In this document: one piece after another, positions 1 to 64,000 of the stretch
How the letters are laid out: each line of letters starts with the position of its first letter
Numbering within the stretch: the stretch's first letter is position 1
From: Escherichia phage LQ5
Sequence record: OR677401
DNA: 64,000 nt
Reading direction: 5' to 3' (one strand)
Notes under the pieces: generated by a model
What the model saw: the letters and a program-made list of their open reading frames with translations, nothing else
What the model was told of the DNA's origin: nothing
Databases searched by the model: none
Program-made: the position numbers and the translations under genes

Positions 1-8490: not shown

Positions 8491-8674
8491 CCCTAAAAAT
8501 AAAGCGGAAATTATTCGACACTGGACTGAAACACGAGTAACTAAATGCCCTATAAAAAGTCAACACAACACCGATAAATGGTATATTGGTGAATATGTTG
8601 AGTATACTTTTATAGATAAAAATAAACGTAAACAGCATGTAGAAGAATATTGCTTAAAGGTGCAATGGTTATGA
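8462..8674 (+). CDS. hypothetical protein
   Basis: ORF 70 aa overlapping macro gene end. Confidence 0.45.
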   Translation: MKAHYPHPFDPKNKAEIIRHWTETRVTKCPIKSQHNTDKWYIGEYVEYTFIDKNKRKQHVEEYCLKVQWL

Positions 8675-8844
8675 GTCTGAGTAAAGAACAGAAAGATAAA
8701 TTGTTTGAGCTTATCCATGAGCTTATGGAACTCAACATAGAATGTGAATTTGATAACTCTCTGGATTGGGATTGGAGAGGTGGTGAAGAGGATGAGTTTT
8801 CTAAAAAGGAAAATGAATTAATTGCTTATGTAAATAGTCTTTAA
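8671..8844 (+). CDS. hypothetical acidic protein
   Basis: ATGA overlap; 57 aa. Confidence 0.5.
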   Translation: MSLSKEQKDKLFELIHELMELNIECEFDNSLDWDWRGGEEDEFSKKENELIAYVNSL

Positions 8845-8853
8845 GAAGGTAAT

Positions 8854-9426
8854 ATGGCTCAACTTTATTTTCATTATGCGGCGATGAATTCCGGGAAAAC
8901 CGCTTCATTGCTAACGGCAGCTCATAACTACAAAGAACGTGGTATGGGCGTACTCCTTTTAAAGCCTGCGATAGACAATAGAGAATCAAGCCATAGCATT
9001 TCGTCTCGTATAGGGATTAGTCAAGAGGCTAATGCCGTGACTCCGGATATGGACCTATACGAGTTCTATCGTTGGGCTGAATCTCAAAAAGATATCCACT
9101 GCGTATTTGTGGATGAAGCACAGTTCTTAGAACCTGCACAGATAAAACAACTGGCAAAGATAGTAGACAATTATAATGTTCCGGTTATGTGCTATGGGCT
9201 AAGAACTGATTTTCAGGGTAAACTGTTTCCTGGCTCTGCTGAATTACTCGCTACGGCAGATAAACTCGTTGAGTACAAAGGTGTGTGCCATTGTGGCCGT
9301 AAAGCTACTATGACTGCTAGGGTCCAGGATGGTATCGCAATTAAGGACGGCGCCCAAGTTTCTATAGGTGGCAACGATTCTTACGTGTCATTGTGCAGGA
9401 AGCACTGGATAGAAATAACGAGTTGA
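8854..9426 (+). CDS. tk: thymidine kinase
   Basis: AAMNSGKTASLL P-loop and CHCGRKA zinc motif; collinear with T4 Tk. Confidence 0.95.
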   Translation: MAQLYFHYAAMNSGKTASLLTAAHNYKERGMGVLLLKPAIDNRESSHSISSRIGISQEANAVTPDMDLYEFYRWAESQKDIHCVFVDEAQFLEPAQIKQLAKIVDNYNVPVMCYGLRTDFQGKLFPGSAELLATADKLVEYKGVCHCGRKATMTARVQDGIAIKDGAQVSIGGNDSYVSLCRKHWIEITS

Positions 9427-9433
9427 GGGTATT

Positions 9434-9712
9434 ATGGACCTAAATTCAAAGATTTTAATTCTAGCGTTCGCTGTGGCTATTTCTTATATTGTTCTTTCGC
9501 CTATCATGGATGATGTGGCTTACAAAAGAGAGATAGAGGTTGTAGCAGCGACGTATAATGCTAATAATAAAGAATGTCCTAATAAAAATGGGATGGATTT
9601 AATTAAAGCGCATTATATGCTTTCCATTACCTCGCCTATACAGAGGAATTGGGTTGAATATAATTTTAACGACGTGTTCTATTCTTATTGTCGTAAGCTT
9701 AAAAAGCTATAA
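9434..9712 (+). CDS. hypothetical membrane protein
   Basis: N-terminal hydrophobic helix ILILAFAVAISYIVLSPI. Confidence 0.6.
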   Translation: MDLNSKILILAFAVAISYIVLSPIMDDVAYKREIEVVAATYNANNKECPNKNGMDLIKAHYMLSITSPIQRNWVEYNFNDVFYSYCRKLKKL

Positions 9713-9715
9713 ATA
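9708..9715 (+). promoter_or_regulatory. possible late promoter TATAAATA
   Basis: exact TATAAATA about 90 nt upstream of the rI-like gene. Confidence 0.35.
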
Positions 9716-9804
9716 ATAATACTAACCGTAGAGCTTTAGCTTTTGGTAATCGCTATCGGTTAAGGCCGAAAGGCAAATAGTATAAAACAACAAAGGACTT
9801 TTGT

Positions 9805-10098
9805 ATGGGTATTTTCCGTACAGCGGCTTGTATCCTTATGGCGGGATGTTTAAGCCCTACAGTTTCACTAGCAAATGGTGCCAATGATAAATTGATGGAT
9901 GCATTTGCTAGTAGTGCGATGCCTGTTTATGCGCAAATGAGTAGACCCAGCGTAAAGGCCTCCGAAGACTATTGGGCCTATGTTACGGCTTCCTGGAAGA
10001 TTTCAAGTTGTCGGACTATAGAAGCGTGTTCAATTGAAGGTCGGGCCATCGGAGAGCGTTATGTAAAACTAATGAAGGTGGAAGATGAAGTTCAATGA
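9805..10098 (+). CDS. rI: lysis-inhibition regulator RI-like (signal-anchored periplasmic protein)
   Basis: 97 aa, N-terminal signal; C-terminal CSIEGRAIGERYVKLMKVE resembles T4 RI as recalled; position next to tk. Confidence 0.5.
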   Translation: MGIFRTAACILMAGCLSPTVSLANGANDKLMDAFASSAMPVYAQMSRPSVKASEDYWAYVTASWKISSCRTIEACSIEGRAIGERYVKLMKVEDEVQ

Positions 10099-10468
10099 TT
10101 TCGTACCCAGTCGAGGGTCTGAAGTGGATTCTTATATTGGTTGGCTACTGGTTTCTTTAGCCTATTTTAAGTCAGCCCATTTAGAAACCAAAAGCTATGC
10201 AAGACACAAAGCGTATGACTTCTATTATGTAGAAGTTCAAGGACCGCTGGACCAATTTAGTGAGCAATATCTTGGATTCAGTGGCAAAGAATATAAAGCA
10301 TCATTACCGTCTGCTTCAGACTTGCCTAAGGACCCGGTAGATTTTCTTGACGAGCTTCTTAAAGCATCTGATAAAATCTATGATACCCTTCCTAAGGCCA
10401 TCCAGTCGACTTTGGACGATATCACTGGCGTCTTTTACCAGACTAAGTATTTGCTGACGTTAGAATAA
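10085..10468 (+). CDS. hypothetical protein
   Basis: ORF 127 aa followed by terminator. Confidence 0.6.
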   Translation: MKFNDFVPSRGSEVDSYIGWLLVSLAYFKSAHLETKSYARHKAYDFYYVEVQGPLDQFSEQYLGFSGKEYKASLPSASDLPKDPVDFLDELLKASDKIYDTLPKAIQSTLDDITGVFYQTKYLLTLE

Positions 10469-10472
10469 TCAA

Positions 10473-10500
10473 AGGTCTCACTTCGGTGGGACCTTTTTTC
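10473..10500 (+). terminator. rho-independent terminator
   Basis: stem ggtctcac/gtgggacc (one G-U), loop ttcg, T-tract. Confidence 0.75.
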
Positions 10501-10508
10501 GTTTAGGT

Positions 10509-10537
10509 GTTTACATCCTCTAGGAACATGATACTAT
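10509..10537 (+). promoter_or_regulatory. T4-type early promoter
   Basis: GTTTAC ... GATACTATA GACCTATCAA. Confidence 0.65.
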
Positions 10538-10565
10538 AGACCTATCAACTAATGAGGAGAACAGT

Positions 10566-10802
10566 ATGAAACTTACAAGTACTACGGTTTCATTAGAATA
10601 TGAAATCAACGGTCGTATCCTTGAGATTAAGATATTCGACGACCGAAGTATCTTCGCTGATTATCGAGGATACAGAATTCGTCTAGAAAAGGACGAGCTC
10701 AAGGAACCGTGGCTCCTTAAAGACACATTAAAGGGTTGTGGATGTAAACTGAAGACTACCCAAGCCCAAGAATTAATTTCTACTATCAACAAATACTGGT
10801 GA
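10566..10802 (+). CDS. hypothetical protein
   Basis: GAGGAGAA before ATG. Confidence 0.6.
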   Translation: MKLTSTTVSLEYEINGRILEIKIFDDRSIFADYRGYRIRLEKDELKEPWLLKDTLKGCGCKLKTTQAQELISTINKYW

Positions 10803-10806
10803 TATT

Positions 10807-10989
10807 ATGTTAACTACTGAACAGATTGAACAAATCCTTAAACTGGCTACTGCTATTGAACGTGATTCTTATGATAGTGCAGTAGAACATTGCGAAGGCT
10901 ATTCATATTCCGCAATAGAGCAGTGTAAACGAGATTTGGATAACTCTAAAGCGGCATTGGTTGAGTATCTTAATGAGTTGAAAGCGTAA
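10807..10989 (+). CDS. hypothetical protein
   Basis: ORF 60 aa. Confidence 0.5.
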   Translation: MLTTEQIEQILKLATAIERDSYDSAVEHCEGYSYSAIEQCKRDLDNSKAALVEYLNELKA

Positions 10990-11110
10990 TGGCTGATGGC
11001 ACAGGAGCCTGAAGATGATTTACTATCTTGAACCTTGGGCTTGGTCAACAATGATTATAGGCCCTATTTTAATCGGTTTATTCTTTTCATGGTTAGTGAG
11101 GAAATTGTAA

Positions 11111-11308
11111 ATGTTATACGATCCAAATGGTTGTTCTGAAGATGGTGTGATTGCCCTTTTAGCAGATGTTGAAGAATCTGACGATGACGTCTTTGTTAAA
11201 GATTGGGAAGAAAAAGGTGGAATTACGCTCCAACAAGAAAATGATATGATTTGTCTGAATGCAGACCAAGTCGAAGAGCTTTATAGTATTTTAAAACATA
11301 ACCGTTGA
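11111..11308 (+). CDS. hypothetical acidic protein
   Basis: GAGG before ATG. Confidence 0.5.
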   Translation: MLYDPNGCSEDGVIALLADVEESDDDVFVKDWEEKGGITLQQENDMICLNADQVEELYSILKHNR

Positions 11309-11318
11309 GGAATAGAAA

Positions 11319-11879
11319 ATGATTATTGAAACAACTGAATTGTTTGGCGAACTGTCCGCTGAAGTAGTTAATAACGCAATTGAGCTTTCACAAGAAGACG
11401 ATAAAATCGTACTGACTATCGCTGATATTAAACCGCTTTATGATTTAATGGTTTTAGATAGACACGATTATCTTAACGGTCGGGCTAGTGCTCCTATCGA
11501 TATCAATGATGATATGTTTGCCTATATCTATAAAAATGAAACCGGGTTTAATCTGGAAAATGGTATTGAATGTCTGAGCATCAGCGATTCTGATAAATTC
11601 TTTGATTGTATTTTCAAACTGTTCCAGGAAGAATGCAAGCCGGAAGTTGAATGGAAAGTCCCTGGCCAAGATGCCGTGATTCGTTCTAGTGAAACCTTTG
11701 AAGGTGATGAAGAAGAACTGAATTATGATACTGAATTAACCGTGTATCAACATCAGGGCCGTGATTTGTTATCCTTGACCCAAAGACACGATGGTGAAAG
11801 TGAAGTGGTATTTACTAAAGACGAACTAAAAGTTTTAGTCTCTTATCTGAACTCTGTTATCCCAACTATGAACTCTTAA
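11319..11879 (+). CDS. hypothetical acidic protein
   Basis: ORF 186 aa. Confidence 0.65.
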   Translation: MIIETTELFGELSAEVVNNAIELSQEDDKIVLTIADIKPLYDLMVLDRHDYLNGRASAPIDINDDMFAYIYKNETGFNLENGIECLSISDSDKFFDCIFKLFQEECKPEVEWKVPGQDAVIRSSETFEGDEEELNYDTELTVYQHQGRDLLSLTQRHDGESEVVFTKDELKVLVSYLNSVIPTMNS

Positions 11880-11889
11880 GGAAAATATT

Positions 11890-12348
11890 ATGATTATGAT
11901 TATCAATGCAAACTCTTGGCACGCTAAACTTCATGACCGTTTTTATGACAGTCATTCTCGACCGCACTCTTTATGTGCTTACTTCTGGAAAATGGTTTGG
12001 GCTTGTTTTGCTTGTGCTGTTGTTGCAGGTAGTACGCTTTTTGGATTAACTGTTGCAGGTGTTGGTGTATTAGAGCATTTCTTTGTATTAAGTACCCCTG
12101 TTCTGTTGAGTCTAGGGTTTGTTTTAGGATTGGTTGCAATAGCTCTTATTATTGCGCTATCCATTGGTTTGGCATTCGGTGTGATGAATTTACACGCATG
12201 GTATGATGCCCGTAGAGAAGAAAAGGAATGGCAACGTATTCAAGCTGAGCGTGAAGGCCGAGAAACTAAAGAAAATATCGTTATTCAATACATTAAAGCT
12301 CGTAAATCTAAGGTCTGTCCGGTAATCCACTTCGAGGACAAAGAATGA
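11890..12348 (+). CDS. hypothetical membrane protein
   Basis: three to four hydrophobic helices. Confidence 0.6.
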   Translation: MIMIINANSWHAKLHDRFYDSHSRPHSLCAYFWKMVWACFACAVVAGSTLFGLTVAGVGVLEHFFVLSTPVLLSLGFVLGLVAIALIIALSIGLAFGVMNLHAWYDARREEKEWQRIQAEREGRETKENIVIQYIKARKSKVCPVIHFEDKE

Positions 12349-13355
12349 GAACAGTTATGAAAGGCTACTTCGGTAGCCACCTTTATGGAACAAGTACTCC
12401 AGAATCTGATGTTGATTTTAAAGAAATCTTTGTTCCACATCCGCGTGATATTCTGTTAGGTACGGCTATGAACCATACCAACCTGAATACGAATAACACT
12501 GCTTCCAAAAACACTAAAGATGATGTTGACCACGAGCTTTACAGTCTGAAATATTTCTTTAAACTGGCTGCTGAAGGCGAAACCGTTGCTCTGGATATGC
12601 TCCACACTCCACCTGAAATGGTGGTTAAATCTGATTTACCTGATGTATGGAAATTTATCCAAGACAATCGTTCACGGTTCTATACAACCAACATGAAAGC
12701 CTATTTAGGGTACGTCCGTAAGCAAGCTTCTAAATATGGTGTTAAAGGTTCTCGTCTGGCTGCTCTGCGTGGTGTACTGGCAATCGTTAACCAGATTCCT
12801 GAACAGTGGGTTGACTATCAAGAAGGAATCCCTGATAGACTTCGTCGTACTAAGGTAGAAGATATCAAACACAGACTCCCTGAAAATGAGTTCTGTGAAT
12901 GGGTATTCCATAACCATGAGAAAACAGGCCCTCAAACGTTCTATACTGTTCTAGGACGTAAGTACCAAACTACTTTGTCTTTAATCGAGCTCAAGCAATC
13001 TCTGAATAAGCTTGATGCTGAATATGGCGAACGTGCTCGTAAGGCTGAAGCTAATGAAGGTATCGATTGGAAAGCTCTGAGCCATGCTTATCGGGCTGGA
13101 TATCAATTGTTGGAAATCTACCAAACAGGCGACCTGGTATTCCCATTGCGCGAAGCCTCTATCATTAAGCTGATTAAGGCCGGTGAACTTCCATTTAAAG
13201 AGGTCCAAGAACTTCTTGAAGACACTGTTGACCTGGTTGAAGTCCTGGCCCTGCAAGCCGCTAAGAACGGTATGCCTGCTAAGGTAGATATGAAGTTCTG
13301 GGACAAGTTTGTTGAAGAGGTATACCTTGACAACCACAACTCTTATTATCGATAA
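12345..13355 (+). CDS. predicted nucleotidyltransferase-fold protein
   Basis: N-terminal GSHLYGTSTPESDVDFKEIF resembles the G-S...D.D nucleotidyltransferase signature. Confidence 0.5.
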   Translation: MRTVMKGYFGSHLYGTSTPESDVDFKEIFVPHPRDILLGTAMNHTNLNTNNTASKNTKDDVDHELYSLKYFFKLAAEGETVALDMLHTPPEMVVKSDLPDVWKFIQDNRSRFYTTNMKAYLGYVRKQASKYGVKGSRLAALRGVLAIVNQIPEQWVDYQEGIPDRLRRTKVEDIKHRLPENEFCEWVFHNHEKTGPQTFYTVLGRKYQTTLSLIELKQSLNKLDAEYGERARKAEANEGIDWKALSHAYRAGYQLLEIYQTGDLVFPLREASIIKLIKAGELPFKEVQELLEDTVDLVEVLALQAAKNGMPAKVDMKFWDKFVEEVYLDNHNSYYR

Positions 13356-13362
13356 CGAAGAA

Positions 13363-13551
13363 ATGAAGGTCTTTTTATCATATGGAAGACCCCATAAAAC
13401 CCGACGTTGGTATCTTGAAGCTGTCTGTAAAGAAACCGGACGTCGAGTCAATATCAAGTACGTGTGCAAACCTACGCCTAAACAGACAAGACAATTTGTT
13501 AACTGGGCTATAAATGATATACGCTTCCATAATTTTTGGAGCGCAATTTAG
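13363..13551 (+). CDS. hypothetical basic protein
   Basis: ORF ending inside terminator stem. Confidence 0.45.
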   Translation: MKVFLSYGRPHKTRRWYLEAVCKETGRRVNIKYVCKPTPKQTRQFVNWAINDIRFHNFWSAI

Positions 13552-13573
13552 GAACCTTCGGGTTCCTTTTTTG
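13551..13573 (+). terminator. rho-independent terminator
   Basis: ggaacc-ttcg-ggttcc then T6. Confidence 0.85.
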
Positions 13574-13591
13574 GGTTTAGTGCAAAAAAGA

Positions 13592-13620
13592 GTTTACACC
13601 TTCGTAGAGCATGTTATTAT
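13592..13620 (+). promoter_or_regulatory. T4-type early promoter
   Basis: GTTTAC ... GTTATTATGGACCTATCAA; leader gagtgaaatggagaatataatg duplicated at 361-384. Confidence 0.6.
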
Positions 13621-13657
13621 GGACCTATCAAATCTACTGAGTGAAATGGAGAATATA

Positions 13658-14638
13658 ATGTTAACTATCAAAATCAACAAAGGTATCTATCGCGGTAATG
13701 TAATCTCTGGTACGTTCATGAGTTCAGGTAAAACCTGGTTCCCTAATAAAATTCATGAATCCGAAGCTCACCTCGGTGATGGCAAGGTATTCGTACAGAT
13801 TGATGGTGTTGAACGTGGTGTATGGGTATTCAAATGTGATATCGAAACCGAAGGCGCACCAGCTCCTGCAATGGTTACTGAATCCGCTGAAGAAATGAAA
13901 CACCGTATCAACAAACGTTTTAAAGTAATGAACATGATGACTAACGGAATCATCGATGGTAAAATTCGTTCCCTTATAATCTCTGGTGCCGCAGGTATTG
14001 GTAAAACATATTCTTTGGATAAAGCATTACAGAATGCCCACGAAAATGAAACTATCGAATATAAATCAATCAACGGAAAGATTAGTGGAATCGGTCTTTA
14101 CGAGCAGCTTTGGAATAACCGCGGCCCTAATAGTGTTCTTCTTATTGATGATGTTGATGTATTCTCTGATATGGATATCCTGAACCTGTTAAAAGCAGCA
14201 TTGGATACTGGTGAAAAACGTAAGGTGTGCTGGAGCACTTCAAGTTCTTATCTTGATGATAAAAATATCGATAAAGAATTTGAGTATGAAGGCACCATCG
14301 TGTTCATCACCAACGTTGATATTGACCGTGAATTAGAGCGTGGAACTAAACTTGCTCCACACCTCCAGGCTTTAGTATCGCGTTCAGTTTACTTAGACCT
14401 CGGAGTTCACTCGAACGAAGAGATTATGGTTCGTGTTGAAGACGTTATCCTGTCCACTGATATGATGCAAAACCGTGGTCTGACTGATGCCGAGACTTAC
14501 CAAGCTTTAGCATGGATGAAGGCTAATGTATCTCGTCTTCGTAACGTATCATTACGTACAGCTCTTTATCTGGCGGACTTCATTGCCACCGATAAAAATG
14601 ACTGGAGCGAAATCGCTGAAGTTACACTTCTGAAATAA
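13658..14638 (+). CDS. AAA-type ATPase
   Basis: Walker A GAAGIGKTYSL, Walker B-like VLLIDDVD. Confidence 0.7.
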   Translation: MLTIKINKGIYRGNVISGTFMSSGKTWFPNKIHESEAHLGDGKVFVQIDGVERGVWVFKCDIETEGAPAPAMVTESAEEMKHRINKRFKVMNMMTNGIIDGKIRSLIISGAAGIGKTYSLDKALQNAHENETIEYKSINGKISGIGLYEQLWNNRGPNSVLLIDDVDVFSDMDILNLLKAALDTGEKRKVCWSTSSSYLDDKNIDKEFEYEGTIVFITNVDIDRELERGTKLAPHLQALVSRSVYLDLGVHSNEEIMVRVEDVILSTDMMQNRGLTDAETYQALAWMKANVSRLRNVSLRTALYLADFIATDKNDWSEIAEVTLLK

Positions 14639-14647
14639 GGGTGAATT

Positions 14648-14989
14648 ATGTTTGAACAATTTATTTACAATCTTTATAACGCAGGTCAGACTTTTTCCAA
14701 AGCTATGAAACAGTCTGTTGAAGACTATACTAATGAATGTAGTACTAAGTTTTCTGAGAAATTCTATAAAAATCCGTGTAGTGGAGGAGACTTCAGGAGA
14801 CTGCGCTTGGCCGTTAACACCCAGGCCTTAATAAATCTAGACCGCAAGCAGGTAAAGTTGGCAGGCGACTTCCGAGATGAACTCTGCGCCATCAGGAATG
14901 AATATCGCATTCGTATTGAACACCAACGGAAAGAGAACACTCAATCCGCATGGTTTAGTGGTCAAGCCGGTGAAAAAAGTTTCTATTAG
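14648..14989 (+). CDS. hypothetical protein
   Basis: ORF 113 aa. Confidence 0.55.
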   Translation: MFEQFIYNLYNAGQTFSKAMKQSVEDYTNECSTKFSEKFYKNPCSGGDFRRLRLAVNTQALINLDRKQVKLAGDFRDELCAIRNEYRIRIEHQRKENTQSAWFSGQAGEKSFY

Positions 14990-14991
14990 TT

Positions 14992-15020
14992 GTTTACATC
15001 TCCGGTAGAAATGATACTAT
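14992..15020 (+). promoter_or_regulatory. T4-type early promoter with SD-sequestering inverted repeat (covarying arms)
   Basis: arms atctccggtag (14998-15008) and ctactggaggt (15032-15042) pair fully when two G-U wobbles are allowed. Confidence 0.7.
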
Positions 15021-15046
15021 AGACCTATCAACTACTGGAGGTTATC

Positions 15047-15571
15047 ATGAACGCTAAAGATATTTTTTCACTGATTAATTTTAATAATGGTAATTTCAAA
15101 TCTGAAAAACAAAGCAAGTTCTTTAACGACGTTGCTTGCGGTAATGAGATTACCGTATCTGGAGGAGAGATTTACAAAAGCCGTTGGAACTGGATTGCTG
15201 TCATCGATTCAGTCGGTATTGTAGAGCTCTATAAAAACACTAACAAAAAACGTACTCTTCACTGGAGTCGTGAAACCAACCAAGCTTATCAAGCTGAACG
15301 TAACAAACGTTTAATGCCTACCGAATCCGACCTGGCAAACGTTAAATCTGATATCGCTTATTTCGATAATCTGATTGCTGAACAACAAGCTGTTATTGAT
15401 AAGTTTGACGAAATCAAAGCTTGTAAAGAGATTCCTGAATTCATGCGGGAATCAGTAAACGAACAGTACGCCCTCACTTCAGGTCGTATCGAGCAGTACA
15501 AATCACAACGAGCTGAACGCCAAGCTCTGCTTCAGAAATTTGAAGAGCGTTTAAAGACGGTTCTCGCATAA
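15047..15571 (+). CDS. hypothetical protein
   Basis: ORF 174 aa. Confidence 0.65.
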   Translation: MNAKDIFSLINFNNGNFKSEKQSKFFNDVACGNEITVSGGEIYKSRWNWIAVIDSVGIVELYKNTNKKRTLHWSRETNQAYQAERNKRLMPTESDLANVKSDIAYFDNLIAEQQAVIDKFDEIKACKEIPEFMRESVNEQYALTSGRIEQYKSQRAERQALLQKFEERLKTVLA

Positions 15572-15634
15572 ACGCTTTATACCAAGGATGGTATAATGGT
15601 TCTAGGTTCTTAATTACTTACTGAGGAAATTATT

Positions 15635-16477
15635 ATGTCACAGGCAATTAATCAAATTCGTTCTGAAGTTAAAAAAGTTGTTAAATTTGGTCGTATTCCG
15701 AGTTCTAAAGAAGTGGTTGAAAAGGTTCTATATATGATGTGGGACAAGTTCAACGTTTGTACTGTTAAAGATGACTTCACTAAAATCTTTGACAAGACCA
15801 GGTCGTTTACCTTAGAAGACCGGGTCATGAAAACTCTTCGTAAAACAGGTATGTTGTCTCGTGCTAATGCCAAAATTATTCTTAAAAATTATAACAAAGG
15901 CTACGACCTCTATGGTCGTTTAATCCAGGCGATGTCATTTGACGAAGTGGTTCAAGACCTTCATGCCAACCAACGACGTCTACTAGCACTAGGTGCTCGC
16001 CTTGCAAAAGGTCAAGATAAACAAATGACCTTTAAGACCAATGGTTCAGGCGATTGGATTATCTTTAATATTGTTAACCACCCCGGAAATGAAAATGAGT
16101 ATACCATTTCAACTTTTAGTGGTTGTCAATATGACAACTGGAAGTTCCATCTCCGATTAGCCTTGTCCGAATTAGAACAGCACGGTGTTCTTAGTTTTGG
16201 TGATGCCGAAACTGGGGTGGGTCAGCGTATTAAACTTTATAAAATTAAAGACCTGGCTGAAGAGCATTCAGAACAAGCTCCTAAACCGGAACCTGTGCCA
16301 GTGCGCAGCAATGAGAAGCATCAAGCCCAGATTGAGTATTTTAGCAATTTGCTTACTTGCTTGAATGTTACAATTCAACAACAAGATGATGAGATTTTCC
16401 GACTCTCTGGTCTGAATGCCAAAGCCAAGGCTGAACGTCAAAAATATATCGATATCCTAAATCTTCTTAAGGATTAA
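15635..16477 (+). CDS. hypothetical protein
   Basis: ORF 280 aa; leader tgaggaaattattatg. Confidence 0.65.
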   Translation: MSQAINQIRSEVKKVVKFGRIPSSKEVVEKVLYMMWDKFNVCTVKDDFTKIFDKTRSFTLEDRVMKTLRKTGMLSRANAKIILKNYNKGYDLYGRLIQAMSFDEVVQDLHANQRRLLALGARLAKGQDKQMTFKTNGSGDWIIFNIVNHPGNENEYTISTFSGCQYDNWKFHLRLALSELEQHGVLSFGDAETGVGQRIKLYKIKDLAEEHSEQAPKPEPVPVRSNEKHQAQIEYFSNLLTCLNVTIQQQDDEIFRLSGLNAKAKAERQKYIDILNLLKD

Positions 16478-16479
16478 TT

Positions 16480-16695
16480 ATGGAAATTATTGGTTTTATT
16501 CTTGCTTATCTTGTGATAGGATTTATTACTGCTTTGATTGCGCATAAAACAGGCGCGTGGAACCCGGTTAAAATTGAATCAAGCTATGATGCGGTATTCA
16601 TTACATTTGTATGGCCAGTATTTTGCTTTGCCTGGTTATGTATGCTAATTCTGTGGCCTATCGCTAAACTCTATGAAAAATTATTTGGACTCTGA
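16480..16695 (+). CDS. small membrane protein
   Basis: two hydrophobic helices. Confidence 0.55.
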   Translation: MEIIGFILAYLVIGFITALIAHKTGAWNPVKIESSYDAVFITFVWPVFCFAWLCMLILWPIAKLYEKLFGL

Positions 16696-16696
16696 T

Positions 16697-17566
16697 ATGA
16701 ACATTAAAACACGTAAAGAATATTCCATCTATGACCATGACACGACTCGTCGTATCGCTATCGATCGGCTGGCAGACTTTGGCCATATTTGTAATGGTAA
16801 TTATACTTATGGTGTAGGTCGTAAAGGGACTTATATTAGTTCTTTGAACGATTATTGCCGTTGCCCTGCTCATTTATTTGGTGCAACACTGCGAGCTAAT
16901 ATCAAAGACCTCTTGGCTACCGCAGGACGTATTTCTACGGTTCCTGTCAATATCAAGAATATTAATTTTACGGCTCGTAACCTAGTCATTAATATTCTGC
17001 CTGACGGTATTCAAGTTCGTTTCCGTCCTACCTCAAAAGGTAATAAGGCCCTTCGTGAAGCATTCGAAACCTTATTCAGAGAGGCAATGACCCGTATTAA
17101 GGCAGTAGAATCATATAAAGTTACAACCGATGAATATGCTGATTGTTTTGAGCGGGCTGATGCAGTGTATTTTAATGTTAAACTAACTCGTGAATATCTT
17201 TTGTCTTATGCCCCTTATCAATCCCAACAAAAGGACCCACAAATGGAACGTCGTATCTCTGCAGTATCATGTGACAGTGTAGGCCAGTATGCGGCCTATG
17301 ACAAATTCAAAACCACTGCTGTACCAAGCCCATTCAATTCCGAACCGTATCATTGGAAAATTAAACCCGAGAATTCTTTGGTGGTTACTAACCCTACGAT
17401 GAAACCTATCGAGAAGTATCATGAGGACCACCTCCAGGAATCAATCCACCGTTTAAACGGCCAGATCGAAGATGAGAAAAAGAGTATCCAAGACGTATTG
17501 ATTCGCATCAAGAACATGGAACTCCAGCGTGACAAGCTCCGCGCGGCAGTATTAGCTCTAAAATAA
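16697..17566 (+). CDS. hypothetical protein
   Basis: ORF 289 aa from ATG 16697. Confidence 0.65.
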   Translation: MNIKTRKEYSIYDHDTTRRIAIDRLADFGHICNGNYTYGVGRKGTYISSLNDYCRCPAHLFGATLRANIKDLLATAGRISTVPVNIKNINFTARNLVINILPDGIQVRFRPTSKGNKALREAFETLFREAMTRIKAVESYKVTTDEYADCFERADAVYFNVKLTREYLLSYAPYQSQQKDPQMERRISAVSCDSVGQYAAYDKFKTTAVPSPFNSEPYHWKIKPENSLVVTNPTMKPIEKYHEDHLQESIHRLNGQIEDEKKSIQDVLIRIKNMELQRDKLRAAVLALK

Positions 17567-17567
17567 T

Positions 17568-17597
17568 GTTTACATCCAAGGATGGATGGAGTATAAT
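17568..17597 (+). promoter_or_regulatory. sigma70-like early promoter
   Basis: GTTTAC, 18-nt spacer, TATAAT. Confidence 0.55.
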
Positions 17598-17623
17598 CTT
17601 TTAAATCTACTGAGGAGAATATC

Positions 17624-18634
17624 ATGACTCGTACTGAATACATCAATGCCTTTACTACGTATATCACTACCAACACCCCTCCGTTAACCCCATACGAGGT
17701 AATAGTTTCTAATATCAATAAATGGGTCGACCAAATTGATGATGCATTATCGCGCTGTTTCAAAGCTGAAATCGAAAAGATTGCAGGCCGTTTGTGCATT
17801 CATGATATCATTAAAACATTTAAAGGTTCTCGACTGCTTTCGCGCCTGGTCAATAAGGACATCCTTTCTGAGTTCGGTAAAGAGAAATACCCAGGTTCCA
17901 ACCGTGTTGTTAACTACAAATGGTTTGGTGATACCATAAAAGGTTATATCAAAATTAAAGGTATGGACCCTAATAGTTTATTTCCGCAACGTTGGGTTAG
18001 CGAATTCAAGGCTAACTCTGCATTAATTCTCAAAGCGGCCTCTAAAACTATAGTTTCCGGTGATTGTCGTACTATTCACCCGATGGCTAATTGCATGATT
18101 AAAACAAATAGTTATAAAGGAAAAGCTATTATTTCTGTTATTTGGTCACCTAATAGGAAACCTAAAGATGATGCGGAAGTTGTAAAGTATCAAGATATTG
18201 CTTACGATACCTTGAATACTATCGAACAAGCTTTAGCTCTGATGGATACCGTAGAGAAATATGAGACCCAAGAAGTTAAACACCACTTAGGCTGGAAAGG
18301 ATATGAAGTCTTAGTAACAGTCCGTGAAATCAAATGTACCGTTCCAAAAACTGATGCTGAAATTTACCAAGAAAAATGTGAGGAAATTGTGAACACTGAT
18401 AAAGAGCCTGCTACATTAGAAGATTTGATTAACGACTTGAACAGCCCTATCATGGCCCCTACACCAATTACTAAATCCAAGTTACCAGAAGTCGTTGCCT
18501 TGGAAAAAGCGTATAAAGACGCCCTTGCTATCAACAAAAAACTGACTGGCCAATATACCGCCGCCAAGAAACTTTGGGAAGAGTCTACCAATCGTTTAGA
18601 CCGTCTTGAACAGGCTCTGGAGCTGCTGAAATGA
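17624..18634 (+). CDS. hypothetical protein
   Basis: ORF 336 aa; GAGGAGAA before ATG. Confidence 0.7.
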   Translation: MTRTEYINAFTTYITTNTPPLTPYEVIVSNINKWVDQIDDALSRCFKAEIEKIAGRLCIHDIIKTFKGSRLLSRLVNKDILSEFGKEKYPGSNRVVNYKWFGDTIKGYIKIKGMDPNSLFPQRWVSEFKANSALILKAASKTIVSGDCRTIHPMANCMIKTNSYKGKAIISVIWSPNRKPKDDAEVVKYQDIAYDTLNTIEQALALMDTVEKYETQEVKHHLGWKGYEVLVTVREIKCTVPKTDAEIYQEKCEEIVNTDKEPATLEDLINDLNSPIMAPTPITKSKLPEVVALEKAYKDALAINKKLTGQYTAAKKLWEESTNRLDRLEQALELLK

Positions 18635-18852
18635 AATACCAATTAGCTGAAGATATTGACCAAACTATTCCTGATTGGAATGCCATTATTAAAATTGTCG
18701 AACGTCGTGAAAAAGCTTCTAAGAACGTTCCGAACTGTCCGGAATGTGGAACTGAACAGGTTCAATTGGTCCATTGGCAGACTAGTAATCTTCGTTACAA
18801 ATGCCGCCATTGTAAACATAAATTTGAGCGAGAAGAAAATGGCAAAGCGTAA
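18631..18852 (+). CDS. zinc-ribbon protein
   Basis: CPECG ... CRHCKH. Confidence 0.55.
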
Positions 18853-19075
18853 AGAATATGTAGAGGCTGCCGATAAGGCAGTCCGCGAACTTACTCTAGC
18901 TTATTATAAAGAGCACGGTAAATTTCCGGACAGTTATTCAGTATTGAAATCTGCTTTAACTCGCTCGTATAATAATATACTATCTGATGTGTATAATTTA
19001 AAATATGAGCACATGGAAAAATACGGAACAGAACTCGACCGTTCTGAAGCATTCAAACAAATATTAGGAATTTAA
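18839..19075 (+). CDS. hypothetical protein
   Basis: ATG 18839, out of frame with and overlapping previous ORF by 14 nt. Confidence 0.5.
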
Positions 19076-19076
19076 A

Positions 19077-19340
19077 ATGTTTAAAGTTTATGGTTATGAT
19101 TCAAATATTCACCGTTGTGTTTTCTGTGATAATGCCAAACGACTGCTTGAGGTTAAGAAACAACCTTACGAATTCATTAACGTGATGCCTGAAAAAGGTG
19201 TGTTTGATGATGAGAAGATTGCCGAACTCCTGGCTGCTCTTGGACGCGAATCTCAGGTAGGTTTGACTATGCCTCAGGTATTTGCTCCGGACGGAACTTC
19301 TATTGGTGGCTTTGACCAACTGCGAGCTTATTTCAAATGA
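19077..19340 (+). CDS. nrdC: thioredoxin/glutaredoxin NrdC
   Basis: 87 aa, CVFCDNAK active site; collinear with T4 NrdC as recalled. Confidence 0.9.
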   Translation: MFKVYGYDSNIHRCVFCDNAKRLLEVKKQPYEFINVMPEKGVFDDEKIAELLAALGRESQVGLTMPQVFAPDGTSIGGFDQLRAYFK

Positions 19341-19498
19341 TTGAATTAATGTTGGTTGTTTTGTATCTTATCATCGGTATTGGTTATGCTAAGACCCTAG
19401 CTAAATTAGATGATTCAGGTGACTTTTGTTCATGGCTGACGTCTATGATTTGTTGGCCTTTATTTCTGGTTGGTGCTTCATTCTGGAACTTCAAATGA
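19337..19498 (+). CDS. small hydrophobic protein (53 aa)
   Basis: ATGA-coupled to nrdC; below the 60-aa ORF-track cut-off. Confidence 0.45.
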   Translation: MIELMLVVLYLIIGIGYAKTLAKLDDSGDFCSWLTSMICWPLFLVGASFWNFK

Positions 19499-19683
19499 CT
19501 GAATTTGATACAGCTTATGGAACCTGCGCAAGAGAGTTTACAAGTGAGTTTGATACTCCTGCGCCTAGTAAAGAAACCGTATTGGCAAATCTCCCGGATT
19601 GGTTAAAAGAAGAAGCCAACGAATGGGGCTGGACTGATACTTGTGTACGTGACCAGCTATTTGAATTTATGGTGGAATTATGA
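19495..19683 (+). CDS. hypothetical acidic protein
   Basis: ATGA coupling. Confidence 0.5.
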   Translation: MTEFDTAYGTCAREFTSEFDTPAPSKETVLANLPDWLKEEANEWGWTDTCVRDQLFEFMVEL

Positions 19684-19988
19684 TTGAATTAAACGAACAA
19701 ACCATTTTTCTAGGTGATGGTACCGAAGATGACCTAGAGTATAAACTATACGAATATATGGTTTGGCTGGCTAAAGCAGAAGGTGTAGACTTTGCTGTAG
19801 CTCATCCATATGGCGAGAACACCGTTGTAATCGGTGGCACTGCTTATGAAGTCCAATGGCAATACGTTGGCCTTGAATCTGAAGAATTTGAAGAAGATGA
19901 ACACGGTGATTGGCATCCAGTCGGTCCTTGGTACTGGGAACACGGTGAACCTGATTTTGAAGTAAGTAGTTGGTGGTGTGACAGTTAA
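19680..19988 (+). CDS. hypothetical acidic protein
   Basis: ORF 102 aa. Confidence 0.55.
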   Translation: MIELNEQTIFLGDGTEDDLEYKLYEYMVWLAKAEGVDFAVAHPYGENTVVIGGTAYEVQWQYVGLESEEFEEDEHGDWHPVGPWYWEHGEPDFEVSSWWCDS

Positions 19989-20034
19989 GCCATGGTATGT
20001 CGCTCGGTGGAAAACTACCGAGCCAGAGGAACCT

Positions 20035-20064
20035 GTTTACAACGATTCCGAAATAGAGTATAAT
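20035..20064 (+). promoter_or_regulatory. sigma70-like early promoter
   Basis: GTTTAC, 18-nt spacer, TATAAT. Confidence 0.55.
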
Positions 20065-20110
20065 GAACCTTCAAACAATGATTTAATTGATATGGAATAT
20101 GGGTTTTACT

Positions 20111-20296
20111 ATGAAAACTGAACTGATTTATACTGAAAAGTTAAATGGCGGTAAAGTCTGGAAACTTCTTATTAAAGGAAGTCCTACTGATCAGTTTATG
20201 GCCACTTGTGTAGGGTTATACACCCGTCCTACTAAAAAGATGATTCGTCAATTTAAACGGTTGCATCGCTCGTTTTATAGTACATTTGAAAAATAA
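20111..20296 (+). CDS. hypothetical basic protein
   Basis: ATG 20111. Confidence 0.5.
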   Translation: MKTELIYTEKLNGGKVWKLLIKGSPTDQFMATCVGLYTRPTKKMIRQFKRLHRSFYSTFEK

Positions 20297-20333
20297 TAAA
20301 TACCCTTATCTAATAATGGTAAGGGTATAGGTC

Positions 20334-21407
20334 ATGCAAGATTTCGGGCATTGGGCGGTATTTGAAGAAGTTGATATTAAAAATTATATTGGATTTGTGT
20401 ATGTAATCACTTTTGAAGATGGCAAAAAATATGTCGGTGCTAAAAAGATTTGGAAACGAATCAAAGCTGCACCTTGCACATTTAAACGTGGTCCTAAAAA
20501 AGGGTTTGAGGAATCTGATTGGAAAACCTATACCTCATCATCCAATGAATTGAACGCAATGATAGAAAAGGGTATAAGTCCAAAAGAATATCTTATTGTA
20601 GGATGGTACCCTACTTGGGGTAAAACTCTTATGGCAGAAATGGAAATGCAATTAGCCAATGATGTTTTACGAGACCCTATGTGGCTCAATAAACAAATTG
20701 GCGGGCATTTCAACCCTAACTGCTTTGACGATTTAACAGAGGATGATATTGCAAGATGGATGGAATTTGATAAAGGGAATGAGCATGTTTCTTGGCCTAT
20801 GATGTATAAAATTGGCCAGAAAACCAAGTACGTTAAACCTGATGAAGTTAGTGAGTATATTAAATCTGGATGGCAATTTGGTCGTTCTAAAATGGAAAAA
20901 CATTCTGTTACCTATAATTGCTCTAAATTTACTATATGGGACTATGAAGAAAACAAGCCGGTGGAAGTAATAAATCAAAACGAATTCGCTCGTAATAATG
21001 ATTTAAGTAGCAACCATTTAACAAGGCTTCTTCAAGGAACCCTCGACCTAATTAAAGACCGATGGGGCCTTCCACCAGATATTGCTCGTCAGCGTTATAA
21101 ATTTCAGGACGTTTCTTCAGGAACAAAATTTTTATCCAATTCCGAGTTAGAAGAATTTTACGGTATGACTCGCGGTCAGGCTAACAAAGCTATTAAAGAT
21201 GGAAGAGCTGTTAAATTAGTAGTCGAAAGCAAAGAAGACCATATTAAAAAACTTGGCTCTATCGAATTGGTAAAAACCGAAAAGACAAAAGTTACGTCTC
21301 AAGTAATGCTTAACAGTTTTAAAGATATAGTTAATCCTATGACTACTGCCGAAAAATCAGAAATGATTGAATGGTTGGAAAGTTATATAACTTATTTGAA
21401 ATCTTAA
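20334..21407 (+). CDS. GIY-YIG-like homing endonuclease (seg-type)
   Basis: N-terminal YIGFVYVITFEDGKKYVGAKK fits the GIY...YIG pattern; AT-rich gene. Confidence 0.5.
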   Translation: MQDFGHWAVFEEVDIKNYIGFVYVITFEDGKKYVGAKKIWKRIKAAPCTFKRGPKKGFEESDWKTYTSSSNELNAMIEKGISPKEYLIVGWYPTWGKTLMAEMEMQLANDVLRDPMWLNKQIGGHFNPNCFDDLTEDDIARWMEFDKGNEHVSWPMMYKIGQKTKYVKPDEVSEYIKSGWQFGRSKMEKHSVTYNCSKFTIWDYEENKPVEVINQNEFARNNDLSSNHLTRLLQGTLDLIKDRWGLPPDIARQRYKFQDVSSGTKFLSNSELEEFYGMTRGQANKAIKDGRAVKLVVESKEDHIKKLGSIELVKTEKTKVTSQVMLNSFKDIVNPMTTAEKSEMIEWLESYITYLKS

Positions 21408-21423
21408 TGAGGAAATCGCTTAA

Positions 21424-21549
21424 ATGATTAATTTTTATGGCTATACATTTTATGCTTTAGCCGAATCTCTGAACGATGCGGTTCGTATTATGGGTGTTGA
21501 GTATCCTGCTCAATGGTTATTTGTTGTAACTAACATGTGGGTTCTTTAA
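21424..21549 (+). CDS. micro-ORF (41 aa)
   Basis: ATG after GAGGAAA; coupled to next gene by TAATG. Confidence 0.3.
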   Translation: MINFYGYTFYALAESLNDAVRIMGVEYPAQWLFVVTNMWVL

Positions 21550-21764
21550 TGAACAAATTTCGTAATGCTGTTTCTGATATCCTGGCCAATATTACATTAG
21601 TTCTGTTTATCGTATGCCTTTTAATCCTGGCTATTCCGTTTGGATTGCTGTTCATGATTATTGGTGCTCTGAGTACTGAAAAAGGTCTTGAAGGGTCTGA
21701 GTTCGAAAAACGAATCCAGGCTGTTCATAGTGTTATTGCAAAAATGATGAAGGTGAAAGAATGA
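21549..21764 (+). CDS. small membrane protein
   Basis: long hydrophobic stretch ITLVLFIVCLLILAIPFGLLFMIIGAL. Confidence 0.55.
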   Translation: MNKFRNAVSDILANITLVLFIVCLLILAIPFGLLFMIIGALSTEKGLEGSEFEKRIQAVHSVIAKMMKVKE

Positions 21765-22072
21765 AACGTTTTGAAGAATATGTAGCTTTGAATTGGACCG
21801 CTTGGGACAAGTTTGGTGATGATTGGTACTTCCATGACTGTGACCTGAACCCGGAATTCTTTAAAGGTAAGGAAGAAGACCTCAAGGACATCTACGCTTT
21901 ATCAGAGATTCATGGTATTAAACCTACTGTCTATTTCTCTTTTGATGATACCGGGTTCCTTGTACAGATTTATGTTCCTTATGAAACTGTTGATGACGAA
22001 GCTGTTTGTGAAGAAGTTCTAAAAACCTGGGACTACCAAGGAGTTATTTCCTGTGGACCAAAAGTTAACTAA
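21761..22072 (+). CDS. hypothetical protein
   Basis: ORF 103 aa. Confidence 0.55.
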   Translation: MKRFEEYVALNWTAWDKFGDDWYFHDCDLNPEFFKGKEEDLKDIYALSEIHGIKPTVYFSFDDTGFLVQIYVPYETVDDEAVCEEVLKTWDYQGVISCGPKVN

Positions 22073-22370
22073 AATTGAGATTTACGGTATCCCTGAGACA
22101 GTCATGCGCTGTCCAGGGTGCATTGCTGTTCTATCGCTCCTAAATTCCCTTTCTATCCCATATACTTTCTATCCTGTGATTAACCAGACGCCGTCAGGCG
22201 CAGTATATGACAAGCCTCTTATAGTATCATTGGCCAAACGTGCAGGCTTCAAGAGCTTAGCGATACGCTATCCTGTCATATTTGTCGATAATAAGAAAAT
22301 AGAAAATATTCCTGCCTTCAAATCGCTTTTGATTGAACTTGGTTATGACCGAGATTTAATTGAAGATTAG
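22053..22370 (+). CDS. CxxC thioredoxin-fold-like protein (possible NrdH-type redoxin)
   Basis: KIEIYGIPETVMRCPGC motif. Confidence 0.4.
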   Translation: MDQKLTKIEIYGIPETVMRCPGCIAVLSLLNSLSIPYTFYPVINQTPSGAVYDKPLIVSLAKRAGFKSLAIRYPVIFVDNKKIENIPAFKSLLIELGYDRDLIED

Positions 22371-22371
22371 T

Positions 22372-22400
22372 GTTTACTTCCTCTCCTCACGTGTTATAGT
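22372..22400 (+). promoter_or_regulatory. T4-type early promoter with SD-sequestering inverted repeat
   Basis: arms tcctcacgtgtt (22384-22395) and aacacatgagga (22411-22422). Confidence 0.6.
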
Positions 22401-22429
22401 CTATCCTATCAACACATGAGGAGAACATT

Positions 22430-22612
22430 ATGACTATCCAAGATAAAGAAATTAAAGCCGACCAGTATTATTTGGTAAATGGGCGTGCGGTTCGTGTAAT
22501 TGCTGCTAGCGATTCAGACGTATGGTACCGTGTACTAGACCATAGAAATATTCCATTGATGGTATGTGACCGTAGTTTGTTTTGTTCGATAGCTAAGGAA
22601 ATTAAATTATGA
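22430..22612 (+). CDS. hypothetical protein
   Basis: GAGGAGAA before ATG. Confidence 0.55.
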   Translation: MTIQDKEIKADQYYLVNGRAVRVIAASDSDVWYRVLDHRNIPLMVCDRSLFCSIAKEIKL

Positions 22613-22863
22613 GCCTGAAATTACACTCAATGAAAAATATCATTACCCTTAATCTGGATGATGAGCGCCTGATTTTTCTCACCGTCACTGATAAGAATAT
22701 TGAAATTGCAAATGGTCCTAAGACTTATTGTTGCCCAGTGAAGAATTGGAAACATGTAACCTTTTTGACCCTGTGCGACCGTCTGAAAGATATTAAGTTA
22801 GATTTGGATGTCAAAGATGTCCAATACATTAAAAATCTTATTGGATACAAACTGCTGAGGTAA
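22609..22863 (+). CDS. hypothetical protein
   Basis: ATGA coupling. Confidence 0.55.
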   Translation: MSLKLHSMKNIITLNLDDERLIFLTVTDKNIEIANGPKTYCCPVKNWKHVTFLTLCDRLKDIKLDLDVKDVQYIKNLIGYKLLR

Positions 22864-22865
22864 CT

Positions 22866-23159
22866 ATGGGTAAAACTATTCGTCGTAAAGAATTGTCTGT
22901 AAAAGATTTTTATTATTCCGGACGTCGTAAAGCACCGGACGGCGTAAGTCAGGAACTGGTTGAAGAAAATATCTTCCGTTCTGACAAGTGGAAACGTATG
23001 CGCGGTGTTGATTCTGAAGTTAAGAACGAAATGAACCGCCAGCTTCGTAAAGAAGTGAGAAAGCTGAAAAAAGATGTTTACAATGACGATGAACCTGATT
23101 ACAATACTTCTCATCGAGTTGCAAAACGTAAATCAAACGAGTGTTATCGTTACAGCTGA
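22866..23159 (+). CDS. hypothetical basic protein
   Basis: ORF 97 aa, Lys/Arg rich. Confidence 0.55.
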   Translation: MGKTIRRKELSVKDFYYSGRRKAPDGVSQELVEENIFRSDKWKRMRGVDSEVKNEMNRQLRKEVRKLKKDVYNDDEPDYNTSHRVAKRKSNECYRYS

Positions 23160-23166
23160 GGAAAAT

Positions 23167-23379
23167 ATGAATCCACAATCTTTATTGTCACAACGTATTG
23201 CTGAAGAACGTCGTCAATTCTTTGAAAATATGAGAGCCCAAGGTATTGATGACGAACGTTTTCTAATTTGGTTTTGGGACCACAAGCACTCAAGCTGCTC
23301 CGGTGCTTTGTTACTTTCCGCTGGAATGATGTACGAAGGCTGGAAAGGTGCATTAAAATATAAATTGAAACAGCAATAA
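23167..23379 (+). CDS. hypothetical protein
   Basis: GAGGAAAA before ATG 23167. Confidence 0.5.
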   Translation: MNPQSLLSQRIAEERRQFFENMRAQGIDDERFLIWFWDHKHSSCSGALLLSAGMMYEGWKGALKYKLKQQ

Positions 23380-23408
23380 TTTACAAACTCTTGGGACCAG
23401 AGTATAAT
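23380..23408 (+). promoter_or_regulatory. sigma70-like promoter with -10 inside a palindrome
   Basis: TTTACA, 17-nt spacer, TATAAT; inverted repeat tgggacca (23392-23399) / tggtccca (23408-23415). Confidence 0.5.
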
Positions 23409-23447
23409 GGTCCCACGGATTATAAATTTTTAACTGAGGAAATTATT

Positions 23448-23777
23448 ATGTCACAAGCTATTAAAAACGTACTGAACTCTTTCGCTTTCGATAAAGTAAA
23501 CGAACTGATGAATACCGGTTTTGTGACTCCTGAAATTCTTGACCAATGGGTTGCTGAACTGCTGCCAATCATGCACTCTAAAGACCAGAAAATTGGTAAG
23601 AACGGTATTCGTGAAATCCTGGTTCAATATATCCTTGATGAATTCGATGTCGCTGCCTTTGGTGTAGAATCTAAAGCTTGGGCCCCTGGTGAAATCACGG
23701 ATAAAACCATCCGTCGTATGAAAAACCAACGTAAGAAAAAATTCGTTGACCTGAAAATTGTTAAGGCAGCGAAATGA
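23448..23777 (+). CDS. hypothetical protein
   Basis: leader tgaggaaattattatg identical to the 15635 gene leader. Confidence 0.6.
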   Translation: MSQAIKNVLNSFAFDKVNELMNTGFVTPEILDQWVAELLPIMHSKDQKIGKNGIREILVQYILDEFDVAAFGVESKAWAPGEITDKTIRRMKNQRKKKFVDLKIVKAAK

Positions 23778-24040
23778 TTAAAATAAAACTCTCTAATTAC
23801 GATAAAAACTTGGAAATGATTGCTATGAAAGAAGAACTCTTGAATGATGTCCACTTTACAGGTTATGCAGTTCAATTTAATGGTGATGGGACTCTCCAGA
23901 TTGAGGGTGACCACTTTATCATCGAATACGAATTTAAACAGTATTGGCTGTATGCAAAAGATGAGGTTGGCGGTGTTGATTACGTCGACGAGTTCGATAA
24001 CCTAGATGATGCCTTGGAAGGAGCTCGATTCCTACAATGA
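23774..24040 (+). CDS. hypothetical protein
   Basis: ATGA coupling. Confidence 0.55.
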   Translation: MIKIKLSNYDKNLEMIAMKEELLNDVHFTGYAVQFNGDGTLQIEGDHFIIEYEFKQYWLYAKDEVGGVDYVDEFDNLDDALEGARFLQ

Positions 24041-24300
24041 AACCCATATCCACCACCCTCGCCTACGAAGGTCTCGGATTTTTCTTAATAGATAACTGTA
24101 TGGATGTTGAGTTTGTTTGTGGTGAGACTTCTTTAGTATGGAAGTCTCATATTTCCAAATACAACCATCGTGAATATCCAAGTCTTTTTAAAGAATTTTG
24201 TGGATATATGTCTGAACATGGATGTACTGATACAATTTCTTATTCCGAGTTCACACAAATCCTTGAAACCGTATTTCAGGCTTATTGCTTACTCCGTTGA
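24037..24300 (+). CDS. hypothetical protein
   Basis: ATGA coupling. Confidence 0.55.
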   Translation: MKPISTTLAYEGLGFFLIDNCMDVEFVCGETSLVWKSHISKYNHREYPSLFKEFCGYMSEHGCTDTISYSEFTQILETVFQAYCLLR

Positions 24301-24335
24301 TGCTTTAAAAGGGTCTTCAAATACTATGATATAAT
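24301..24335 (+). promoter_or_regulatory. possible MotA-dependent middle promoter (TGCTTTA box plus -10)
   Basis: TGCTTTA at 24301-24307, TACTAT/TATAAT downstream; upstream of gene 55. Confidence 0.3.
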
Positions 24336-24366
24336 AGACCTATGATTTGAGTTATCTGAGGTAACA

Positions 24367-24924
24367 ATGACCGAAATTAAACTGACTAAAAATAACTATG
24401 TAAATAATAAGGAGCTTCTGAAAGCTATCACCCAATGGAAAACAGAACTCAGAGAAAATACCGATCCTAATAAAATAGTTCGCCAGAACGACGTTATCGG
24501 CTTGGCTATTATGCTCATTGCTGAAGGACTAAGTAAACGTTTCAACTTCTCAGGATATACCCAATCTTGGAAGCAAGAAATGATTGCTGATGGAATCGAA
24601 GCTTCGATTAAAGGTCTTCACAACTTCGACGAAACAAAATACGACAACCCACATGCATATATCACTATGGCTTGTTTTAATGCCTTCGTTCAGCGTATCA
24701 AAAAAGAACGTAAAGAAATGGCAAAGAAATATAGCTACTTCGTCCATAATGTCTATGACAGTAATGATGACGACATGGTAGGTATTGCAGATGAAACCTT
24801 TATCCAAGATATCTACGACAAAATGACTCAGTATGAAACCTCTTTAACTAAAGCACCAGGGTCTGATAAGAGTGCCGAACCTAAAGTTGGTGAATTGGAT
24901 TTTTTATATGGAACATCAGATTAA
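24367..24924 (+). CDS. 55: late-transcription sigma factor gp55
   Basis: 185 aa, long collinear match to T4 gp55 as recalled ([55 protein letters not shown]). Confidence 0.95.
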
Positions 24925-25138
24925 TATCACTCCACTTTTAGATGGAATGGAAGACTTCGAAGCACTCCCTTATTTTATTAAATTGATATTACGGGATGTT
25001 AAAGGCCTTCCTATTGATATTGACCCACTTAACGTCAGGAATATTGAATTCACTTCTCCTGATAATAACGTAGATTATCGTTATCATGTTGAGAACGCTA
25101 ATTTCTACTTCACTATTGAATTGACTCCAAAGGATTAA
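24908..25138 (+). CDS. hypothetical protein
   Basis: ATG 24908 overlapping gene 55 end. Confidence 0.5.
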
Positions 25139-25139
25139 T

Positions 25140-25451
25140 ATGCAAAGCCATGACATTTCTCAATTGACCGATGAGCAAATTGAAGAAGCCCAGCAACGTT
25201 TAGAAGAGCACAATATTAAAGAAGCTAATTCTCAAGCGGCTAAGATTCTTAAGAAGAATGCTCGTGAAATCCGTCGTTTAAATCTCCATGCCCAAGGCGC
25301 TGTACTTGAAAACAACTTTGAAGCATATAAGTACGCTTTAATTAAATTACGCGGTATTTACCGTCAACCTGTTACTGATGAACTTGTTCAATTGATGTGG
25401 GAATCTACCCGCAAACAAATTTGGGAAATCGTCAATGGCCCTAGTAAATAA
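25140..25451 (+). CDS. hypothetical protein
   Basis: ORF 103 aa. Confidence 0.55.
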   Translation: MQSHDISQLTDEQIEEAQQRLEEHNIKEANSQAAKILKKNAREIRRLNLHAQGAVLENNFEAYKYALIKLRGIYRQPVTDELVQLMWESTRKQIWEIVNGPSK

Positions 25452-25635
25452 ACCCTTTAAACGGCTTCTTATTGGGGCCGCCTTTAGACTTCGCTCATAC
25501 AGTAATATCTGTATTAAGCAGTCCGAAACCGAATATAAAATGGTCGGCCAGTATTCCGATGGAATTTTTCGGATTGAGCCTGTAGCCAAGGTTTGGGTAG
25601 ATTCTCATCAACTTAAGAAATGGTGGCAACGATGA
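25435..25635 (+). CDS. hypothetical basic protein
   Basis: ORF 66 aa overlapping previous end. Confidence 0.35.
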   Translation: MALVNKPFKRLLIGAAFRLRSYSNICIKQSETEYKMVGQYSDGIFRIEPVAKVWVDSHQLKKWWQR

Positions 25636-25693
25636 TAACGTGGACAGGTGGCTAATGAAAGACGAATACGAAAAAGTTTAAGAGGTTGTATGA

Positions 25694-25867
25694 ATGACGA
25701 ATTCGATGGATTTTGATAAGATTAAATCTGACAAAAACGAGATGATACTTCAATTTGAAGCCGCTCGTATTAAAGCAGAAAATGAAGGTACTATTACCTA
25801 TAAGCCTATCAAGTTCAGGTCTAATCACGAACCTCTGTACGGTGTATTAGTTGGTAAAGGAGCTTAG
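25694..25867 (+). CDS. hypothetical small protein (57 aa)
   Basis: ends in terminator stem. Confidence 0.4.
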   Translation: MTNSMDFDKIKSDKNEMILQFEAARIKAENEGTITYKPIKFRSNHEPLYGVLVGKGA

Positions 25868-25878
25868 GCTCCTTTTTT
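25857..25878 (+). terminator. rho-independent terminator
   Basis: ggagc-ttag-gctcc then T6. Confidence 0.8.
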
Positions 25879-25907
25879 GCTTTCTAAACGGATGATAAAA
25901 TAAATCT

Positions 25908-26762
25908 ATGAAATACATTACATACCTGACAATATATTCCGGGACTAAGCTTCCACCGTTTTATATAGGGTCCACTACTTTAGAGAAGCATTTAAAAGGA
26001 TACCATGGGAGCGTCCTTTCTAAAGCATATAAAGAAATCTATAACAAGGAGCTTTTAGAGCATCCTGAATTATTTGACTCATGTATTGTAAGTGAACACC
26101 CTACAAGAGAAGAGGCTTTAGAAGCTGAAAGAATGTACCAGTTAAGAACCGATGCGGCCCAAAATCCTCTATTCTTTAATATGGCTGTCGCAGCTCCTAA
26201 AGGATTCTTTGGGCTTTCGCTACCTAAAGAGCAACACCCTCTTTACGGCTCTCATAATGCTAAAGGATATATTCATTCCTATAATCCTGTTACATTAGAA
26301 CAAACCTTTGCACCTACAGTCCCCGAAGGATACGTAGAAGGTCGTTCTCCTAATTATAAAGCGTCTAGTCATAATAAGGGTAAGAAGTGGTATAACAATG
26401 GCGTTGATAAAGGATTATTTGTAGAAGGAAAACAACCTGAATCTTGGGTCCTTGGCAGTTTTCTAACCGATGAACATAAGAAAAACTTGAAAAAGACCGA
26501 TGGGATATATGACCCTGATATTCAAAAAGAATTAAAAGAGCTTTGGATTTCTACTGGATTTTTGCCACCGTATAAATTTAGAGAAATAGCTTTAGCTAAA
26601 GGTTTTATGGATGGTAATTATCACAATTTGGTTTATAAAATTTTTAAGCCTACAGTTACAATTACTAGACCTAAGAAAATCTGGGCTAATGACGGCATAA
26701 AAAGCTTTATGATTTCTGAGATAGAATTTAATAGTGAAATACATTATAAAGGTAGATTATGA
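25908..26762 (+). CDS. GIY-YIG-like putative homing endonuclease
   Basis: YITYLTIYSGTKLPPFYIGST N-terminus; AT-rich; sits where T4 carries alpha-glucosyltransferase. Confidence 0.4.
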   Translation: MKYITYLTIYSGTKLPPFYIGSTTLEKHLKGYHGSVLSKAYKEIYNKELLEHPELFDSCIVSEHPTREEALEAERMYQLRTDAAQNPLFFNMAVAAPKGFFGLSLPKEQHPLYGSHNAKGYIHSYNPVTLEQTFAPTVPEGYVEGRSPNYKASSHNKGKKWYNNGVDKGLFVEGKQPESWVLGSFLTDEHKKNLKKTDGIYDPDIQKELKELWISTGFLPPYKFREIALAKGFMDGNYHNLVYKIFKPTVTITRPKKIWANDGIKSFMISEIEFNSEIHYKGRL

Positions 26763-27781
26763 AAATTTTGAATATAGGTGATTTGCATATCGGAGTAAAA
26801 GCCGATGACCCTTGGATTCAGGAAATCCAGCTTAACGGTATTAAACAGGCTGTAGAATATTCTAAAGCAAACAATATTGATACATGGATTCAATATGGTG
26901 ATTGGTTCGATGTACGCAAGGCTATCACCCATAAATGTATGGAATTTAATCGCGGTCTGGTGGAAATTATCAGCGATGCAGGTATTAAAGTCCATGTTAT
27001 AATTGGTAACCATGATGCAACGTTTAAAAATAGCATAACTCCTAATGCGGTTTCTGAACTTCTTACTCAGTATGAAAATTTTACTGTTTACGAGAAACCT
27101 ACTACGGTTAACTTTGATGGCACCGAAATTGATTTGATTCCATGGATGTGTGAAGAAAACACGACCGATATCATGGACCATATCAAAAATACCACAGCAG
27201 ATTTCTGTATAGGTCACTGGGAATTAAATGGTTTCTATTTCTATAAAGGAATGAAATCTCATGGTTTAGAACCTGATTTCCTTAAGAAGTATAAGCAAGT
27301 ATGGTCTGGCCACTTCCACACCATTTCTGATGCGGCAAACGTTAAGTATATTGGTACGCCCTGGACCCTAACTGCGGGTGATGAGAACGACCCTCGTGGC
27401 TTCTGGATTTTCGATACAGAAACCCATAAAATGGATTTCATCATCAATGAAACTTGTTGGCACCGTAAGATTCATTACCCGAATGCGACTATCGATTACA
27501 AAGATTTTACAAATATTGCGGTTCGTGTTATAGTCGATAAAATTGATGACGGGCTTACTAAGTTCGAATCAGAGCTTGAAAAGGTTGTCCACTCTTTGCG
27601 TATTGTGTCTAAGGTAGATAACAGTGTTGATATCGATGATTCTGAAGAGGAAGATGAAGTTAAGTCCCTCTTGGATATGATGTATGATTATATCGATGCC
27701 CTCCCTGATGGCCACACTGAAGACGATGTTAAAGCCCTTAAGACTATGGCCGCACAACTTTATAATGAGGTTACACGATGA
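26759..27781 (+). CDS. 47: recombination endonuclease subunit gp47 (Mre11-like)
   Basis: phosphoesterase motifs GDLHIG, GDWFD, GNHD; collinear with T4 gp47. Confidence 0.95.
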   Translation: MKILNIGDLHIGVKADDPWIQEIQLNGIKQAVEYSKANNIDTWIQYGDWFDVRKAITHKCMEFNRGLVEIISDAGIKVHVIIGNHDATFKNSITPNAVSELLTQYENFTVYEKPTTVNFDGTEIDLIPWMCEENTTDIMDHIKNTTADFCIGHWELNGFYFYKGMKSHGLEPDFLKKYKQVWSGHFHTISDAANVKYIGTPWTLTAGDENDPRGFWIFDTETHKMDFIINETCWHRKIHYPNATIDYKDFTNIAVRVIVDKIDDGLTKFESELEKVVHSLRIVSKVDNSVDIDDSEEEDEVKSLLDMMYDYIDALPDGHTEDDVKALKTMAAQLYNEVTR

Positions 27782-28041
27782 CTTTAGATGAATTCAAAAA
27801 ATCAGGCCTTGAACTAGAACACGACTGCATCGTTATTGATGACGATAACCAAACGAATATCATTAAGTTCTGGTTTGAAGCCGTGAGCACTCGCGATACC
27901 AACGAGCTTATTAAAGTTTATGTTGCTACTGATTGGGCTGTGGAATTTAGCTTTAATGTAATGGTAGATGATACTCCAGAAACATTAATTCATATGGCTG
28001 AATCATGCATCAAGGATGCTTATAATGATGAAAATGTATAA
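27778..28041 (+). CDS. hypothetical protein
   Basis: ATGA coupling. Confidence 0.55.
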   Translation: MTLDEFKKSGLELEHDCIVIDDDNQTNIIKFWFEAVSTRDTNELIKVYVATDWAVEFSFNVMVDDTPETLIHMAESCIKDAYNDENV

Positions 28042-28240
28042 ACATGATTTTCATATTGGCGATGGCTGGTTCGGTAATGTAGAATGGGACGTGGATGGTT
28101 CTTGGTATACCGGAACTATGTATGTCACTTCTGAATATTCTGAAGGTGTTTCATGGGCCATGGAACTTGACGACGTGTTTGCTTCTTCCGAAGAAATGCT
28201 AGAATATGCTGAACAAACAATTCGTGAGAACAATACATGA
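28016..28240 (+). CDS. hypothetical acidic protein
   Basis: ORF 74 aa. Confidence 0.5.
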   Translation: MLIMMKMYKHDFHIGDGWFGNVEWDVDGSWYTGTMYVTSEYSEGVSWAMELDDVFASSEEMLEYAEQTIRENNT

Positions 28241-29919
28241 AGACTTTTAAGTTAAAGAAAGTAACGTATAAAAATATTATGTCGGTAGGCCAGCAACCTA
28301 TTACAATCCAACTTGACAAGGTCCAAAAGACCTTAGTCACCGGTAAAAATGGTGCTGGGAAATCTACGTTCCTTGAAGCCGTTACATTTGCTCTGTTCGG
28401 TAAGCCTTTTCGTGATGTTAAGAAAGGGCAGTTGATTAACTCAAGTAATAAGAAAGACCTTTTGGTCGAACTGTGGATGGAATATGATGGCAAAGAATAC
28501 TACATCAAACGTGGGCAAAAACCGAACGTTTTTGAAATCTCTTGTGGCGGTGAACGTCTTGATGAATCTGCCAGCAGTAAAGACTTCCAAGCAGAATTTG
28601 AACAGCTTATCGGAATGTCCTATGCAAGCTTCAAACAGATTGTCGTACTTGGTACAGCAGGGTATACCCCTTTCATGGGTTTGTCGACCCCTGCGCGCCG
28701 AAAGCTTGTGGAAGACCTCTTAGAGGTTTCTGTATTAGCGGATATGGATAAGTTGAACAAATCTTTGATTCGCGAGACTAATAGCCAAATCCAAGTAATA
28801 GACGTTAAGCAGGATTCTATTACCCAACAGATTAAAATTTATAATGACAACGAAGAACGTCAACGTAAATTATCCGGCGAGAACGCAGCAAGACTACAAG
28901 TAATGTATGACGAGCTCGTTAAAGAAGCCAGGACTGCGAAGGGCCATATAGAAAAACTAACTGATGAATTACTCAATGTCATTGTCGACGATGACCCTAG
29001 CAACTCCATGAGTGACCTGAGCAATAAAGGGTTTGCAATCAAGAATGATATGGCAACCTTTACTAAGGTCGTGAAATTATACGAAACCGGTGGTAGTTGT
29101 CCTACATGTATGCAAGGATTGGAAGAGCATGGAAATATCCTTACTAAAATTAAGGATAAGAACTTTGAGCTTCAAAAATCTTTGGATAAGATTAACGAGC
29201 AATACCAAGAGCTCAAACTTATTAAAGACCAAGTAACTGAGCAACGTAATAAAGCGCTGGCTATTAAATCTCAGATAGCTACTCATAAGCAACAAGCTGT
29301 TACTGCTGTAGAGAAAGCTAAAAAGGTTAAAGTATTAATCGACCAAGCCGCTGCTGAGTTCGTAAGTAATGCCGAAGAGATTGCAGCGCTTCAAGCAGAG
29401 CTTGATAAAATCGTCTCTACCAAATCGTCCTTGGTAATGGAAAAATACCATCGTGGAATTCTGACAGAAATGTTGAAGGATACAGGTATTAAAGGTTCCA
29501 TTATTAAGAAATACATTCCTATCTTTAATAAGCAGATAAATTCTTATTTGAAGATTATGGAAGCCGACTACGTCTTTACACTAGACGAAGAGTTCAATGA
29601 GACGATTAAATCACGTGGGCGTGAAGACTTTAGTTATGCTTCATTTTCACAGGGTGAGAAAGCACGTATTGATATCGCACTACTTTTTACATGGCGTGAT
29701 ATTGCTTCTAAGGTATCAGGTGTTAATATCAGCACGTTAATTCTTGATGAGGTATTTGACAGTGCTACTGACGCTGAAGGCGTTAAGACCATTGCAACCA
29801 TCTTGAATAGCCTTGAGGATACGAACGTGTTCATTATCTCTCACCGAGACCATGACCCACAAGCATATGGCCAACATCTTCAAATGAAGAAAGTTGGACG
29901 ATTCACGGTGTTGGAATGA
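28237..29919 (+). CDS. 46: recombination endonuclease subunit gp46 (Rad50/SbcC-like ATPase)
   Basis: Walker A GKNGAGKST, CPTC zinc hook, signature FSQGEKARIDIALL, Walker B LILDEVFD. Confidence 0.95.
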   Translation: MKTFKLKKVTYKNIMSVGQQPITIQLDKVQKTLVTGKNGAGKSTFLEAVTFALFGKPFRDVKKGQLINSSNKKDLLVELWMEYDGKEYYIKRGQKPNVFEISCGGERLDESASSKDFQAEFEQLIGMSYASFKQIVVLGTAGYTPFMGLSTPARRKLVEDLLEVSVLADMDKLNKSLIRETNSQIQVIDVKQDSITQQIKIYNDNEERQRKLSGENAARLQVMYDELVKEARTAKGHIEKLTDELLNVIVDDDPSNSMSDLSNKGFAIKNDMATFTKVVKLYETGGSCPTCMQGLEEHGNILTKIKDKNFELQKSLDKINEQYQELKLIKDQVTEQRNKALAIKSQIATHKQQAVTAVEKAKKVKVLIDQAAAEFVSNAEEIAALQAELDKIVSTKSSLVMEKYHRGILTEMLKDTGIKGSIIKKYIPIFNKQINSYLKIMEADYVFTLDEEFNETIKSRGREDFSYASFSQGEKARIDIALLFTWRDIASKVSGVNISTLILDEVFDSATDAEGVKTIATILNSLEDTNVFIISHRDHDPQAYGQHLQMKKVGRFTVLE

Positions 29920-30107
29920 GTGATTTTATAACAGGCCAGCATTTGTTGGCCGTTCCTGAACTAAAGCGGTATGTTTTAGTTAATAACTTCTCTGGAGACG
30001 AACATCTTGTTACTGAAGATTATCTCCGAAATGCTTTTACGACAGAGTATGATAAAATCATGTCGAACAGGAACCCTGCCTGGTTCGTTTATGAATACTT
30101 TGATTAA
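29916..30107 (+). CDS. hypothetical protein
   Basis: ATGA coupling. Confidence 0.5.
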   Translation: MSDFITGQHLLAVPELKRYVLVNNFSGDEHLVTEDYLRNAFTTEYDKIMSNRNPAWFVYEYFD

Positions 30108-30115
30108 ACGTTAAG

Positions 30116-30139
30116 TGCTTTAAAATATTGATTTATAAT
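30116..30139 (+). promoter_or_regulatory. possible MotA-dependent middle promoter
   Basis: TGCTTTA box 30116-30122, 11-nt gap, TATAAT 30134-30139. Confidence 0.4.
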
Positions 30140-30169
30140 ACATCTACCAACCAAATGAGAGAAAATATT

Positions 30170-30583
30170 ATGTTTGCTAACGCTATTACTGTTAAAGATA
30201 TCCAAGTTAAAACCATTCGTACCGATTCCAACCCGCACAATCAAAATCGTATTCGTAAATCATGGGTACTGAATATTGATACCAACTCTGCACGTCGTCT
30301 GCAGTCTCTTCCACAAGAAACTAAGTTCATGCTCTACGGTATCATTGATAACGACGTATCTGATAAGTGGGTAGAAATCATGCGTCGTCATTATAACGAT
30401 TCGCTGGCCGCAGGTGCTAAACTGGTTATCGACCGTGATGGTTCTGAACGTCTCGAAGATGATTATTGCGTAGATTTTGACGAACAGTTGCTTGAAGCCG
30501 GTGCTATTGTTGCTTCCCAGATTCCAGAGTATATTGAATCTCTGCCTGAATCCATTCGTAAACAAATGATCGTTATTGCTTAA
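30170..30583 (+). CDS. rpbA: RpbA-like RNA polymerase-binding protein (positional call)
   Basis: 138 aa between gene 46 and gene 45 as in T4. Confidence 0.4.
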   Translation: MFANAITVKDIQVKTIRTDSNPHNQNRIRKSWVLNIDTNSARRLQSLPQETKFMLYGIIDNDVSDKWVEIMRRHYNDSLAAGAKLVIDRDGSERLEDDYCVDFDEQLLEAGAIVASQIPEYIESLPESIRKQMIVIA

Positions 30584-30607
30584 TTTTTGACTTGATAAGG
30601 AAACATT

Positions 30608-31306
30608 ATGAAATTCTCTAAAGAAACTCTGAACATTCTGAAAAACTTCTCCAGTATTAACCCAGGTATCATGCTTAAGCCTGGTAACACTATTCTAACT
30701 CGTTCAGTAACGGGTGCAAGTTATGGTGAAGCTACTGTAAGCGATACCTTTGATATCGAAGCCGCAATCTATGATTTGAACGGCTTCTTAAGTATTCTGT
30801 CATTGGTATCTGATAGTGCTGAAGTTTCGGTAAGTGAAGACCAAACCACCTTAATTATTAAAGACCAACGTTCAACTATTAAATGGCCTATTGCCGACCC
30901 AAGTACAATTGCATTCCCAAGCAAAGCTATTCCATTCCCGGTGGCTGAAGTTATTTTTGACCTTAAAGCCGAAGATTACCAACAGTTGATGCGTGTGTCC
31001 TCTGGATTGAGTATTGATACATTTGCTATCACTGTAGACAACGGTAAAATTGTAATCAATGGCTACAAACAAGTTGATGATAAGGACCTGGCACGTCCAT
31101 TGTATTCCTTAGTGGTTGCAGACCATGATGGTCCTGAATTCAAATTCATTATCAACAAAACCAATATGAAAATGATGCCTGCTGATTACCATGTATTGCT
31201 ATGGGCTCGTGGTGAAGGTCAGGATGCTCGTTTCGCAGCCAAGTTTGAAGGTTCACAAGCTTCTTATGTATTGGCTATGGAAGCAGGCTCAAGCCACTCG
31301 TTCTAA
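30608..31306 (+). CDS. 45: sliding clamp gp45
   Basis: collinear with T4 gp45 N-terminus as recalled (LKNF..IN.GIMLK.G..I.TR.V.G..Y.EA..SD..D...AIYDLNGFL.ILSLV). Confidence 0.95.
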   Translation: MKFSKETLNILKNFSSINPGIMLKPGNTILTRSVTGASYGEATVSDTFDIEAAIYDLNGFLSILSLVSDSAEVSVSEDQTTLIIKDQRSTIKWPIADPSTIAFPSKAIPFPVAEVIFDLKAEDYQQLMRVSSGLSIDTFAITVDNGKIVINGYKQVDDKDLARPLYSLVVADHDGPEFKFIINKTNMKMMPADYHVLLWARGEGQDARFAAKFEGSQASYVLAMEAGSSHSF

Positions 31307-31872
31307 TGTACATTTGCTATCATAATACAATAACAAATACCAAAACTAAGGATGTCTACCATTATTTCGGTAGACACCGTGTTACTCCTGAAGAATATTA
31401 TGGTACTGGTAAATTTGTTAAGAAATGCAAACGAGAAAATGCTATAACTCCTGGTGTTTGGGAGTTTAGTATTGAGGTTGTCCACAAAGCGGATACATTT
31501 AAAGAAGCCAAACTTATTGAAGAGGCACTTGTTAAAGAAGGTATTGCCAAGTATGGTTCACGTTGTGTTAATAAAGCTCCCGGTGGTCCGGGTGGTGTAG
31601 ATTTCCACAGTGCTGAATCTAAACGTAAGATGTCTATCAGCCGAACCGGAAAATCAAGAACATTTTCCGAAAGCCATAAGCTTAATTGCTCTAAATGGCA
31701 ACGCTCTGAAATATGGCAGAATTATGAAGAGCTCCGTAAGATTTGGATAGAACTTGGTATGCCTAAAAAGGGTAGATTTAGTACGCTTTTACAAAATTAT
31801 GGATATAATTATTCTGCAAACGAATTGAATAAAATTGTTAAACATTTTAATGAGGAAAATAATAATGAGTAA
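31306..31872 (+). CDS. degenerate GIY-YIG/seg-like homing endonuclease-like protein
   Basis: YICYHNTITNTKTKDVYHYFG N-terminus parallels the 25908 gene; C-terminal HSAESKRKMSISRTGKSRTFSESHK resembles DNA-binding repeats of phage homing endonucleases; inserted between genes 45 and 44. Confidence 0.4.
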   Translation: MYICYHNTITNTKTKDVYHYFGRHRVTPEEYYGTGKFVKKCKRENAITPGVWEFSIEVVHKADTFKEAKLIEEALVKEGIAKYGSRCVNKAPGGPGGVDFHSAESKRKMSISRTGKSRTFSESHKLNCSKWQRSEIWQNYEELRKIWIELGMPKKGRFSTLLQNYGYNYSANELNKIVKHFNEENNNE

Positions 31873-32842
31873 AGTGGTAAATGGTTTAACTATTAATGAA
31901 AATGACTTCATGTGGGAACAGAAATATCGTCCGGGTACTTTATCTGAATGTATTCTGCCTGCACATGATAAAGAAACTCTCCAAGCCATTGTTAATAAGG
32001 GTCTAATCCCTAACATTATCCTAGTCTCTGCTTCACCAGGCACAGGTAAAACTACCGTAGCTAAAGCATTGTGTGCTGATACAAATTCAGATATGCTTTT
32101 TGTTAACGGTTCCGACTGCCGTATTGATTTCGTTCGTAATGAACTTACTCGTTTTGCATCTTCCAAATCTATCGAAGGTAAACGTAAGGTAATTGTTATC
32201 GACGAATTCGACCGCGCAGGTGTTGCTGAAGCTCAACGTCACCTTCGTTCATTCTTAGAGGCCTATTCCTCAAACTGTTCTGTAATTATTACAGCAAACA
32301 ATATTGATGGTATTATCGGCCCACTTCAATCCCGTTGTCGTGTTATTAAATTTGGTGAAGCCACTCCAGCCGACCAAACATCCATGATGAAAGAAATGAT
32401 TCATCGTGCTGTAGCAATCTGTAAAAACGAAAATATCGAAGTCGAAGACCTTAAAGTTATTGCTGCCTTAGTTAAACAAAACTTTCCTGACTTCCGTAAA
32501 ACAGTTAACCAACTGGACCGTTACTCATCCGGTGGTAAAATCGATACAGGCATTTTGAGTATTGTAATGAATACCAATTCGCCTATCGATGAAGTAGTGG
32601 CTGCACTTAAAGATAAAAACTTTAAAGAACTCCGTGCATTAGCTCCACGCCATGTCAATGACTATTCCAACTTTATTATGTCGCTGGCTAACGAACTCTA
32701 TGGTAAATTGCCTGGGCCAAGCATTGTTAGAATGTACGAAATTGTCGGTGAAAATAACCAATACCATGGTATTGCGGCCAACCCAGAAATTCACATGACT
32801 TATCTGTTCATCCAACTTGCTCTGGAGCTCCAATGGCTATAA
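31865..32842 (+). CDS. 44: clamp loader large subunit gp44 (AAA+)
   Basis: Walker A SPGTGKTT, DEFDR, SRC motif; collinear with T4 gp44. Confidence 0.95.
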   Translation: MSKVVNGLTINENDFMWEQKYRPGTLSECILPAHDKETLQAIVNKGLIPNIILVSASPGTGKTTVAKALCADTNSDMLFVNGSDCRIDFVRNELTRFASSKSIEGKRKVIVIDEFDRAGVAEAQRHLRSFLEAYSSNCSVIITANNIDGIIGPLQSRCRVIKFGEATPADQTSMMKEMIHRAVAICKNENIEVEDLKVIAALVKQNFPDFRKTVNQLDRYSSGGKIDTGILSIVMNTNSPIDEVVAALKDKNFKELRALAPRHVNDYSNFIMSLANELYGKLPGPSIVRMYEIVGENNQYHGIAANPEIHMTYLFIQLALELQWL

Positions 32843-33405
32843 GTCTTTTTGATGATGACGTCGAACTGAACGAACATGAAGTTGCTTGGAAATCACGTAA
32901 TGACGCTGCAATTCAAGCCTTGGCCGATTCATTTAAAGAAAAGGCTGAAAACGAACTGTTCGCTATTATGAACGATATCACGTATGGTAAGAACCAACGT
33001 AACCTGGCTCAATCGGAAAACTATAATCAATTTTGGCTCGATAATAGTTTGAGCCAACATGTGGATTGCATTATGCAAGCTGCAATGGTTAACTGTTTGA
33101 AACTTGATGACCAAAGTCATTTCAACTATCTTTTACACGCAGTTCCTAAGGGTAAGAGATTTGGTAAATGGGCTAAGGCCCGTGATGATGAAGTTAGTGT
33201 AGTTTTTATTACTCGTTTATTGATGAAATACCATTCAATTAATAATGATGACGCTTATCGTTATCTCGAGACTTATAAAATTAAAGGACATCTTCCAGCG
33301 GTTCTTAAGAAGATGAAAGGGCTGGTTACTGACGAGTTCCTGAAATCCGTAACCAAAAATGTTAAAGAACAAAAAGACTTGAAAAAGAAAGCATTGGAAT
33401 GGTAA
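32833..33405 (+). CDS. 62: clamp loader small subunit gp62
   Basis: position and size (190 aa) between gene 44 and regA. Confidence 0.8.
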   Translation: MAISLFDDDVELNEHEVAWKSRNDAAIQALADSFKEKAENELFAIMNDITYGKNQRNLAQSENYNQFWLDNSLSQHVDCIMQAAMVNCLKLDDQSHFNYLLHAVPKGKRFGKWAKARDDEVSVVFITRLLMKYHSINNDDAYRYLETYKIKGHLPAVLKKMKGLVTDEFLKSVTKNVKEQKDLKKKALEW

Positions 33406-33411
33406 ATTAAA

Positions 33412-33774
33412 ATGATTGAAATTACTCTGAAACAACCTGAAGACTTCTTGAAAGTGAAAGAGACCCTAACTCGTATGGGTATCGCTAATAATAAAGAAAA
33501 GAAACTATATCAATCCTGCCACATTCTGCAAAAGCAAGGGCTATATTATATCGTCCACTTTAAAGAGATGTTACGTATGGATGGCCGCCAAGTTGATATC
33601 GATGGTGAAGACTATCAACGTCGAGATTCAATTGCCCAGCTTCTTAAGGAGTGGGGACTGATTGATATCGTAGACGACTCTGAGCTGTTCGAAATCACTA
33701 ATAATTTCCGTGTCATTTCCTTTAAGCAGAAAAATGACTGGGAACTACTGTCTAAATACACAATCGGTAATTAA
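33412..33774 (+). CDS. regA: translational repressor RegA
   Basis: 120 aa, position immediately upstream of gene 43, matches T4 RegA as recalled. Confidence 0.9.
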   Translation: MIEITLKQPEDFLKVKETLTRMGIANNKEKKLYQSCHILQKQGLYYIVHFKEMLRMDGRQVDIDGEDYQRRDSIAQLLKEWGLIDIVDDSELFEITNNFRVISFKQKNDWELLSKYTIGN

Positions 33775-33783
33775 ATTAAGCAA

Positions 33784-33806
33784 AGGGACTTCGGTCCCCT
33801 TTTTGG
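33784..33806 (+). terminator. rho-independent terminator
   Basis: gggac-ttcg-gtccc then T-tract. Confidence 0.8.
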
Positions 33807-33862
33807 AGTATAATAATTCATCAACAAACAAAAGACAATCACTCGTCTATAAAGGAAATGAA

Positions 33863-36574
33863 ATGCAAGAATTCTATTTGACAGTCGAACAAATCGGTGA
33901 TAATATTCTCGAACGTTACATCGATAAAAATGGTAACGAACGTAGTCGTGAAGTTCCATACAAGCCTACAATGTTTATGCATGCTAATCCAGAGCAAGCC
34001 GTAAAATACATTGATATCTATGGTAAGGGTTGTGTTAAGAAAGAATTCGACTCTATGCGTGATGCATCCCAATGGATGAAACGTATGGATGATATGGGCC
34101 TCGAAGCCCTGGGTATGGACGACTATAAATTAGCCTATTTGTCTGATACCTATCGTAAAGAAATCAAATATGATTCTTCTAAGATTCGTATTGCTAACTT
34201 CGACATCGAGGTAACATCTCCTGATGGATTCCCTGAACCAGCTCAGGCTAAACATCCTATCGATGCCATTACCCACTACGACTCGATTGACGATAAATTC
34301 TATGTATTCGACCTTTTAGTTTCGCCTTATGGTACTGTTGAAGAGTGGTCGATTAAAATCGCTGAGAAACTCCAAGACGAAGGTGGTGACGAAGTTCCAC
34401 AGGAAATCATTGACAAAATCGTTTATCTTCCGTTTAATTCTGAAGAAGAAATGATGCTTGAGTACTTGAATTTCTGGCAACAGAAAACTCCTGTGATTTT
34501 GACTGGATGGAACGTTGAGTCGTTTGACGTACCGTACGTTTATAACCGTCTGAAAAATCTGTTCGGTGAGAACACTGCTAAGCGATTAAGCCCACATCGT
34601 AAAACTCGTGTTAAAGTTATTGAGAACATGTACGGTGCTCGTGAAATCATTACATTGTTCGGTATCTCTGTTCTGGATTATATCGACCTCTATAAAAAAT
34701 TCAGCTTCACCAACCAGCCTTCTTATTCTCTGGATTATGTTTCTGAATATGAATTGAAAGTGGGTAAGTTGAAATATGATGGTCCAATCTCTAAGTTACG
34801 TGAGACGAACCACCAACGATATATTTCCTATAACATTATCGACGTATATCGTGTAGTGCAGATTGATATGAAGCGTCAGTTCATTCTTCTGAGTTTGGAC
34901 ATGGGTTATTATGCCAAGATGCAGATTCAGTCGGTGTTCAGTCCAATTAAGACTTGGGACGCTATTATCTTTAATAGCCTTAAAGAGCAAGGCAAGGTAA
35001 TTCCACAAGCTCGTTCACACGTGGTTCAACCTTATCCCGGTGCTTTCGTTAAGGAACCTATTCCTAACGCTTACAAATATGTAATGAGTTTCGACCTTAC
35101 ATCTCTGTACCCGAGTATCATTCGACAAGTGAATATAAGCCCAGAGACCATCGCAGGGACATTCGCTAACGCACCGATACATGAATATATTGCCGGAACA
35201 GCTCCGCGTCCTAGCGACGTCTACAGTTGCTCTCCTAACGGCATGATGTACTATAAAGACCGCGATGGTGTGATTCCTACAGAAATCACCAAGGTGTTCT
35301 TACAACGTAAAGAACATAAAGGTTATATGCTTGCAGCTCAACGTAATGGTGAGTTAATTAAAGAAGCATTAGAAAATCCTAATCTCTCGGTTGATAGTCC
35401 ACTGGATATCGATTATCGTTTTGACTTCTCTGACGAAATCAAAGCCAAGATTAAAACGCTGTCAGCACCTTCTTTAAGAGAAATGTTGTTCAGAGCTGAA
35501 CGTACCGAAGTTGCAGGTATGACTGCTCAGATTAACCGTAAGTTGCTTATCAACTCCCTTTATGGTGCACTTGGTAACGTATGGTTCCGTTATTACGACC
35601 TCAGGAACGCAACTGCAATCACATTGTTTGGTCAAATGGCCCTCCAATGGATTGAACGTAAGGTTAACGAATATCTGAATAGCGTGTGTAAGACTGAAAA
35701 CCAGAAGTTCGTGCTCTATGGTGATACTGACTCCATTTATGTTAAGGCGGATGCAATCATCAATAAAGTAGGCGAAGACAAATTCCGTGATACTAACCAC
35801 TGGGTTGACTTCTTAGATAAATTTGCACGTGAACGTATGGAACCGGCTATTGATGCAGGCTTCCGTGAGATGTGCGAGTACATGAACAACAAACAGCACT
35901 TGATGTTCATGGACCGAGAAGCTATCGCAGGTCCTCCACTTGGTTCTAAAGGTCTTGGTGGATTCTGGACAGGTAAGAAACGTTATGCACTGAACGTTTG
36001 GGACATGGAAGGTACTCGTTATGCCGAACCGCACTTGAAAATCATGGGTCTCGAAACCCAGAAATCAAGTACACCTAAAGCAGTTCAGAAAGCTCTGAAA
36101 GAATGTATCCGTCGTATGCTTCAGGAAGGCGAGGCCTCTTTGCAAGAATATTTCAAACAGTTTAATAAGGAATTTAACGAACTAAACTATGTAAGCATTG
36201 CAGCAGTATCCAGTGCTAACAACATCGAGAAATATAATGAAGGTGGATTCCCGGGTTCTAAATGTCCATACCACATCAAAGGTTGCTTAGCTTACATGCG
36301 TGCTTCTGCAGGTGATTTGACTATGCCTCGTATCGTTGATGGTGAAAAGGTATATGTACTGCCACTTAAAGAAGGCAACCCGTTTGGTGAAGCTTGTATG
36401 GCATGGCCGTCAGGTATTGAACTTCCGGTTCAGATTCGTGACCAAGTCCTCCGTTGGATGGACTACAACGTACTGTTCCAAAAGACCTTTATCAAACCTC
36501 TGACCGGTTTTACTGAGTCTGCTAAAATCGACTACGAGAAAAAAGCAACATTATTTGATATGTTCGACTTTTAA
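33863..36574 (+). CDS. 43: DNA polymerase gp43 (family B)
   Basis: exo motifs FDIEV, YNIIDV; pol motifs DLTSLYPS, YGDTDS; very close to RB69 gp43 as recalled; start trimmed to MQEFYLT. Confidence 0.97.
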   Translation: MQEFYLTVEQIGDNILERYIDKNGNERSREVPYKPTMFMHANPEQAVKYIDIYGKGCVKKEFDSMRDASQWMKRMDDMGLEALGMDDYKLAYLSDTYRKEIKYDSSKIRIANFDIEVTSPDGFPEPAQAKHPIDAITHYDSIDDKFYVFDLLVSPYGTVEEWSIKIAEKLQDEGGDEVPQEIIDKIVYLPFNSEEEMMLEYLNFWQQKTPVILTGWNVESFDVPYVYNRLKNLFGENTAKRLSPHRKTRVKVIENMYGAREIITLFGISVLDYIDLYKKFSFTNQPSYSLDYVSEYELKVGKLKYDGPISKLRETNHQRYISYNIIDVYRVVQIDMKRQFILLSLDMGYYAKMQIQSVFSPIKTWDAIIFNSLKEQGKVIPQARSHVVQPYPGAFVKEPIPNAYKYVMSFDLTSLYPSIIRQVNISPETIAGTFANAPIHEYIAGTAPRPSDVYSCSPNGMMYYKDRDGVIPTEITKVFLQRKEHKGYMLAAQRNGELIKEALENPNLSVDSPLDIDYRFDFSDEIKAKIKTLSAPSLREMLFRAERTEVAGMTAQINRKLLINSLYGALGNVWFRYYDLRNATAITLFGQMALQWIERKVNEYLNSVCKTENQKFVLYGDTDSIYVKADAIINKVGEDKFRDTNHWVDFLDKFARERMEPAIDAGFREMCEYMNNKQHLMFMDREAIAGPPLGSKGLGGFWTGKKRYALNVWDMEGTRYAEPHLKIMGLETQKSSTPKAVQKALKECIRRMLQEGEASLQEYFKQFNKEFNELNYVSIAAVSSANNIEKYNEGGFPGSKCPYHIKGCLAYMRASAGDLTMPRIVDGEKVYVLPLKEGNPFGEACMAWPSGIELPVQIRDQVLRWMDYNVLFQKTFIKPLTGFTESAKIDYEKKATLFDMFDF

Positions 36575-36576
36575 GT

Positions 36577-36606
36577 GTTTACATACCACAAGGAACGTGG
36601 TAGTAT
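36577..36606 (+). promoter_or_regulatory. T4-type early promoter
   Basis: GTTTAC ... TAGTAT then cctatcaac. Confidence 0.55.
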
Positions 36607-36636
36607 CCTTCCTATCAACTACATGAGGAAATTACA

Positions 36637-36873
36637 ATGGAAGCTTTAATCGTTAGTGCTGGTGTTTTAGGATTCGGTTCTCTGGTTATTATGTTCATCG
36701 GTTACTTTTTACCATGGATTCTGGCTCTTCTGCGAGGCACTCGTAGTAATGTCGGAATTTTCTTCCTTAATCTCCTGTTAGGCTGGACGATGATTGGTTG
36801 GGTAGTGGCTTTAATCTGGGCTATCGTCGCTGAACGTAAATCAAACGCACAAATCATTATTGTTAAGCAATGA
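36637..36873 (+). CDS. imm: superinfection-immunity (Imm)-like small membrane protein
   Basis: two TM helices with GIFFLNLLLGWTMIGWVVALIWAI; position between genes 43 and 42 as for T4 imm. Confidence 0.4.
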   Translation: MEALIVSAGVLGFGSLVIMFIGYFLPWILALLRGTRSNVGIFFLNLLLGWTMIGWVVALIWAIVAERKSNAQIIIVKQ

Positions 36874-37007
36874 AAATAATTATTTTATTTCTTATAATGA
36901 CTGCCTTTACCATTTATTGGGCAGTGGCAATTCCGCCAATGATTCCGACACTAATCATCGGATGGATTATTCTTATAGCACAAATTAAGTATAACTGTTT
37001 TAATTGA
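36870..37007 (+). CDS. hydrophobic micro-protein (45 aa)
   Basis: ATGA-coupled; single TM; not in ORF track (below 60 aa). Confidence 0.35.
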   Translation: MKIIILFLIMTAFTIYWAVAIPPMIPTLIIGWIILIAQIKYNCFN

Positions 37008-37014
37008 GGATATT

Positions 37015-37515
37015 ATGAAAAAGTTAATTATCGCAATGAGTATGCTCCTATCAGGTTGTGCGGTCCAATATGGTGATGCAGTTTCGGCTGATGAAGTTGG
37101 TAAAGCTCGTATCGCAGCTGAACAGAAACAATTCGATGGCGAAATGAAATTCCGTGCAGGTTCTGGACTTGTGTACACCCGAGCCAATAATCAATGTGGT
37201 AATAACTGTGCAAAATATGCTCAAAGGGAAATCGAATTCCAACGTGAACAAGAGTCTAAGCGTGAAGCGGTACTAGCCAAACACCAGGCAGAAATGAAGC
37301 GTCAAGATGATTTGTACAAAAAGCAGAAACTGTATGCGATGTGCGTAAACCATATCAATCTACAGATTTCCATCCACGAGGCTCGTTATTACGAAATGCT
37401 CGAAACCGAGAGCTTCGGTAAAGCTCGTGATTATAAGAAACAAATCGATAAGCTCAAGACCAAAGCACCGGCGGCAATAAAACAGTGTATTGAAATCGGT
37501 AAAGATAAGATTTAA
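37015..37515 (+). CDS. lipoprotein
   Basis: lipobox-like LLSGC after signal MKKLIIAMSM. Confidence 0.6.
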   Translation: MKKLIIAMSMLLSGCAVQYGDAVSADEVGKARIAAEQKQFDGEMKFRAGSGLVYTRANNQCGNNCAKYAQREIEFQREQESKREAVLAKHQAEMKRQDDLYKKQKLYAMCVNHINLQISIHEARYYEMLETESFGKARDYKKQIDKLKTKAPAAIKQCIEIGKDKI

Positions 37516-37575
37516 GCAATACCAATTTATTAAAAATAGTGTATAATGTACCTACATTCACTTGAGGAACAGATA

Positions 37576-39249
37576 ATGAAAAAGGTTGTTATTTTAGGCG
37601 CGGGTCTTGGCTCACGGTTGTATCCAATTACCAACGAAATCCCGAAGGTACTGGTTAACTACAAACAACATACTGTATTAAAACATTTGTATGATTTGTA
37701 TAGTAATCAATCAGATGAAATTATTCTGGTTATTCACAGCAAATTTAACGACCTCGTTAAAGGCTATATTAAATCCATTAACATGATTAATAGTGATAAG
37801 CCCAAATTCACTATTCGTAACGTTGATGTTGCCAATGGTTCGGCTCATGCTATCGATTGCATTGCCGAAGATATCATTGGGCACAATGTCTTGTTTAACT
37901 GGTGTGATATTATTCCTGAAGGTCATAAAGTTGAGTGGGATAACGACTACTGTTATACCTATGGGACTGACTGTCGTTTTACATTTGAAGAACCGTACTT
38001 GCGTGAAATTGGTACCGGTGGTGGTGTGGTTGGTTTGTATCAGGTTGCTAATTGGACAGGCTTCAACCGTTCTAATTATGGCGAAGACCTTGCTGATAAC
38101 CTGGATTCGATGGTCCATTTGACCGAACGTAAGCTGGACTTTGTAGTTGATGTCGGTGACAAATTGAAACTGGCTAAGGCCCATGAAGATTCTGAAATTA
38201 ACCGTGAATTTAATAAATTAGAGTTCACTGAGAATCTAGCTATTAAAGTACCTACAAACGAATTAGGTAAAGAAATCCAATCTAAAGAAATCAATTGGTA
38301 CAATTCTATTGATTCTGAATTCGTTCCTAGCATTGTAGACTTTGCTCCAGGTGAATTCATTAAAATGGAACGTATCTTTGGTCGAACCATGGCAGATGCC
38401 TACCGGTTTATGTCTAAAGAAACTAAAGTCCTAATGGTTTATAAGGTTATTAGTGCATTACGTTCGTTCGGTGGAACTATCGATAATCCGTCCGATGAGC
38501 AATGGTATTCTGATGTTAAGAAAGAAGTATTGGACAAGGTCCTTATTCGTAATGCTTCTATTGCCGGATTGATTGAAGGCTTTGCTCCACAGGGTATTAC
38601 CCATGTTAACGACTTCAAGGTAGGCGACCCAGAAAAACTTCTTCGTCACGCCTTAGAAATTCTGTCTGAACATAAAGAACCGTACCAACTTATTCATGGC
38701 GACCCGCACTACAGTAATATTATGTTGTCGGACGAAGGTAATATTAAAATCATCGACCCACGTGGTTATTTTGGTAATAGTTCTAAAGGCCCTGCGATTT
38801 ATGATGAAGCTAAGGTGCTTTATTCTATCGATGGTTATGACAAATTTAACTCTGACCCTCTATGGGGCGGATTAACTCGTAACGGAACTCGTGTATTCGT
38901 TGATATTGAAAAGGTTATGCCTTTAGATGATATTCCGATGTGTACATTTAAGCACAAGCTCTGGATTGCCGTTATTTGGATGGCATTGGCAGGTTACTTT
39001 AAAAATAACCCTCTGAAAGCTCTGGGCGCTTATTACAATGGGCTATATCAACTGAGTGTGCTGCTGAAGCGGCATCCTCGTAAGCGTAAGCTTATCACAG
39101 GTGAATTCGTTGATGAAGTTCGCGACCCTATCACGGCTCAAATTATCACTCGTTGTCCTGATAAGTGGGTTTTGCTTGACCAAGAAACTGGTGTAAAATA
39201 TAAACCTACAGGTTCTACCGAACTCCACAAACAATGGAAGAAAATTTAA
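37576..39249 (+). CDS. bifunctional nucleotidyltransferase / kinase (predicted sugar-1-phosphate nucleotidyltransferase fused to APH/choline-kinase-like kinase)
   Basis: N-terminus ILGAGLGSRLYPITNEIPKVL matches the NTP-transferase glycine loop; C-terminus LIHGDPHYSNIML ... IIDPRGY matches the HGD..N / D-x-x-G kinase catalytic and metal loops. Confidence 0.65.
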   Translation: MKKVVILGAGLGSRLYPITNEIPKVLVNYKQHTVLKHLYDLYSNQSDEIILVIHSKFNDLVKGYIKSINMINSDKPKFTIRNVDVANGSAHAIDCIAEDIIGHNVLFNWCDIIPEGHKVEWDNDYCYTYGTDCRFTFEEPYLREIGTGGGVVGLYQVANWTGFNRSNYGEDLADNLDSMVHLTERKLDFVVDVGDKLKLAKAHEDSEINREFNKLEFTENLAIKVPTNELGKEIQSKEINWYNSIDSEFVPSIVDFAPGEFIKMERIFGRTMADAYRFMSKETKVLMVYKVISALRSFGGTIDNPSDEQWYSDVKKEVLDKVLIRNASIAGLIEGFAPQGITHVNDFKVGDPEKLLRHALEILSEHKEPYQLIHGDPHYSNIMLSDEGNIKIIDPRGYFGNSSKGPAIYDEAKVLYSIDGYDKFNSDPLWGGLTRNGTRVFVDIEKVMPLDDIPMCTFKHKLWIAVIWMALAGYFKNNPLKALGAYYNGLYQLSVLLKRHPRKRKLITGEFVDEVRDPITAQIITRCPDKWVLLDQETGVKYKPTGSTELHKQWKKI

Positions 39250-39608
39250 TGCATCTGTGTTTTGATATCGATAATACCATTACTCACTGGCAAGATGACC
39301 GTGATTACGAAAACTTTAAACCGGACACCGAAATGGTGTCCATGATTAATAAGCTTTATGATGAAGGGTACGAGATTACCTTGTTCACTGCCCGTGGTAT
39401 GACTTCATGCGGCCCGGGTCGAATCTTGGTTGAAGTAGTTCCTGCATTAGTTAAGAACCTTGAAAAGATTGGATTGAAATATCACAATCTGCTTACACAT
39501 AAGCCGAGTTATACTTTTATCATCGATGACCGAGCAATCCGTCCTGACCACTTTAAAGAAATGGTTCGTGAAGGAACTCTTGAAACCTATAAGGCATATC
39601 ATCCGTGA
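39234..39608 (+). CDS. HAD-superfamily phosphatase
   Basis: motif I CFDIDNTIT (DxDxT), motif IV FIIDD; alternative start at 39249. Confidence 0.6.
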   Translation: MEENLMHLCFDIDNTITHWQDDRDYENFKPDTEMVSMINKLYDEGYEITLFTARGMTSCGPGRILVEVVPALVKNLEKIGLKYHNLLTHKPSYTFIIDDRAIRPDHFKEMVREGTLETYKAYHP

Positions 39609-40141
39609 AACCAAAAATCATTGTTATCGACGGCCCGGATAATTCCGGGAAGTCTACTTTAATTGAATCACTTTTATCTGATAAGAAATATCGTCTTATC
39701 GATTTCCCTAAAAAGATTAACGGCAAATGCATTTCATTAGGGACTGATAATGACAAGGCTTTAGTCGAGACGTTGTATAAGTTTTTAGACCCTAATTTTG
39801 TCTACATCTTAGACCGTGGGTATCCTAGTAATATTGTTTACTCTGGATTCCTTCGTGGTGAAATGGACCCTTATGTAGAATTAGCAGATTGGATTGATTT
39901 CAAAAAAGAATTCAATATCATTGAGATTATTTTAACCCGTAATCCATTAGATGAAGACTTTGAAGATGACCTTATTAAATTAACCAAAGATGAGTTCAAC
40001 CTAACTATCCAGCAATATGAAACATGTTTTGAAAACGTGTTTAAAATCTTAAATCACGACGGCCATAATAACTTGCTTAACGTCGATATGGTAGAATTAA
40101 AACGTCTGAATGAATATATTGAAAATAAGGTGAATAAATGA
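39605..40141 (+). CDS. P-loop (thymidylate-kinase-like) nucleotide kinase
   Basis: IVIDGPDNSGKSTL Walker A; LDRGY resembles the Tmk DRY motif. Confidence 0.6.
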   Translation: MKPKIIVIDGPDNSGKSTLIESLLSDKKYRLIDFPKKINGKCISLGTDNDKALVETLYKFLDPNFVYILDRGYPSNIVYSGFLRGEMDPYVELADWIDFKKEFNIIEIILTRNPLDEDFEDDLIKLTKDEFNLTIQQYETCFENVFKILNHDGHNNLLNVDMVELKRLNEYIENKVNK

Positions 40142-40836
40142 AACACATTACCGCTGTTAGTTTTGAAAACGCGTTTAAGCAAATGAACGAAGAAATCCTG
40201 GAAGCTCCACAGTTTGCAGTTGATTCTCGTATCGGCCGTTGTTATGAAATTGGTTCTGCTTCGGTAGAAGTACTGGATGCAAGCACCTATAAATTCACCG
40301 ACCCTCGTATTAATCGTATCAACTATGATTATGCCGAATCCTTTTGGAAGTTTATGATTTCTGGTGGTACTGACGCTGCTGAAGCATTTAAGGAATATCC
40401 TAATGTTGCTAAGTTCATTGATAAGCCGAAAAGTGACGTATTGCCTGCAAACTTCAACACTTTCTATGGACCTCGAATTGTGGCCCAACTCCCGGCCCTA
40501 CTTAAAGAGCTTAAAGAGAAGCCTAACTCAAGACGAGTTGTGTTCCAAATTCTCCAAGAACAAGACCAGGCCCTCCTTGATTCTGACGAATCCTTAGAAT
40601 ACCCATGTACCGATTCGGTGACATATTATATTCGTGATGGACGTCTGTATGCACATACTCATATGCGTTCACAGAACTGTGCTATCGTTATGCAGCTGGA
40701 TTTCTATCTGCAGGGTAAACTGATGGCCTTTATTGCTGAACAGTGTGGTGTTGGTCTGGGTACGTATTCCCATACTATGGTTAGTGCACACGTATTTGAA
40801 CGTGATTTTGACTACGTTCGAGGATTCCTGAAATGA
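40138..40836 (+). CDS. 42: thymidylate-synthase-family pyrimidine hydroxymethylase (dCMP hydroxymethylase-like, gp42 slot)
   Basis: catalytic EYPCTDS cysteine; MRSQNCAIVMQLD aligns by eye with T4 gp42 MRSNDVVFGFRND, Asp at the TS Asn specificity position. Confidence 0.65.
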   Translation: MKHITAVSFENAFKQMNEEILEAPQFAVDSRIGRCYEIGSASVEVLDASTYKFTDPRINRINYDYAESFWKFMISGGTDAAEAFKEYPNVAKFIDKPKSDVLPANFNTFYGPRIVAQLPALLKELKEKPNSRRVVFQILQEQDQALLDSDESLEYPCTDSVTYYIRDGRLYAHTHMRSQNCAIVMQLDFYLQGKLMAFIAEQCGVGLGTYSHTMVSAHVFERDFDYVRGFLK

Positions 40837-41726
40837 GTTTGTTTATCGTTCCTATTTTCAGTATGCGTAGTTACGAAACAGGTGAATATGCCGTCCTTAA
40901 GGACGGTAATTTTCAACTCCATTTAAACCGTGCTTGCCCAGGTGATTATCTGGCTTATCCTAGAAATTCGAGCGATATCAAAGAATGCATTGAATTATTT
41001 CCTGAACTGAATTTTGTACCGCTTTGGTATAAAGAAAATGCTTATGAAACTCGTAAACATTTTTGGTCTGAAAACGAGTTCGTTGTTGATTCGTTAATCG
41101 AATACTATGACTGCTCAGGATTGGTAACCGATATCACAGGTTATGATGGCACTCAGACTGTACAATTCAACTTTAACATTACAATGGACCCTGAAGTTCC
41201 TCGTTATTATATCGACGAGTTTATTGATACCGACGTGTCCTCAGTTGAACGTTCGATTTATACCACAGTCCTGAATCAATGTCAGAAAGACGTCCTGGTG
41301 TCACGAGGTGCGTCCTCTGATAAGATTTTTGTAGACCAAAAGGTAATTAATCCGGCAGTAATTGAGCGTTACTCTGAAGGCCTAGCGCCTATTAAAATTG
41401 ATGGTATTTTCCACCCATTCCGTATTTCGGATAAGTGTTATCAATTCGAAAGAGTTGTAGACCAAGCTGCGGCTGAAGGTGCTCGTCTTTATATCACCGA
41501 CCCGAATGATTCATTTAAGCGTGAAGACTATCGTCCTGATGTAGAGATTATTAAATTCAAACCGAGTAAGGTTGAATATTATCAGATTCTGAAATCAAGA
41601 CCTCATATCATTTATCATGAGAATCCCGGTTTAGTATTCCATCCTGGTCTGGCTGAATTCATTTATTTCGGTGCCCATATCCATTCTGAGCACGAAATGC
41701 CAAGTTATGAGGACGTGGTCCTTTAA
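40833..41726 (+). CDS. hypothetical protein in the beta-glucosyltransferase slot (candidate DNA sugar transferase)
   Basis: 297-aa ORF ATGA-coupled to hydroxymethylase; no recognisable T4 beta-gt similarity. Confidence 0.35.
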   Translation: MSLFIVPIFSMRSYETGEYAVLKDGNFQLHLNRACPGDYLAYPRNSSDIKECIELFPELNFVPLWYKENAYETRKHFWSENEFVVDSLIEYYDCSGLVTDITGYDGTQTVQFNFNITMDPEVPRYYIDEFIDTDVSSVERSIYTTVLNQCQKDVLVSRGASSDKIFVDQKVINPAVIERYSEGLAPIKIDGIFHPFRISDKCYQFERVVDQAAAEGARLYITDPNDSFKREDYRPDVEIIKFKPSKVEYYQILKSRPHIIYHENPGLVFHPGLAEFIYFGAHIHSEHEMPSYEDVVL

Positions 41727-41803
41727 CGCTGTAAATGTGAAGTGATATAATTACCCTATCTTAAAACGTGAGTAAAATATAATGATGCCTATGGAAAAAT
41801 ATA

Positions 41804-42976
41804 ATGTCTGATTTAAAATCCCGTTTGATTAAAGCTTCTACTTCTAAAATGACTGCCGACCTGACCAAATCTAAATTGTTTAATGGTCGTGACGAAGTTC
41901 CTACTCGTATCCCTATGCTGAATATTGCATTAGGCGGTGCGTTGAATGCAGGCTTACAATCAGGTTTGACAATCTTTGCTGCTCCATCTAAACACTTTAA
42001 AACGTTGTTTGGACTTACCATGGTTGCGGCATATATGAAGAAATATCCAGACGCAATTTGTTTGTTCTACGACTCTGAGTTTGGTGCTTCAGAATCTTAT
42101 TTCCGTTCGATGGGTGTTGATTTAGAACGTGTGGTTCATACACCAATCCAGTCAGTCGAACAGCTTAAAGTTGATATGACCAACCAATTAGAAGAAATTA
42201 CTCGTGGCGAAAAGGTTATTATCTTTATCGACTCTATCGGTAACACTGCTTCTAAGAAAGAAACCGAAGATGCTTTGAACGAGAAAGTTGTAGGTGATAT
42301 GACTCGTGCTAAATCACTGAAATCTCTGTTCCGTATCGTAACACCTTATCTGACCATCAAAGATATCCCTTGTGTAGCAATTAACCATACGGCTATGGAA
42401 ATTGGTGGAATGTACCCTAAAGAGATTATGGGTGGTGGTACTGGTATTCTGTACTCTGCTTCTACCGTGTTCTTTATCTCTAAACGTCAGGTTAAAGATG
42501 GTACTGAGCTCACTGGTTATGACTTCACACTGAAGGCCGAGAAATCTCGTACGGTTAAAGAGAAATCAACGTTCCCGATTACAGTGAACTTCGAAGGTGG
42601 TATCGACCCATTCAGTGGATTGCTTGAAATGGCTACTGATATCGGCTTTGTCGTGAAACCTAAAGCTGGTTGGTATAATCGTGCATTCCTTGACGAAACC
42701 ACAGGTGAAATGGTTCAAGAAGAAAAAGCATGGCGTGCTAAAGCTACCGATTGTGTCGAGTTCTGGGGACCGCTGTTTAAACATGCCCCGTTCCGTGAAG
42801 CAATCGAGAATAAGTATAAGCTCGGTGCAATTAATTCTATTAAAGAAGTTGACGATGCAGTGAACGACCTTATTAACTCTCGTGTCTCTAAGAACGTTGC
42901 TGTTAAATTAGGTGGTAATGCCCAAAGCGCCGCTGATATCGAAAACGATTTAGAAGAGATGGATTTAGATGACTGA
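41804..42976 (+). CDS. uvsX: recombinase UvsX (RecA-like)
   Basis: collinear with T4 UvsX as recalled (MSDLKSRLIKASTSK ... CLFYDSEFG ... ETEDALNEKVV.DMTRAK). Confidence 0.95.
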   Translation: MSDLKSRLIKASTSKMTADLTKSKLFNGRDEVPTRIPMLNIALGGALNAGLQSGLTIFAAPSKHFKTLFGLTMVAAYMKKYPDAICLFYDSEFGASESYFRSMGVDLERVVHTPIQSVEQLKVDMTNQLEEITRGEKVIIFIDSIGNTASKKETEDALNEKVVGDMTRAKSLKSLFRIVTPYLTIKDIPCVAINHTAMEIGGMYPKEIMGGGTGILYSASTVFFISKRQVKDGTELTGYDFTLKAEKSRTVKEKSTFPITVNFEGGIDPFSGLLEMATDIGFVVKPKAGWYNRAFLDETTGEMVQEEKAWRAKATDCVEFWGPLFKHAPFREAIENKYKLGAINSIKEVDDAVNDLINSRVSKNVAVKLGGNAQSAADIENDLEEMDLDD

Positions 42977-43298
42977 TTTATCTGATTTAGATAATTTTGT
43001 TAAAGATACCGAAGAGGGTCCTAGTGACCCTCGTTATTATGAGAAATCATTAGATATAATCCGTAAGTCAATGGGATCGGTTAAGCAGGAAATTATGCTT
43101 ACTTTACCCGATGGCACTGCTCACATCGTTTATGTGATGAATATTGTTATTGAGAAAGATGGAAAAGTGTCGGTTGATTTCGGAACACCTTCCGAAGACC
43201 GAAAAGAAGAGCTGGCGCTTCATGTAGAAAAATGTGTTACAATGCAAATACAAGAAGAACTGGATAAAATTAAATCTAAGAGGTGGTGGAAGTGGTAG
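42969..43298 (+). CDS. 40: gp40-like protein (positional call)
   Basis: 109-aa ORF between uvsX and gene 41. Confidence 0.4.
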   Translation: MTDLSDLDNFVKDTEEGPSDPRYYEKSLDIIRKSMGSVKQEIMLTLPDGTAHIVYVMNIVIEKDGKVSVDFGTPSEDRKEELALHVEKCVTMQIQEELDKIKSKRWWKW

Positions 43299-44722
43299 AA
43301 ACTATTTTGGCTCAACTGCTAGGCAATAGTGATTATTTCACTAAGGTCTGGCCTTATATGAATGATTCTTATTTTGACCAGGGTCCTGCAAAGACCCTTT
43401 TCAAAGAAATTAAAAAACATGTCAATGAATATAATGCAGTGCCTTCTAAGAACGCATTGAGCATTGCATTAGATAACAGTACGCTTTCAGAAGTTGAACA
43501 CCAAGGCGCTAAAGAGCTTTTAAGTTCGCTGAATGCCGGACCTGAAGACCAAGAATGGTTGGTTAAAGAGACGGAGAAATACGTTCAGAAAGCAGCGATG
43601 TATAATGCAACTTCAAAAATCATTGAAATCCAAACTAATGCCGACCTTCCGGTTGAGCAACAAAATAGAAAACTTCCAGGTATTGGTGCTATTCCGGATA
43701 TCATGCGTGATGCATTATCGATTTGTTTCGATTCTGAATTAGGTCATGACTGGATGGATGACTATGAAGAACGATTCAAAAGTTATTCCGATAAAGCACG
43801 TAAGGTTCCATTCCGTCTTAATATTCTGAATAAGATTACCAAGGGTGGTGCTGAGTTTGGTACTGAAAACGTATTGTTGGCAGGAACAAACGTAGGTAAG
43901 TCTCTTGGTCTTTGTTCATTGGCTGCTGATTACCTTCAATCTGGTTACGATGTTCTTTATATCTCCATGGAGATGGCAGAGGAAGTATGTGCTAAGCGTA
44001 TCGATGCCAACCTTCTGGACGTGTCGCTGGATGATATCGATGATGGTCACGTCTCGTGGCCTGAATATAAAGCTAAGATGGATAAATGGCGTTCAACTGC
44101 TACTTTAGGTCGTTTAAAGATTAAACAGTATCCTACTGGCGGTGCTAATGCCGATACATTCCGTGCATTATTAAACGAATACAAGCTCAAACAAAACTTT
44201 GTCCCACAGGTCGTTATCGTTGACTACTTGGCTATCTGTGCATCGTCTCGTACGAAAGTTTTCTCTGAAAACAGTTACGGATTGATTAAGATGGTTGCTG
44301 AAGAACTACGTGGACTTGCAGTAGAGAAGAAATTACTGTTGTGGACTGCAGCCCAGACTACTCGTGGTGCGAACGTTGCAGCCGAAATCGATATGGCCGA
44401 TATTGCTGAATCCTTTGGTATTGCACATACTGCAGACTTCATGTTGGGTGTGGTCGAGACAGAAGAGTTCGCTCAGATGGGTATGCAGATGGTTAAGCAG
44501 CTTAAATCTCGTTATGGTGATAAGAGCTACTACAACAAATTTAAGATTGGTGTTAAGAAAGGAAATCAACGTTGGTATGAAGTTGAAGACGATTCCAACC
44601 CAGGTCCAGTGAACACGGTACGTGAGGCTACAGGTGAGATGAATCGCCAAGCCGAGGTCAATCGACAGACGCGTGTTAATAGAAGTGATTTGGACGATTT
44701 AGCAGCATCTATCAAATTTTAA
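43283..44722 (+). CDS. 41: replicative DNA helicase gp41 (DnaB-like)
   Basis: Walker A GTNVGKSLGL; collinear with T4 gp41. Confidence 0.95.
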   Translation: MVEVVETILAQLLGNSDYFTKVWPYMNDSYFDQGPAKTLFKEIKKHVNEYNAVPSKNALSIALDNSTLSEVEHQGAKELLSSLNAGPEDQEWLVKETEKYVQKAAMYNATSKIIEIQTNADLPVEQQNRKLPGIGAIPDIMRDALSICFDSELGHDWMDDYEERFKSYSDKARKVPFRLNILNKITKGGAEFGTENVLLAGTNVGKSLGLCSLAADYLQSGYDVLYISMEMAEEVCAKRIDANLLDVSLDDIDDGHVSWPEYKAKMDKWRSTATLGRLKIKQYPTGGANADTFRALLNEYKLKQNFVPQVVIVDYLAICASSRTKVFSENSYGLIKMVAEELRGLAVEKKLLLWTAAQTTRGANVAAEIDMADIAESFGIAHTADFMLGVVETEEFAQMGMQMVKQLKSRYGDKSYYNKFKIGVKKGNQRWYEVEDDSNPGPVNTVREATGEMNRQAEVNRQTRVNRSDLDDLAASIKF

Positions 44723-44748
44723 GGAGCTTCGGCTCCTTTTTTGTTTTT
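44722..44748 (+). terminator. rho-independent terminator
   Basis: ggagc-ttcg-gctcc then T-tract. Confidence 0.85.
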
Positions 44749-44752
44749 AAGG

Positions 44753-44782
44753 GTTTACATCTCCTGTAGGCGTGATACTATA
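44753..44782 (+). promoter_or_regulatory. T4-type early promoter
   Basis: GTTTAC atctcctgtag ... GATACTATA. Confidence 0.7.
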
Positions 44783-44805
44783 GACCTATCAACTTGGAGA
44801 ACAAA

Positions 44806-45123
44806 ATGAAAACCATCGACTGTAAAGCAGAATATAAAGTGTATTATCACGGAAGTTGTAGTGTTGCTAATATCGGTAATATGCTTTGTCCTCCTGAGGA
44901 GACAGGAGTTCTGTCTGAAACCGGTCGTAAGAAAAACCTAAATCGTGTGTTCTTTACTGAAGATATCGGTTTGGCTAAGATTTATGCTGGACGTGCAGCT
45001 CGTTCAGTGGGAGGAGAACCCCGTCTTTATCGTGTAATTGCTCCGGTGGATGTGGTTTGTTTAAATGATACTAAAGGCGCTACGGTTTATCATGCTGAAT
45101 GGGCCTTCTGCGAGGAAATCTAA
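44806..45123 (+). CDS. hypothetical protein
   Basis: GGAGAA before ATG 44806. Confidence 0.6.
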   Translation: MKTIDCKAEYKVYYHGSCSVANIGNMLCPPEETGVLSETGRKKNLNRVFFTEDIGLAKIYAGRAARSVGGEPRLYRVIAPVDVVCLNDTKGATVYHAEWAFCEEI

Positions 45124-45318
45124 ATGTCTGAATCAATTAAAGTAAAATTTGTCGGCCATTTCGCCAACGGTGATACCGCTACCAAAGAAGCTTCAGTGCG
45201 TGAAAACGATATCGTGTGGGTGACTACCCAATTCGCTGAAGTCAATAATATTTTGGTTAAGGCGTATGTCGACGACGTAGAAGTTTATGAACATGATGCC
45301 CGTATTGAGGAAATCTAA
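45124..45318 (+). CDS. dmd: Dmd-like small protein (putative antitoxin against RnlA/LsoA-type toxins)
   Basis: 64 aa; position downstream of gene 41; motif VWVTTQFAEVNNILVKAYVDD recalled as Dmd-like (unverified). Confidence 0.35.
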   Translation: MSESIKVKFVGHFANGDTATKEASVRENDIVWVTTQFAEVNNILVKAYVDDVEVYEHDARIEEI

Positions 45319-45459
45319 ATGGAAGAATTTGAATGTGTAGTATGTGGTTGTTCGGTCTGTGAAGACCAGGCAGTATTTGATGCTTGGGACAACGCAACCT
45401 GTTTAGACTGTGACAGCGAATTCGAAGAAATTGCTCATAAACATGAAGGCGAGGAATAA
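45319..45459 (+). CDS. zinc-ribbon micro-protein (46 aa)
   Basis: CVVCGCSVC ... CLDCD; below ORF-track cut-off. Confidence 0.4.
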   Translation: MEEFECVVCGCSVCEDQAVFDAWDNATCLDCDSEFEEIAHKHEGEE

Positions 45460-45699
45460 ATGAATATCGTACTAATGAAACCAACTCCTAGCTCTTTTTG
45501 GAATAAATCTTTCGGTAAGCATAATATGTTTATCCAACGTACCGTAAACAACTGGGAACTAGTTCTTTCAGTGGGCCACAACGATTATGAACAAGAATAC
45601 GTAGAGTTCTTCGAATTTCCTGTGAAGCCCACTAAGCGTCAGATTCGTCAGACAAAACGTAAATTCCGTAAAATTTCTTTGGAAGATTCATTAAAATAA
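45460..45699 (+). CDS. hypothetical basic protein
   Basis: TAAATG coupling. Confidence 0.55.
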   Translation: MNIVLMKPTPSSFWNKSFGKHNMFIQRTVNNWELVLSVGHNDYEQEYVEFFEFPVKPTKRQIRQTKRKFRKISLEDSLK

Positions 45700-45700
45700 A

Positions 45701-45730
45701 GTTTACAACGGTCTATGGTAGTGATACTAT
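45701..45730 (+). promoter_or_regulatory. T4-type early promoter
   Basis: GTTTAC ... GATACTATGGACCTATCAA. Confidence 0.7.
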
Positions 45731-45758
45731 GGACCTATCAACTACCGAGGAGAACATT

Positions 45759-46052
45759 ATGAAAAAGTTATTAATCGCAGCAATCCTTACAGTAGCGTCA
45801 TGTGGCACGGCTCCAGTTACGGCTGGATTGGATAAAGACCTTTGTGAATGGTCTATGACTGCAGACCAAGAATCGGTTGAACATCAGATTTATGCTGATA
45901 TCATGAACATCACTAAACGCGACCGCCCTGATATGGTTAAAGAAGTGTCAGACCAATTGGCTTCAAGCGGTGTTATGCAATATAACTATGTTTTGTATTG
46001 CGATGCCAATTTCGATAACAAAAATATCGTTAAAGAGGTGACAGGTGAATAA
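45759..46052 (+). CDS. sp: periplasmic/lipoprotein, Spackle-like by size and position
   Basis: signal MKKLLIAAILTVASC; 97 aa. Confidence 0.35.
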   Translation: MKKLLIAAILTVASCGTAPVTAGLDKDLCEWSMTADQESVEHQIYADIMNITKRDRPDMVKEVSDQLASSGVMQYNYVLYCDANFDNKNIVKEVTGE

Positions 46053-46485
46053 GATTAACAGAAATTTAGTTATCAAAAAACTTCGTTGTAAAAATCCAAA
46101 TGCACAAGCATACAGGATGTTTTGGAGCGACGACCACCAATACCTAGGTTATTTTCTTGTTGATAGCGATGATCGAATTACAATGGCTCATAAACTTCTT
46201 AACAGAGAATTAAACCATTGGCAAGAACTTATTGCGGTGAGGTCTAAATTATTTTCTCGCAATACAATGCACCAATTGGTTTATTTTTTCGCCGAAGGTA
46301 TTCCTGACAAGGTTGAGTTTGATGGATTCGAATTTAAAGACATCCTCCCAGACAACGAATTGAACGACCGCGTTAATATGGACATCCCTAGCAAGTATAT
46401 CAAAAACAGTCTGTTGAAAATTCTGGAAGCTCCGGTTTATTCAATAGATGACCAGATTTTTAATGCCTTTATGAATCGAGGTTAA
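46045..46485 (+). CDS. hypothetical protein
   Basis: ORF 146 aa. Confidence 0.6.
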   Translation: MNKINRNLVIKKLRCKNPNAQAYRMFWSDDHQYLGYFLVDSDDRITMAHKLLNRELNHWQELIAVRSKLFSRNTMHQLVYFFAEGIPDKVEFDGFEFKDILPDNELNDRVNMDIPSKYIKNSLLKILEAPVYSIDDQIFNAFMNRG

Positions 46486-46486
46486 T

Positions 46487-46708
46487 ATGTTTGTCTTAAC
46501 TCAATTCTCTAAAGCCGTGTATAGTTACTCTTGTCAGTGGGAAGTCTTTATCGATTCTCCTTCACCTAAGTATGGTGTTTTTGGACGAGTAACTACTCAA
46601 GCTTATGTCGCACGGCCGACTAAGCGCCAGCTTCGTAAACTTAAAAAGGCCCATCGCCAACTGATTGAGAGAAGGGAACAATATGAGTGCAATGTGTACG
46701 GGCTCTAA
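46487..46708 (+). CDS. hypothetical basic protein
   Basis: ORF 73 aa. Confidence 0.5.
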   Translation: MFVLTQFSKAVYSYSCQWEVFIDSPSPKYGVFGRVTTQAYVARPTKRQLRKLKKAHRQLIERREQYECNVYGL

Positions 46709-46874
46709 GATTTCTGTATTCGAATTATTCGAAGAGTATGAAATCGTATCAAAGGACCAAGAAGCTATCCATATTATTGCCGGTGATGGTGTGACTTGGA
46801 TTATTCCACTTTACCACGAAGATACGTACGAAGTCACTGATGCAAATGGTGATAAAGCTATTTTCGTAATATAA
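46683..46874 (+). CDS. hypothetical protein
   Basis: ATG 46683 with GGGAACAA upstream; overlaps previous ORF. Confidence 0.4.
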   Translation: MSAMCTGSKISVFELFEEYEIVSKDQEAIHIIAGDGVTWIIPLYHEDTYEVTDANGDKAIFVI

Positions 46875-46877
46875 ATA
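46870..46877 (+). promoter_or_regulatory. late promoter TATAAATA
   Basis: exact TATAAATA 13 nt upstream of AGGAG and micro-ORF 46891. Confidence 0.5.
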
Positions 46878-46890
46878 AGGCCAGGAGCCT

Positions 46891-47052
46891 ATGAAATCTT
46901 TTAAAGAAGTTATGAACGAAGATATGGTCGCAGGCGATGCAGGTGGAAACCCATCTAATATTGCCTCCGGAACTACCTCAGGCGCAGTCGTCAACAAAGG
47001 GCCTGAACAAATCCCATCTAAAAAGCGTAAAGAAAAATCCGAAAACGAATGA
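46891..47052 (+). CDS. micro-protein (53 aa)
   Basis: AGGAGCC then ATG; below ORF-track cut-off. Confidence 0.4.
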   Translation: MKSFKEVMNEDMVAGDAGGNPSNIASGTTSGAVVNKGPEQIPSKKRKEKSENE

Positions 47053-47090
47053 TATAATGGCTCTATTAATTTAGAGCCCAAGGAAAAATA

Positions 47091-48119
47091 ATGTCATATG
47101 TCGATAGAGAATTTGCTGTACGTGCCTTGAATTACCAACCTAAATTCAGACAAGTAACCGGTAGTGATTTTAAATTAAACTGCCGTTGTCGTGTATGTGG
47201 CGACTCCCTAAAAGATGAAAACAAAGCTCGTTTTTGGGCCTATCCGGCCAATGACGGCTCCGTAATGCTGCACTGTTTTAACTGTGACTATTCAGCAGGA
47301 ATTAAGAAGTATCTATACGAATATGAGCCTGATTTATATCGAGAATATATTCTTGAGAAACATAAAGAGCAATCGTTCGGGAGACAAGCTGCACCTAAGG
47401 TGGAGATATCAGAAAAGATTAAAGCCAAGATGCCTGTCATCGAAAAGCTTAATTTCTGTGAACGTCTGGATAGAATGCCAAAGGACCATCCTATTATCAA
47501 ATATGTAACACTACGTTGCATTCCTGAAAACAAATGGAATCGCTTATGGTTTACTAAAGAATGGCCGGCATTGGTGAACTCTGTCAATCCAGGGACCTAT
47601 TCTAAAGAAATGCCTGAGCCTCGTTTGGTTATTCCAATTTTCAATAAGAATAAACAAATTGAAAGTTTTCAGGGTCGAGCCTTACGTAAAGATGCTCCAC
47701 AAAAATATATTACAATAAAAGCTCATGACCAAGCTACAAAAATATATGGAATGGATACAGTTGACGAACGTCAGTTGGTGTGGGTAATGGAAGGCCCTAT
47801 TGACTCTTTGTTTGTTCCGAATGCAATAGCAATTACTGGCGGGTCGTTGGACTTGGCTATGGTTCCATGTAAAGAAACTCGTGCCTGGGTAATGGACAAT
47901 GAACCCCGCCATCCTGACACAATTAAGCGTATGCAACGATTAGTTGATGCTGGCGAAAGGGTTCTATTCTGGGACAAGGCTCCATGGCCTTCTAAAGATA
48001 TAAATGATATGATTATGAAAGATAAAGCTGATATAAATGATGTACTGGCATATATGAAAGCTAATATAGCCCAAGGTTTAATGGCAAAAATGAGACTTTC
48101 AAAATATTCTAAAATTTAG
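47091..48119 (+). CDS. 61: DNA primase gp61
   Basis: zinc ribbon CRCRVCGD ... HCFNCDY; collinear with T4 gp61. Confidence 0.95.
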   Translation: MSYVDREFAVRALNYQPKFRQVTGSDFKLNCRCRVCGDSLKDENKARFWAYPANDGSVMLHCFNCDYSAGIKKYLYEYEPDLYREYILEKHKEQSFGRQAAPKVEISEKIKAKMPVIEKLNFCERLDRMPKDHPIIKYVTLRCIPENKWNRLWFTKEWPALVNSVNPGTYSKEMPEPRLVIPIFNKNKQIESFQGRALRKDAPQKYITIKAHDQATKIYGMDTVDERQLVWVMEGPIDSLFVPNAIAITGGSLDLAMVPCKETRAWVMDNEPRHPDTIKRMQRLVDAGERVLFWDKAPWPSKDINDMIMKDKADINDVLAYMKANIAQGLMAKMRLSKYSKI

Positions 48120-48316
48120 GCAGGAACTCCGCTAAAGAATCCAATTATGCTTAATACGTGTTCCATTGTAACCGCTGGTAAAATTATCCCTTGGCTAGCG
48201 GCTACAGGGACTACTAGAAGATTCCAAAGGAATACGTCTAGCGCAAGAAAACCTAACATCATTTTCTTGTCTTTCTTTTCGGCCAATTTCCAGATTTGGT
48301 AAAAAATACTGCCCAT
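48116..48316 (-). CDS. small membrane protein on the minus strand
   Basis: strong RBS caggaggataacATG on minus strand; two hydrophobic helices; convergent with gene 61, divergent from the HNH gene. Confidence 0.55.
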   Translation of the reverse strand: MGSIFYQIWKLAEKKDKKMMLGFLALDVFLWNLLVVPVAASQGIILPAVTMEHVLSIIGFFSGVPA

Positions 48317-48378
48317 GTTATCCTCCTGTTAAATTAATATTTATAACTTGCTTTACAAATTAATGATACAATTATCCC

Positions 48379-49035
48379 ATGAATTACGAAAAAATATACC
48401 AGGAATTAATATCTAAAGGAAAATTAAGAGGTTCTAAGCGGTCTTTATCATATTATACGGAAGAACACCATGTTATACCTAGATGTATGAATGGTTCTGA
48501 TGATAAAAACAATTTAGTTGCTTTATTGCCAAGAGAACACTTTGTAGCTCATAGGCTTTTAACAAAAATATATCCCGAAGTAAAAGGTCTACATTATGCT
48601 GTTAATTTAATGAGATATAATAAAGGAGTTAAATTAACTAGTAGAACTATAGCCACGTTAAGAGAAAATAACGCTAAAGCATTTTCAGGAAAAAATAACC
48701 CGATGTTTGGTAAACCTTCCTGGATTAGAGGGATGAAAACTCCTGAAGAAACTAAAGCCAAAATGCGCCTGGCTCATAAAGATAAAATTATATCTGATGA
48801 AGCCAAGGCCAATATGAGTAAAGCTAGAAAAGGAAGATTTAGTGGTAAAGATTCCCCTAGATATGGTTTACCGAATCCTAGGCGTGGAGAAATATGGAAT
48901 AGTTACGATATGCTTTACGAATTATGGGTTTACAATAATAAACCTAAACGCACCAAATTTAATAAAATAGCTGTTGATAATGGATATCCTGATATTTGTT
49001 ATCGACGAATGATAGAAAACTTTAATAGGAAATAA
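48379..49035 (+). CDS. HNH homing endonuclease with C-terminal DNA-binding repeats
   Basis: EEHHVIPRCMNGSDDKNNLVALLPREHFVAHRL HNH core; repeats NNPMFGK, TPEETKAKM, SDEAKANMSKARKG; AT-rich. Confidence 0.8.
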   Translation: MNYEKIYQELISKGKLRGSKRSLSYYTEEHHVIPRCMNGSDDKNNLVALLPREHFVAHRLLTKIYPEVKGLHYAVNLMRYNKGVKLTSRTIATLRENNAKAFSGKNNPMFGKPSWIRGMKTPEETKAKMRLAHKDKIISDEAKANMSKARKGRFSGKDSPRYGLPNPRRGEIWNSYDMLYELWVYNNKPKRTKFNKIAVDNGYPDICYRRMIENFNRK

Positions 49036-49039
49036 TATA

Positions 49040-49561
49040 ATGGCATTTTTTAACGAATGTAGTGGTTTGATTTCTGGTGTTGATAAAGCTGAGGAAGCTT
49101 ATTTTAATGCTCTGATTCATGAAGATAAAGACCCTCTGCAGGTTATGCTTGATATGCAGAAATCATTACAGGTCCGTTTGGCTACTGAAAAATCTGAATT
49201 TAACTCTAACCCCGATGAACTGGCTACTGCAGGTCAAGTTGTCGATTGGCTTCGCAACCAGAAAGATTATATTGATGACGAATTCCGTGAACTGTTGACT
49301 TCTCTTGGTGGCATGAGCAATGGCGAAAAAGATGCATCTGCAGTATGGAAGCCTTGGAAAGCTCAACATGCTGAACGTCGTGAAACCCTGATTAACGATT
49401 TGTCTCCTGAAGACCAGCTCGAAATTAAATTCGAAATGATTGATATTCTGCACTTTGTTCTGAATATGTTCCAAGGTCTTGGACTGACTGCTGAAGAAAT
49501 CTTTAAACTGTATTACCTGAAAAATGCCGAGAACTTTGCTCGCCAGGACCGAGGTTATTAA
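49040..49561 (+). CDS. 56: dCTPase/dUTPase gp56 (MazG-like)
   Basis: collinear with T4 gp56 as recalled (DPLQVMLDMQ ... DDEFRELLTSLG ... EIFKLYYLKNAENFARQDRGY). Confidence 0.9.
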   Translation: MAFFNECSGLISGVDKAEEAYFNALIHEDKDPLQVMLDMQKSLQVRLATEKSEFNSNPDELATAGQVVDWLRNQKDYIDDEFRELLTSLGGMSNGEKDASAVWKPWKAQHAERRETLINDLSPEDQLEIKFEMIDILHFVLNMFQGLGLTAEEIFKLYYLKNAENFARQDRGY

Positions 49562-49563
49562 GT

Positions 49564-49571
49564 TATAAATA
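49564..49571 (+). promoter_or_regulatory. late promoter TATAAATA upstream of soc
   Basis: exact TATAAATA 32 nt before soc ATG. Confidence 0.7.
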
Positions 49572-49602
49572 CACCTGTAATTAAACAACAAAGGAGTTAA
49601 TT

Positions 49603-49836
49603 ATGGGTGGTTTCGTTAATATTAAAACCTTTACGCATCCGGCTGGTGAAGGTAAAGAAGTTAAAGGTGTTGAAGTATCTGTCCCGTTTGAAATCTATTC
49701 AAACGAGCATCGTATTGCGAATGCACACTATCAGACATTTCCTTCTGAAAAGGCGGCATACACTACTGTAGTAACTGATGCAGCCGATTGGCGAACTAAG
49801 AACGCGGCGATGTTTACGCCTACCCCAGTAGTTTAA
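49603..49836 (+). CDS. soc: small outer capsid protein Soc
   Basis: VNIKTF ... AHYQTFPSEKAAY matches T4 Soc as recalled. Confidence 0.9.
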   Translation: MGGFVNIKTFTHPAGEGKEVKGVEVSVPFEIYSNEHRIANAHYQTFPSEKAAYTTVVTDAADWRTKNAAMFTPTPVV

Positions 49837-49840
49837 TTAT

Positions 49841-49868
49841 AAGGAACCTTCGGGTTCCTTTTTTGGTT
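49841..49868 (+). terminator. rho-independent terminator
   Basis: ggaacc-ttcg-ggttcc then T-tract. Confidence 0.85.
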
Positions 49869-49930
49869 TTAAGGGTTTACTTTCTAAGAAGGTTATGTTA
49901 AGATGGTCTTATCTTATAGAGGAGAATGCT

Positions 49931-50140
49931 ATGTTAAATCGTTGGATTAAACCAAATAAAACTTTAGATGAAATTATCGCTAATCATGTATTGAAAAAGT
50001 ACTTCTATACGCCTTGGTATACCGAAGTTATTGTCCATTCATTTATGATGCATGAAGACGGTTCTATCGAATTTAATGCCGAAATCCGTCACGAGACTGA
50101 TGATATCGATAAAGTTGAATTTAAACGAGGTTTCCTATGA
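49931..50140 (+). CDS. hypothetical protein
   Basis: GAGGAG before ATG 49931. Confidence 0.55.
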   Translation: MLNRWIKPNKTLDEIIANHVLKKYFYTPWYTEVIVHSFMMHEDGSIEFNAEIRHETDDIDKVEFKRGFL

Positions 50141-50454
50141 TTCGTTGGCTTAAGAATTTTTTCAAGACCAAACCTGGTGAAGGGGTGGTTCCTATCTCAG
50201 GTCTGAAGGAATATGTTTATGTGGGCGATGGTATGATGGAAGAAGTTATACGGCAACCTGAAAAAGCAGGTAATGTGGGCCTGGGCACCCTTCCTTTGAA
50301 TTCTAAAAAGTTTAAAGAGCATCTAGAAGCTCGTCGCACAAGCCATATTGATACCACTCCTATTATGGTTGCGGCTGCTGTTAGTTCATGGACTGGTGAT
50401 TCTTCTTATTCTGACTCAGGAAGCTGTGGCTCATCGTCCGGCTCGTGTGATTGA
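50137..50454 (+). CDS. hypothetical protein with Ser/Gly/Cys-rich tail
   Basis: C-terminus [17 protein letters not shown]. Confidence 0.55.
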   Translation: MIRWLKNFFKTKPGEGVVPISGLKEYVYVGDGMMEEVIRQPEKAGNVGLGTLPLNSKKFKEHLEARRTSHIDTTPIMVAAAVSSWTGDSSYSDSGSCGSSSGSCD

Positions 50455-50654
50455 TGAAACCTTTATCATGGCTTAAAGATTGGCTAGACCGTCCTGGTGA
50501 TTATCTTGATGACGGGTGGTTGGACCAAGCTAATGCAGAAATGAAACGCGAGTCCGAAGAATGGATTCTTAAAGGTATCCGTGAAGAACGCGAAAAGAAA
50601 TTAGAACGCGAAGCTCTTAGAATTATGCGTGACATCTATGGGGATAAATCATGA
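50451..50654 (+). CDS. hypothetical protein
   Basis: ATGA coupling. Confidence 0.5.
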
Positions 50655-50818
50655 CTACTGAAGAGGCCGAAAAACAAGCTAAAGAGGCACTGGATTTGCT
50701 TCTTAAAATTGGTAGTAAAATGATGGAAGAAAACGAGAAATACATCCAAGAAAATAAAATTCCGGATGGTCCTTTAGTAGGTAAACTAAAAAGAGGAAAA
50801 TATAATGAAAGTCTATGA
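50651..50818 (+). CDS. hypothetical small protein (55 aa)
   Basis: ATGA coupling; overlaps next gene start. Confidence 0.35.
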
Positions 50819-51296
50819 ACTCGAATTCCATGTACGTGATTCTGCCGGACAAACGCGACCTTATGATGCTACGGCATGTCTTATCCTTGTCGATAATGGC
50901 ACGAATTCTATAACCCAGTTAGAAACACGATTAAAAGATATTAAGCTTCCAGAAAATATTATGATGAAGGCGTATCATAATAAAAATGTTGATGTTGCTG
51001 AAGGTTGTCCTTTTAGCCTGGCTGAAGCATTACATATCAAGGGTTATCGTTATCCGGCGGACCCATACGCCGAAGGAACCATGGATATTTTCTATAAGGA
51101 TAGAGATAAAATGGCAAATGAGCGTCTTAAAGGTCGTACATATTTGATTTCCGCTACCGAAGACCTTACTGAAGTCGAACGTCAGATTTGGAAACACTTT
51201 GATATTGGATTGCGCTTTACCATGACTGAAGACGCTATTTGCGATGCTAAGGCGCGAGCTCGTATGTATGGCTACGGTCCTATCGGTGGTTACTAA
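50805..51296 (+). CDS. hypothetical protein (163 aa; T4 mrh position)
   Basis: GAGGAAAA before ATG. Confidence 0.55.
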
Positions 51297-51484
51297 TGGA
51301 CTTGTTTGATATGTTCGTCATTCCGGACCCTGAGCCTGAAACAACTCAGGAGCCGCCTGTTGACCTTGTCAACGAACTTGATATGATTATACAGAAGCAT
51401 GGTTTTAAGTTGCCTAAAGATGTTCTTAGTGACCTAGCTTCTTATTACTTAGACCCTCCACCCTGGGCTCCTTGGGTAAAATAA
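51296..51484 (+). CDS. hypothetical acidic protein
   Basis: ATGG coupling. Confidence 0.5.
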   Translation: MDLFDMFVIPDPEPETTQEPPVDLVNELDMIIQKHGFKLPKDVLSDLASYYLDPPPWAPWVK

Positions 51485-51486
51485 AG

Positions 51487-51515
51487 TTTTACACCTCCTC
51501 CCTTCATGTTATAAT
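51487..51515 (+). promoter_or_regulatory. sigma70-like promoter followed by SD hairpin
   Basis: TTTTAC ... TATAAT; hairpin atgacctc (51514-51521) / gaggtcat (51532-51539). Confidence 0.45.
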
Positions 51516-51539
51516 GACCTCTAAATCACTGGAGGTCAT

Positions 51540-52109
51540 ATGAACATCGAACAAAAATGTCTTTATCAAGACCGAATCAATTCCAAATTCTCAAAACACG
51601 AACAGAATCTTTTAGAAAAATGTCTGGATGCTAAAAAAGACCCTAACTTCCATTACGACCTTGACAAACTGGTTCGCAAGCATGTTACTTCAGCGGTTCC
51701 AGTAGAGTTGTATCGTGGGATTACCACCAGAGAACTTGAGCAATTAGAGCTCCTTTCAGTAGGGTGTCAATGGTCTCCTGGTCGAGTTACTTCTTTTAGT
51801 ACACAATACTCACAGGCTCGTCAGTTCGCAGGGGCATGGGAATATGGAACCAGAACCATTTTAAGTCTCAGGAATGCACCGTTCATTTTCGACTACTATA
51901 ACCATGCTATCGACCTTGTTCTTGCAGGGAATGTAGATGAGCTTGAAATAGATGAAACCCGTATAGACCTCTACGATATGGTCGAAACTGAATGTGAGTT
52001 CATGGTCTCCAGCCAATCACGATTTGAGATTGTGGAAATCGAAACTATCAAAAGGGACCCGTACGAAATCGAGTACAAAACAATTCATTTAAAAATGTTG
52101 GATTTTTAG
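51540..52109 (+). CDS. modB: Mod-type ADP-ribosyltransferase (ModB-like)
   Basis: R-S-E-type pattern: VELYRGIT, SFST, acidic C-terminal region; position after soc. Confidence 0.5.
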   Translation: MNIEQKCLYQDRINSKFSKHEQNLLEKCLDAKKDPNFHYDLDKLVRKHVTSAVPVELYRGITTRELEQLELLSVGCQWSPGRVTSFSTQYSQARQFAGAWEYGTRTILSLRNAPFIFDYYNHAIDLVLAGNVDELEIDETRIDLYDMVETECEFMVSSQSRFEIVEIETIKRDPYEIEYKTIHLKMLDF

Positions 52110-52138
52110 TTTACAGGCAAGGAAGCTTGTGGTACTAT
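52109..52138 (+). promoter_or_regulatory. T4-type early promoter
   Basis: GTTTAC ... GGTACTATC. Confidence 0.55.
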
Positions 52139-52163
52139 CTTTCTATCAACTGAGGAGAATAAT

Positions 52164-52778
52164 ATGTTATACCCTAACCACAGATTATCAGAGTTCTATG
52201 ACAATGTTAAGTGCGATGATTTCCGTGAAAACATTCAGTGTGAAATCGACCAGCAGTATTCTGATTTAGAACAGAGTACCCTCTGGCTGTGTATGGAAAA
52301 TAAACCGGATTGCATCCAAGAAACTCTGAATAAAATTATCCGTAAGAATCTGACTTCTGTAGTGCCTGACAAGCTGTACCGTGGAATTTCTAAGAAAACT
52401 TTGAAATACCTTGAATCGGTAGGATGTGTCGGCGCTACTATTGAATTTGACAGGGTAATGAGCTTCTCTAAAGATTTTAAGATTGCCCGTAATTTTGCTT
52501 CATATAATTTTTACGGAACTAAAAATATTTTCTGTATTAACGATGCCCCCTTTGCATTTGATTATCAGGAAGCAATCTTTAAAATGATTTGTGGCGCTCC
52601 TCCCGAAGAGTTCAACGGGCCGTATCCTGAAATAACTCGAACTTCAAACTTACAACTAGTGAATGATGAGGATGAGATGATGTTCCCTGCGGGAACTACG
52701 CTGCGCGTAGACTCTATTGAGAAGGTTTATGGATGGCAAGATTATACATTATGGAATCTTTCCGTTCTTTCTTACTGA
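52164..52778 (+). CDS. modA: Mod-type ADP-ribosyltransferase (ModA-like paralogue)
   Basis: KLYRGIS ... MSFSKDF parallel to upstream paralogue. Confidence 0.5.
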   Translation: MLYPNHRLSEFYDNVKCDDFRENIQCEIDQQYSDLEQSTLWLCMENKPDCIQETLNKIIRKNLTSVVPDKLYRGISKKTLKYLESVGCVGATIEFDRVMSFSKDFKIARNFASYNFYGTKNIFCINDAPFAFDYQEAIFKMICGAPPEEFNGPYPEITRTSNLQLVNDEDEMMFPAGTTLRVDSIEKVYGWQDYTLWNLSVLSY

Positions 52779-52847
52779 ACCACCCGGTTTAATTGAAAGG
52801 CAAAGTCCTTGATTCATTATACCGTCGAAAATTTAAAGCAAAAAAGT

Positions 52848-52876
52848 GTTTACTTTACCGAGCAACATGATACTAT
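52848..52876 (+). promoter_or_regulatory. T4-type early promoter
   Basis: GTTTAC ... GATACTATAGACCTATCA. Confidence 0.65.
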
Positions 52877-52916
52877 AGACCTATCAGCTAATCGTCCGTA
52901 AGATGAGAAAAATATT

Positions 52917-53666
52917 ATGCCTACTATTAAAACTAACGATGAATTTGAGTTAAAGGTTTACAAACGTCGCGAACACACTAAAGCCTCTGCCAAAAAACGT
53001 GGTAAGGACTTTAACCTGTCTAGTAAGTACGTTCGTAGACTTCTTGAACAAAAAGTGTGTGCATATTCAGGCGAGCGCTTTGATGAGAATTCAGATAAAG
53101 ATAAGATTTCGTTTGAACGCTTTAACAACGATATAGGTTATATCGAAGGTAATGTAATCCCGGTTAAAGTTAAGTACAACGGGTTGCGAGCTGATTTGTC
53201 TTTAGATGAATTGAAACGTGCACAGACTCGTTTAGCGTCCCGTATTTCAGGTGGTTCTAAAATGCCTAATAGTTTTAAAGTTACCCCAGATAATTATTAT
53301 AAAATTCGTAAAATAGTTAAAAATATTAAAGATACCCAAAGAGGTCTTAAAAAGCGTGAAAAACGTCTTAAGGACCTTATTAAATCAGGAGCCACTGATA
53401 ATACCCCTTCTGTCATCGCGGTTAAGGCCCGTATCCATGGTTCTAACGCTTCAATAGGTACTATGGAAAAGGGTCTTAAATCTTTAATTGGTGGGCCTGA
53501 TTGGCGTGTCAAGTTTAAATTGTCTGAAGCAGAAACGCGTTACGATATGTATGATAAAATTATTCAAGGTCTGGAGCGTTTAGAACACCTTTCTTTTATT
53601 GACAAAATGAAGTTGAAAAAAGGTCTTCCGCTGAATGCTTCAATTTTTTCACTGATTAGAGGTTAA
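52917..53666 (+). CDS. hypothetical basic protein (249 aa; T4 srd position)
   Basis: ORF with own early promoter. Confidence 0.55.
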   Translation: MPTIKTNDEFELKVYKRREHTKASAKKRGKDFNLSSKYVRRLLEQKVCAYSGERFDENSDKDKISFERFNNDIGYIEGNVIPVKVKYNGLRADLSLDELKRAQTRLASRISGGSKMPNSFKVTPDNYYKIRKIVKNIKDTQRGLKKREKRLKDLIKSGATDNTPSVIAVKARIHGSNASIGTMEKGLKSLIGGPDWRVKFKLSEAETRYDMYDKIIQGLERLEHLSFIDKMKLKKGLPLNASIFSLIRG

Positions 53667-53670
53667 CGTG

Positions 53671-53967
53671 ATGTACTATGCATACGTATTAGTTCACAAG
53701 GACAAAGACGGGTACGAAATTCCATTAGAAGAGGCCGGTGAAGTGACTTTGTATTCGACAAAGATTGGAGCCGATACCGCTCTATCCGTTTATGAAATGT
53801 CAACAAAAAGATATCTTCGGCTTGGACGCCTTGAAACGGTGTGCACACCTAGAAAATGGTGGTTTGATAAGTGGGAAACTAAAACAGTATATCCTACCGA
53901 AGAACGAGCCCGAGAACTTAAATTAGTTTTAGACACTTTATATGTTAAGCGAGTAAAATTGGCATGA
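53671..53967 (+). CDS. hypothetical protein
   Basis: ATG 53671. Confidence 0.5.
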   Translation: MYYAYVLVHKDKDGYEIPLEEAGEVTLYSTKIGADTALSVYEMSTKRYLRLGRLETVCTPRKWWFDKWETKTVYPTEERARELKLVLDTLYVKRVKLA

Positions 53968-55295
53968 TTACATTTGAAGACTTGAACATCGGCCAGAGGA
54001 CGGCCTTTAAAGAAATCATTGAAGCTATTAAACGACGTAAGGGCGAATGGATTACATTGAACGGCCCTGCTGGTACGGGTAAAACAACCCTTACCAAATT
54101 TATTCTTGACCATCTAGTCAAGAATGGTGAACTCGGAGTTATTTTGACTGCACCTACCCATGCGGCCAAAAAGGTGTTGTCGAAACTCGCAGGTCAAGAA
54201 GCATCAACAATCCATAGAATCTTAAAGATTAACCCTACTACGTACGAAGACCAGGACATCTTTGAACAACGCGAAGCTCCTGACTTGAGCAAATGTAGCG
54301 TTCTGGTTGTTGATGAAGGCTCGATGATTGACGGTAAGCTGTTTAAGATTATCGAATCTTCAGTGCCACCATGGTGTACTGTATTAGGGATTGGCGACAG
54401 AGCTCAGCTACAGCCAGTGGAACCTGGAAGTGATGGTAGTCCACAGTTGTCTCCGTTCTTTACCCATCCAAAAATCAAGCAATTGCATTTGACCGAAGTA
54501 ATGCGTAGCAATGCTCCAATCATTGAGGTTGCTACTGAAATCCGTAATGGCGGATGGTTTAGAGATTGTGTATTCGAAGGACATGGTGTCCATGGTTTTA
54601 AATCTCAAACTGCTTTAAAAGATTTTATGATGAATTATTTTTCCATTGTAAAAGACGCGGATGCCTTATTTGAAAATAGGATGTTTGCTTATACAAATAA
54701 ATCGGTTGAAAAGCTGAATAGCATTATTCGTAAAAAGCTTTATGAAACCGATGCACCTTATATCAAGGGTGAAATCCTGGTGATGCAAGAGCCTTTTATG
54801 AAGGAACTTGAATACGATGGTAAGAAATTCTCTGAAACCATTTTTAATAACGGTCAAATGGTTCGTATTCTGGATGTGAACCACACCTCATTGTTCTTGT
54901 CTGCTAAGGATGTAGGCACTCGTCAAATGATTAATTACTGGGACCTGCAAGTAGAATCTGTTGATGAAGACGACGAGTACTATGTAGAGCATTTAAAGGT
55001 TATCGATGAGGCTTCAGTTGAGAAGTTCCATTATTTCTTGGCTAAGGTTGCTACAGAGTACAAAGCCATGCGTGGTAGTGGTAAGAAACCTAAGTGGGCT
55101 GATTTCTGGAAAGCCAAGCGAATGTTCAGTAAGGTTCGAGCTCTTCCTGTGAGCACTGTTCATAAATCCCAAGGACTTACAGTCCAAAACAGTTTCATCT
55201 ATACTCCATGCATGCATATGGCTGATGCGAATTTAGCTTCACAGCTGGCTTATGTTAGTATTACTCGTGCTCGTACTGACGCCTACTACGTTTGA
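53964..55295 (+). CDS. dda: DNA helicase Dda (SF1)
   Basis: Walker A GPAGTGKTTL, Walker B VLVVDEGSM; 443 aa. Confidence 0.9.
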   Translation: MITFEDLNIGQRTAFKEIIEAIKRRKGEWITLNGPAGTGKTTLTKFILDHLVKNGELGVILTAPTHAAKKVLSKLAGQEASTIHRILKINPTTYEDQDIFEQREAPDLSKCSVLVVDEGSMIDGKLFKIIESSVPPWCTVLGIGDRAQLQPVEPGSDGSPQLSPFFTHPKIKQLHLTEVMRSNAPIIEVATEIRNGGWFRDCVFEGHGVHGFKSQTALKDFMMNYFSIVKDADALFENRMFAYTNKSVEKLNSIIRKKLYETDAPYIKGEILVMQEPFMKELEYDGKKFSETIFNNGQMVRILDVNHTSLFLSAKDVGTRQMINYWDLQVESVDEDDEYYVEHLKVIDEASVEKFHYFLAKVATEYKAMRGSGKKPKWADFWKAKRMFSKVRALPVSTVHKSQGLTVQNSFIYTPCMHMADANLASQLAYVSITRARTDAYYV

Positions 55296-55303
55296 GGAAA
55301 ATA

Positions 55304-55542
55304 TGATTAAAGTAACTAAAGACCAATTTTATAAGTTGAAATTCGAAACCGAACATATTATTAAAGTCAACCAAAATAATATCAGCATTAGGCAAAAGGC
55401 CCATACTGTCCTGAACTCTCTTAAAGAGATTGAAAGTGATTTTATTGCAGTACAAAATCTGATGGACGACAATATCTCTTCGGTTTATATTGAAGACTAC
55501 ACCGTTGGCCAAATCCGAGACCTTATGAGGTACGTTAAATGA
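55304..55542 (+). CDS. hypothetical protein
   Basis: GAGGAAAA before ATG 55304. Confidence 0.55.
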
Positions 55543-56213
55543 AAGATATAATTATTGACTTTGAAACCTTTGCCACTACTCAAAATGCAGCGGTTATCGA
55601 CCTAGCCGTAATTGCTTACGACCCTAATCCAGAGGTTGTAGAAACGTTTGAAGAGCTTACTCAACGAGGCCTTCGTATTAAATTTGACCTCGCTTCTCAA
55701 CGTGATAAACGACTGTTTTCTAAAAGCACGTTGCAGTGGTGGAAAGAGCAAGGGCCTGAAGCGCGTAAAAACCTGGCTCCATCTGAAATTGATGTGTCCA
55801 CTTCTATTGGTCTCGGTAATTTCCTGGAATACTGCCGTAAAAACGAAGTAGACCAATGGAAATCCCAGATGTGGTGTCGTGGAATGTCCTTTGACTTTCC
55901 TATCTTAGTCGACCTTATTCGTGATGCTTATCGTTCTGAAGGGGTTCCTGAGAATGAAATCGATACCAGTAAATTAGAACCGGTTAAATTCTGGAACCAA
56001 CGTGACATCCGTACAGCTATTGAAGCATATTCACTAATTCGTGGATTGAGCATGTGTCCTCTGCCTAACGGAACATTGAATGGCTTTGTTGCTCATGACT
56101 CCATCCATGACTGTGCTAAGGATATCTTGATGCTTAAATATGCCCAACGTTATGCCTTAGGCCTGGAAGATGTCCCTGAGAATCCGGACCCATTAAGTAT
56201 AAAAAATCGATAA
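55539..56213 (+). CDS. dexA: exonuclease A (DEDDh)
   Basis: collinear with T4 DexA as recalled (IDFET ... AVIDLAVIA.DPNPEVVETF ... CRGMSFDFPILVDLIRD ... FVAHDSIHDCAKDILM). Confidence 0.9.
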   Translation: MKDIIIDFETFATTQNAAVIDLAVIAYDPNPEVVETFEELTQRGLRIKFDLASQRDKRLFSKSTLQWWKEQGPEARKNLAPSEIDVSTSIGLGNFLEYCRKNEVDQWKSQMWCRGMSFDFPILVDLIRDAYRSEGVPENEIDTSKLEPVKFWNQRDIRTAIEAYSLIRGLSMCPLPNGTLNGFVAHDSIHDCAKDILMLKYAQRYALGLEDVPENPDPLSIKNR

Positions 56214-56217
56214 AAGT

Positions 56218-56246
56218 GTTTACTTCTCCTCATGACATGATATTAT
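56218..56246 (+). promoter_or_regulatory. T4-type early promoter with SD-sequestering inverted repeat
   Basis: arms ttctcctcatg (56224-56234) and catgaggagaa (56259-56269), perfect 11 bp. Confidence 0.7.
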
Positions 56247-56273
56247 CTACCCTATCAACATGAGGAGAACAAA

Positions 56274-56783
56274 ATGAAAATTTATCGAGTGGAGTCATCG
56301 TTCAGTATCTTAGATAACAGCGATGTTATAGCAATCACTCACCAACAGTGCCGCCAATTAACACCGTATAGAGGCTCGTTTGATGAATGGAGCGAAGGTT
56401 GGTTATTAGAAGTAGGTTTCGACAAACCTAATTTTAGACACCACCATACCAATAATAAAAATATTCCACTACCAGGTCAAGACAAGTTGTTGGTGGAAAA
56501 TTCTAATAAAACCATTCGAACTAAGTGGAACCAGCCTGATTATGAAGGCTGTGATGATTATATTCCAGGTTGGTTTGTTAATCTCTACCATTTTGCTTTT
56601 GCCAGTGAGTATGATATGATGCGCTGGTTCACTCGTGAAGAGCGTGAAGAATTATCTTCTAAAGGATTCTATCTTGCCGTTTACGAAATCCCTGAAGATG
56701 AGGTTGTCATTGGTGGCCGCCAAGTAATGTTCCGCAAATCCCATGCTGAACTCGTAGATTTTATTGAATTGAGAACAATATGA
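56274..56783 (+). CDS. hypothetical protein
   Basis: ORF 169 aa. Confidence 0.65.
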   Translation: MKIYRVESSFSILDNSDVIAITHQQCRQLTPYRGSFDEWSEGWLLEVGFDKPNFRHHHTNNKNIPLPGQDKLLVENSNKTIRTKWNQPDYEGCDDYIPGWFVNLYHFAFASEYDMMRWFTREEREELSSKGFYLAVYEIPEDEVVIGGRQVMFRKSHAELVDFIELRTI

Positions 56784-57328
56784 AATTTAATTACAACCCT
56801 AAATACACCCCGAATCCGGCAGCTAAACTGATTGATTTTGATGTTTTAAGCACTTATGTATGCCCTGTTAAACCACTGGAAATTAAGGAACCTGCTATGA
56901 ATACTCAGACTATCGAAATCGGCAAAACCTACAAACTGGTTGAACCTGAAATTAAAACTAAGGCCTTGATTTCTGGCCATAAAACTCTGACTGAGGTTTT
57001 TGGCGAAGGCGAATTTATTGTTGAAGAATTTACCAAAAGTGAGTGGTTCTCTAAAGCCTATATTCTCCACGGCCGTCGTTTAGACAATAACAAAATTGAG
57101 CAAACCCTGGTTTATGAAGCAGAGTTAATCCTGTTCCAAGAAGTTGAAGAACAAGACCCTACCGACCTTCTAACTCGTGCTGTGTCTATCCGTCGTCCTT
57201 TTGATAATCCTATCTGTGGTTGGGTAACAGACCAGTGGGTTGAAGACGGTGTTGAGCTGCTGAACGTTGTACATGCTGGTGATTTTAGCGTAGTACCTCG
57301 TAGTGCAGTGGTTAATGTATTGAATTAG
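56780..57328 (+). CDS. hypothetical protein, paralogue A
   Basis: C-terminus GWVTDQWVEDGVELLNVVHAGDFSVVPRS shared with next gene. Confidence 0.65.
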   Translation: MKFNYNPKYTPNPAAKLIDFDVLSTYVCPVKPLEIKEPAMNTQTIEIGKTYKLVEPEIKTKALISGHKTLTEVFGEGEFIVEEFTKSEWFSKAYILHGRRLDNNKIEQTLVYEAELILFQEVEEQDPTDLLTRAVSIRRPFDNPICGWVTDQWVEDGVELLNVVHAGDFSVVPRSAVVNVLN

Positions 57329-57330
57329 TA

Positions 57331-57359
57331 GTTTACTTTATCGAGAGCCATGTTATAAT
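57331..57359 (+). promoter_or_regulatory. sigma70-like promoter with -10 inside a palindrome
   Basis: GTTTAC ... TATAAT; inverted repeat gagagccat (57344-57352) / atggctctc (57359-57367). Confidence 0.55.
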
Positions 57360-57401
57360 GGCTCTCATGGAGAATAAACTTATTAACCAAGAGAGAAAAT
57401 T

Positions 57402-57953
57402 ATGATTACTATCGGTGAAATTGTTCGTGTATCCAAAGAATCTCGCTCAAAAGCCGCAGGTCGTTTTGTTGAAGTTGCAGGTATTCGTACTAATTTAGTA
57501 GGCGGAATTAAAGAAGTTAAAGTGCGTATTATTCCTAAAAATGGCCATACCGAAACCGAATTTGCCTATGTGCATCCTAAATTCTTGGAATCGACTGAAT
57601 TTACTGGACACATCGCTCCTGTAGTTGAAGAAGTTGAATCCCATGATGGGTATGTATGTGAAAGCAATGATATCCGTGGCGTAGTAGCTCAAGACGTTGA
57701 AACTATTGACCAATCTCATGTTGGTGTTGATTTCAAATGGAAATTAGGTAAAGGTGTCTTTTTCGTTTCACCTAAACCGTTTGAATACAATTGCAAGTAT
57801 GGCCCGACTTATGAAACCACTAGTATGTCCGGTTACATCACAGACCAATGGGTTGAAGAAGGTGTTAAGCTGTATAACATCGTGTTCCTTGGCACCTTTA
57901 AAGTAGTTCCTGAAAGTTTTATTGTTGAGTACGCTGATATTCATTTTGCATAA
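57402..57953 (+). CDS. hypothetical protein, paralogue B
   Basis: C-terminus GYITDQWVEEGVKLYNIVFLGTFKVVPES. Confidence 0.65.
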   Translation: MITIGEIVRVSKESRSKAAGRFVEVAGIRTNLVGGIKEVKVRIIPKNGHTETEFAYVHPKFLESTEFTGHIAPVVEEVESHDGYVCESNDIRGVVAQDVETIDQSHVGVDFKWKLGKGVFFVSPKPFEYNCKYGPTYETTSMSGYITDQWVEEGVKLYNIVFLGTFKVVPESFIVEYADIHFA

Positions 57954-58025
57954 AGTTTAAAAACAGTATACACTATGGTAGGGTAGTGATACTATTACCC
58001 TATCAACAAATGAGAGGAAAATAAA

Positions 58026-58244
58026 ATGGCTAAAGTTACTGTGAACTCGACTCGTGAAGAATTTGAAGATGTTCTGTTCAACCCTGATTTAATCGTGGTT
58101 CAAAAGGAACATTCTGATACGTTTTCTCATTTATCGTCGGTTTATGTATACGAAAACCAAGGTGACAAAAATCCTATCTATGCAGTGTTCCGTGAAATCA
58201 CTGCTGAAGGCATTGACTACTGGAAGGAGACTTATAATGTCTAA
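58026..58244 (+). CDS. hypothetical protein
   Basis: ORF 72 aa. Confidence 0.55.
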   Translation: MAKVTVNSTREEFEDVLFNPDLIVVQKEHSDTFSHLSSVYVYENQGDKNPIYAVFREITAEGIDYWKETYNV

Positions 58245-58641
58245 TGAAGCTAAATTTGAAGCCGGTAAATGGTACTATTTTAAAGATGAGGCGGCCGAAG
58301 CTGAATTCCGTCGTAGAGATATCAATAATATTGTAGCCGATGTTATTATTGAAGGTGAAGGTTTTTCCCCGGTTAAAATTTCAAATGGATGTGTAATCAA
58401 CTTCGACCTGGTTTACGGCGATAATAAAGATATGGTTATATACGCTAGTGAGAGGAAATTTTTTACCGAAATGGTTGAAGTTGAGTGCGACGAAGAATTG
58501 GATGAAGACCGTGATTATGGCTACGATGATAGTGATGATCTGTCCGAACTAAGTGATTTCCCTTTGACTAAAATCACTATCTCTAATAATTCTGAAGCCT
58601 GGTCAGTTTTCCAGATGTTGAAAGCTCACTTTAAGGAATAA
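58237..58641 (+). CDS. hypothetical acidic protein
   Basis: GGAGA before ATG 58237. Confidence 0.55.
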   Translation: MSNEAKFEAGKWYYFKDEAAEAEFRRRDINNIVADVIIEGEGFSPVKISNGCVINFDLVYGDNKDMVIYASERKFFTEMVEVECDEELDEDRDYGYDDSDDLSELSDFPLTKITISNNSEAWSVFQMLKAHFKE

Positions 58642-58642
58642 T

Positions 58643-58819
58643 ATGCCACTTTATGATTACAAATGCCAATCTGAAGACTGTGCAAAAGAATACGAAAAAA
58701 TCAAGAAAATCTCTGAAAGAGATAATGATGTTTGTCCTGATTGCCATCGGCTGGCTGTTCGGTTAGTCTCGGCTCCTAAACATGTTAATGGCGGTTTTTA
58801 CGACCTGCTGACTAAGTGA
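58643..58819 (+). CDS. zinc-ribbon protein (58 aa, FmdB-like pattern)
   Basis: MPLYDYKCQSEDC ... CPDCH; below ORF-track cut-off. Confidence 0.5.
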   Translation: MPLYDYKCQSEDCAKEYEKIKKISERDNDVCPDCHRLAVRLVSAPKHVNGGFYDLLTK

Positions 58820-58825
58820 GAAATT

Positions 58826-59086
58826 ATGAAATATATTAATCGTTCTATTGCAGCTCTCGTATTAGCAGTTTCTTTGGTTGGATGTACTGATGCCGATAAT
58901 GCTACCCGTGTATTGGATGCAAATGGCTACGAACAAATCCAAATCACAGGATACAACCTATTTGGCTGCTCTGAAGATGATTTCCAACGTACAGGCTTTA
59001 TTGCTGTGGGTCCGACAGGTAAAAGGGTTGAAGGAACTGTTTGTTCCGGATTATTCTTTAAAAAGTCGACCATTCGATTTGATTAA
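58826..59086 (+). CDS. lipoprotein
   Basis: signal with lipobox LVGC. Confidence 0.6.
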   Translation: MKYINRSIAALVLAVSLVGCTDADNATRVLDANGYEQIQITGYNLFGCSEDDFQRTGFIAVGPTGKRVEGTVCSGLFFKKSTIRFD

Positions 59087-59104
59087 GGGCTTCGGCCCTT
59101 TTAT
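59086..59104 (+). terminator. probable rho-independent terminator
   Basis: gggc-ttcg-gccc then TTTTA. Confidence 0.55.
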
Positions 59105-59152
59105 GCTTTAAGTGAAATGGGATAATATTCTCCTACTACATGAGGAAATAAC

Positions 59153-60970
59153 ATGATTAAGAATGAAATTAAAGTACTGTCCGACATTGAACATATCAAA
59201 AAACGTAGTGGGATGTATATTGGCTCAAGTGCTAATGAAGCTCACGGTCGATTCCTGTTTGGTAATTTTACACAGGTAAACTATGTTCCTGGACTGGTTA
59301 AATTAATTGATGAAATCATTGATAACTCTGTCGATGAAGCTATTCGTACCAATTTTAAATTCGCAAATAAAATTGATGTTCAAATTAAGAATAACCAGGT
59401 TTCAGTTTCTGATAATGGTCGTGGTATTCCACAAGCAATGGTCACCGACCAAAATGGTGAACAGATTCCAGGTCCTGTAGCTGCATGGACTATTCCAAAG
59501 GCAGGTGGTAACTTTGGAGATGACGCTGAGCGTAAGACAGGCGGCATGAATGGTGTCGGTAGTAGTTTAACTAATATCTTCTCTGTTTTGTTCACAGGCA
59601 TCACCTCTGATGGCGAGAATGAAATTACAGTTAACTGTTCCAACGGAATGGAAAACAAAGGTTGGTCTACTAAGAAATCTAAAGGTAAGGGTACTTCGGT
59701 TATATTCACCCCAGACTTTAATCATTTCGAAGAAAATAGCCTGTCACAAATTTATCTGGATATTACATTAGACCGATTGCAAACTCTGGCCGTAATTTAT
59801 CCTGATATTCAATTTACTTTTAATGGTAAAAAAGTAGATGGCAACTTTAAAAAGTATGCTAAGCAATTTGGTGAAGACTTTGTAATCCAAGAAACTGATA
59901 ACGTTTCGATGGCATTCACTCCTTCTCCGGATGGATTTCGTCAACTGACTTATGTAAACAATATCCACACCAAGAATGGGGGTCATCATGTTGAATGCGT
60001 GTTTGATGATATCTGCGAACATCTCTTGCCAGGCATCAAGAAGAAATATAAAGGCATTGAAGTAACTAAAGCTCGTGTTAAAGAATGCCTTACGATGGTG
60101 ATGTTCATTCGTGATATGAGCAACATGCGTTTTGATTCACAGACTAAAGAACGTTTGACCTCTCCTTTTGGTGAGATTCGCAATCATATCCAAATTGATG
60201 CTAAGAAAATTGCTCAAGCCATTCTTAAAGTTGATGGGTTGATTATGCCTATCGTTGAAGCTGCTTTAGCACGTAAATTAGCAGCTGAAAAGGCTGCCGA
60301 AACTAAAGCCGCTAAGAAAGCTTCTAAAGCCAAGGTCCATAAGCATATTAAAGCTAACTTATATGGCAAAGATGCTGATACCACATTGTTCCTAACCGAA
60401 GGTGATTCCGCTATGGGTCCTTTCATTGAAGTTCGTAATAAAGACCTTCAAGGCGGTTACCCATTGCGTGGTAAGGTTATGAATACCTGGGGAATGACAG
60501 CAACAGATATCATGAAGAACAAGGAACTATTTGATATCTGTGCAATCACTGGATTGGTTATTGGTGAACCCGCAGAGAAAACCAACTATCGTAATATTGC
60601 TATTATGACCGATGCCGATGTGGATGGTACTGGTTCGATTTATCCATCATTGCTAGCCTTCTTTAGTCAATGGCCCGAATTGTTCGAACAAGGCCGAGTA
60701 CGGTTCTGTAAAACTCCGGTGATTATTGCTCAGGTTGGTAAAGAACAGGAATGGTTCTATGATGTGCCTAGTTATACCAAAGCTAAGGACTCTCTACCAA
60801 AACATTCTATTCGGTATATCAAAGGACTAGGTTCTCTTGAGAAAGCTGAATACCGTCGAATGATTCAAGACCCTAAATTTGATGTGGTTCAATTACCTGA
60901 AGATTGGAAAGAACAGTTCGAAATGCTCCTTGGTAATGACCCTCAACTCCGTAAGGCCTGGATGTCGTAA
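59153..60970 (+). CDS. 39: DNA topoisomerase II large subunit gp39, unsplit (includes the region T4 encodes as gene 60)
   Basis: GHKL ATPase N-terminus; C-terminal MTDADVDGTGSIYPSLLAFFSQWPELFEQGR continuous across the T4 gene 60 bypass junction. Confidence 0.9.
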   Translation: MIKNEIKVLSDIEHIKKRSGMYIGSSANEAHGRFLFGNFTQVNYVPGLVKLIDEIIDNSVDEAIRTNFKFANKIDVQIKNNQVSVSDNGRGIPQAMVTDQNGEQIPGPVAAWTIPKAGGNFGDDAERKTGGMNGVGSSLTNIFSVLFTGITSDGENEITVNCSNGMENKGWSTKKSKGKGTSVIFTPDFNHFEENSLSQIYLDITLDRLQTLAVIYPDIQFTFNGKKVDGNFKKYAKQFGEDFVIQETDNVSMAFTPSPDGFRQLTYVNNIHTKNGGHHVECVFDDICEHLLPGIKKKYKGIEVTKARVKECLTMVMFIRDMSNMRFDSQTKERLTSPFGEIRNHIQIDAKKIAQAILKVDGLIMPIVEAALARKLAAEKAAETKAAKKASKAKVHKHIKANLYGKDADTTLFLTEGDSAMGPFIEVRNKDLQGGYPLRGKVMNTWGMTATDIMKNKELFDICAITGLVIGEPAEKTNYRNIAIMTDADVDGTGSIYPSLLAFFSQWPELFEQGRVRFCKTPVIIAQVGKEQEWFYDVPSYTKAKDSLPKHSIRYIKGLGSLEKAEYRRMIQDPKFDVVQLPEDWKEQFEMLLGNDPQLRKAWMS

Positions 60971-61014
60971 TAAATATGTATGGTACTAATTGGTACCATA
61001 CAAAAGGAGACTTT

Positions 61015-61176
61015 ATGAGAAAGTACTGGGTTACGCTCGTCACCGGTGAATACGGTTATATCTGGACTGATACTAGACCTCAGTTTGCAGAATACGTGAC
61101 TATTACAGTCGAGACATGGGACGGCGAAGTTTACCAAACCCGCGGACAAGTCTATAAGGTCGATTCAAGTAACTAA
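61015..61176 (+). CDS. micro-protein (53 aa)
   Basis: AAGGAGA before ATG 61015. Confidence 0.4.
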   Translation: MRKYWVTLVTGEYGYIWTDTRPQFAEYVTITVETWDGEVYQTRGQVYKVDSSN

Positions 61177-61183
61177 ACTAATA

Positions 61184-61203
61184 AGGGCCTTCGGGCCCTT
61201 TTC
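61184..61203 (+). terminator. rho-independent terminator
   Basis: gggcc-ttcg-ggccc then TTTT. Confidence 0.7.
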
Positions 61204-61253
61204 GGGGTTTACAAAGACCTGTGGTTATGATAGGATTATCTAGAGGTGAGAAT

Positions 61254-61577
61254 ATGATTATGCAAGATAACAGTATAGTGAACACTGACAACCTGGCTCT
61301 ATCCTTTATGGAAACAGCCATACGAAATTGTAAGGACGAAGGAATAGTGACTACAAGCGGTAAGGGACTTGAATACCTTAAGGCTGTAAAATCTATTGCC
61401 TTAAAGATTAAAGATAACCAGGCGCTCTCTCCTGTGGTCCAGGAAAAGGTTTTAGAGATAATGTATCGCCATCGGGATCACAAGAGTACAATGGGTTCTA
61501 TGAGAAGAATTCTGGCTGAACTAGGTTCTACCAGAGAATATGTTCAACATGAGGTAGTTAAAAATGACAAACTTTAA
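61254..61577 (+). CDS. hypothetical protein
   Basis: GAGGTGAG before ATG 61254. Confidence 0.55.
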   Translation: MIMQDNSIVNTDNLALSFMETAIRNCKDEGIVTTSGKGLEYLKAVKSIALKIKDNQALSPVVQEKVLEIMYRHRDHKSTMGSMRRILAELGSTREYVQHEVVKNDKL

Positions 61578-61767
61578 AGTGAATATTGATTTGTTCGATA
61601 AAGCCGTCCATAAAGAATTCCGGTTAATCCAACGATTTTTTGATATCAATGCGGCTGAGGATTTTAAAGAACGCTTTAAAGAAATCAGATATAAAATACT
61701 CAACGACATCGCTACTAAGGACGAGCTCCTTGAAGTGGCAGACATTTTTAAACGTAACCTGAATTGA
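61564..61767 (+). CDS. hypothetical protein
   Basis: ORF 67 aa upstream of rIIA. Confidence 0.5.
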   Translation: MTNFKVNIDLFDKAVHKEFRLIQRFFDINAAEDFKERFKEIRYKILNDIATKDELLEVADIFKRNLN

Positions 61768-61774
61768 GAAAAAT

Positions 61775-63985
61775 ATGATTATTGAAACCGAAAAAGAACA
61801 AATCATTGGTAATGGTGCTAAGTCCACAGGCTTTACTATTCAGGCATCGCCTAAGGTCTTTAAAATTTTGTCATCAGACCTTTATAGTAATAAAGTACGT
61901 GCCGTAGTTCGTGAACTAATTACCAACATGATTGATGCCCATATTCTAAATGGTAATAAAGAACGTTGGAAAGTACAGGTTCCTGGTAAACTAGACCCTC
62001 GCTTTGTATGTCGTGATTTCGGTCCGGGTATGAGTGATTTCCAAATTCGTGGTGATGAAAACGAAACAGGTTTGTACAACTCTTATTTCGCATCATCCAA
62101 AACGGCTTCTAACGATTTCATCGGTGGCTTTGGCCTTGGTTCAAAATCTCCGTTCAGTTATACCGAAACGTTTAATATCACCTCATGGCATAACGGTGAA
62201 GTTCGTGGTTATGTAGCTTATATGGATGGTGATGGCCCGCAGATTAAACCTACTTTCGTAGAACCCATGCAGCCAGGTGATAAAACAGGTATCGAAATCA
62301 CGGTTCCTGTTGATGAAGAAGATTTCCGTAAGTTTGAAACTGAAGTTCGTTATATCATGCGGCCTTTCATTGGTCTTGGTGATGTAGACGGTGTTGAAGT
62401 TGATTATTTCCCTGAATTTGACGATTACCATCCTGTAACCACTACAAATTATGGCAGCTTCGAACGTTCAGGACTTTATGCAGTTTATGGTGGTATTGTT
62501 TATCCATTGGATTCCGCCTATAATAAAGGCACGTGGATGCGTACTCGCCATGATGTGGTTTATATTAAGTTCCCTATGGGTTCACTGGATATTGCTCCTT
62601 CTCGTGAAGTGTTGTCTCTTGATAAACGTACGATGGAAAATATTGCAACCCGTATCGAAGCACTGGATGCAGTGGTCTTTAAAAACGATACACAGGAATG
62701 GGTTGAATCTGATAATCCACGCCATGTTTATCGTGACCTTTCTAACCTTGGTTACAGTGCTCGTGACTATCTTACCAAAAAAGGTGGAACTAGCCTGTTT
62801 ACTACAGAAAAATTGACATATGAGAAATTATACCAGCGTTATACCCTTCAAAACGACCTTATTAATTTAGGTGTGGTTTACGAAGTCGTTTCAGACCCAC
62901 GTTTGAAACGAATTAAGTCAAGTGGTAATACTTCTTCGGTAGCAGGACTTAGTAATTTATTAGGCATTAATAAGAAAGAAATCCATGTTGTTTATGATGA
63001 TGAAAAAGGTCGTGTGCCGTTAGTTCGAGGTCTTTGGGCTCTGGCAATGGACAACAGTGCTTCGGCTAAGAAAATTGTTAAAGAGAACAATATTCCTAAA
63101 TACGGAACTGACCTTATTTTTGTCGACCCAAATTCAATGTTGCAAATGCAACAACTTGAAAAGGTTAAAGAACTTTTTAAAGGTGACATAATTCATTTTT
63201 ATAAAGTCTCTGAACTGAATAAAATTGTTAAGCCATGGATTCCGGTTACTGTCCGTTCATCAGAACCGCGCCCTAAAACACCAAGTGCTTATCGTTGGTT
63301 TATTAAAGACGGGCGCTGGCAACAAGAGACCATGTATTTGACTGCTGCCGAAGCAGAAGAAATTACAGGTTATGTTCTGTTTGGTAGCCGTTCTGATATC
63401 ATGGGAATGGATGAAGCTTATGGTATCTTTGACATCAATACCACTACCATGTGTCGTATGGCTAATTTGATTGGTGCTACCGAATTCCATATCATTCGCC
63501 CTCAGATTGCCAAAAAGATTAAAAAGTTAGGCCAGTGTGAATGCTTGATGGAAGCTACATTAGAAGCCTATGCCAAAGCTCTAGATGCGGTAGATGTTGA
63601 TGATTACCTTGGTAGTAATACCCGTGCTCGGTATTACCTTGAAATTATTGCCAAGTTCCCTGAGCTCGGTTTCATGACCAAGTATTTCAGTGATAAACCT
63701 GTGACTGAAGCATATACTCGTCTGAGTAATTTCTATGATATATTCCGTTATATGAATTTCCATGGTTATATCACTGATGACAAGCTTTCCGTTATCAAGA
63801 AAATTTGTAACAATACTTTTTTTAAGTTGACTGATAATGCTTCAAGCAACAATGATAAAATGACTGTACAGTTTGAATCTGATTACCATTTAGTTTCAGA
63901 CTACATGTATCGTCGTGGAACATCCATTACCGAGGCTTCTGTAGCTCAAATTGTTAAATTCATGAAAGCCGTGGAAGCGGCTTAA
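61775..63985 (+). CDS. rIIA: rIIA protein (membrane-associated, GHKL-like ATPase fold)
   Basis: collinear with T4 rIIA as recalled (KVFKILSSDLY.NK.RAVVRELITNMIDAH ... RFVCRDFGPGMSDF). Confidence 0.95.
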   Translation: MIIETEKEQIIGNGAKSTGFTIQASPKVFKILSSDLYSNKVRAVVRELITNMIDAHILNGNKERWKVQVPGKLDPRFVCRDFGPGMSDFQIRGDENETGLYNSYFASSKTASNDFIGGFGLGSKSPFSYTETFNITSWHNGEVRGYVAYMDGDGPQIKPTFVEPMQPGDKTGIEITVPVDEEDFRKFETEVRYIMRPFIGLGDVDGVEVDYFPEFDDYHPVTTTNYGSFERSGLYAVYGGIVYPLDSAYNKGTWMRTRHDVVYIKFPMGSLDIAPSREVLSLDKRTMENIATRIEALDAVVFKNDTQEWVESDNPRHVYRDLSNLGYSARDYLTKKGGTSLFTTEKLTYEKLYQRYTLQNDLINLGVVYEVVSDPRLKRIKSSGNTSSVAGLSNLLGINKKEIHVVYDDEKGRVPLVRGLWALAMDNSASAKKIVKENNIPKYGTDLIFVDPNSMLQMQQLEKVKELFKGDIIHFYKVSELNKIVKPWIPVTVRSSEPRPKTPSAYRWFIKDGRWQQETMYLTAAEAEEITGYVLFGSRSDIMGMDEAYGIFDINTTTMCRMANLIGATEFHIIRPQIAKKIKKLGQCECLMEATLEAYAKALDAVDVDDYLGSNTRARYYLEIIAKFPELGFMTKYFSDKPVTEAYTRLSNFYDIFRYMNFHGYITDDKLSVIKKICNNTFFKLTDNASSNNDKMTVQFESDYHLVSDYMYRRGTSITEASVAQIVKFMKAVEAA

Positions 63986-64000
63986 TCTAAGGAAATATTA

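Follow-up and report, generated by a model that had tools for sequence, protein, structure and literature searches.

A probable homing endonuclease gene of the Seg-like GIY-YIG kind separating genes 45 (sliding clamp) and 44 (clamp loader) in a T4-like phage

The closest described systems to the locus considered here are the endonucleases of phage T4. The Seg enzymes (SegA-G, PF19835), free-standing GIY-YIG homing endonucleases (‘intronless homing’), have an N-terminal GIY-YIG domain with the pattern Y..YxG.H...Y.GSG...E...N..GG, followed by a linker of the NUMOD3 type and a DNA-binding module at the C-terminus; their genes are inserted between conserved genes and point the same way as these, occur sporadically and show co-conversion of their flanks. 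The T4 endonuclease cassettes are promoterless. In T4, nrdA and mobE (the latter encoding an HNH enzyme) overlap in a UAAUG arrangement interpreted as translational coupling, mobE and segF have terminators and hairpins in the 5′ coding region, and segG contains embedded promoters of gene 32, the signals of an essential downstream gene (PMC2988022). I-TevI of the td intron (1LN0, 1I3J) consists of two domains and a flexible linker with a NUMOD3-like element. [quoted passage not shown] None of the 15 endonuclease genes of T4 lies at the junction of genes 45 and 44 (Table 1, PMC2988022).

The window analysed here is a 64,000-nt stretch of Escherichia phage LQ5 (OR677401), a Dhakavirus (JS98-like T-even phage), in which an ORF of 188 amino acids separates genes 45 and 44. 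The features of the locus are the following.

30608..31306, + strand: gene 45 (sliding clamp), upstream neighbour (Pfam gp45-slide_C, E 1.5e-34; DNA_PPF, E 3.9e-14)
31304..31308, + strand: TAATG in which the gene 45 stop and the endonuclease start overlap, read from the sequence
31306..31872, + strand: probable Seg-like GIY-YIG homing endonuclease gene, free-standing and intact, 188 aa
31306..31599, + strand: predicted GIY-YIG nuclease domain, aa 1-98 (strands 2-11, 17-25 and 52-62; helices 36-47 and 65-86)
31312..31338, + strand: hairpin HP1 (ATTTGCTAT / ATAACAAAT), 8 of 9 positions paired, starting 6 nt after the ATG
31350..31378, + strand: hairpin HP2 (GGATGTCTACC-ATTATTTC-GGTAGACACC), an inverted repeat in the DVYHYFGRH codons
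31603..31695, + strand: linker with a NUMOD3-like motif, aa 100-130, HSAESKRKMSISRTGKSRTFSESHKLNCSKW (Pfam NUMOD3, sub-threshold)
31708..31866, + strand: C-terminal helical module, aa 135-187, predicted to bind DNA (four helices, helix-turn-helix / homeodomain-like)
31849..31867, + strand: gene 44 initiation region AATGAGGAAAATAATAATG, RegA-operator-like, within the last codons of the endonuclease gene (..FNEENNNE*)
31865..32842, + strand: gene 44 (clamp-loader large subunit), downstream neighbour (Gp44_lid, E 4.8e-36; Gp44_C, E 2.2e-29; AAA, E 6.2e-17)
31865..31978, + strand: probable co-conversion tract at the 5′ end of gene 44, from alignments

The gene 45 stop codon TAA (31304-31306) and the endonuclease ATG (31306-31308) have one base in common, and at the other end the gene 44 ATG (31865-31867) precedes the endonuclease TAA (31870-31872) in an overlap of 8 nt, so that the ORF, in the same orientation as its conserved neighbours, differs from the T4 Seg genes in having no stop of its own outside gene 44. 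The ORF, its N-terminus and this overlap had been described from the letters alone, and all three agree exactly with the ORF list and the sequence. The adjacency of genes 45 and 44 in T4, on which that description built, was also confirmed: the two genes are neighbours without the ORF in T4, JS98, ABTNLS3, UPEC01 and KP17, and the gap in T4 and most relatives is a spacer of only 48-60 nt.

The protein matches PHROG 314, ‘homing endonuclease’ (E 2.6e-16). Word-indexed homologue searches returned only four or five proteins, and distant relatives were reached by exhaustive profile search, in which the family profile detected 485 relatives at E<=0.001. In a 60-sequence sample of these profile-detected distant relatives, from which the conservation and Pfam counts given here derive, SegE_GIY-YIG (PF19835) was matched by 27 sequences and GIY-YIG (PF01541) by 16. 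Compared with the T4 Seg proteins, the ORF protein is too divergent for direct matches to the Pfam models: it matched none of the GIY-YIG models even at E<=1, and of the nine closest relatives tested, seven matched NUMOD3, two matched nothing and none matched GIY-YIG models. Its Pfam GIY-YIG link is transitive, through the profile-detected relatives that match PF19835 or PF01541. NCBIfam and PDB sequence searches with the single protein returned nothing, and Foldseek gave no significant match in the PDB. Searches for GIY-YIG and DNA-binding modules, proposed in the original prediction as a check on the Seg-like identity, uphold that identity through PHROG 314 and the Pfam matches of the relatives, with the protein's own NUMOD3 match falling below threshold. 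The parallel drawn between its N-terminus and that of the ORF at 25908 holds at profile level, where the latter also matches PHROG 314 and is found by the 60-relative profile at E 1.4e-10, but not in pairwise BLASTP, which gave no N-terminal alignment of the two proteins.

The key residues of the nuclease domain are Y5, Y20-F-G22, H24, Y31-x-G33-T34-G35, E72, N89 and G93-G94. All columns invariant in the 60 relatives (Y5, G22, Y31, G33, G35, E72 and N89) are kept in the ORF, and Y20 (59 of 60 relatives), S/T34, G93 and G94, conserved in at least 90%, are all present. The core motif had been called degenerate, a claim that was not borne out: ICY and YFG, as the ORF reads, are common variants of the family, with C at that position in 10/60 relatives and F in 16/60. 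The catalytic Y6, Y17, E75 and N90 of I-TevI pair with Y5, Y20, E72 and N89 in a weak profile alignment (E 0.73), in which Y20-F-G22 stands against Y17-G19 of I-TevI. In this one alignment, the catalytic Arg27 of I-TevI, conserved in helix 1 of the superfamily, sits within a stretch that is inserted with respect to the Seg-like profile. Basic residues of the ORF near this region are R23, H24, R25, K36 and K39; in the family (n=60), position 24 is H in 48, R in 6 and K in 4 sequences, and position 39 is K in 36 and R in 8. R23, R25, K36 and K39 are candidates for an Arg27 equivalent. An AlphaFold model of the protein (pLDDT 89.6) shows the GIY-YIG fold, with a three-stranded antiparallel sheet and flanking helices (β-β-α-β-α core); relative to the T4 Seg proteins, the first β-hairpin is extended and aa 49-52 form an additional PGVW insertion. 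Relative to I-TevI, with which identity is ~13%, the ORF is not intron-encoded, lacks the zinc finger and has a different C-terminal module.

The two-domain layout with a flexible linker is common to the ORF protein and I-TevI. The linker is the least confident region of the model (pLDDT 61-83), and its NUMOD3 match at aa 100-116 (E 0.0092, 16.3 bits) lies below the cut-off of 20.4 bits. The C-terminal DNA-binding repeats originally reported amount, in the ORF itself, to this one weak match; NUMOD3 is clear in 41 of the 60 relatives. The family profile also matched the I-TevI DNA-binding domain 1I3J (E 0.0099), and the C-terminal helices of the predicted model match helix-turn-helix folds. Residues 76-188 are 33.6% identical to T4 MobD, and an HNH endonuclease elsewhere in the window (48379..49035) has the same C-terminal module (E 5e-6). 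Both share the C-terminal NUMOD3 and helical DNA-binding module with the ORF but have HNH rather than GIY-YIG nuclease domains; judged from these alignments, the common module is a case of domain shuffling, not orthology. Taken together, the evidence supports a Seg-like GIY-YIG endonuclease that is divergent yet complete, its linker being NUMOD3-like and its C-terminal module a helix-turn-helix.

Most genomes of Dhakavirus, Gaprivervirus and Jiaodavirus lack the gene; MX01 and Bp7 are among the carriers, and JS98, WG01 and QL01 among the non-carriers. Among Dhakavirus it was present in 8 of ~54 records (carriers being defined by at least 80% query coverage, and the ~54 being those with at least 90% identity among 208 matching records), and in Gaprivervirus in 2/34, both VR20. 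None of 211 L007-related records carried it, among them the ~143 Jiaodavirus isolates, at >=90% identity; one gut-metagenome contig of the Jiaodavirus lineage does (n=1). The family of this ORF type is very rare, comprising six isolates and a few metagenome contigs; an IMG/VR search for alleles returned VR20 only, and a JGI metagenome search one further VR20-like copy. All homologues found occupy the 45|44 junction. The nearest relative of the window in the flanks, ABTNLS3, has an empty site and differs at 7/699 nt in gene 45 and 12/930 nt in gene 44. Missing from this phage and from most members of three genera, the gene is therefore dispensable; the finding that was to refute the original prediction, a conserved non-nuclease gene at the junction throughout the group, was not obtained, the distribution being sporadic. 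The empty sites of the three genera and of T4 have a homologous layout of hairpin, spacer (conserved sequence TGGAGTAYAAWGTARAAAC...TGAGGAAA) and gene 44 ribosome-binding site, an arrangement that speaks for insertion rather than deletion. The alignment of the junction across relatives, which had been suggested as a means of mapping the insertion, puts its right junction directly 5′ of the gene 44 initiation element and agrees with the insertion that had been proposed.

Beyond the right junction, gene 44 itself is altered. Its first 14 codons (MSKVVNGLTINEND, 31865-31906) belong to a long type that looks foreign, in place of the MLTVNNNE of empty-site Dhakavirus, and further on come five clustered substitutions at 31933-31978. 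Counted from the TTCATG anchor (31907), mismatches to ABTNLS3 stand at 27, 42, 54, 57 and 72, and the 858 nt that follow have just 7 further mismatches. The five changes are common to SHP1 and absent in Bp7, and the tract is of unequal length in the window/SHP1 allele and the Bp7 allele. The foreign-type 5′ end of gene 44 in occupied Dhakavirus is probably a co-conversion tract. The two Dhakavirus endonuclease alleles differ with a pS of 0.49, against 0.07-0.08 in their flanks, and the window allele is a mosaic, with a nuclease domain that matches Bp7 at 85% identity and a middle region that is closer to VR20 (72% identity) than to Bp7 (45%). Between genera, the divergence of the endonuclease is about that of the flanks, with synonymous sites saturated in both; given this, long-term vertical residence with repeated loss is possible, and a claim of recent cross-genus transfer was dropped. 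The 3′ end of the ORF is slightly AT-richer than the flanks, which is not diagnostic.

The gene is regarded as a promoterless cassette, as in T4. No Shine-Dalgarno sequence lies upstream of the endonuclease start at the TAATG overlap, and by analogy with nrdA/mobE, the gene is probably translationally coupled to gene 45. At the 3′ end the cassette has no untranslated end of its own, and the ORF runs on into the ribosome-binding site of the resident gene 44, with the Shine-Dalgarno sequence GAGG at 31852-31855; since the ORF stops inside gene 44, its clean deletion would be costly. The T4 gene 44 start carries GAATGAGGAAATTATG, and the element is also kept at the empty sites of three genera. 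The RegA-operator-like element of the gene 44 start reads AAUGAGGAAAAUAAUAAUG; RegA operator sequences are quoted in PMC3014915, and the resemblance suggests that RegA may bind the gene 44 initiation region. Codons 161-188 have unusually conserved synonymous sites (12/17). The arrangement recalls segG, where expression signals of the essential downstream gene also lie inside the endonuclease ORF, and such embedding would favour retention of the endonuclease gene; the embedded signal here is the ribosome-binding site / RegA-operator-like element of gene 44, not a mapped promoter. A consensus scan for promoters and terminators was uninformative (11 promoter-like sites versus 7.6 expected), and an embedded promoter is not claimed.

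Hairpins in the 5′ coding region are another likeness to mobE and segF, although those of the ORF have no U-tract. HP1 is present in all alleles, as a perfect 9-bp stem in VR20 and in a shifted position in L007, and was not recovered in the RNAalifold consensus; the weak evidence for it is compatible with a possible role as a translation throttle. HP2 is likewise conserved across the alleles, its stem reaching 17 bp in VR20, and its fold z-scores (-1.65 in the window, -2.47 in Bp7, -5.8 in VR20 and -1.68 in L007) are strong in VR20 alone. Two-sided change affects 1/11 pairs, with a covariation term of +0.22 from few independent alleles. Because of the small number of alleles, the weak covariation and z-scores that are strong only in VR20, the 5′ hairpins are rated as an observation rather than a finding.

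The ORF is probably best explained as an intact, free-standing Seg-like GIY-YIG homing endonuclease gene in the 45/44 site of a T4-like phage; nuclease activity, target site and homing itself are inferred. Under this explanation, low-level translation of the 45-44-62 replication-gene transcript would yield the protein, probably through termination-reinitiation where the strongly translated gene 45 ends in the TAATG overlap. When a relative without the gene infects the same cell, its ‘empty’ 45-44 spacer region would be bound by the C-terminal NUMOD3 / helix-turn-helix module; in carriers this region is replaced, so that these are proposed to be immune. The N-terminal GIY-YIG domain would cut nearby to leave a double-strand break, and recombination repair from the carrier genome would then transfer the gene, along with adjoining gene 44 sequence, to the broken genome. 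The rarity of the family was counted against this explanation, as an efficient homing element might be expected to be commoner.

A decaying relic, that is, an inactive remnant drifting toward loss as first proposed, is highly improbable for the window copy, which is intact. The ICY/YFG reading of the literal GIY/YIG tripeptides and the lack of a direct Pfam GIY-YIG match would fit such a remnant, as would the vB_EcoM_005 copy, in which a 112-nt deletion has removed the C-terminal DNA-binding module and fused the remainder to gp44. In the family, though, both tripeptides are normal variants and the invariant residues are all kept, the model shows a confident GIY-YIG fold, and the five divergent alleles (window plus four) are full-length, without frameshift or premature stop. 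The dN/dS of the ORF is 0.19 versus Bp7 (0.11 in the nuclease domain), 0.13 versus VR20 and 0.35 versus L007; such values (0.1-0.35, among alleles with synonymous divergence up to saturation) indicate that the coding sequence is under purifying selection. This selection would also suit a domesticated gene, a former homing endonuclease that no longer homes and is kept for a phage function such as DNA binding or nicking, or for the gene 44 ribosome-binding site. Domestication would also accord with the location in an operon that is essential and highly expressed, the 3′ end of the ORF containing the gene 44 initiation region, with a between-genus divergence like that of the flanks, compatible with long residence, and with a rarity unexpected for an efficient selfish element. 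It is nevertheless judged unlikely: the sporadic distribution, with absence from most members of three genera including the closest flank relative of the window, argues against this part of the original prediction while leaving it a small probability; catalytic-type residues are all retained, and the discordance between allele and flank divergence, the mosaic allele and the foreign-type flank tract point to repeated horizontal exchange.

A weapon in phage competition would employ the same enzymology as homing, its main selected effect being the cutting of co-infecting rivals at 45-44 (marker exclusion), with spread of the gene secondary. The target region in essential replication genes and the part ascribed to T4 Seg endonucleases in the partial exclusion of T2 (PMC2993671; PMC2988022) lend this some appeal, and sequence data cannot separate it from homing; the co-conversion signature, however, indicates that the gene itself gets copied, and competition as the main effect has a low probability.

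Within the preferred explanation, homing, it may be suggested tentatively, as a possibility rather than an expectation, that the gene belongs to a small lineage of endonucleases, long-lived and dedicated to the clamp/clamp-loader junction, which has stayed at low frequency in three or more genera and moves between diverged genomes. The target of such a lineage, the 45-44 spacer and the gene 44 ribosome-binding region, would be conserved across genera, and its expression would be wired to the replication operon through gene 45 coupling, the conserved 5′ hairpins and a C-terminal tail for which the RegA-regulated initiation region of gene 44 would code; by this wiring, nuclease level and gene 44 translation would constrain each other. 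The foreign-type gene 44 5′ end would then be the footprint of homing from a different lineage. A 2010 review of T4-related genomes found no convincing evidence of such movement for intron-encoded elements (PMC2993671). The hosts of the three T4-like genera are Escherichia/Salmonella and Klebsiella.

The locus would add a new insertion site, in the core replication-gene cluster, for free-standing homing endonucleases of T4-like phages: the element is of a known kind and implies no new mechanism, but no such gene had previously been reported from this site. With carriers and non-carriers whose flanks are 97-99% identical, two diverged alleles, a decayed fusion and three genera with the site in common, it may offer a clean natural system in which to study co-conversion and intronless homing within an operon that is essential and translationally regulated. 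The locus is also one to note in phage therapy and engineering, since biased recombination is likely there when Dhakaviruses co-infect a cell. The assignment also corrects the public annotation: in SHP1, MX01, Bp7, PSD2002 and VR20 the gene goes under ‘hypothetical’ or ‘unknown’, and in vB_EcoM_005 it is merged into gp44.

Genes 45 (sliding clamp) and 44 (clamp loader) of the window are separated by a single ORF:

31306-31872, + strand, 45|44 endonuclease ORF in the ORF listing, 188 aa

Its coordinates, its length and its 8-nt overlap with gene 44 were confirmed as originally predicted. Read directly from the DNA, the gene 45 stop codon TAA (31304-31306) and the endonuclease ATG (31306-31308) form TAATG, and the gene 44 ATG (31865-31867) precedes the endonuclease stop codon (31870-31872). 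The neighbours were identified as gp45 and gp44 using Pfam, and the gene order in the window (46, 45.2, rpbA, 45, ORF, 44, 62, regA, 43) is identical to that of T4 around genes 45/44, the extra ORF being the sole addition. DNA similarity places the window in Dhakavirus as a JS98-like member of the Tevenvirinae, the nearest sequences being Salmonella phage SHP1 (97.9% identity) and Escherichia phage MX01 (96.0%). None of the 15 endonuclease genes of T4 is located at 45|44 (Table 1 of PMC2988022), a literature search for an endonuclease gene at this position found no description, and public records label the gene 'hypothetical' or 'unknown'. It would represent a new site for an already known gene type, with nuclease activity and homing both predicted.

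The 188-aa protein showed nothing beyond a sub-threshold NUMOD3 match in Pfam and no match in NCBIfam and PDB sequence searches; it matches PHROG 314 'homing endonuclease' (E 2.6e-16). A profile from five close family members, run against 1.84 billion representative proteins, recovered 485 relatives, 60 of which were aligned. Within this sample, Y5, G22, Y31, G33, G35, E72 and N89 are invariant, and conservation reaches at least 90% at Y20, S/T34, G93 and G94; all of these residues occur in the window protein, whose 'ICY' and 'YFG' are ordinary family variants of GIY and YIG. In a profile alignment of weak E-value, I-TevI residues Y6, Y17, E75 and N90 pair with Y5, Y20, E72 and N89 of the window protein; I-TevI Arg27 falls in an insertion there and was given no counterpart. 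Over its C-terminal half the protein shares 33.6% identity with the tail of T4 MobD, and a similar tail is found on an HNH endonuclease encoded at another position in the window, such shared tails reflecting the usual module shuffling among phage homing endonucleases. The Seg-like identity put forward in the original prediction was borne out by the PHROG 314 match, the retained family residues and the Pfam matches among the 60 relatives (SegE_GIY-YIG in 27, GIY-YIG in 16, NUMOD3 in 41). Together, the sequence comparisons identify the ORF as a predicted Seg-type, free-standing GIY-YIG homing endonuclease gene.

The further suggestion of a relic with a degenerate core did not hold, as all family residues are kept and full-length alleles, given here with their aa identity to that of the window, occur in SHP1/MX01 (99%), Bp7/PSD2002 (77%), VR20 and two contigs from metagenomes (64-66%), and a phage contig from a Hadza gut metagenome (55%). 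Pairwise dN/dS, in comparisons reaching synonymous divergence up to saturation, was 0.19 against Bp7 (0.11 in the nuclease domain), 0.13 against VR20 and 0.35 against L007, a gut-metagenome phage contig of the Jiaodavirus lineage; this range of 0.11-0.35 indicates a protein under purifying selection and not one in decay. An apparently decayed copy is present in vB_EcoM_005 (MK295203.1, 999-2435, matching window 31306-32842), where a 112-nt deletion takes out not only the C-terminal DNA-binding module of the endonuclease but also the ribosome-binding site and first codons of gene 44, joining endonuclease aa 1-156 in frame to gp44 in a 478-aa product labelled 'clamp loader subunit' in GenBank. 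This is either a real decayed or fused gene or an assembly error, the record being only 155 kb; if real, gp44 would be translated either as part of the fusion or from the ATG at the junction.

Junctions lacking the endonuclease gene share one layout in Dhakavirus, Gaprivervirus, Jiaodavirus and T4: the gene 45 stop is followed by a GC-rich hairpin, then by a short spacer rich in A/T, and finally by the Shine-Dalgarno sequence and AUG of gene 44. This argues that the empty state is ancestral and that the ORF was inserted. The right junction is identical everywhere, immediately 5' of (A)ATGAGGAAA. The ORF continues across the initiation region of the resident gene 44 to the first in-frame stop within that gene, hence its lineage-specific tails (..FNEENNNE*, ..FNEENNNGNSN* and ..FNMNEENTNEIDSK*). 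On the left, the junction differs between lineages: Gaprivervirus retains the hairpin plus a GGAG and has just 18 nt of spacer replaced, and in Dhakavirus and L007 the hairpin is lost and the ORF directly abuts the gene 45 stop. The annotated gene 44 starts of UPEC01 (MW233709.1, 816-1832), at an ATG within the post-hairpin spacer, and of Bp7 (HQ829472.1, 1555-2547), 15 nt ahead of the conserved ATG that follows the Shine-Dalgarno sequence, both lie too far upstream and are probably start-codon miscalls.

All family members found lie between genes 45 and 44. The gene is carried by 8 of about 54 Dhakavirus records matching at ≥90% identity, the 8 representing 5 phages, and by 2 of 34 Gaprivervirus records, both VR20 entries; in Jiaodavirus (Klebsiella phages), none of 143 isolates with at least 90% identity to L007 carries the gene. 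In its flanks the window is most closely related to ABTNLS3, an empty-site phage with 7 mismatches in 699 nt of gene 45 and 12 in 930 nt of gene 44. The gene 44 5' end is MLTVNNNEF in empty-site Dhakavirus and MSKVVNGLTINENDF in occupied Dhakavirus, a long type resembling MATVINGLTVNESDF of Gaprivervirus. The window and SHP1 allele has five more substitutions clustered in the next 72 nt of gene 44; these are absent from Bp7, and the gene 44 tract therefore differs in length between alleles. The two Dhakavirus endonuclease alleles differ at pS 0.49, against 0.07-0.08 in their flanks. The window allele itself is a mosaic. In the nuclease domain it clusters with Bp7 (85% aa identity), but in the middle region, around aa 126-158, it clusters with VR20 of Gaprivervirus (72%, versus 45% to Bp7, which carries 4 inserted residues there). 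Either recombination between alleles or a diverging DNA-recognition part could underlie this pattern. Read as signs of homing, the empty-site closest relative, the foreign-type gene 44 end, the pS contrast and the mosaic allele together fit repeated gene conversion from diverse donors. Recent cross-genus transfer cannot be claimed, since between genera the endonuclease (56-66% aa identity) has diverged about as much as gp45 and gp44 have, and synonymous sites have reached saturation.

No Shine-Dalgarno sequence was found upstream of the ORF, and the TAATG overlap suggests termination-reinitiation coupling to gene 45, as proposed for the stop/start overlap of T4 nrdA/mobE (PMC2988022). The gene 44 initiation region AAUGAGGAAAAUAAUAAUG sits within the last endonuclease codons and resembles the gene 44 RegA operator region of T4 as well as the A/U-rich RegA SELEX consensus (PMC3014915). 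Synonymous conservation is high here, with 12/17 codons identical across alleles at aa 161-188, compared with 5/27 at aa 26-100 and 5/20 at aa 101-160. Carrying embedded signals of an essential downstream gene is a known way for T4 endonuclease genes, e.g. segG, to be retained (PMC2988022). Two hairpins lie within the first 75 nt of the ORF:

31312-31338, hairpin
31350-31378, hairpin

Both are present in every allele, with a perfect 9-bp stem and a 17-bp stem in VR20, and their substitutions are mostly C/T changes opposite G; the G22 (GGT) and R23 (AGA) codons are invariant. Fold z-scores are -5.8 in VR20 and just -1.65 in the window. The hairpins may act as a brake on translation, an effect described for other endonuclease genes of T4.

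Two further endonuclease genes are present in the window:

25908-26762, + strand, second Seg-like endonuclease gene, 284 aa, directly upstream of gene 47
48379-49035, + strand, HNH homing endonuclease gene, 218 aa, motif EEHHVIPRCMNGSDDKNNLVALLPREHFVAH, PHROG 655 (E 1.4e-54)

The 25908 protein, with no match in Pfam or NCBIfam, matches PHROG 10820 (E 1.8e-83; library label 'HNH endonuclease'), PHROG 314 (E 6.8e-19) and the profile built from relatives of the 45|44 endonuclease (E 1.4e-10). The DNA-binding tail of the 45|44 endonuclease has a homologue in the C-terminal region of the HNH protein (..GEIWNSYDMLYELWVYNNKPKRTKFNKIAVDNGY), so that a single genome would join one DNA-binding module to two different predicted nuclease domains. 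Dhakaviruses without the 45|44 gene have different Seg-like genes, 26-30% identical, at other loci, including ABTNLS3 (OR756449.1, 37097-37753), IME08, IME281, IME341 and KIT01; many are unannotated, as in IME08, which has no feature beneath the match, and members of the genus differ widely in their set of endonuclease genes.

Follow-up and report, generated by a model that had tools for sequence, protein, structure and literature searches.

The early envelope-gene cluster behind the DNA polymerase gene of Escherichia phage LQ5: probably a reordered set of T4 components

Three short genes follow the DNA polymerase gene (gene 43) of Escherichia phage LQ5, and the question raised by this locus is whether the phage has enlarged the superinfection-exclusion region that T4 carries at the same place. 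The first-pass annotation of the window, that is, the whole 64,000-nucleotide stretch of sequence record OR677401 analysed here, had proposed such an enlargement: an Imm-like protein was taken together with a supposedly extra micro-protein and a lipoprotein as an expanded exclusion module. We therefore consider each of the three genes in turn, then their arrangement in related phages.

The locus and its Imm homologue

In sequence comparison, positions 36000–38000 of the window were 99.3% identical to phage QL01 and 95–99% identical to 42 further phage records, and the matches listed were Dhakavirus-like isolates, among them WG01, Bp7, and JS98. Judged by this similarity, the window is a Dhakavirus, a T4-like T-even coliphage of the JS98/QL01 type. 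Gene 43 ends at 36574, and the cluster thus indeed occupies the T4 position of imm and imm.1 downstream of gene 43, as had been noted at first sight. In the 62 nt that separate gene 43 from imm lies an early-promoter-like site (36578..36606, + strand), recognized by a consensus scan and composed of TTTACA, a 17-nt spacer, and TAGTAT, with a TG in front of the −10 element. The motif GTTTACA-N17-TAnTAT is also found 5′ of the first post-gene-43 gene in JS98, VR5, VR7, T4, S16, CIP9, and PM2, and in the Mosigvirus phiE142 it lies ahead of the lipoprotein gene of the imm locus. A scan of the locus for terminator-like sites found none. From these sequence features, a T4-type early promoter at 36578–36606 probably drives the cluster, and the three genes would be translated as a tightly packed unit. 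Each of the three ORFs strongly matches a profile family, and they are accordingly more than chance ORFs.

The first ORF (imm, 36637..36873, + strand) encodes 78 aa and has the Shine-Dalgarno sequence GAGGAA 7 nt upstream. Its product matched Pfam family PF14373 (Imm_superinfect) with 65.1 bits against a cut-off of 27.9 bits (E = 5.1e-18) and phrog_1039, 'immunity to superinfection', with E = 3e-32, and its full-length identity to T4 Imm is 43%. The hydropathy profile shows two hydrophobic maxima, at about residues 9–27 and 45–60, separated by a minimum at residues 30–39 over the basic loop RGTRSN, and when the Imm proteins of the window, T4, VR7, and S16 are aligned, R33 and W50 show no variation. 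Homologues in QL01, Bp7, and C6 are annotated as Imm (in QL01 and Bp7 under the name 'immunity to superinfection'). By family membership and hydropathy, the protein is clearly an Imm homologue, a predicted superinfection-immunity protein of the inner membrane, in agreement with its initial description as a two-helix Imm-like protein. It has in common with T4 Imm these two segments, the basic loop, R33, W50, and the locus behind gene 43, whereas it is shorter (78 aa vs 83 aa in T4), with a shorter C-terminal tail, and its gene directly follows gene 43, unlike T4 imm, which follows imm.1.

In T4, the tape-measure protein gp29 co-purifies with Imm, which binds the helical-bundle domain of gp29; moreover, T4 Imm supplied alone from a plasmid lowers the plating of T4, that is, causes exclusion, and this exclusion is weakened in the R33A and W50A mutants (preprint 10.64898/2026.03.06.709160). 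Because R33 and W50 are invariant, and in view of these results for T4 Imm, we infer the same mechanism for the window protein. Thus, when a second, related phage infects, the window Imm would attach to the helical-bundle domain of that phage's tape-measure protein, and the tape-measure protein so bound would be unable to open an inner-membrane channel, with the result that the incoming DNA would be kept out of the cytoplasm. This mechanism was demonstrated with the T4 protein and is extended here to a homologue at 43% identity. The principle is the same as for HK97 gp15, another exclusion protein of the inner membrane whose target is the tape-measure protein (preprint 10.64898/2026.03.06.709160).

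A conserved micro-ORF that overlaps its upstream gene

The second ORF (micro-ORF, 36870..37007, + strand) encodes a hydrophobic protein of 45 aa, and its ATG overlaps the TGA of imm as ATGA. When this micro-protein was used as the query, a word-indexed protein search returned two clusters only, the short length and hydrophobic character of the query being the cause; homologues were located by degenerate-pattern scans of the loci and by local HMMs. The micro-protein matched phrog_3610 with E = 1.4e-21, residues 2–45 aligning with positions 4–47 of the 47-position profile, and the micro-ORFs of T4, VR7, and phiE142 match the same family. In addition, a 96%-identical protein (P0012) carries the precomputed Pfam family PF26865. 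The T4 counterpart is an ORF of 49 aa that likewise overlaps imm as ATGA; it was found by BLASTP with E = 3e-13, and in the C-terminal 30 residues it is 53% identical to the window micro-protein. T4 and the window therefore share the overlap with imm as well as the C-terminal motif, whereas the lengths differ (49 vs 45 aa), the N-terminal halves have diverged, and the gene that follows is gene 42 in T4 but the lipoprotein gene in the window.

The motif P-x-M-[IV]-P-T...[GAS]-W...Q-x-[KR]-[YF]-[EN]-C-[FI]-[NW] is kept in 18 sequences from seven lineages, for which Dhakavirus, Gaprivervirus, T4, Mosigvirus, PEi20, Karam-like, and PM2 micro-ORFs were aligned. Across genera the dN/dS ratio is 0.12–0.43, a range obtained with synonymous sites saturated. 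The ATGA overlap is maintained with either upstream gene, imm or an isomerase gene, with a single exception (L041), in which the junction reads TAATG. A non-coding spacer or a chance open frame, to which one might turn because the ORF is short, has no strong Shine-Dalgarno sequence of its own, and is left unannotated in QL01 and in the T4 RefSeq record, is hardly conceivable in the face of these data: length, frame, and motif are conserved despite the saturation of synonymous sites, the dN/dS values are low, and both the phrog_3610 match and the PF26865 assignment of the 96%-identical protein speak against it. We reject this reading as effectively refuted by the conservation and the profile match. 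The proposal that the 45-residue ORF coupled through ATGA is real has thus stood up, even though some records pass over it. It is annotated in Bp7, C6, and JS98, unlike in QL01, and the 49-aa ORF of T4 is unannotated in both NC_000866.4 (RefSeq) and MT984581; in UniProt its entry reads 'Uncharacterized 5.6 kDa protein in Gp42-imm intergenic region', and the VR7 homologue is called '42.1'.

The single helix given to the micro-protein at first sight is a tentative feature. Hydropathy analysis of the micro-protein gave two maxima with the Pro-rich stretch PPMIPT between them. AlphaFold2 modelled it as one continuous helix over residues 2–44, a model that is built on an alignment of only three sequences and does not separate a single span from a hairpin. 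Taking profile match and selection together, the micro-ORF is a genuine gene under purifying selection, with a small hydrophobic membrane protein as its predicted product. This protein would be made by termination-reinitiation coupled to whichever gene lies upstream.

A lipoprotein of the T4 Imm.1 family

The third ORF (37015..37515, + strand) encodes 166 aa, and its Shine-Dalgarno sequence TGAGGA overlaps the stop codon of the micro-ORF. Its product begins with MKKLIIAMSMLLSGC, a signal peptide with an L-S-G-C lipobox at residues 12–15 and Ala at position +2, so the early assignment as a lipoprotein is confirmed. There are four further cysteines, C61, C65, C110, and C158; in the family alignment G14, C15, and C158 are invariant, and C110 is matched by a cysteine in 9 of the 11 sequences. 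The residue at +2 sets the sorting of lipoproteins by the Lol system, Ala, rather than Asp, directing them to the outer membrane. Since +2 is Ala rather than Asp here, the protein would carry a lipid anchor, with the outer membrane as its predicted destination, and a helical domain stabilised by disulfides would point into the periplasm.

Is this lipoprotein an addition to the T4 set? The T4 gene between gene 43 and imm encodes Imm.1, which reads MKIAILVIALGLAGC... and is itself a lipoprotein, although the T4 RefSeq record names it 'iduronate sulfatase'. The window lipoprotein matched phrog_1754 with E = 1e-51 over its full length (residues 1–163), and the same family is matched by T4 Imm.1 (2e-43), S16 (7e-46), and VR7 (3e-47), and also by phiE142, PEi20, and CIP9. 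The Pfam model of T4 Imm.1, DUF5481 (PF17578), which gives 239 bits for T4 Imm.1 and 37 bits for the phiE142 lipoprotein, was not matched by the window lipoprotein at E ≤ 1; because this model is not reached, we file the protein as the long subtype of phrog_1754 and not as a member of DUF5481. Profile-profile comparison of its subtype with the T4/RB69 subtype gave 96% probability (E = 4e-9) with signal peptides included and 31% probability (E = 5e-4) for the mature parts only, the latter weak by itself. However, the mature parts of the intermediates P0036 and P0037 match both subtype profiles, and both proteins match DUF5481. Moreover, the window lipoprotein and T4 Imm.1 share the motif Q-G-x-V-V-x-x-[DE]-[VI]-G-K after the lipobox cysteine and two C-terminal cysteines. 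As the direct match is weak, the homology is drawn from PHROG membership, bridging sequences, motifs, and synteny, and on these grounds the protein is a long-form homologue of T4 Imm.1, not an addition. The two have the lipobox signal peptide, the phrog_1754 family, and the gene 43/imm neighbourhood in common, whereas T4 Imm.1 is shorter (126 aa vs 166 aa) and has another segment where the window protein has a G-[ST]-G-x-x-Y-x-R hairpin and an NQCGNNC loop; T4 imm.1 lies upstream of imm, and the window gene downstream of imm and the micro-ORF.

Searched exhaustively with HMMER, 1.84 billion representative proteins yielded only 25 clusters at 50% identity for the lipoprotein family; nearly all of these carry the lipobox, and all the loci inspected for family members belong to T4-like phages. 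The AlphaFold2 model of the window lipoprotein has helices over residues 65–162 and is poor in the N-terminal 60 residues, the pLDDT of 10-residue blocks rising from about 53 to 97 and exceeding 90 over residues 101–160. Foldseek searches with this model found only generic helical hairpins in the PDB (best E = 0.43) and only family members in the viral library BFVD, neither set offering a functional clue. NCBIfam and PADLOC scans of all three proteins returned nothing meaningful.

T5 Llp and Cor are receptor-blocking exclusion lipoproteins. They resemble the window protein as small lipoproteins encoded by phages and made early or from a prophage, which is an analogy of kind only. A Cor/Llp-like reading of the window lipoprotein was rejected, since the match to the Cor PHROG (E = 0.014) covers signal-peptide residues 1–18 only and there is no fold match.

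Gene order among Straboviridae and possible roles of the cluster

Gene orders were derived from local HMM searches over 54 loci. T4 has the order 43–lipoprotein–imm–micro-ORF–42, and Dhakavirus and Gaprivervirus have 43–imm–micro-ORF–lipoprotein. S16 and the P0036 phage have 43–lipoprotein–imm–42 and no micro-ORF; the micro-ORF is absent also from the Dhakavirus vB_EcoM_005, where the imm stop TAA is followed after 9 nt by the ATG of the lipoprotein gene. In PEi20, Karam-like phages, and PM2, the order is 43–lipoprotein–arabinose-5-phosphate isomerase–micro-ORF–nucleotidyltransferase/kinase, and in the Mosigvirus phiE142 it is 43–isomerase–micro-ORF–nucleotidyltransferase/kinase, with the lipoprotein–imm pair about 10 kb away. 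The micro-ORF is thus detached from imm and coupled to the isomerase gene in four lineages (RB69-like, Karam-like, PEi20, and PM2); a search for the SIS isomerase gene across the window did not find it. The lipoprotein gene adjoins gene 43 or imm in T4, S16, the P0036 phage, and Mosigviruses, and in at least 155 Mosigvirus records an Imm.1-like lipoprotein gene, imm, and spackle are contiguous. For the Karam-like phages, whole records were searched by tblastn with a chimeric query at E ≤ 1e-3; in CIP9, IME523, Q7622, MY742, Kosakonia 305, Entb_45, and ZX14, only the lipoprotein part was matched, with no Imm-like match at this threshold. In these Karam-like genomes both accessory genes are present although the search detects no Imm, so that the micro-protein and the lipoprotein can occur in phages with no detectable Imm; conversely, Imm of T4 works in their absence.

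Since T4 holds the same set of components, an Imm.1 lipoprotein in phrog_1754 and a 49-aa micro-ORF coupled to imm through ATGA, and gene order alone differs, the cluster is not an expansion. The claim that the micro-protein and the lipoprotein are extras therefore fails, and a gain relative to T4 is rejected. The best explanation, and in our judgement a highly probable one, is that the locus is the Dhakavirus version of a conserved T-even cluster of early envelope genes after the DNA polymerase gene, in which the T4 components are reordered.

Whether these components act together is a separate matter. In one conceivable arrangement, a single exclusion machine would span the envelope, with the lipoprotein in the outer membrane and the other two proteins in the inner one, the small partners of Imm extending or strengthening its block of DNA injection. 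Three predicted envelope proteins do lie behind one early-promoter-like site in genes that overlap or abut; the ATGA coupling of imm to the micro-ORF is kept in T4, Dhakavirus, and Gaprivervirus, and the lipoprotein gene stays beside imm through the rearrangements in T4, S16, the P0036 phage, and Mosigviruses. We nevertheless consider such a machine improbable, for plasmid-borne T4 Imm suffices to exclude T4 (preprint 10.64898/2026.03.06.709160), the micro-ORF is coupled to the isomerase gene in the four lineages named above (some 10 kb from imm in phiE142) and missing from S16, the P0036 phage, and vB_EcoM_005, and the Karam-like phages have both small partners with no Imm-like match. The observed synteny argues against an obligate three-part module, and the micro-protein is not an obligate partner of Imm. 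A functional tie of the micro-protein to the DNA-modification genes that follow it (gene 42 in T4, arabinosylation genes in RB69-like phages) in place of imm appears more improbable still. Such a tie would fit the position of the micro-ORF between the isomerase and nucleotidyltransferase/kinase genes in RB69-like phages, PEi20, Karam-like phages, and PM2, its place immediately before gene 42 in T4, and the assignment of RB69 gp51, gp52-53, and gp55 to the arabinosylation pathway, with the gene between them left without an assignment (PMC13326640); yet it is hard to see what a membrane peptide of 45 aa would do in nucleotide-sugar synthesis, uvsX follows the VR7 cluster and no modification gene lies close by, and in S16 and the P0036 phage imm is followed directly by gene 42 with no micro-ORF.

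The lipoprotein may deserve attention on its own account. An independent periplasmic factor of exclusion or envelope protection, acting without Imm, is a tentative and rather doubtful reading; its target might be a step in the penetration of the tail tube or lysozyme of a second phage, in the manner of Spackle, or an outer-membrane receptor, blocked as by T5 Llp or Cor. Consistent with it are the predicted periplasmic location with an outer-membrane anchor, the position of the gene behind the early-promoter-like site, its clustering with imm and spackle in Mosigviruses, its persistence in Karam-like phages with no detectable Imm, and the conserved disulfide-loop motif NQCG(N/K)NC of the long subtype, which presumably resembles the loop-type inhibitor design of Ivy, a likeness we take as a lead only. 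T4 Spackle (Sp) is an early periplasmic protein of T-even phages that is involved in exclusion. Its gene comes directly after the lipoprotein–imm pair in Mosigviruses, whereas its sequence is unrelated to any of the three ORFs; the window has its own sp homologue at 45759–46052. Against the reading, the lipoprotein has no similarity in sequence or fold to Sp, Llp, Cor, or any lysozyme inhibitor, the best PDB match and the BFVD result described above give no hint of one, the S16 subtype is devoid of the CxxxC loop, and the literature searched held no function or phenotype for imm.1 or its lipoprotein relatives, the one relevant paper that mentions imm.1 being silent on function; for the micro-protein, too, it held no function. 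Nevertheless, because of the Mosigvirus block the lipoprotein can be said to travel with known exclusion genes, and a role of its own in exclusion or envelope protection therefore stays alive. That Imm.1-family lipoproteins constitute a third T-even factor of this kind, acting in the periplasm or at the outer membrane beside Imm and Spackle, seems unlikely as matters stand, and the same role for the 45-aa membrane protein is less likely. Returning to the conserved and reordered cluster, the most plausible role of the lipoprotein would be an early function at the level of the envelope, possibly an extra layer of exclusion or a protection of the envelope.

Collectively, the three genes fall into catalogued families, the phage genus is well sampled, and the region is ordinary and already known. 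It is the T4 reference annotation that makes the locus look unusual, with the Imm.1 lipoprotein named as a sulfatase and the 49-aa membrane ORF omitted from RefSeq, and the useful outcome is a correction of annotation, with little otherwise new. Beyond this, the shifting association of two conserved early envelope proteins with imm, spackle, and DNA-modification genes bears on whether exclusion by T-even phages has more than two components.

Sequences flanking the imm cluster

The early-promoter-like site between gene 43 and imm (TTTACA and TAGTAT separated by 17 nt; 36578..36606, + strand) contains in its spacer an inverted repeat, CCACaaggaacGTGG (36586-36600 of the window), and similar palindromes occur at the equivalent spacer of JS98, VR5, VR7, S16, and PM2. 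On the 3' side of the cluster, the genes at 37546-41726 appear to correspond to the cluster for cytosine hypermodification (arabinosylation) that PMC13326640 describes from RB69 and DLP3; the same paper includes the Dhakaviruses among its predicted carriers. These genes encode a 567-aa fusion of a nucleotidyltransferase and an APH-type kinase (start probably at 37576), a 124-aa member of phrog_1238 with an N-terminal DxDxT, and a kinase-like product of 178 aa that falls in phrog_761 ('thymidylate kinase'). They also include a ThyA-like gene, whose 232-aa product shows 25% identity to T4 gp42. A gene for a SIS/arabinose-5-phosphate isomerase was sought across the 64-kb window and not found. Farther downstream, a homologue of Spackle (sp; phrog_1586, E 1.5e-42) lies at 45759-46052 (+), about 9 kb from imm. 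In Mosigviruses (e.g., phiE142 and ATK47) the Imm.1-like lipoprotein gene and imm are followed immediately by sp.

Cysteine loop of the lipoprotein and annotation of its T4 counterpart

Lipoproteins of the long subtype share a conserved disulfide-loop motif, N-Q-C-G-[NKSR]-N-C (37192-37209; residues 60-65 of the window protein), which is preceded by a G-[ST]-G-x-x-Y-x-R hairpin. In contrast, T4 Imm.1 has Cx10C in place of this loop, and the S16-subtype lipoprotein lacks both of its cysteines. In the T4 RefSeq record (L007, a locus fetched for comparison; NC_000866.4 25300-27300), the product of imm.1 is named 'iduronate sulfatase', a name that looks spurious for a 126-aa lipoprotein. The T4 homologue of the micro-ORF, a 49-aa ORF between imm and 42 (3749-3898 of locus L004), carries no annotation in the same RefSeq, and its UniProt entry describes an uncharacterized 5.6-kDa protein.

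Variation of the cluster among related phages

Karam-like Enterobacter/Kosakonia phages (MN882610.1 and relatives) possess both the Imm.1-family lipoprotein and the micro-ORF, and genome-wide tblastn at E<=1e-3 gave no Imm-like match in them; imm was not found in PEi20 and PM2 within the 7-kb locus examined. The micro-ORF is itself missing from one Dhakavirus, Escherichia phage vB_EcoM_005 (L021 3438-3760), where imm ends with TAA, the ATG of the lipoprotein gene follows after 9 nt, and the ribosome-binding stretch before the latter differs. The arrangement is more suggestive of replacement by another allele than of a plain deletion. In Gaprivervirus VR25 (L016/L022), Imm shows 88% identity to the window Imm, and the alleles of Imm and the micro-protein are near those of Dhakavirus VR5 (L013). 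These Dhakavirus-like alleles are paired with a lipoprotein of the Gaprivervirus type (compared with that of VR7, L005), a pattern suggestive of recombination that swapped imm and the micro-ORF jointly and left out the lipoprotein gene.

Follow-up and report, generated by a model that had tools for sequence, protein, structure and literature searches.

Organization of the locus

The stretch of Escherichia phage LQ5 (OR677401) analysed here, referred to below as the window, comprises 64,000 nucleotides and is that of a Dhakavirus (JS98/QL01 type) with 98.5% nucleotide identity to phage QL01; a placement in the RB69 group (Mosigvirus) is ruled out. Positions 37576-41726 are filled by five co-directional ORFs on the + strand, which leave no intergenic space and are translationally coupled, the four junctions being formed by overlapping stop and start codons (TAATG, GTGA, ATGA and ATGA). 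The initial annotation had recognized five coupled genes in the slot of gene 42 and beta-gt, and the tiling of the ORFs bears this out. Upstream lie the gp43 polymerase, imm and a 166-aa ORF, and downstream lies uvsX; the content of the same slot in T4 is imm.1, imm, 42, beta-gt and segA. Pfam domain calls identify an NTP_transferase and APH kinase fusion, a weak HAD match, a P-loop and Thymidylat_synt, in agreement with the domain readings given earlier, and each of the five proteins has a full-length counterpart in the gene cluster with which RB69 makes arabinosylated 5-hydroxycytosine. These homologs support the proposal of a cytosine sugar-hypermodification operon that supplies the phage with an NDP-sugar donor of its own.

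Putative start signals of the operon are located at 37542-37569 (+ strand), with a TATAAT hexamer at 37542-37547 and a GAGGAA ribosome-binding site at 37564-37569, as read from the sequence. The hexamer is absent from the list of a consensus promoter scan, as it has no -35 hexamer match. The mechanically called ORF of the first gene begins at 37546, with its ATG within the TATAAT hexamer; the ATG at 37576 is preceded, 6 nt upstream, by the GAGGAA Shine-Dalgarno sequence, and the PHROG match starts from residue 11.

Homologs of alpha-gt and beta-gt were not detected by tblastn anywhere in the 64-kb window, and the interval between genes 55 and 47, from which alpha-gt had been reported missing, is indeed occupied by small ORFs and the gene of a 284-aa homing endonuclease. 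The retention of the dCTPase is likewise confirmed: gp56 (49040-49561, + strand), outside the operon, is a dCTPase/dUTPase (Pfam dUTPase_2) with 90% identity to RB69 gp56 over 173 aa, and its role in established T4 biology is to remove dCTP and supply dCMP (PMC2993671). The window contains no homolog of the arabinose-5-phosphate isomerase (API), the U32 protein or the second arabinosyltransferase (AraT2), and neither the isomerase nor the second transferase turned up for any Dhakavirus in phage-database searches, judged from hit statistics rather than a whole-genome scan. In the phage database, the homologs of RB69 gp3 and gp55 from Escherichia-type phages never fall below 90-95% identity to their RB69 counterparts, which fits Mosigviruses only.

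The thymidylate synthase homolog and the predicted modified base

The fourth gene (40138-40836, + strand) encodes a 232-aa protein of the thymidylate synthase (TS) fold (Thymidylat_synt, E-value 4.8e-14), a predicted 5-hydroxy-2'-deoxycytidine monophosphate (5hodCMP) synthase. It matches the PDB entries 9iqu, 9iqc and 9ir2 (E-value 1.5e-125), which, together with the HAD phosphatase match 9iqw, belong to the 9iq* deposit series, of which member 9iqz is labelled phage HY126. The protein is 78% identical to RB69 gp48, 26% to T4 gp42 and 18% to E. coli ThyA. In the alignment, Cys146 is kept and the substitutions L143E, D169N and N177D are present; T4 gp42 retains D169. These three substitutions constitute the signature reported as diagnostic of 5-hydroxy-dCMP synthases (Lee et al. 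NAR 2026, PMC13326640), and all D169N homologs tested yielded 5hodC (PMC13326640). RB69 gp48 has been shown experimentally to make 5-hydroxy-dCMP with O2 and flavin, with incorporation of 18O from O2 (PMC13326640). By its sequence, the LQ5 protein is best assigned as a flavin- and O2-dependent dCMP C5-hydroxylase, neither a dCMP hydroxymethylase nor a thymidylate synthase. Since it carries this signature, the base would be 5-hydroxycytosine and not hydroxymethylcytosine, and N177D predicts dCMP, not dUMP, as its substrate.

The initial annotation had instead proposed hydroxymethylcytosine (hmC), pointing to the arabinosyl-hmC reported for RB69-group phages, and had derived the donor by salvage of free arabinose. 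A gp42-type dCMP hydroxymethylase, with its product arabinosylated from UDP-arabinose that a kinase and a pyrophosphorylase salvage from free arabinose, matches the 2018 description of RB69 (PMC6024577), and the wording "Ara-5-P -> Ara -> Ara-1-P" still stands in Table 1 of PMC13326640. However, the 2018 assignment has since been revised to arabinosyl-5-hydroxycytosine. This re-determination of RB69 DNA, the Asn at a position that is Asp in T4 gp42, and the much closer similarity to a proven 5hodCMP maker than to gp42 already contradict this reading for the base. The DNA sugar, moreover, is D-arabinofuranose derived from arabinose-5-phosphate via a 1,5-bisphosphate, and the published route, as far as it is conveyed in PMC13326640 (citing He et al. 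2026), starts from arabinose-5-phosphate rather than free arabinose. We therefore consider the hmC pathway highly improbable.

The adjacent third gene (39605-40141, + strand) encodes a 178-aa P-loop, thymidylate-kinase-like nucleotide kinase with the Walker A motif GPDNSGKST (PHROG 761, E-value 3e-40), homologous to RB69 gp45 (38% identity), DLP3 gp78 and Thanatos TH1_064 (44%), and 84% identical to its Marfa homolog. Its substrate may be 5-hydroxy-dCMP, and a kinase of this type is also encoded next to the 5hodCMP synthase of RL38J1, a hexose-modifying Rhizobium phage (PMC13326640, Table 1). A point against this role is that RB69 already phosphorylates 5hodCMP with its gp1-type dNMP kinase (PMC13326640).

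The RefSeq annotation of QL01 and its relatives would place these genes in ordinary nucleotide and sugar metabolism, as thymidylate synthase, thymidylate kinase and phosphoheptose isomerase. None of the proteins reaches a curated NCBIfam cutoff: the thymidylate synthase models score 41-63 bits against cutoffs of 108-427, and the dTMP kinase model, which like the CMP kinase model falls far under its cutoff, scores 19 bits against 83. Together with the dCMP preference predicted from N177D and the phosphatase, not isomerase, fold of the HAD protein, these scores leave this explanation with a negligible probability. The name "phosphoheptose isomerase" in particular is unsupported.

Predicted sugar activation and transfer

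The first gene (37576-39249, + strand) encodes a 557-aa bifunctional sugar-activating enzyme, in which an N-terminal sugar-1-phosphate nucleotidyltransferase (NTP_transferase, E-value 2.5e-8, residues 13-110) is fused to a C-terminal APH-type kinase (APH, E-value 9e-6, residues 356-427). It belongs to PHROG 4098 (E-value 6e-269), displays the motifs GAGLGSRLYPIT..PK and HGDPHYSN, and is a homolog of RB69 gp53:52 (44% identity to gp53 and 41% to gp52, colinear along the full length), DLP3 gp82 and HY126 AfhE. The fusion is predicted, with function taken from PMC13326640, to convert Ara-5-P to Araf-1,5-P2 and Araf-1-P plus UTP to UDP-Araf. The second gene (39249-39608, + strand) encodes a small HAD-family phosphatase of 119 aa (124 aa from an alternative start at 39234), homologous to RB69 gp51 (62% identity), DLP3 gp81 and HY126 AfhF. 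It harbors the motifs DIDNT (DxDxT), FTAR, K and IIDD, matches the structures 9iqw (E-value 2.8e-53) and 1xpj (E-value 3e-12), and has the capsule biosynthesis phosphatase TIGR01689 as its top NCBIfam match, under the cutoff of that model. It is predicted to catalyze the intermediate reaction, Araf-1,5-P2 to Araf-1-P. In HY126, according to the account of He et al. 2026 in PMC13326640, D-arabinose-5-P is converted by the kinase domain to Araf-1,5-bisphosphate, by the HAD phosphatase AfhF to Araf-1-P, and by the AfhE nucleotidyltransferase domain to UDP-Araf.

The fifth gene (40833-41726, + strand), earlier taken for an orphan, encodes a 297-aa compact GT-B glycosyltransferase with 117 homologs (PHROG 3891), among them RB69 gp47+gp46 ("arabinosyltransferase 1"), DLP3 gp79 and Thanatos TH1_063. 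It is 63-69% identical to the RB69 proteins and 51% to TH1_063. This conserved first-arabinosyltransferase candidate is predicted to attach the first alpha-D-arabinofuranose to the cytosine 5-hydroxyl. Single glycosyltransferases were inactive on 5hoC-DNA, reconstitution of the first arabinosyl transfer was not achieved, and the authors were undecided whether it uses DNA or a mononucleotide (PMC13326640). Given UTP and xylose-1-P in vitro, TH1_063 formed UDP-xylose, i.e., it acted as a UDP-xylose pyrophosphorylase (PMC12838424), and no transferase activity is demonstrated for the family in PMC13326640 or PMC12838424. The 297-aa protein might by analogy be a UDP-pentose pyrophosphorylase, with another protein serving as the DNA glycosyltransferase, though we regard this as quite unlikely and retain the arabinosyltransferase assignment.

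Arabinose, as suggested in the initial annotation, is the most likely sugar, as in RB69. The divergence of the NT/kinase and a clade without an isomerase gene raise the alternative that the sugar or its precursor could differ, such that the Dhaka/Marfa/Proteus-phage enzyme activates another pentose phosphate, or reaches arabinose otherwise, and the 5-hydroxycytosine thereby carries a different 5-O-glycosyl group. The LQ5 NT/kinase shares only 42-46% identity with its counterparts in all phages whose arabinosylation has been verified chemically, as against 80% with Marfa and 71% with Proteus phages. The kinase domains of RB69 and Thanatos share 55%, although these two phages are much more distant overall. 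In Rhizobium phage RL38J1, 5hoC bears hexoses instead (PMC13326640). On the other hand, the LQ5 transferase and phosphatase remain close to their RB69 counterparts at the identities given above. Arabinose-5-P is made for Kdo synthesis by E. coli, Klebsiella and Proteus alike. The arabinosylation clusters described in PMC13326640 include Dhakaviruses, and a different sugar or donor route is on balance unlikely.

Proposed pathway

We hypothesize that the operon probably represents a minimal form of the pathway by which T4-like phages produce arabinosyl-5-hydroxycytosine. In this pathway, gp56 would convert dCTP to dCMP, which the TS-fold enzyme would hydroxylate at C5 to 5-hydroxy-dCMP using flavin and O2. 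Phosphorylation by the neighboring P-loop kinase and/or the dNMP kinase of the phage, and then by the host NDP kinase, would yield 5-hydroxy-dCTP, to be incorporated by the phage polymerase instead of dCTP. D-arabinose-5-phosphate would come from the host KdsD/GutQ, since no phage isomerase gene was found. It would be phosphorylated at C1 by the kinase domain of the fusion, relieved of its 5-phosphate by the HAD phosphatase, converted to UDP-arabinofuranose by the nucleotidyltransferase domain and transferred onto the cytosine 5-hydroxyl by the 297-aa enzyme. The operon is hence not self-contained as had been claimed: an isomerase found in RB69 and other relatives is absent from it, and gp56, the dNMP/NDP kinase step and the polymerase, all required, are supplied by genes outside it or by the host.

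RB69 and DLP3 DNA were found by MS and NMR to contain alpha-D-Araf-O5-cytosine plus further beta-Araf units. In published cases, the number of arabinoses tracks that of glycosyltransferases, one in Thanatos (mono-), two in RB69 (di-) and three in DLP3 (tri-) (PMC13326640). As LQ5 has one transferase only, its DNA is predicted to be mono-arabinosylated, in dependence on the host KdsD/GutQ. The assignment in LQ5 draws on homology, motifs, fold and gene content; the hydroxylation and the three sugar-activation steps have been demonstrated in homologs elsewhere, and we infer the kinase substrate, the host origin of arabinose-5-phosphate, the number of sugars, and the activity and acceptor (DNA or nucleotide) of the transferase. 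Literature searches recovered no chemical characterization of virion DNA from any Dhakavirus, Marfavirus or Bragavirus. If present, the modification would make the DNA resistant to cleavage by restriction and CRISPR nucleases.

Comparison with known systems

The pathway itself is already known: it was elucidated in RB69 and other close relatives in 2025-2026. The groups listed as sharing the conserved synteny of the cluster include Dhakaviruses (PMC13326640). The LQ5 operon shares with the RB69/HY126 (Mosigvirus) cluster, which comprises gp45-gp55 and gp3 (Afh genes in HY126), the DNA polymerase-uvsX slot, the same five protein families, the TS-homolog signature, the retention of gp56 and the absence of the T4 glucosyltransferases. 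Unlike RB69, the LQ5 window lacks the isomerase gp55, the U32-family gp50, gp49/gp54 and the second arabinosyltransferase gp3; its kinase gene lies between the HAD and TS genes rather than after the glycosyltransferase, and its sugar-activation half is highly diverged (38-44% identity) compared with the flanking core genes (84-90%). Klebsiella phage Marfa (Marfavirus) has the same order of NT/kinase, HAD, kinase, TS and glycosyltransferase and, like LQ5, no isomerase; four of the five proteins are 80-85% identical, above the 69% of the polymerase. Two genes set Marfa apart from LQ5: one of the U32 family, inserted between those for the kinase and the TS homolog, and an additional ORF of 146 aa preceding uvsX. 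Shewanella phage Thanatos, with mono-pentosylated cytosine, encodes homologs of all five proteins (44-71% identity), including a single glycosyltransferase of the family seen in LQ5, encoded immediately downstream of the TS homolog, and is the published precedent for one glycosyltransferase adding one arabinose, but differs in having a U32 protein, a chorismate mutase, a longer HAD protein and the kinase after the glycosyltransferase.

The logic of the pathway resembles that of T4 (gp42, alpha-gt, beta-gt, gp56 and gp1), wherein dCTP is depleted, dCMP is modified by a TS-fold enzyme, and the modified base is incorporated and then glycosylated by a GT-B enzyme, and the operon occupies the slot of gene 42 and beta-gt. 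The chemistry differs, with flavin- and O2-dependent hydroxylation in the proposed LQ5 pathway as against folate-dependent hydroxymethylation in T4, an ether linkage directly to the C5 oxygen, and a pentofuranose as the sugar. The phage has to synthesize the donor of this sugar itself, since enterobacteria do not normally produce UDP-arabinose.

Organization of the operon

The window belongs to the genus Dhakavirus of T4-like coliphages; over bases 37400-41800 it shares 98.5% identity with Escherichia phage QL01 and 95-98% with WG01, Bp7, MX01 and IME08. Five + strand genes fill 37576-41726 without spacers, with stop/start overlaps at all four junctions (TAATG, GTGA, ATGA and ATGA), and encode a nucleotidyltransferase (NT)/kinase fusion, a HAD phosphatase, a P-loop kinase, a thymidylate synthase (TS) homolog and a 297-aa protein. 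The operon is flanked upstream by DNA polymerase gp43 (to 36574) and imm (36637-36873), and downstream by uvsX (41804-42976). This tiling between gp43/imm and uvsX bears out the initial annotation, which had placed a five-gene block in the gene 42/beta-gt slot; the T4 genes in this slot are imm.1, imm, 42, beta-gt and segA. Between imm and the operon lies a 166-aa lipoprotein-like ORF (37015-37515, + strand; PHROG 1754) with the lipoprotein-type signal sequence MKKLIIAMSMLLSGC, at a position equivalent to that of the lipobox protein TH1_058 of Shewanella phage Thanatos, and, like the neighbouring imm, it may act in superinfection exclusion.

The NT/kinase gene most likely begins at the ATG at 37576, as first annotated, a start supported by a GAGGAA ribosome-binding site that precedes it by 6 nt and by a PHROG family match that starts at residue 11 of a longer ORF (start 37546). 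The longer ORF start was rejected because its ATG falls within a -10-like TATAAT hexamer. A promoter and terminator scan did not rise above shuffled controls and carries no weight as evidence.

The TS homolog and the predicted base

The TS homolog matches the Pfam family Thymidylat_synt (E 4.8e-14), and was aligned with RB69 gp48, T4 gp42 and what we take to be the sequence of E. coli ThyA. The numbering of the latter agrees with the residues given in PMC13326640 and is used throughout. The catalytic Cys146 is retained in all four proteins, and the PCT motif of the TS homolog aligns with PCH of ThyA. The published signature of 5-hydroxy-dCMP (5hodCMP) synthases consists of D169N together with N177D, which is associated with dCMP specificity, and L143D/E, and nine of nine further D169N homologs made 5hodC (PMC13326640). 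The segment from R166 reads RSQNCAIVMQLD in the window, RSQNCAVVMQLD in RB69 gp48, RSNDVVFGFRND in T4 gp42 and RSCDVFLGLPFN in E. coli ThyA, the motif at 169 being RSQN in the window and RB69, RSND in T4 gp42 and RSCD in ThyA. Position 169 is Asn in the window and gp48 and Asp in gp42 and ThyA; position 177 is Asp in the window, gp48 and gp42 and Asn in ThyA; and position 143 is Glu in the window and gp48, Asp in gp42 and Leu in ThyA. Since residues 169, 177 and 143 and Cys146 match the signature, the TS homolog has every sequence feature of a 5hodCMP synthase and is predicted to be a flavin/O2-dependent dCMP hydroxylase. It is 78% identical to the experimentally validated RB69 gp48 and matches PDB entries 9iqu, 9iqc and 9ir2 at E 1.5e-125. 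RB69 gp48 and DLP3 gp80 convert dCMP to 5hodCMP with 18O taken from O2, and have flavin bound (PMC13326640). A dCMP hydroxymethylase of the T4 gp42 type was rejected on the Asn at 169 and an identity to T4 gp42 of merely 26%, and a canonical ThyA on the Asp at 177, every NCBIfam thymidylate synthase model also falling below its cutoff.

MS/MS and NMR of RB69 DNA have identified beta-D-Araf-(1-3)-alpha-D-Araf (Araf, arabinofuranose) attached through an ether bond to the 5-hydroxycytosine oxygen (Lee et al. NAR 2026, PMC13326640), and DLP3 DNA carries a tri-arabinosyl form; the same paper explicitly revised the 2018 'arabinosyl-hmC' assignment, the base not being hydroxymethylcytosine. Thus, of the arabinosyl-hmC that the initial annotation mentioned for RB69, the arabinose stands and the hydroxymethylcytosine is replaced by 5-hydroxycytosine. 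Its proposal of hydroxymethyl-C as the base in the window likewise gives way, as the D169N signature and the identity to RB69 gp48 point to 5-hydroxycytosine. It was right in outline in predicting a sugar hypermodification of cytosine, the five proteins all having full-length homologs in the gp45-gp55 region of RB69, and in suggesting arabinose as the probable sugar, the transferase and phosphatase being close to those of RB69. The pathway has already been published, as has its presence in Dhakaviruses, and credit for the discovery goes to the 2025-2026 papers: Dhakaviruses are named with eleven further groups for which, on the ground of synteny, a shared 5hodC biosynthesis is 'strongly suggest[ed]' (PMC13326640). 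We found no chemical analysis of Dhakavirus, Marfavirus or Bragavirus DNA in the literature.

Predicted donor synthesis and the P-loop kinase

The 557-aa NT/kinase combines an NTP_transferase domain at its N-terminus with an APH-type kinase domain at its C-terminus (Pfam), contains the motifs GxGxRLxPxT and HGDxxxxN, and is colinear with RB69 gp53:52 (a single gene that a sequencing error has split), with 44% identity to gp53 and 41% to gp52. Its domain architecture is of the AfhE type, AfhE being the NT/kinase fusion of phage HY126, and a specificity for arabinose-5-phosphate (Ara-5-P) and UTP is predicted; a search for a solved AfhE structure returned none. The second operon protein shows weak Pfam HAD matches, a DIDNT motif (DxDxT), 62% identity to RB69 gp51 and a match to PDB 9iqw at E 2.8e-53, features that mark it as a predicted HAD phosphatase of the type of AfhF, its HY126 counterpart. 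According to He et al. (2026), as relayed in PMC13326640, AfhE of HY126 converts Ara-5-P to Araf-1,5-bisphosphate, AfhF then takes off the 5-phosphate, the N-terminal domain of AfhE yields UDP-Araf, and the Ara-5-P is derived from ribulose-5-P via a phage isomerase. A sugar donor made by the phage, as the initial annotation proposed, is right in outline given an NT/kinase fusion and HAD protein of AfhE/AfhF type. The salvage of free arabinose suggested as its source disagrees with the route of the homologs, which in the account relayed there starts from Ara-5-P and proceeds via the 1,5-bisphosphate.

The P-loop kinase has P-loop/thymidylate-kinase hints in Pfam and 38% identity to RB69 gp45, and a sequence search against the PDB gave chance-level matches only. 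Rhizobium phage RL38J1, a hexose modifier, also pairs its 5hodCMP synthase with such a kinase (PMC13326640, Table 1), and in RB69 a gp1-type kinase is already able to phosphorylate 5hodCMP (PMC13326640). Phosphorylation of 5hodCMP to the triphosphate probably involves the coupled P-loop kinase along with other kinases.

A candidate first arabinosyltransferase

The 297-aa ORF (40833-41726) lies directly downstream of the TS gene with an ATGA overlap and is homologous to the RB69 gp46:47/DLP3 gp79 family, with 69% identity to RB69 gp47 and 63% to gp46, which are also one split gene. The initial label of orphan does not apply, since its homologs number 117 and come virtually without exception from T4-like phages or phage-like contigs, among them Serratia phage 92A1, Acinetobacter phages Acj9, Acj61 and AbTZA1, Yersinia phage TG1 and Edwardsiella phage PEi20. 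A Pfam search of the protein gave no match and a sequence search against the PDB only chance-level matches, such that fold comparison was needed; this revealed a GT-B glycosyltransferase fold. PDB 9iqz, a neighbouring entry in the 9iq* series, is labelled 'phage HY126 glycosyltransferase'. For RB69, the proposed first and second arabinosyltransferases are gp46:47 and gp3, respectively, and Thanatos, with one glycosyltransferase (GT), is mono-arabinosylated (PMC13326640); Araf transfer from UDP-Araf to 5-hydroxycytosine was not reconstituted in PMC13326640 or PMC12838424. By homology, gene position and fold, the 297-aa protein is a candidate first arabinosyltransferase with predicted transfer activity. 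It could otherwise be a UDP-pentose pyrophosphorylase, as claimed for the 51% identical Thanatos protein TH1_063, which reportedly makes UDP-xylose from UTP and xylose-1-P in vitro (PMC12838424), a reading to which we assign a low probability because that activity is hard to square with a GT-B fold. Separately, activity and fold are mismatched when TH1_063 (Thanatos locus, L006:7961-8863) is compared with window 40833-41726, and the published assay may merit re-examination.

Genes absent from the window

Searches of the 64-kb window with tblastn found no homolog of RB69 gp55 (the isomerase), gp50 or gp3 (best E 0.85), no significant match to T4 alpha-gt or beta-gt and no match to the U32 gene of Klebsiella phage Marfa, and an HMM built on members of the 297-aa family returned a single copy there and no second GT. 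A full di-arabinosylating cluster of the Mosigvirus type, with its gp55, gp50 and gp3, and a T4-type glucosyl-hmC system were both rejected on these absences. RB69 and other Mosigviruses keep gp3, the second arabinosyltransferase, in the interval between rIIA and gene 39, whereas the sole ORF of that interval in the window is a 118-aa DUF7367 ORF (61221-61577, + strand). T4 keeps alpha-gt between genes 55 and 47, whereas in the window this gap is occupied by small ORFs together with a 284-aa homing endonuclease (25908-26762, + strand; PHROG 10820/314) that overlaps the gene 47 start; its identity as an endonuclease excludes it as a GT, and the absence of alpha-gt from this gap, as first annotated, is confirmed. 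A second homing endonuclease (218 aa, HNH/NUMOD3; 48379-49035, + strand) lies directly upstream of gene 56. JS98 and JS10 are listed with zero homing endonucleases by Petrov et al. 2010 (PMC2993671), and the two in the window are therefore insertions particular to its sub-lineage. The gp56 dCTPase is retained at 49040-49561, as had been noted.

The absence of gp50 refers to the 64-kb window, and that of the isomerase and second GT is extended beyond it through the organism and identity statistics of database searches. Among 50,697 phage records, gp3 matches in Escherichia, Shigella and 'Enterobacteria' phages are all at least 95% identical and gp55 matches in the same hosts' phages nearly all at least 90% identical, a Mosigvirus pattern that therefore leaves none for Dhakavirus, and no Dhakavirus-like match to either protein was seen. 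The description of the cluster as self-contained does not hold, as the isomerase was not found in the window and Ara-5-P would then come from the host enzymes KdsD/GutQ.

The RB69, Marfa and Thanatos arabinosylation clusters each encode a Peptidase_U32 protein (Pfam E ~1e-11): RB69 gp50 (RB69 locus, L002:8493-9662, - strand), a Marfa protein (L005:9787-10947) and Thanatos TH1_065 (L006:9428-10564). Directly after TH1_065 comes TH1_066 (L006:10561-10818), a type II chorismate mutase (CM_2, 34.7 bits, over cutoff). RB69 gp50 bears a weak resemblance to UbiU. RlhA, a U32 hydroxylase that works with prephenate and independently of O2, makes 5-hydroxycytidine in rRNA. Because the U32 proteins UbiU/V and TrhP are O2-independent, prephenate-using hydroxylases (PMC6599085, PMC10990095), the pair of U32 protein and chorismate mutase could, by analogy, provide an anaerobic route to 5-hydroxycytosine; gp50 is termed a 'sugar or heterocycle reductase' in PMC13326640. 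With the U32 gene missing, the pathway in the window would depend on O2.

Proposed pathway and implications

We propose that gp56 would supply dCMP, the TS-fold hydroxylase would convert it to 5hodCMP (a step demonstrated in homologs), and kinases would take this to the triphosphate for incorporation by gp43. Host KdsD/GutQ would provide Ara-5-P, the NT/kinase and HAD phosphatase would turn it into UDP-Araf (also demonstrated in homologs), and the single GT-B enzyme would add one alpha-Araf to O5 of cytosine, on DNA or nucleotide. The predicted Dhakavirus base, mono-arabinosyl-5-hydroxycytosine, bears on restriction/CRISPR resistance, type IV sensitivity, nanopore basecalling and cloning. How JS98-type phages manage without glucosyltransferases was a question raised by Petrov et al. 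2010 (PMC2993671), and the operon offers a sequence-level answer.

In the clade formed by Dhakavirus, Marfa and Proteus phages, the NT/kinase shares 42-46% identity with its counterpart in each of the chemically verified arabinosylating phages, the kinase domains of RB69 and Thanatos being 55% identical, and the clade is without an Ara-5-P isomerase. The outlying NT/kinase and missing isomerase leave room for a 5-O-glycosylcytosine whose pentose or precursor route differs from that in RB69. We regard this as quite improbable, because the transferase and phosphatase are near those of RB69 and the hosts of the clade all make Ara-5-P for Kdo synthesis. A different pentose would make this a further natural DNA base, so far undescribed; at minimum, this would be a minimal pathway that depends on host KdsD/GutQ and strictly on O2.

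With regard to annotation, RefSeq names the Dhakavirus operon genes (NC_028847, NC_031928, NC_019500 and others) 'thymidylate synthase', 'thymidylate kinase', 'phosphoheptose isomerase' and 'hypothetical protein'. Such names mislead, since not one of the five operon proteins attains the curated NCBIfam threshold for its RefSeq-named function, and revising them corrects the annotation across a whole genus of therapeutic-candidate coliphages.

Comparison with related clusters

The window polymerase is 84% and UvsX 90% identical to RB69, and the modification genes 38-78%. The polymerase is 69% identical to that of Marfa, whereas the NT/kinase (80%), HAD phosphatase (84%), P-loop kinase (84%) and TS homolog (85%) are closer. 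The module being nearer to Marfa and farther from RB69 than the flanking and core genes indicates, at the level of sequence identities, that it is mosaic and was exchanged between lineages and genera. Marfa has a gene order identical to that of the window, plus the extra U32 gene. Of the four clusters compared, that in the window represents the most compact natural form of the pathway, with five genes, one transferase, no isomerase and no U32 gene, which makes it a handy minimal system for reconstitution work and for questions on the dispensability of the accessory genes.

Follow-up and report, generated by a model that had tools for sequence, protein, structure and literature searches.

The fused kinase–nucleotidyltransferase gene of a Dhakavirus: a probable orthologue of AfhE, the UDP-D-arabinofuranose-forming enzyme of phage DNA cytosine modification

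Introduction

In phage RB69, ORF053c and ORF052c together form one gene of 561 residues, for whose product the synthesis of UDP-arabinose has been proposed; gp43 of phage IME08 was listed explicitly as a full-length homologue (Thomas et al. 2018, PMC6024577). The DNA of RB69 and of Acinetobacter phage DLP3 carries arabinofuranosyl groups on 5-hydroxycytosine, not on hydroxymethylcytosine, and RB69 gp48 has been shown experimentally to make 5-hydroxy-dCMP (Lee et al. 2026, PMC13326640). The same authors equate RB69 gp52:53 and gp51 with AfhE and AfhF, and the role proposed for gp46:47 is that of the first arabinosyltransferase (PMC13326640). As summarised in that paper, He et al. 2026 report that the kinase of AfhE from HY126 acts on D-arabinose 5-phosphate to give the 1,5-bisphosphate (Ara5P to Ara1,5P2) and that the enzyme also joins Ara1P and UTP to give UDP-Araf. 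The same summary describes AfhF as a Mg-dependent phosphatase of the 1,5-bisphosphate, acting before the nucleotidyltransferase step. In related phages, arabinosyl-5-hydroxycytosine blocks restriction enzymes and shapes the sensitivity to other defence systems. Both the enzyme family and its role are on published record, as is its occurrence in phages of the JS98/IME08 type.

Among better known sugar-activating systems, the nucleotide-heptose pathway offers the best analogy in logic, with an isomerase, a kinase that yields a bisphosphate, a HAD phosphatase and a nucleotidyltransferase. The enzymes for ADP- and GDP-heptose are GmhA (SIS isomerase), HldE or HddA (kinase), GmhB (HAD phosphatase) and HldE-C or HddC (nucleotidyltransferase), with kinase and transferase fused in HldE. 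The kinase folds (ribokinase-like in HldE, GHMP in HddA) are, however, unrelated to the APH/choline-kinase fold found here, and the heptose that is activated ends up in LPS or capsule, not in DNA. AmgK/MurU and LicA/LicC have the folds of the present enzyme on separate proteins. AmgK/MurU start from a free sugar, have no phosphatase step and serve cell-wall recycling (of MurNAc); LicA/LicC have a non-sugar substrate and an unrelated context. FKP and the Leishmania arabinokinase/pyrophosphorylase do unite a sugar kinase and an NDP-sugar pyrophosphorylase in one polypeptide, yet the likeness extends only to the idea of fusion, as they have a GHMP-fold kinase, salvage free sugars, use GDP as the carrier and involve no phosphatase step.

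Here we analyse a fused gene of this kind in a window of Escherichia phage LQ5, by which we mean the whole 64-kb stretch of DNA studied. We consider the gene very probably the Dhakavirus orthologue of AfhE (RB69 gp52:53, DLP3 gp82), which would make UDP-D-arabinofuranose for DNA cytosine modification. Domain identity, catalytic residues, homology and neighbourhood come from our analysis; substrate, step order, UDP carrier and DNA product are taken from the literature on homologues. No experiments on the protein itself or on Dhakavirus DNA were found in the literature.

Results

The phage and the gene

Escherichia phage QL01 matches the window at 98.6% identity, and other T4-like phages of the Dhakavirus (JS98/IME08) type do so at 94–98%; judged by these identities, the window is from a Dhakavirus, a T4-like coliphage. 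IME08 groups with it. The QL01 counterpart of the gene is annotated as a ‘hypothetical protein’ and lies between DNA polymerase gp43 and UvsX. JS98-type phages possess a homologue of gene 42 and lack glucosyltransferases (PMC2993671); this combination was counted as independent support for an arabinosylation pathway.

The open reading frame (Table 1) runs uninterrupted for 557 codons plus a stop codon, and stop codons abound on the opposite strand. The gene is confirmed as real and clean. The mechanical list of open reading frames begins it at ATG 37546, but this codon falls within a TATAAT hexamer. The start at 37576 is better because a GAGGAA ribosome-binding site precedes it, because homologues start MKK.VILGAG, which corresponds to the residue at 37576, and because the QL01 gene is annotated from the equivalent position. 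G+C is uniform at about 39% across the region, so that the gene carries no mark of recent import.

Table 1. Features of the fused gene and the modification cluster (positions in the window; identities are to RB69 proteins)
Feature	Position	Strand	Evidence or remark
Ribosome-binding site GAGGAA	37564..37569	+	8 nt before ATG 37576; read from the sequence
AfhE-like bifunctional enzyme, 557 aa: putative sugar-phosphate anomeric kinase and UDP-sugar pyrophosphorylase	37576..39249	+	Motifs, Pfam, phrog_4098, RB69 homology, AF2 model
N-terminal nucleotidyltransferase domain, aa 1–205	37576..38190	+	
Kinase domain, APH/choline-kinase fold, aa 210–500	38203..39075	+	
C-terminal tail, ~55 aa	39076..39246	+	Modelled as short strands, pLDDT 83–93
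HAD-family phosphatase, 124 aa, AfhF/RB69 gp51 homologue	39234..39608	+	62% identity to gp51, E 6e-64
P-loop nucleotide-kinase-like protein (putative role), RB69 gp45 homologue	39605..40141	+	38% identity, E 2e-36
5-Hydroxy-dCMP synthase (thymidylate synthase homologue)	40138..40836	+	79% identity to gp48, E 1e-145
Putative DNA arabinosyltransferase, 297 aa, RB69 gp46:47 homologue	40833..41726	+	69%/64% identity to gp47/gp46

Domains, catalytic residues and structure model

The original prediction had read the protein as a sugar-1-phosphate nucleotidyltransferase fused to an anomeric kinase of the APH/choline-kinase fold, and on this Pfam, the invariant residues and the structure model agree. 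The four motifs that it quoted are all present in the 557-residue translation: ILGAGLGSRLYPIT (aa 6–19) and PKVL (aa 23–26), and in the kinase half LIHGDPHYSNIML (aa 372–384) and IIDPRGY (aa 392–398). Its division into about 230 and 300 residues is close to that of the model, in which a short tail follows the two domains. The profile search that it had proposed gave matches to NTP_transferase at aa 3–100 (34.3 bits, curated Pfam cut-off 21.2) and to APH at aa 346–417 (26.1 bits, cut-off 23.2). NCBIfam gave sub-threshold matches only, to sugar-1-phosphate nucleotidyltransferases (archaeal GlmU, AglF, MurU, RmlA, and HddC). In PHROGs, phrog_4098 matches end to end (aa 1–557, E 5e-269) and carries the function label ‘unknown’.

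We collected 191 homologues and aligned 69 of them to identify invariant columns. Both active sites are intact. In the nucleotidyltransferase domain, G10 and R14 of the G-x-G-x-R loop, K24, D111, D192 and D195 are invariant. In the kinase domain, K224, E238, H374-G375-D376, N381 and D394 are invariant; these form the full catalytic set of APH/choline-kinase-type kinases (β3 lysine, helix-C glutamate, HGD loop, asparagine and Mg-binding aspartate). A further five basic residues, K321, R325, R396, K413 and K481, are conserved throughout the 69 sequences and could hold a phosphorylated substrate. The last invariant column is G489. Among the 191 homologues, the closer ones, mostly from T4-like phages, cover 98–100% of the query, and those below about 37% identity mostly cover only 85–90%; the C-terminal tail is apparently confined to the closer (T4-like phage) homologues.

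An AlphaFold2 model built from the homologue alignment has a pLDDT of 94.4 and a pTM of 0.91. Its N-terminal half matches MurU, RmlA, LicC and HddC; MurU ranks among the best of these matches, which bears out the likeness already suggested. The C-terminal half matches choline/ethanolamine kinases (15.8), LicA (15.6) and glucosamine kinase (15.3), with further matches to aminoglycoside kinases and maltokinase (13.9). By sequence, the best PDB match of the N-terminal domain is HddC; the PDB holds no structure of an AfhE-type protein or a close relative, the matches being to nucleotidyltransferases and weak.

The model also bears on the main alternative of the original prediction, a LicA/LicC-like phosphocholine (or other non-sugar) route in which a choline kinase would be fused to a CTP:phosphocholine cytidylyltransferase. 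Both proteins do appear among the structural matches, but sugar-nucleotide enzymes match at least as well, and neither Pfam nor NCBIfam yielded a choline-kinase or LicC model at E values up to 1. The surrounding genes form a module for DNA cytosine modification, SIS sugar-phosphate isomerases are found fused to related proteins or encoded next to them, and the homologue of the RB69 type (gp52:53) is tied to arabinose chemistry (PMC13326640). Neighbourhood and homology being at odds with it, we regard the phosphocholine route as hardly credible.

Relationship to RB69 gp52:53

Both parts of the RB69 gene align over their whole length with the window protein, gp53 at 44% identity (E 1e-46) and gp52 at 41% identity (E 2e-72), and proteins of the Mosigvirus (RB69-like) type, among them those from phages moha and PhAPEC2, are about 42.5% identical to it. 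The fused enzyme is matched by 367 phage records, all with at least 80% query coverage. AfhE of HY126, RB69 gp52:53 (ORF53_52c) and DLP3 gp82 have the same two-domain architecture as the window protein, which with 557 residues is close to the 561 of its counterpart. The catalytic residues are the same as in RB69-type AfhE, an AfhF-like HAD phosphatase lies directly downstream in both, and in both the module is located between DNA polymerase and UvsX, together with a 5hodCMP synthase and a transferase. The differences are that the enzymes are only about 42% identical and that the gene order is rearranged in Dhakavirus.

When aligned with RB69 gp48, the solved structures 9iqc and 9iqu (‘thymidylate synthase’) show only three differing positions; the crystallised synthase is thus of the RB69 type. 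The near-identity of 9iqc to RB69 gp48 suggests that RB69 can reasonably stand in for HY126, the phage of the AfhE experiments.

The downstream cluster

The four genes after the fused gene overlap at every junction between them, and the start of the first overlaps or abuts the fused-gene stop codon. An AfhF-type HAD phosphatase, a 5hodCMP synthase and a putative arabinosyltransferase, the genes associated with AfhE-type enzymes, are all found directly downstream.

The phosphatase matches the capsule biosynthesis phosphatase model TIGR01689 (1.6e-14) and also HAD-IIIA, with weak Pfam matches to Hydrolase_3 and PNK3P; the DxDxT motif is visible as FDIDNT. RefSeq and PHROGs misname it ‘phosphoheptose isomerase’, and the names ‘hypothetical protein’ and ‘thymidylate synthase’ are likewise wrong for other members of the cluster. 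The P-loop protein matches phrog_761 (‘thymidylate kinase’) and has only weak P-loop matches in Pfam and NCBIfam. The 5-hydroxy-dCMP synthase matches 9iqu and 9iqc at E 1.5e-125. The putative arabinosyltransferase matches phrog_3891 over its full length, with no family match in Pfam or NCBIfam.

Genes of RB69 that the Dhakavirus cluster lacks

RB69 has an isomerase (gp55), a U32-like protein (gp50), gp49 and a second transferase (gp3), whereas the Dhakavirus cluster is without all four. By tblastn, no homologue of gp55, gp50 or gp3 is present in the 64-kb window, a stretch that begins well ahead of the DNA polymerase gene and takes in the gp39–rIIA interval, the site of gp3 in RB69; gp49 has no homologue in the Dhakavirus cluster. 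The window thus holds no phage-encoded SIS arabinose-5-phosphate isomerase. The annotation of QL01 lists no isomerase between 35 and 85 kb either.

The phage collection shows the same pattern. In it, 176 Escherichia, 15 Shigella and 8 ‘Enterobacteria’ records carry the fused enzyme, against 137, 14 and 3, respectively, for the isomerase. The differences (39, 1 and 5) equal the counts of Dhakavirus-type records, which indicates that Dhakavirus-type genomes are without the isomerase. Klebsiella and Proteus phages with a 71–80% identical enzyme are likewise missing from the isomerase list. Every Escherichia match to gp3 shows 95% identity or more to the RB69 protein, so that no Dhakavirus carries gp3. 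An association with a phage isomerase is common for AfhE-type enzymes but not defining, the substrate being also a host metabolite.

A 166-residue reading frame upstream of the fused gene (37015–37515) occupies the place of the SIS isomerase in RB69 and was considered as a diverged isomerase. It has no similarity to RB69 gp55 and no family in Pfam or NCBIfam. In phages of Serratia, Enterobacter and Erwinia its homologues adjoin a genuine isomerase, and they occur also in VR20/SP18-type coliphages, which we take to be Gaprivervirus. The candidate was rejected.

Because the phage encodes no isomerase, we infer that arabinose 5-phosphate is supplied by KdsD/GutQ of the host (Kdo pathway). The one local peculiarity is the minimal gene set: the cluster has a single transferase and neither a phage isomerase nor a U32-like gene. 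This stripped-down cluster predicts reliance on host arabinose 5-phosphate and, with a single transferase and no gp3, one arabinose per cytosine and no arabinobiose.

The small gene set could also be read in another way. The Dhakavirus enzyme might activate a different host pentose phosphate (a ribose or xylose derivative), for example ribose 5-phosphate via ribose 1,5-bisphosphate, or use a nucleotide other than UTP, and so place another sugar on the DNA. In line with this are the identity of just 42% or so to the Mosigvirus enzyme, the cluster without SIS isomerase and U32-like gene, the apparent lack of the isomerase from every Dhakavirus-type record, and the discussion of the pentose of Shewanella phage Thanatos as possibly xylose. 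On the other side, about 60 columns, many of which lie beyond the generic catalytic motifs, stay unchanged all the way from Dhakavirus to the jumbo-phage homologues, and the transferase and the 5hodCMP synthase remain 64–79% identical to their RB69 counterparts. Arabinose 5-phosphate is, moreover, a normal metabolite of Gram-negative hosts, where KdsD makes it for Kdo synthesis. Dhakaviruses are also listed among the genera in which conserved 5hodC biosynthesis is inferred from the synteny of the modification region (Lee et al. 2026, PMC13326640). We consider another pentose or nucleotide very unlikely; if it were true, JS98/QL01-type phages would carry a DNA sugar modification so far undescribed. 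A milder departure from RB69, mono-arabinosyl-5-hydroxycytosine with strict dependence on host KdsD/GutQ, is more likely than this.

The proposed pathway

On the AfhE reading, the C-terminal kinase domain would convert D-arabinofuranose 5-phosphate to the 1,5-bisphosphate by phosphorylating C1 at the expense of ATP. The HAD phosphatase encoded directly 3′ would then take off the 5-phosphate. The N-terminal nucleotidyltransferase domain would join the resulting arabinofuranose 1-phosphate with UTP to form UDP-D-arabinofuranose, from which the glycosyltransferase of the cluster would move the arabinose onto 5-hydroxycytosine of the phage DNA. The adjacent thymidylate synthase homologue would make this base as 5-hydroxy-dCMP. 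The order of the reactions follows the secondary summary of He et al. 2026 given in PMC13326640.

The original prediction had instead envisaged a two-step salvage of a free sugar. Applied to this cluster, such a route would have the HAD phosphatase free D-arabinose, the kinase act on it at C1 and the nucleotidyltransferase complete UDP-arabinose, on the pattern of AmgK/MurU or FKP. Glucosamine kinase and maltokinase, which are structural neighbours of the kinase half, act on unphosphorylated sugars, and the genomic evidence reads the same for either order of steps. Table 1 of PMC13326640 gives this order too, with RB69 gp51 entered as ‘dephosphorylates Araf5p to Ara’ and the kinase domain as ‘Phosphorylates Ara to Araf1p’. 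The text of that paper, however, citing He et al. 2026, has AfhE convert Araf5P to Araf1,5P before AfhF dephosphorylates it. The phosphatase fold is said there to resemble heptose-1,7-bisphosphate phosphatase, and the enzyme belongs to HAD-IIIA, which fits the logic of the ADP-heptose pathway. Salvage of the AmgK/MurU or FKP type is also disfavoured by the dedicated HAD phosphatase, translationally coupled and directly downstream, and by the AfhE/AfhF literature as summarised in that source. We consider the free-sugar order unlikely and retain phosphorylation of arabinose 5-phosphate as the first step.

An NDP-pentose as the product is in line with the AfhE literature as far as PMC13326640 reports it, and so is arabinose, which had been put forward as a test substrate; the L-arabinose then named does not fit, the sugar in relatives being D-arabinofuranose (PMC13326640). 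As to purpose, the synthesis of an NDP-sugar stands, but the hypermodification of cytosine in phage DNA and the already described enzyme family had been missed. The enzyme almost certainly supplies the activated sugar for this hypermodification, arabinosyl-5-hydroxycytosine.

Distant homologues

The combination of domains recurs in more distant proteins, which lends the pathway independent support. Metagenomic proteins of about 920–946 residues are four-domain fusions in the order HAD–SIS–nucleotidyltransferase–kinase, and on two jumbo-phage-like contigs (315 and 343 kb) a SIS gene is located directly upstream of a 31–32% identical homologue. That the roughly 31% identical homologues on these contigs are bacterial genes was considered and rejected, as their neighbourhoods look like those of jumbo phages, with a UvrD-type helicase, topoisomerase II subunits and many small open reading frames.

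Gene neighbourhood of the fused enzyme

The gene for the fused nucleotidyltransferase–kinase is followed by four genes, encoding a phosphatase, a P-loop protein, the 5hodCMP synthase and a transferase, which overlap by 4 nt at all three of their internal junctions. The stop codon of the fused gene is itself overlapped or abutted by the phosphatase gene; together, this arrangement suggests that translation of the whole module would be coupled. Upstream, a perfect TATAAT hexamer has no matching −35 element and for this reason is absent from the consensus promoter scan list; it may serve as a phage middle-type promoter.

Features in and around the module (window coordinates unless a locus or QL01 is named)
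Feature	Position	Remarks
166-aa ORF, phrog_1754	37015-37515	Between imm and fused enzyme
TATAAT hexamer, perfect	37542-37547	29 nt 5' of fused enzyme start codon
C-terminal tail, ~55 aa (aa 501-557 of fused enzyme)	39076-39246	Confident model
HAD phosphatase, AfhF/RB69 gp51 homologue	39234-39608	DxDxT motif
Junction region of four downstream genes	39247-40836	3' of fused enzyme
gp39 to rIIA.1 interval	about 59200-61900	QL01 2475-3038
Four-domain fusion protein P0093	L006 14-2854	
SIS gene and fused-enzyme homologue	L003 7297-9665	
SIS gene and fused-enzyme homologue	L007 6152-8614	

The phosphatase is labelled 'phosphoheptose isomerase' in RefSeq QL01, RefSeq RB69 and PHROG (phrog_1238). No SIS or isomerase signature is present in the protein, and the label therefore looks like a propagated error. 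The 166-aa ORF lies where RB69 has its isomerase, but bears no relation to SIS proteins and was rejected as a replacement for that enzyme. Homologues of this ORF are found in VR20/SP18-type coliphages and also in Serratia, Enterobacter and Erwinia phages, where they adjoin a genuine isomerase. Between gp39 and rIIA.1, where RB69 carries its second arabinosyltransferase (gp3), the window phage lacks gp3; its only two ORFs there are small and hypothetical, with lengths of 53 and 107 aa in QL01.

Distant homologues

The C-terminal tail of the fused enzyme comes after G489, the last invariant column, and may dock the two domains together. Because coverage of the query is only 85–90% for the more distant homologues, the tail may be missing from them.

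In metagenomic proteins of ~920–946 aa (P0093 and P0068), HAD, SIS, nucleotidyltransferase and kinase form a single chain; the gene after that of P0093 encodes a sulfotransferase. On two contigs of 315 and 343 kb (L003 and L007), which look like jumbo phages, a SIS gene lies immediately 5' of a homologue of the fused enzyme (31–32% identical). This pairing on two such contigs suggests that pentose activation may be widespread among large phages. Both homologues are located near genes for a UvrD-type helicase and topoisomerase II.

Follow-up and report, generated by a model that had tools for sequence, protein, structure and literature searches.

A HAD phosphatase and a thymidylate-kinase-fold kinase as probable parts of two different modules in a predicted arabinosyl-5-hydroxycytosine cluster of a Dhakavirus

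The window analyzed here, meaning the whole 64,000-nucleotide stretch of Escherichia phage LQ5 DNA (OR677401), comes from a T4-like Dhakavirus and is 98.6% identical to phage QL01. Five syntenic genes lie between gene 43 and uvsX (Table 1), encoding a thymidylate synthase (TS) homologue with the replacements D169N and N177D, AfhE-like and AfhF-like proteins, an Aat-type glycosyltransferase (GT) and a thymidylate kinase (Tmk)-fold kinase, the gene set of the arabinosyl-5-hydroxycytosine (ara-5hoC) cluster as defined by Lee et al. 2026 and He et al. 2026. The window contains no arabinose-5-phosphate isomerase, no U32-like protein and no counterpart of the second GT of RB69. A preliminary description of this DNA had placed a 124-aa HAD phosphatase, with a DxDxT motif I and a DD motif IV, and a 178-aa P-loop kinase within a DNA-modification cluster; both ORFs and their motifs are present as described, and the placement is supported. 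The HAD and kinase ORFs are conserved across about 340–390 phage genomes. Promoter and terminator sites between positions 36500 and 42000 were no commoner than in shuffled sequences (18 versus 17.8, and 3 versus 3.6, respectively), so that transcription-unit boundaries could not be drawn.

Table 1. Genes of the predicted ara-5hoC pathway in the window, with coordinates, strand and basis of identification.
Feature	Coordinates	Strand	Basis
AfhE-like bifunctional enzyme, 567 aa	37546..39249	+	N-terminal sugar-1-phosphate nucleotidyltransferase domain, C-terminal APH-type kinase domain
Capless HAD phosphatase, 124 aa, HY126 AfhF orthologue (very likely)	39234..39608	+	phmmer, Foldseek, HAD motifs
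Thymidylate-kinase-fold P-loop kinase, 178 aa, GTG start	39605..40141	+	homologue of RB69 gp45, DLP3 gp78, Thanatos TH1_064
Thymidylate-synthase homologue, 232 aa, 5-hydroxy-dCMP synthase signature	40138..40836	+	PDB matches, active-site residues
Putative first DNA arabinosyltransferase, 297 aa	40833..41726	+	orthologue of RB69 gp46:47 and Thanatos TH1_063
gp56-type dCTP pyrophosphatase	49040..49561	+	90% identity to RB69 gp56 over 173 aa

The TS homologue matched the phage HY126 crystal structures 9iqu, 9iqc and 9ir2 (E about 1.5e-125), and it is 79% identical to RB69 gp48, which has been shown experimentally to be a 5-hydroxy-dCMP (5hodCMP) synthase (PMC13326640), and only 25% identical to T4 gp42. 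In ThyA numbering its residues are E143, C146, N169 and D177, compared to D143, D169 and D177 in T4 gp42; E143/N169/D177 is the signature of the flavin-dependent 5-hydroxy-dCMP synthase, and is common to the window protein and RB69 gp48. E. coli ThyA and Tmk served as references, and the control residues matched the literature expectation. The active-site residues indicate that the modified base is very probably 5-hydroxycytosine (5hoC) and not hydroxymethylcytosine (hmC), and hm-dCMP was rejected as the base with T4 gp42, RB69 gp48 and M6 gp58 as controls. The GT encoded next to the synthase is 64–69% identical to RB69 gp47 and gp46 and 51% identical to TH1_063, and belongs to PHROG 3891 (2e-158), with no Pfam family. 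Its putative role as an arabinosyltransferase has been proposed from structure models (PMC13326640).

The sugar-donor genes lie on the other side of the kinase. The AfhE-like protein matched the Pfam families NTP_transferase (2.5e-08, residues 13–110) and APH (9.1e-06, residues 356–427), as well as PHROG 4098 (5.8e-269), and has 41–44% identity to RB69 gp53 and gp52. The HAD protein matched PDB 9iqw over residues 3–124 (phmmer, E 2.8e-53), and the same entry, titled 'phage HY126 encoded D-arabinose 1,5-diphosphate phosphatase AfhF', was the best Foldseek match of its AF2 model (pLDDT 87.7; 62% identity, TM 0.86). Further Foldseek matches to 1xpj, GmhB, the T4 Pnkp phosphatase domain and HisB-N reflect a Rossmann-like HAD core. 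Motif I reads D11-I-D13-N-T15, with D11 and D13 invariant and T15 at least 90% conserved among 23 sequences, and the alignment shows no variation in motifs II–IV (T52, K90 and D98-D99). The protein is 62% identical to RB69 gp51. Its gene lies immediately downstream of the AfhE-type gene, in a cluster with an N169/D177 synthase, and this order holds for the window and for all T4-like loci in which the two genes occur together. Because it always directly follows this sugar kinase/uridylyltransferase, the HAD gene can be considered part of a UDP-arabinofuranose module. The sequence comparisons thus make it very likely that the HAD protein is the AfhF orthologue, the D-arabinose-1,5-bisphosphate phosphatase of the sugar-donor module. 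The sugar-donor role that had been offered among other possibilities for these two genes suits the phosphatase. The Mg2+-dependent removal of the 5-phosphate from Ara-1,5-bisphosphate is known as an activity only for HY126 AfhF, according to the summary of the AfhE and AfhF biochemistry of He et al. 2026 that is given in PMC13326640.

We put the probability at about 0.6 that both ORFs are parts of a Dhakavirus ara-5hoC hypermodification cluster, belonging to two different modules. The argument draws on homology, motifs, fold, synteny and fusions, from which we infer the kinase substrate; for orthologues, others have demonstrated what AfhE, AfhF and the 5hodCMP synthase do and that gp1 acts on 5hodCMP. 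In such a pathway, the gp56 dCTPase would act upstream, supplying dCMP and removing dCTP, the flavin-dependent TS homologue would hydroxylate dCMP to 5-hydroxy-dCMP, the Tmk-fold kinase would convert this to the diphosphate in parallel with a T4-type gp1 dNMP kinase, and the GT would arabinosylate 5hoC in DNA after replication. For the sugar donor, arabinose-5-phosphate would be supplied by host KdsD/GutQ, because no isomerase is encoded by the phage. The AfhE-like enzyme, whose reactions are predicted by analogy with HY126 AfhE (summarized in PMC13326640), would act twice: its APH-like domain would phosphorylate arabinose-5-phosphate at C1, giving Ara-1,5-bisphosphate, and, once the HAD protein had stripped the 5-phosphate from D-arabinofuranose-1,5-bisphosphate to leave arabinofuranose-1-phosphate, its nucleotidyltransferase domain would join this product to UTP, yielding UDP-arabinofuranose. 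The pathway itself, including its occurrence in Dhakaviruses, is already known from work published in 2025–2026; in PMC13326640, Dhakaviruses were included through comparative genomics only. A literature search found no nucleoside analysis of any Dhakavirus, and ara-5hoC is predicted here from the genes.

The kinase has a Tmk-type fold, and scored below the curated cutoffs of PF02223 (15.0 versus 27 bits), TIGR00041 (19 versus 83.25) and TIGR00017, the cmk model (20.7 versus 135.55). Across 44 family members, neither the P-loop carboxylate D12 nor the D70-R71 motif varies, and R112 is nearly invariant. An arginine-rich LID is not recognizable, and the correspondence of these residues to those of Tmk is tentative. 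The homologues in RB69, DLP3 and RL38J1 have been labelled 'nucleotide kinase', and in RL38J1, a phage that uses hexoses and not arabinose, a thymidylate-kinase-like gene adjoins the 5hodCMP synthase (PMC13326640). The paper on Thanatos contains no discussion of the kinase, and for no member of the family did we find a demonstrated substrate in the literature searched, which lay outside He et al. 2026 and Mahler et al. 2025, where the kinase may be assigned. Within that literature it is the one component without a demonstrated substrate, and the comparative data provide a concrete and testable assignment: at about even odds, the sequence relationships point to a modified-dCMP (5-hydroxy-dCMP) nucleotide kinase acting beside a T4-type gp1. 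An earlier proposal of nucleotide-level processing of hm-dCMP, distinct from gp1, agrees with the best reading of the kinase as to the nucleotide level, and very probably fails as to hm-dCMP, given the N169/D177 signature of the synthase.

Gene neighborhoods connect the kinase with the synthase and not with the phosphatase. In 15 T4-like loci, the kinase gene directly follows the TS and GT genes, in the order TS-GT-kinase, and in one locus this block shifts as a unit relative to the isomerase, AfhE-like and HAD genes. The HAD gene stays with the AfhE-like gene, and HAD and kinase genes are neighbors only in the Dhakavirus and Marfavirus-type layouts, which speaks against a conserved pair; the functional coupling suggested in the preliminary description was therefore not sustained. 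Among distant viral contigs that carry a kinase homologue and a nearby TS-like gene, 21 of 22 have D at ThyA position 177, which is a mark of cytosine specificity. None of these 22 contigs carries an AfhE or HAD homologue, and in most of them a GT was not detectable. The distant homologues scored 28–63 bits on the family HMM, compared to 16.6 for E. coli Tmk, and their GPDxxGK P-loop was selected by construction, because the pattern used to gather these loci contained that motif. Some members of the family are fused to enzymes that act on free nucleotides, namely a MazG/PRA-PH NTP pyrophosphatase (two loci) and a thymidylate synthase (one protein), and the closest relatives outside the T4-like phages (E about 1e-20) carry a fused HhH-GPD-like domain, with UDG-like domains in other fusions. 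Both are DNA-binding folds, and these fusions, like the scores below the curated Tmk cutoffs, count against a 5-hydroxy-dCMP kinase. Behind one of the HhH-GPD-like fusions, at locus L074, comes an ORF with the same N-terminal P.FSMRSY motif as the Aat-type GT. A metagenome scan revealed only two related loci, and viral contigs searched for related loci with either protein P0041 or the fusion alignment as query gave no match.

It is unlikely that the enzyme, instead of being a 5-hydroxy-dCMP kinase, is simply a dNMP or dTMP kinase of the ordinary, broad type, raising the nucleotide supply during infection with no specific role in cytosine modification. The Tmk fold is consistent with this alternative, as is Morganella phage MP1, which has an intact kinase gene between pol and uvsX and no synthase, GT, AfhE or HAD gene in that slot. 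Moreover, RB69 gp1 converts 5hodCMP to 5hodCDP in vitro, and the synthase together with gp1 suffices for 5hoC in E. coli DNA (PMC13326640); because gp1 performs this step, the Tmk-fold kinase is not strictly needed for 5hodCMP phosphorylation. However, MP1 aside, the kinase lies inside the ara-5hoC cluster in every T4-like locus examined, the host-genus counts are the same for the kinase and the HAD gene, and T4 and the other hmC phages have no kinase at this position, as had been stated for T4. The curated Tmk and Cmk models also failed, and the distant homologues stand beside cytosine-specific TS, not an ordinary ThyA, in nearly all of the contigs described above.

Similarly improbable is a kinase that acts at the glycosyltransferase step, either as a nucleobase kinase or accessory ATPase on 5hoC DNA, or by phosphorylating ara-5hodCMP, in which case the first arabinosylation would be pre-replicative. 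The conserved TS-GT-kinase order argues for this possibility, as do the HhH-GPD-like fusions of the closest non-T4 relatives and the GT-like motif in the ORF that follows one of them. In addition, Lee et al. were unable to reproduce the first arabinosylation when single GTs were combined with UDP-Ara and 5hoC DNA, and by their own statement their data do not distinguish a nucleotide-level from a DNA-level reaction (PMC13326640). On the other hand, phenol-type O-glycosylation from a UDP-sugar requires no phosphorylated intermediate, the MazG and TS fusions indicate free nucleotides, and a GT is not detectable beside most of the distant kinase-TS pairs. The homology of the kinase to 5-HMUDK is confined to the P-loop, and its pI of 4.8 compares to 8.7 for the DNA kinase M6 gp54, a weak point, since the isoelectric point is uninformative for DNA binding when the DNA glycosyltransferase is equally acidic. 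We regard as somewhat more doubtful still the specific conjecture that the kinase is the missing factor for the first arabosylation and not a redundant dNMP kinase, working either on an arabinosylated nucleotide, with glycosylation before replication, or together with the GT on 5hoC DNA. If this were true, the non-T4 relatives with HhH/UDG-like fusions beside cytosine-specific TS could represent a nucleobase-level kinase family that serves cytosine hypermodification as 5-HMUDK serves that of thymidine.

The suggested analogy to the P-loop DNA kinases of thymidine hypermodification did not withstand comparison, and a 5-HMUDK identity was rejected on Pfam and profile–profile tests. Neither the window kinase nor RB69 gp45 matched PF18748, for which the M6 gp54 control gave 7.7e-18; M6 gp54 did not match the kinase family HMM, and hhalign aligned only 31 P-loop columns between the two. 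No cluster protein matched PF18724 (aGPT-Pplase/AADT, the amino-acid:DNA transferase partner), and the cluster synthase, with D177, is cytosine-specific and not a producer of 5-hmdU.

A role of the kinase in sugar-donor synthesis, coupled with the HAD protein, in which it would phosphorylate arabinose, ribulose or a sugar phosphate, or regenerate UTP, is improbable to a greater degree. Its gene adjoins the HAD gene only in the two layouts named above, the AfhE-like protein already brings a C1 kinase in its APH-like domain, and no distant homologue occurs together with an AfhE or HAD homologue. The kinase-like gene beside the 5hodCMP synthase of the hexose user RL38J1 likewise argues against this role, and the HAD homologues of cyanophages adjoin genes annotated as carbohydrate kinase and nucleotidyltransferase; the HAD tblastn list includes 27 Synechococcus records, and no cyanophage occurs among the ten most frequent host genera of the kinase list. 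Least probable of all is a nucleotide phosphatase activity of the HAD protein, like that of a 5'(3')-deoxyribonucleotidase or polynucleotide 3'-phosphatase, as might be suggested by weak Pfam and PHROG matches to polynucleotide kinase 3'-phosphatase, the lower-ranked Foldseek matches to T4 Pnkp and a putative deoxyribonucleotidase among the AFDB matches of RB69 gp51 (Lee et al., PMC13326640), against which stand the identity to a crystallized and named AfhF, the position directly downstream of the AfhE-like gene and next-nearest relatives that are sugar-phosphate enzymes, namely capsule-biosynthesis phosphatases (TIGR01689, PDB 1xpj) and heptose-1,7-bisphosphate phosphatase.

These results place the window in the recently solved pathway for arabinosyl-5-hydroxycytosine, a base that shields the DNA of T4-like phages against restriction enzymes and DNA glycosylases as well as some CRISPR-Cas systems. 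The gene content predicts a single arabinose per 5hoC in Dhakaviruses and a dependence on host KdsD/GutQ, which could be relevant to the choice of therapeutic phages and hosts. Some public annotations need correction, with 'phosphoheptose isomerase' probably denoting a sugar-bisphosphate phosphatase, and 'thymidylate synthase' or 'dCMP hydroxymethylase' a dCMP hydroxylase. The ties of the kinase to cytosine-specific TS homologues, and its MazG, TS, UDG and HhH fusions in uncultured phages, may lead to further cytosine-modification cassettes in metagenomes.

Comparison with known systems brings out what is shared and what differs. The AfhF of Escherichia phage HY126 (equivalents RB69 gp51 and DLP3 gp81) resembles the HAD protein over its full length, with a common capless architecture and a common place directly after an AfhE-like gene. 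However, motif I is DVDDC in HY126 and DIDNT in the window protein, and, in the absence of a phage arabinose-5-phosphate isomerase from the Dhakavirus cluster, the substrate must come from host Ara5P. RB69 gp45, DLP3 gp78 and Thanatos TH1_064 (PHROG 761) form the kinase's own family, with 38–44% identity and 175–217 bits on the family HMM, and share with it the invariant motifs GPDxxGK[ST], FPK, DRxxxSNxxY and FxDDLI, as well as R112. The gene place differs, being between the HAD and synthase genes in Dhakavirus and Marfavirus-type layouts and after the GT gene elsewhere, and the kinase and the AfhE-like protein are the most diverged between Dhakavirus and Mosigvirus (38–44% identity, compared to 62–79% for HAD, TS and GT). 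Compared to Tmk (PF02223, TIGR00041), the window kinase is only 15–18% identical and below both curated thresholds, is shorter, and has the family-specific FxDDLI motif instead of a recognizable arginine-rich LID. T4 gp1, whose counterpart is also present in Dhakaviruses (QL01 gp145), would share the proposed reaction type, from a modified dCMP to the diphosphate. The 5-HMUDKs, such as M6 gp54, are likewise small phage P-loop kinases within base-hypermodification clusters, and relatives of both kinases are fused to HhH-fold domains (PMC8989533 for 5-HMUDK), but the window kinase is acidic where M6 gp54 is basic, is not recognized by PF18748, and has no amino-acid:DNA transferase partner in its cluster.

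We consider the 124-aa HAD protein, with a probability of about 90%, to be an orthologue of AfhF, one of the Escherichia phage HY126 enzymes of UDP-arabinose synthesis. This sequence-based assignment follows from its match to PDB entry 9iqw, from the biochemistry of AfhE and AfhF, and from the position of its gene after the AfhE-like gene. The entry, titled 'phage HY126 encoded D-arabinose 1,5-diphosphate phosphatase AfhF', was matched by phmmer (2.8e-53) and was the top structural match of the AF2 model (pLDDT 87.7; 62% identity, TM 0.86), followed by 1xpj, by heptose-1,7-bisphosphate phosphatase and by the T4 Pnkp phosphatase domain. The protein is 62% identical to RB69 gp51, and its relation to TIGR01689, a subfamily of capsule-biosynthesis phosphatases, stays under the threshold. 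According to the account of He et al. (Nat Chem Biol 2026) given in PMC13326640, AfhE converts Ara5P to Ara-1,5-bisphosphate, AfhF takes off the 5-phosphate, and AfhE then produces UDP-arabinose. Wherever T4-like loci carry both genes, the window included, no other pathway gene separates the AfhE-like gene from the HAD gene downstream of it; this adjacency and the AfhF match fit the sugar-donor step that the preliminary description had listed among the possible roles. Homologues with 33–38% identity occur in the cyanomyoviruses S-SM2, P-SSM2, S-CAM3 and S-CAM1 (matches H135–H138), adjoining genes annotated as carbohydrate kinase and nucleotidyltransferase; these loci, with no match to the Tmk-fold kinase, suggest a related sugar-nucleotide module.

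Both ORFs are present as first described, and their motifs (D11xD13xT15, T52, K90 and D98-D99 in the HAD protein, Walker A GPDNSGKST in the kinase) are invariant or nearly so in homologue alignments. Their proposed link to DNA modification is borne out by the surrounding cluster of TS homologue, AfhE-like and glycosyltransferase (GT) genes. Successive overlaps of 16, 4, 4 and 4 nt join the five genes of the interval 37546-41726, and a scan for consensus promoters and terminators performed no better than on shuffled sequence. In T4, the interval from 43 to uvsX holds nothing but imm.1, imm, 42, beta-gt and segA. By megablast, Escherichia phage QL01 (Dhakavirus) matches 37000-42000 with 98.6% identity and 100% coverage, and 51 records, including WG01, Bp7, MX01 and IME08, cover most of this interval; JS98 and JS10 were among the protein matches of the kinase. 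Phage records with the kinase numbered 343 and those with the HAD protein 389, with identical counts for each enterobacterial and Acinetobacter host genus. The lipoprotein-like ORF has a lipoprotein-type signal (MKKLIIAMSMLLSGC) and matches PHROG 1754 (function unknown), and relatives (29–46% identity) occupy the interval from pol to the cluster in three further T4-like loci.

Features of the modification cluster and its surroundings in the window
Feature	Coordinates	Strand	Remarks
DNA polymerase gp43	33710-36574	+	
imm	36637-36873	+	
Small ORF	36897-37004		58% identity to RB69 gp54 (annotated 'similar to T4 42-imm intercistronic region')
166-aa lipoprotein-like ORF	37015-37515	+	Between imm and modification cluster
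567-aa NTP-transferase + APH-kinase protein	37546-39249	+	AfhE-like
124-aa HAD ORF	39234-39608	+	
178-aa P-loop ORF	39605-40141	+	Kinase
232-aa thymidylate-synthase homologue	40138-40836	+	TS homologue
297-aa ORF	40833-41726	+	Putative GT; no Pfam family
uvsX, gene 40, gene 41		+	After 297-aa ORF
gp56 dCTPase	49040-49561		

The modified base would very probably be 5-hydroxycytosine (5hoC), not hydroxymethylcytosine as previously supposed. The TS homologue matched PDB entries 9iqu, 9iqc and 9ir2 (E about 1.5e-125) and is 79% identical to RB69 gp48 but just 25% to T4 gp42. Its residues E143, C146, N169 and D177 (E. coli ThyA numbering) are those of RB69 gp48, whereas T4 gp42 has D143, D169 and D177; the N169/D177 signature, the PDB matches and the low identity to gp42 contradict a hydroxymethylated base. 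Lee et al. (NAR 2026, PMC13326640) report arabosyl groups ether-linked to 5-hydroxycytosine in RB69 and DLP3 DNA, identify RB69 gp48 as a flavin-associated 5-hydroxy-dCMP synthase, and show D169N to be diagnostic of such synthases. Literature searches turned up no nucleoside analysis for any Dhakavirus. The RefSeq names of the Dhakavirus HAD protein ('phosphoheptose isomerase') and 5hodCMP synthase ('thymidylate synthase') (window 39234-40836; L001 5250-6837) are misleading, given the findings on HY126 and RB69.

To place the kinase, 63 IMG/VR loci fetched by family patterns were searched with the window proteins. The kinase gene directly follows TS-GT in 15 distinct T4-like loci (RB69; Serratia, Yersinia, Pectobacterium and Acinetobacter types; Thanatos; and the short contig L015, in which TS is not covered), and, of the T4-like layouts, just the Dhakavirus and Marfavirus types have it after the HAD gene, which argues against the proposed HAD-kinase pair. 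At locus L019, the TS-GT-kinase block and the block of arabinose-5-phosphate isomerase, AfhE and HAD genes are exchanged as units. On these three grounds, the cluster is made up of two modules, and the kinase is part of the base module. Morganella phage vB_MmoM_MP1 (NC_031020; L071 20500-21030) has an intact kinase (183 bits) in the slot from DNA polymerase to uvsX, where TS homologue, GT, AfhE and HAD are all absent; the 34 kb examined carry an annotation for a dUTPase but none for a dCTPase.

The P-loop matches of the kinase in Pfam and NCBIfam all fall below the curated thresholds (Thymidylate_kin, 15 vs 27 bits; TIGR00041, 19 vs 83 bits). It matches PHROG 761 (2.8e-40), and is 38% identical to RB69 gp45 and 44%, across 141 aligned residues, to Thanatos TH1_064, which scores 192 bits on the kinase family HMM. 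A HMMER search run exhaustively over 1.84 billion representatives showed the family to be small, with 434 members at E<1e-3, 44 at E<1e-10 and 19 at E<1e-30. G10, D12, K16, D70, R71 and D121 are invariant in the 44 members, and K36, S75, N76, Y79, R112, D122, N132 and Y138 nearly so, while the FxDDLI motif occurs solely in the T4-like clade and the members closest to it. The GPD carboxylate and DR motif would resemble the residues that touch the deoxyribose 3'-OH and phosphates in established TMPK structures.

None of 45 more distant loci has AfhE, HAD or GT homologues, and 22 have a TS-like gene in their flanks, frequently immediately downstream, with Asp at ThyA position 177 (cytosine specificity) in 21 of the 22; one of these 21, in L035, has N169 as well. 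Kinase homologues in the TS-bearing loci score 28–63 bits on the family HMM, compared to 16.6 for E. coli Tmk; the GPDxxGK P-loop of the distant loci was selected by construction, as part of the search pattern. Fusion partners are MazG/PRA-PH NTP pyrophosphatase (L035, L061), thymidylate synthase (P0067), UDG-superfamily domains (L038, L040, L050, L052, P0076) and, in the closest non-T4 members, HhH-GPD-like domains (P0041, P0044 and relatives). A role in the nucleotide pool, where the route would run from dCTP to dCMP, 5-X-dCMP and 5-X-dCDP, finds support in the fusions to MazG and to TS and in the pairing with TS homologues of the cytosine-specific kind. The kinase thus probably acts on nucleotides, and this part of the earlier proposal stands, although not with hm-dCMP. 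Three adjacent genes of the uncultured viral contig L035 (7566-10315; IMGVR_UViG_3300028840_000981) encode a MazG/PRA-PH-kinase fusion, a SAM-dependent methyltransferase and a TS homologue bearing the 5hodCMP-synthase signature E143/N169/D177; their product might be 5-methoxycytosine or another O-alkylated 5hoC.

Several observations temper the nucleotide-kinase assignment, and for that reason we retain a role at the DNA level, or one linked to the GT, as an unlikely alternative. RB69 gp1 phosphorylates 5hodCMP, and the synthase and gp1 suffice for 5hoC incorporation in E. coli (PMC13326640); the MP1 kinase stands alone; and the HhH and UDG fusion partners are DNA-binding folds. Metagenome contig Ga0105249_10003448 (L074 70-5081) encodes a kinase-HhH-like fusion among the closest non-T4 relatives, followed by a 349-aa ORF with the N-terminal P.FSMRSY motif of Aat-type DNA glycosyltransferase (weak, 17 bits) and, further on, a family A DNA polymerase and a methyltransferase; no TS gene is visible because the contig stops just upstream. 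Lee et al. obtained no first arabinosylation of 5hoC DNA with single GTs, and leave a nucleotide-level step possible (PMC13326640). The analogy to thymidine-hypermodification (5-hmdU) DNA kinases fails, since PF18748 matches M6 gp54 (7.7e-18) but neither the window protein nor RB69 gp45, the hhalign alignment to M6 gp54 spans a 31-residue P-loop only, and the kinase family HMM gives M6 gp54 no score.

The literature is in conflict over the function of the 297-aa protein: its Thanatos orthologue TH1_063 (51% identity; L072 11460-12362) is reported as UDP-xylose pyrophosphorylase (PMC12838424), whereas in the models of Lee et al. its orthologues in RB69 and DLP3 act as the first DNA arabinosyltransferase, a step that these authors could not reconstitute (PMC13326640). 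The system has been described before in orthologues, and its extension to Dhakaviruses is explicit: Lee et al. list them among the cluster-carrying genera (PMC13326640). While the RB69 cluster has gp55 (arabinose-5-phosphate isomerase), gp50 (U32-like protein) and gp3 (second glycosyltransferase), window positions 1-64000 hold no homologue of any of the three, and on this basis the phage is predicted to depend on host Ara5P (KdsD/GutQ) and to carry a single arabinose per base.
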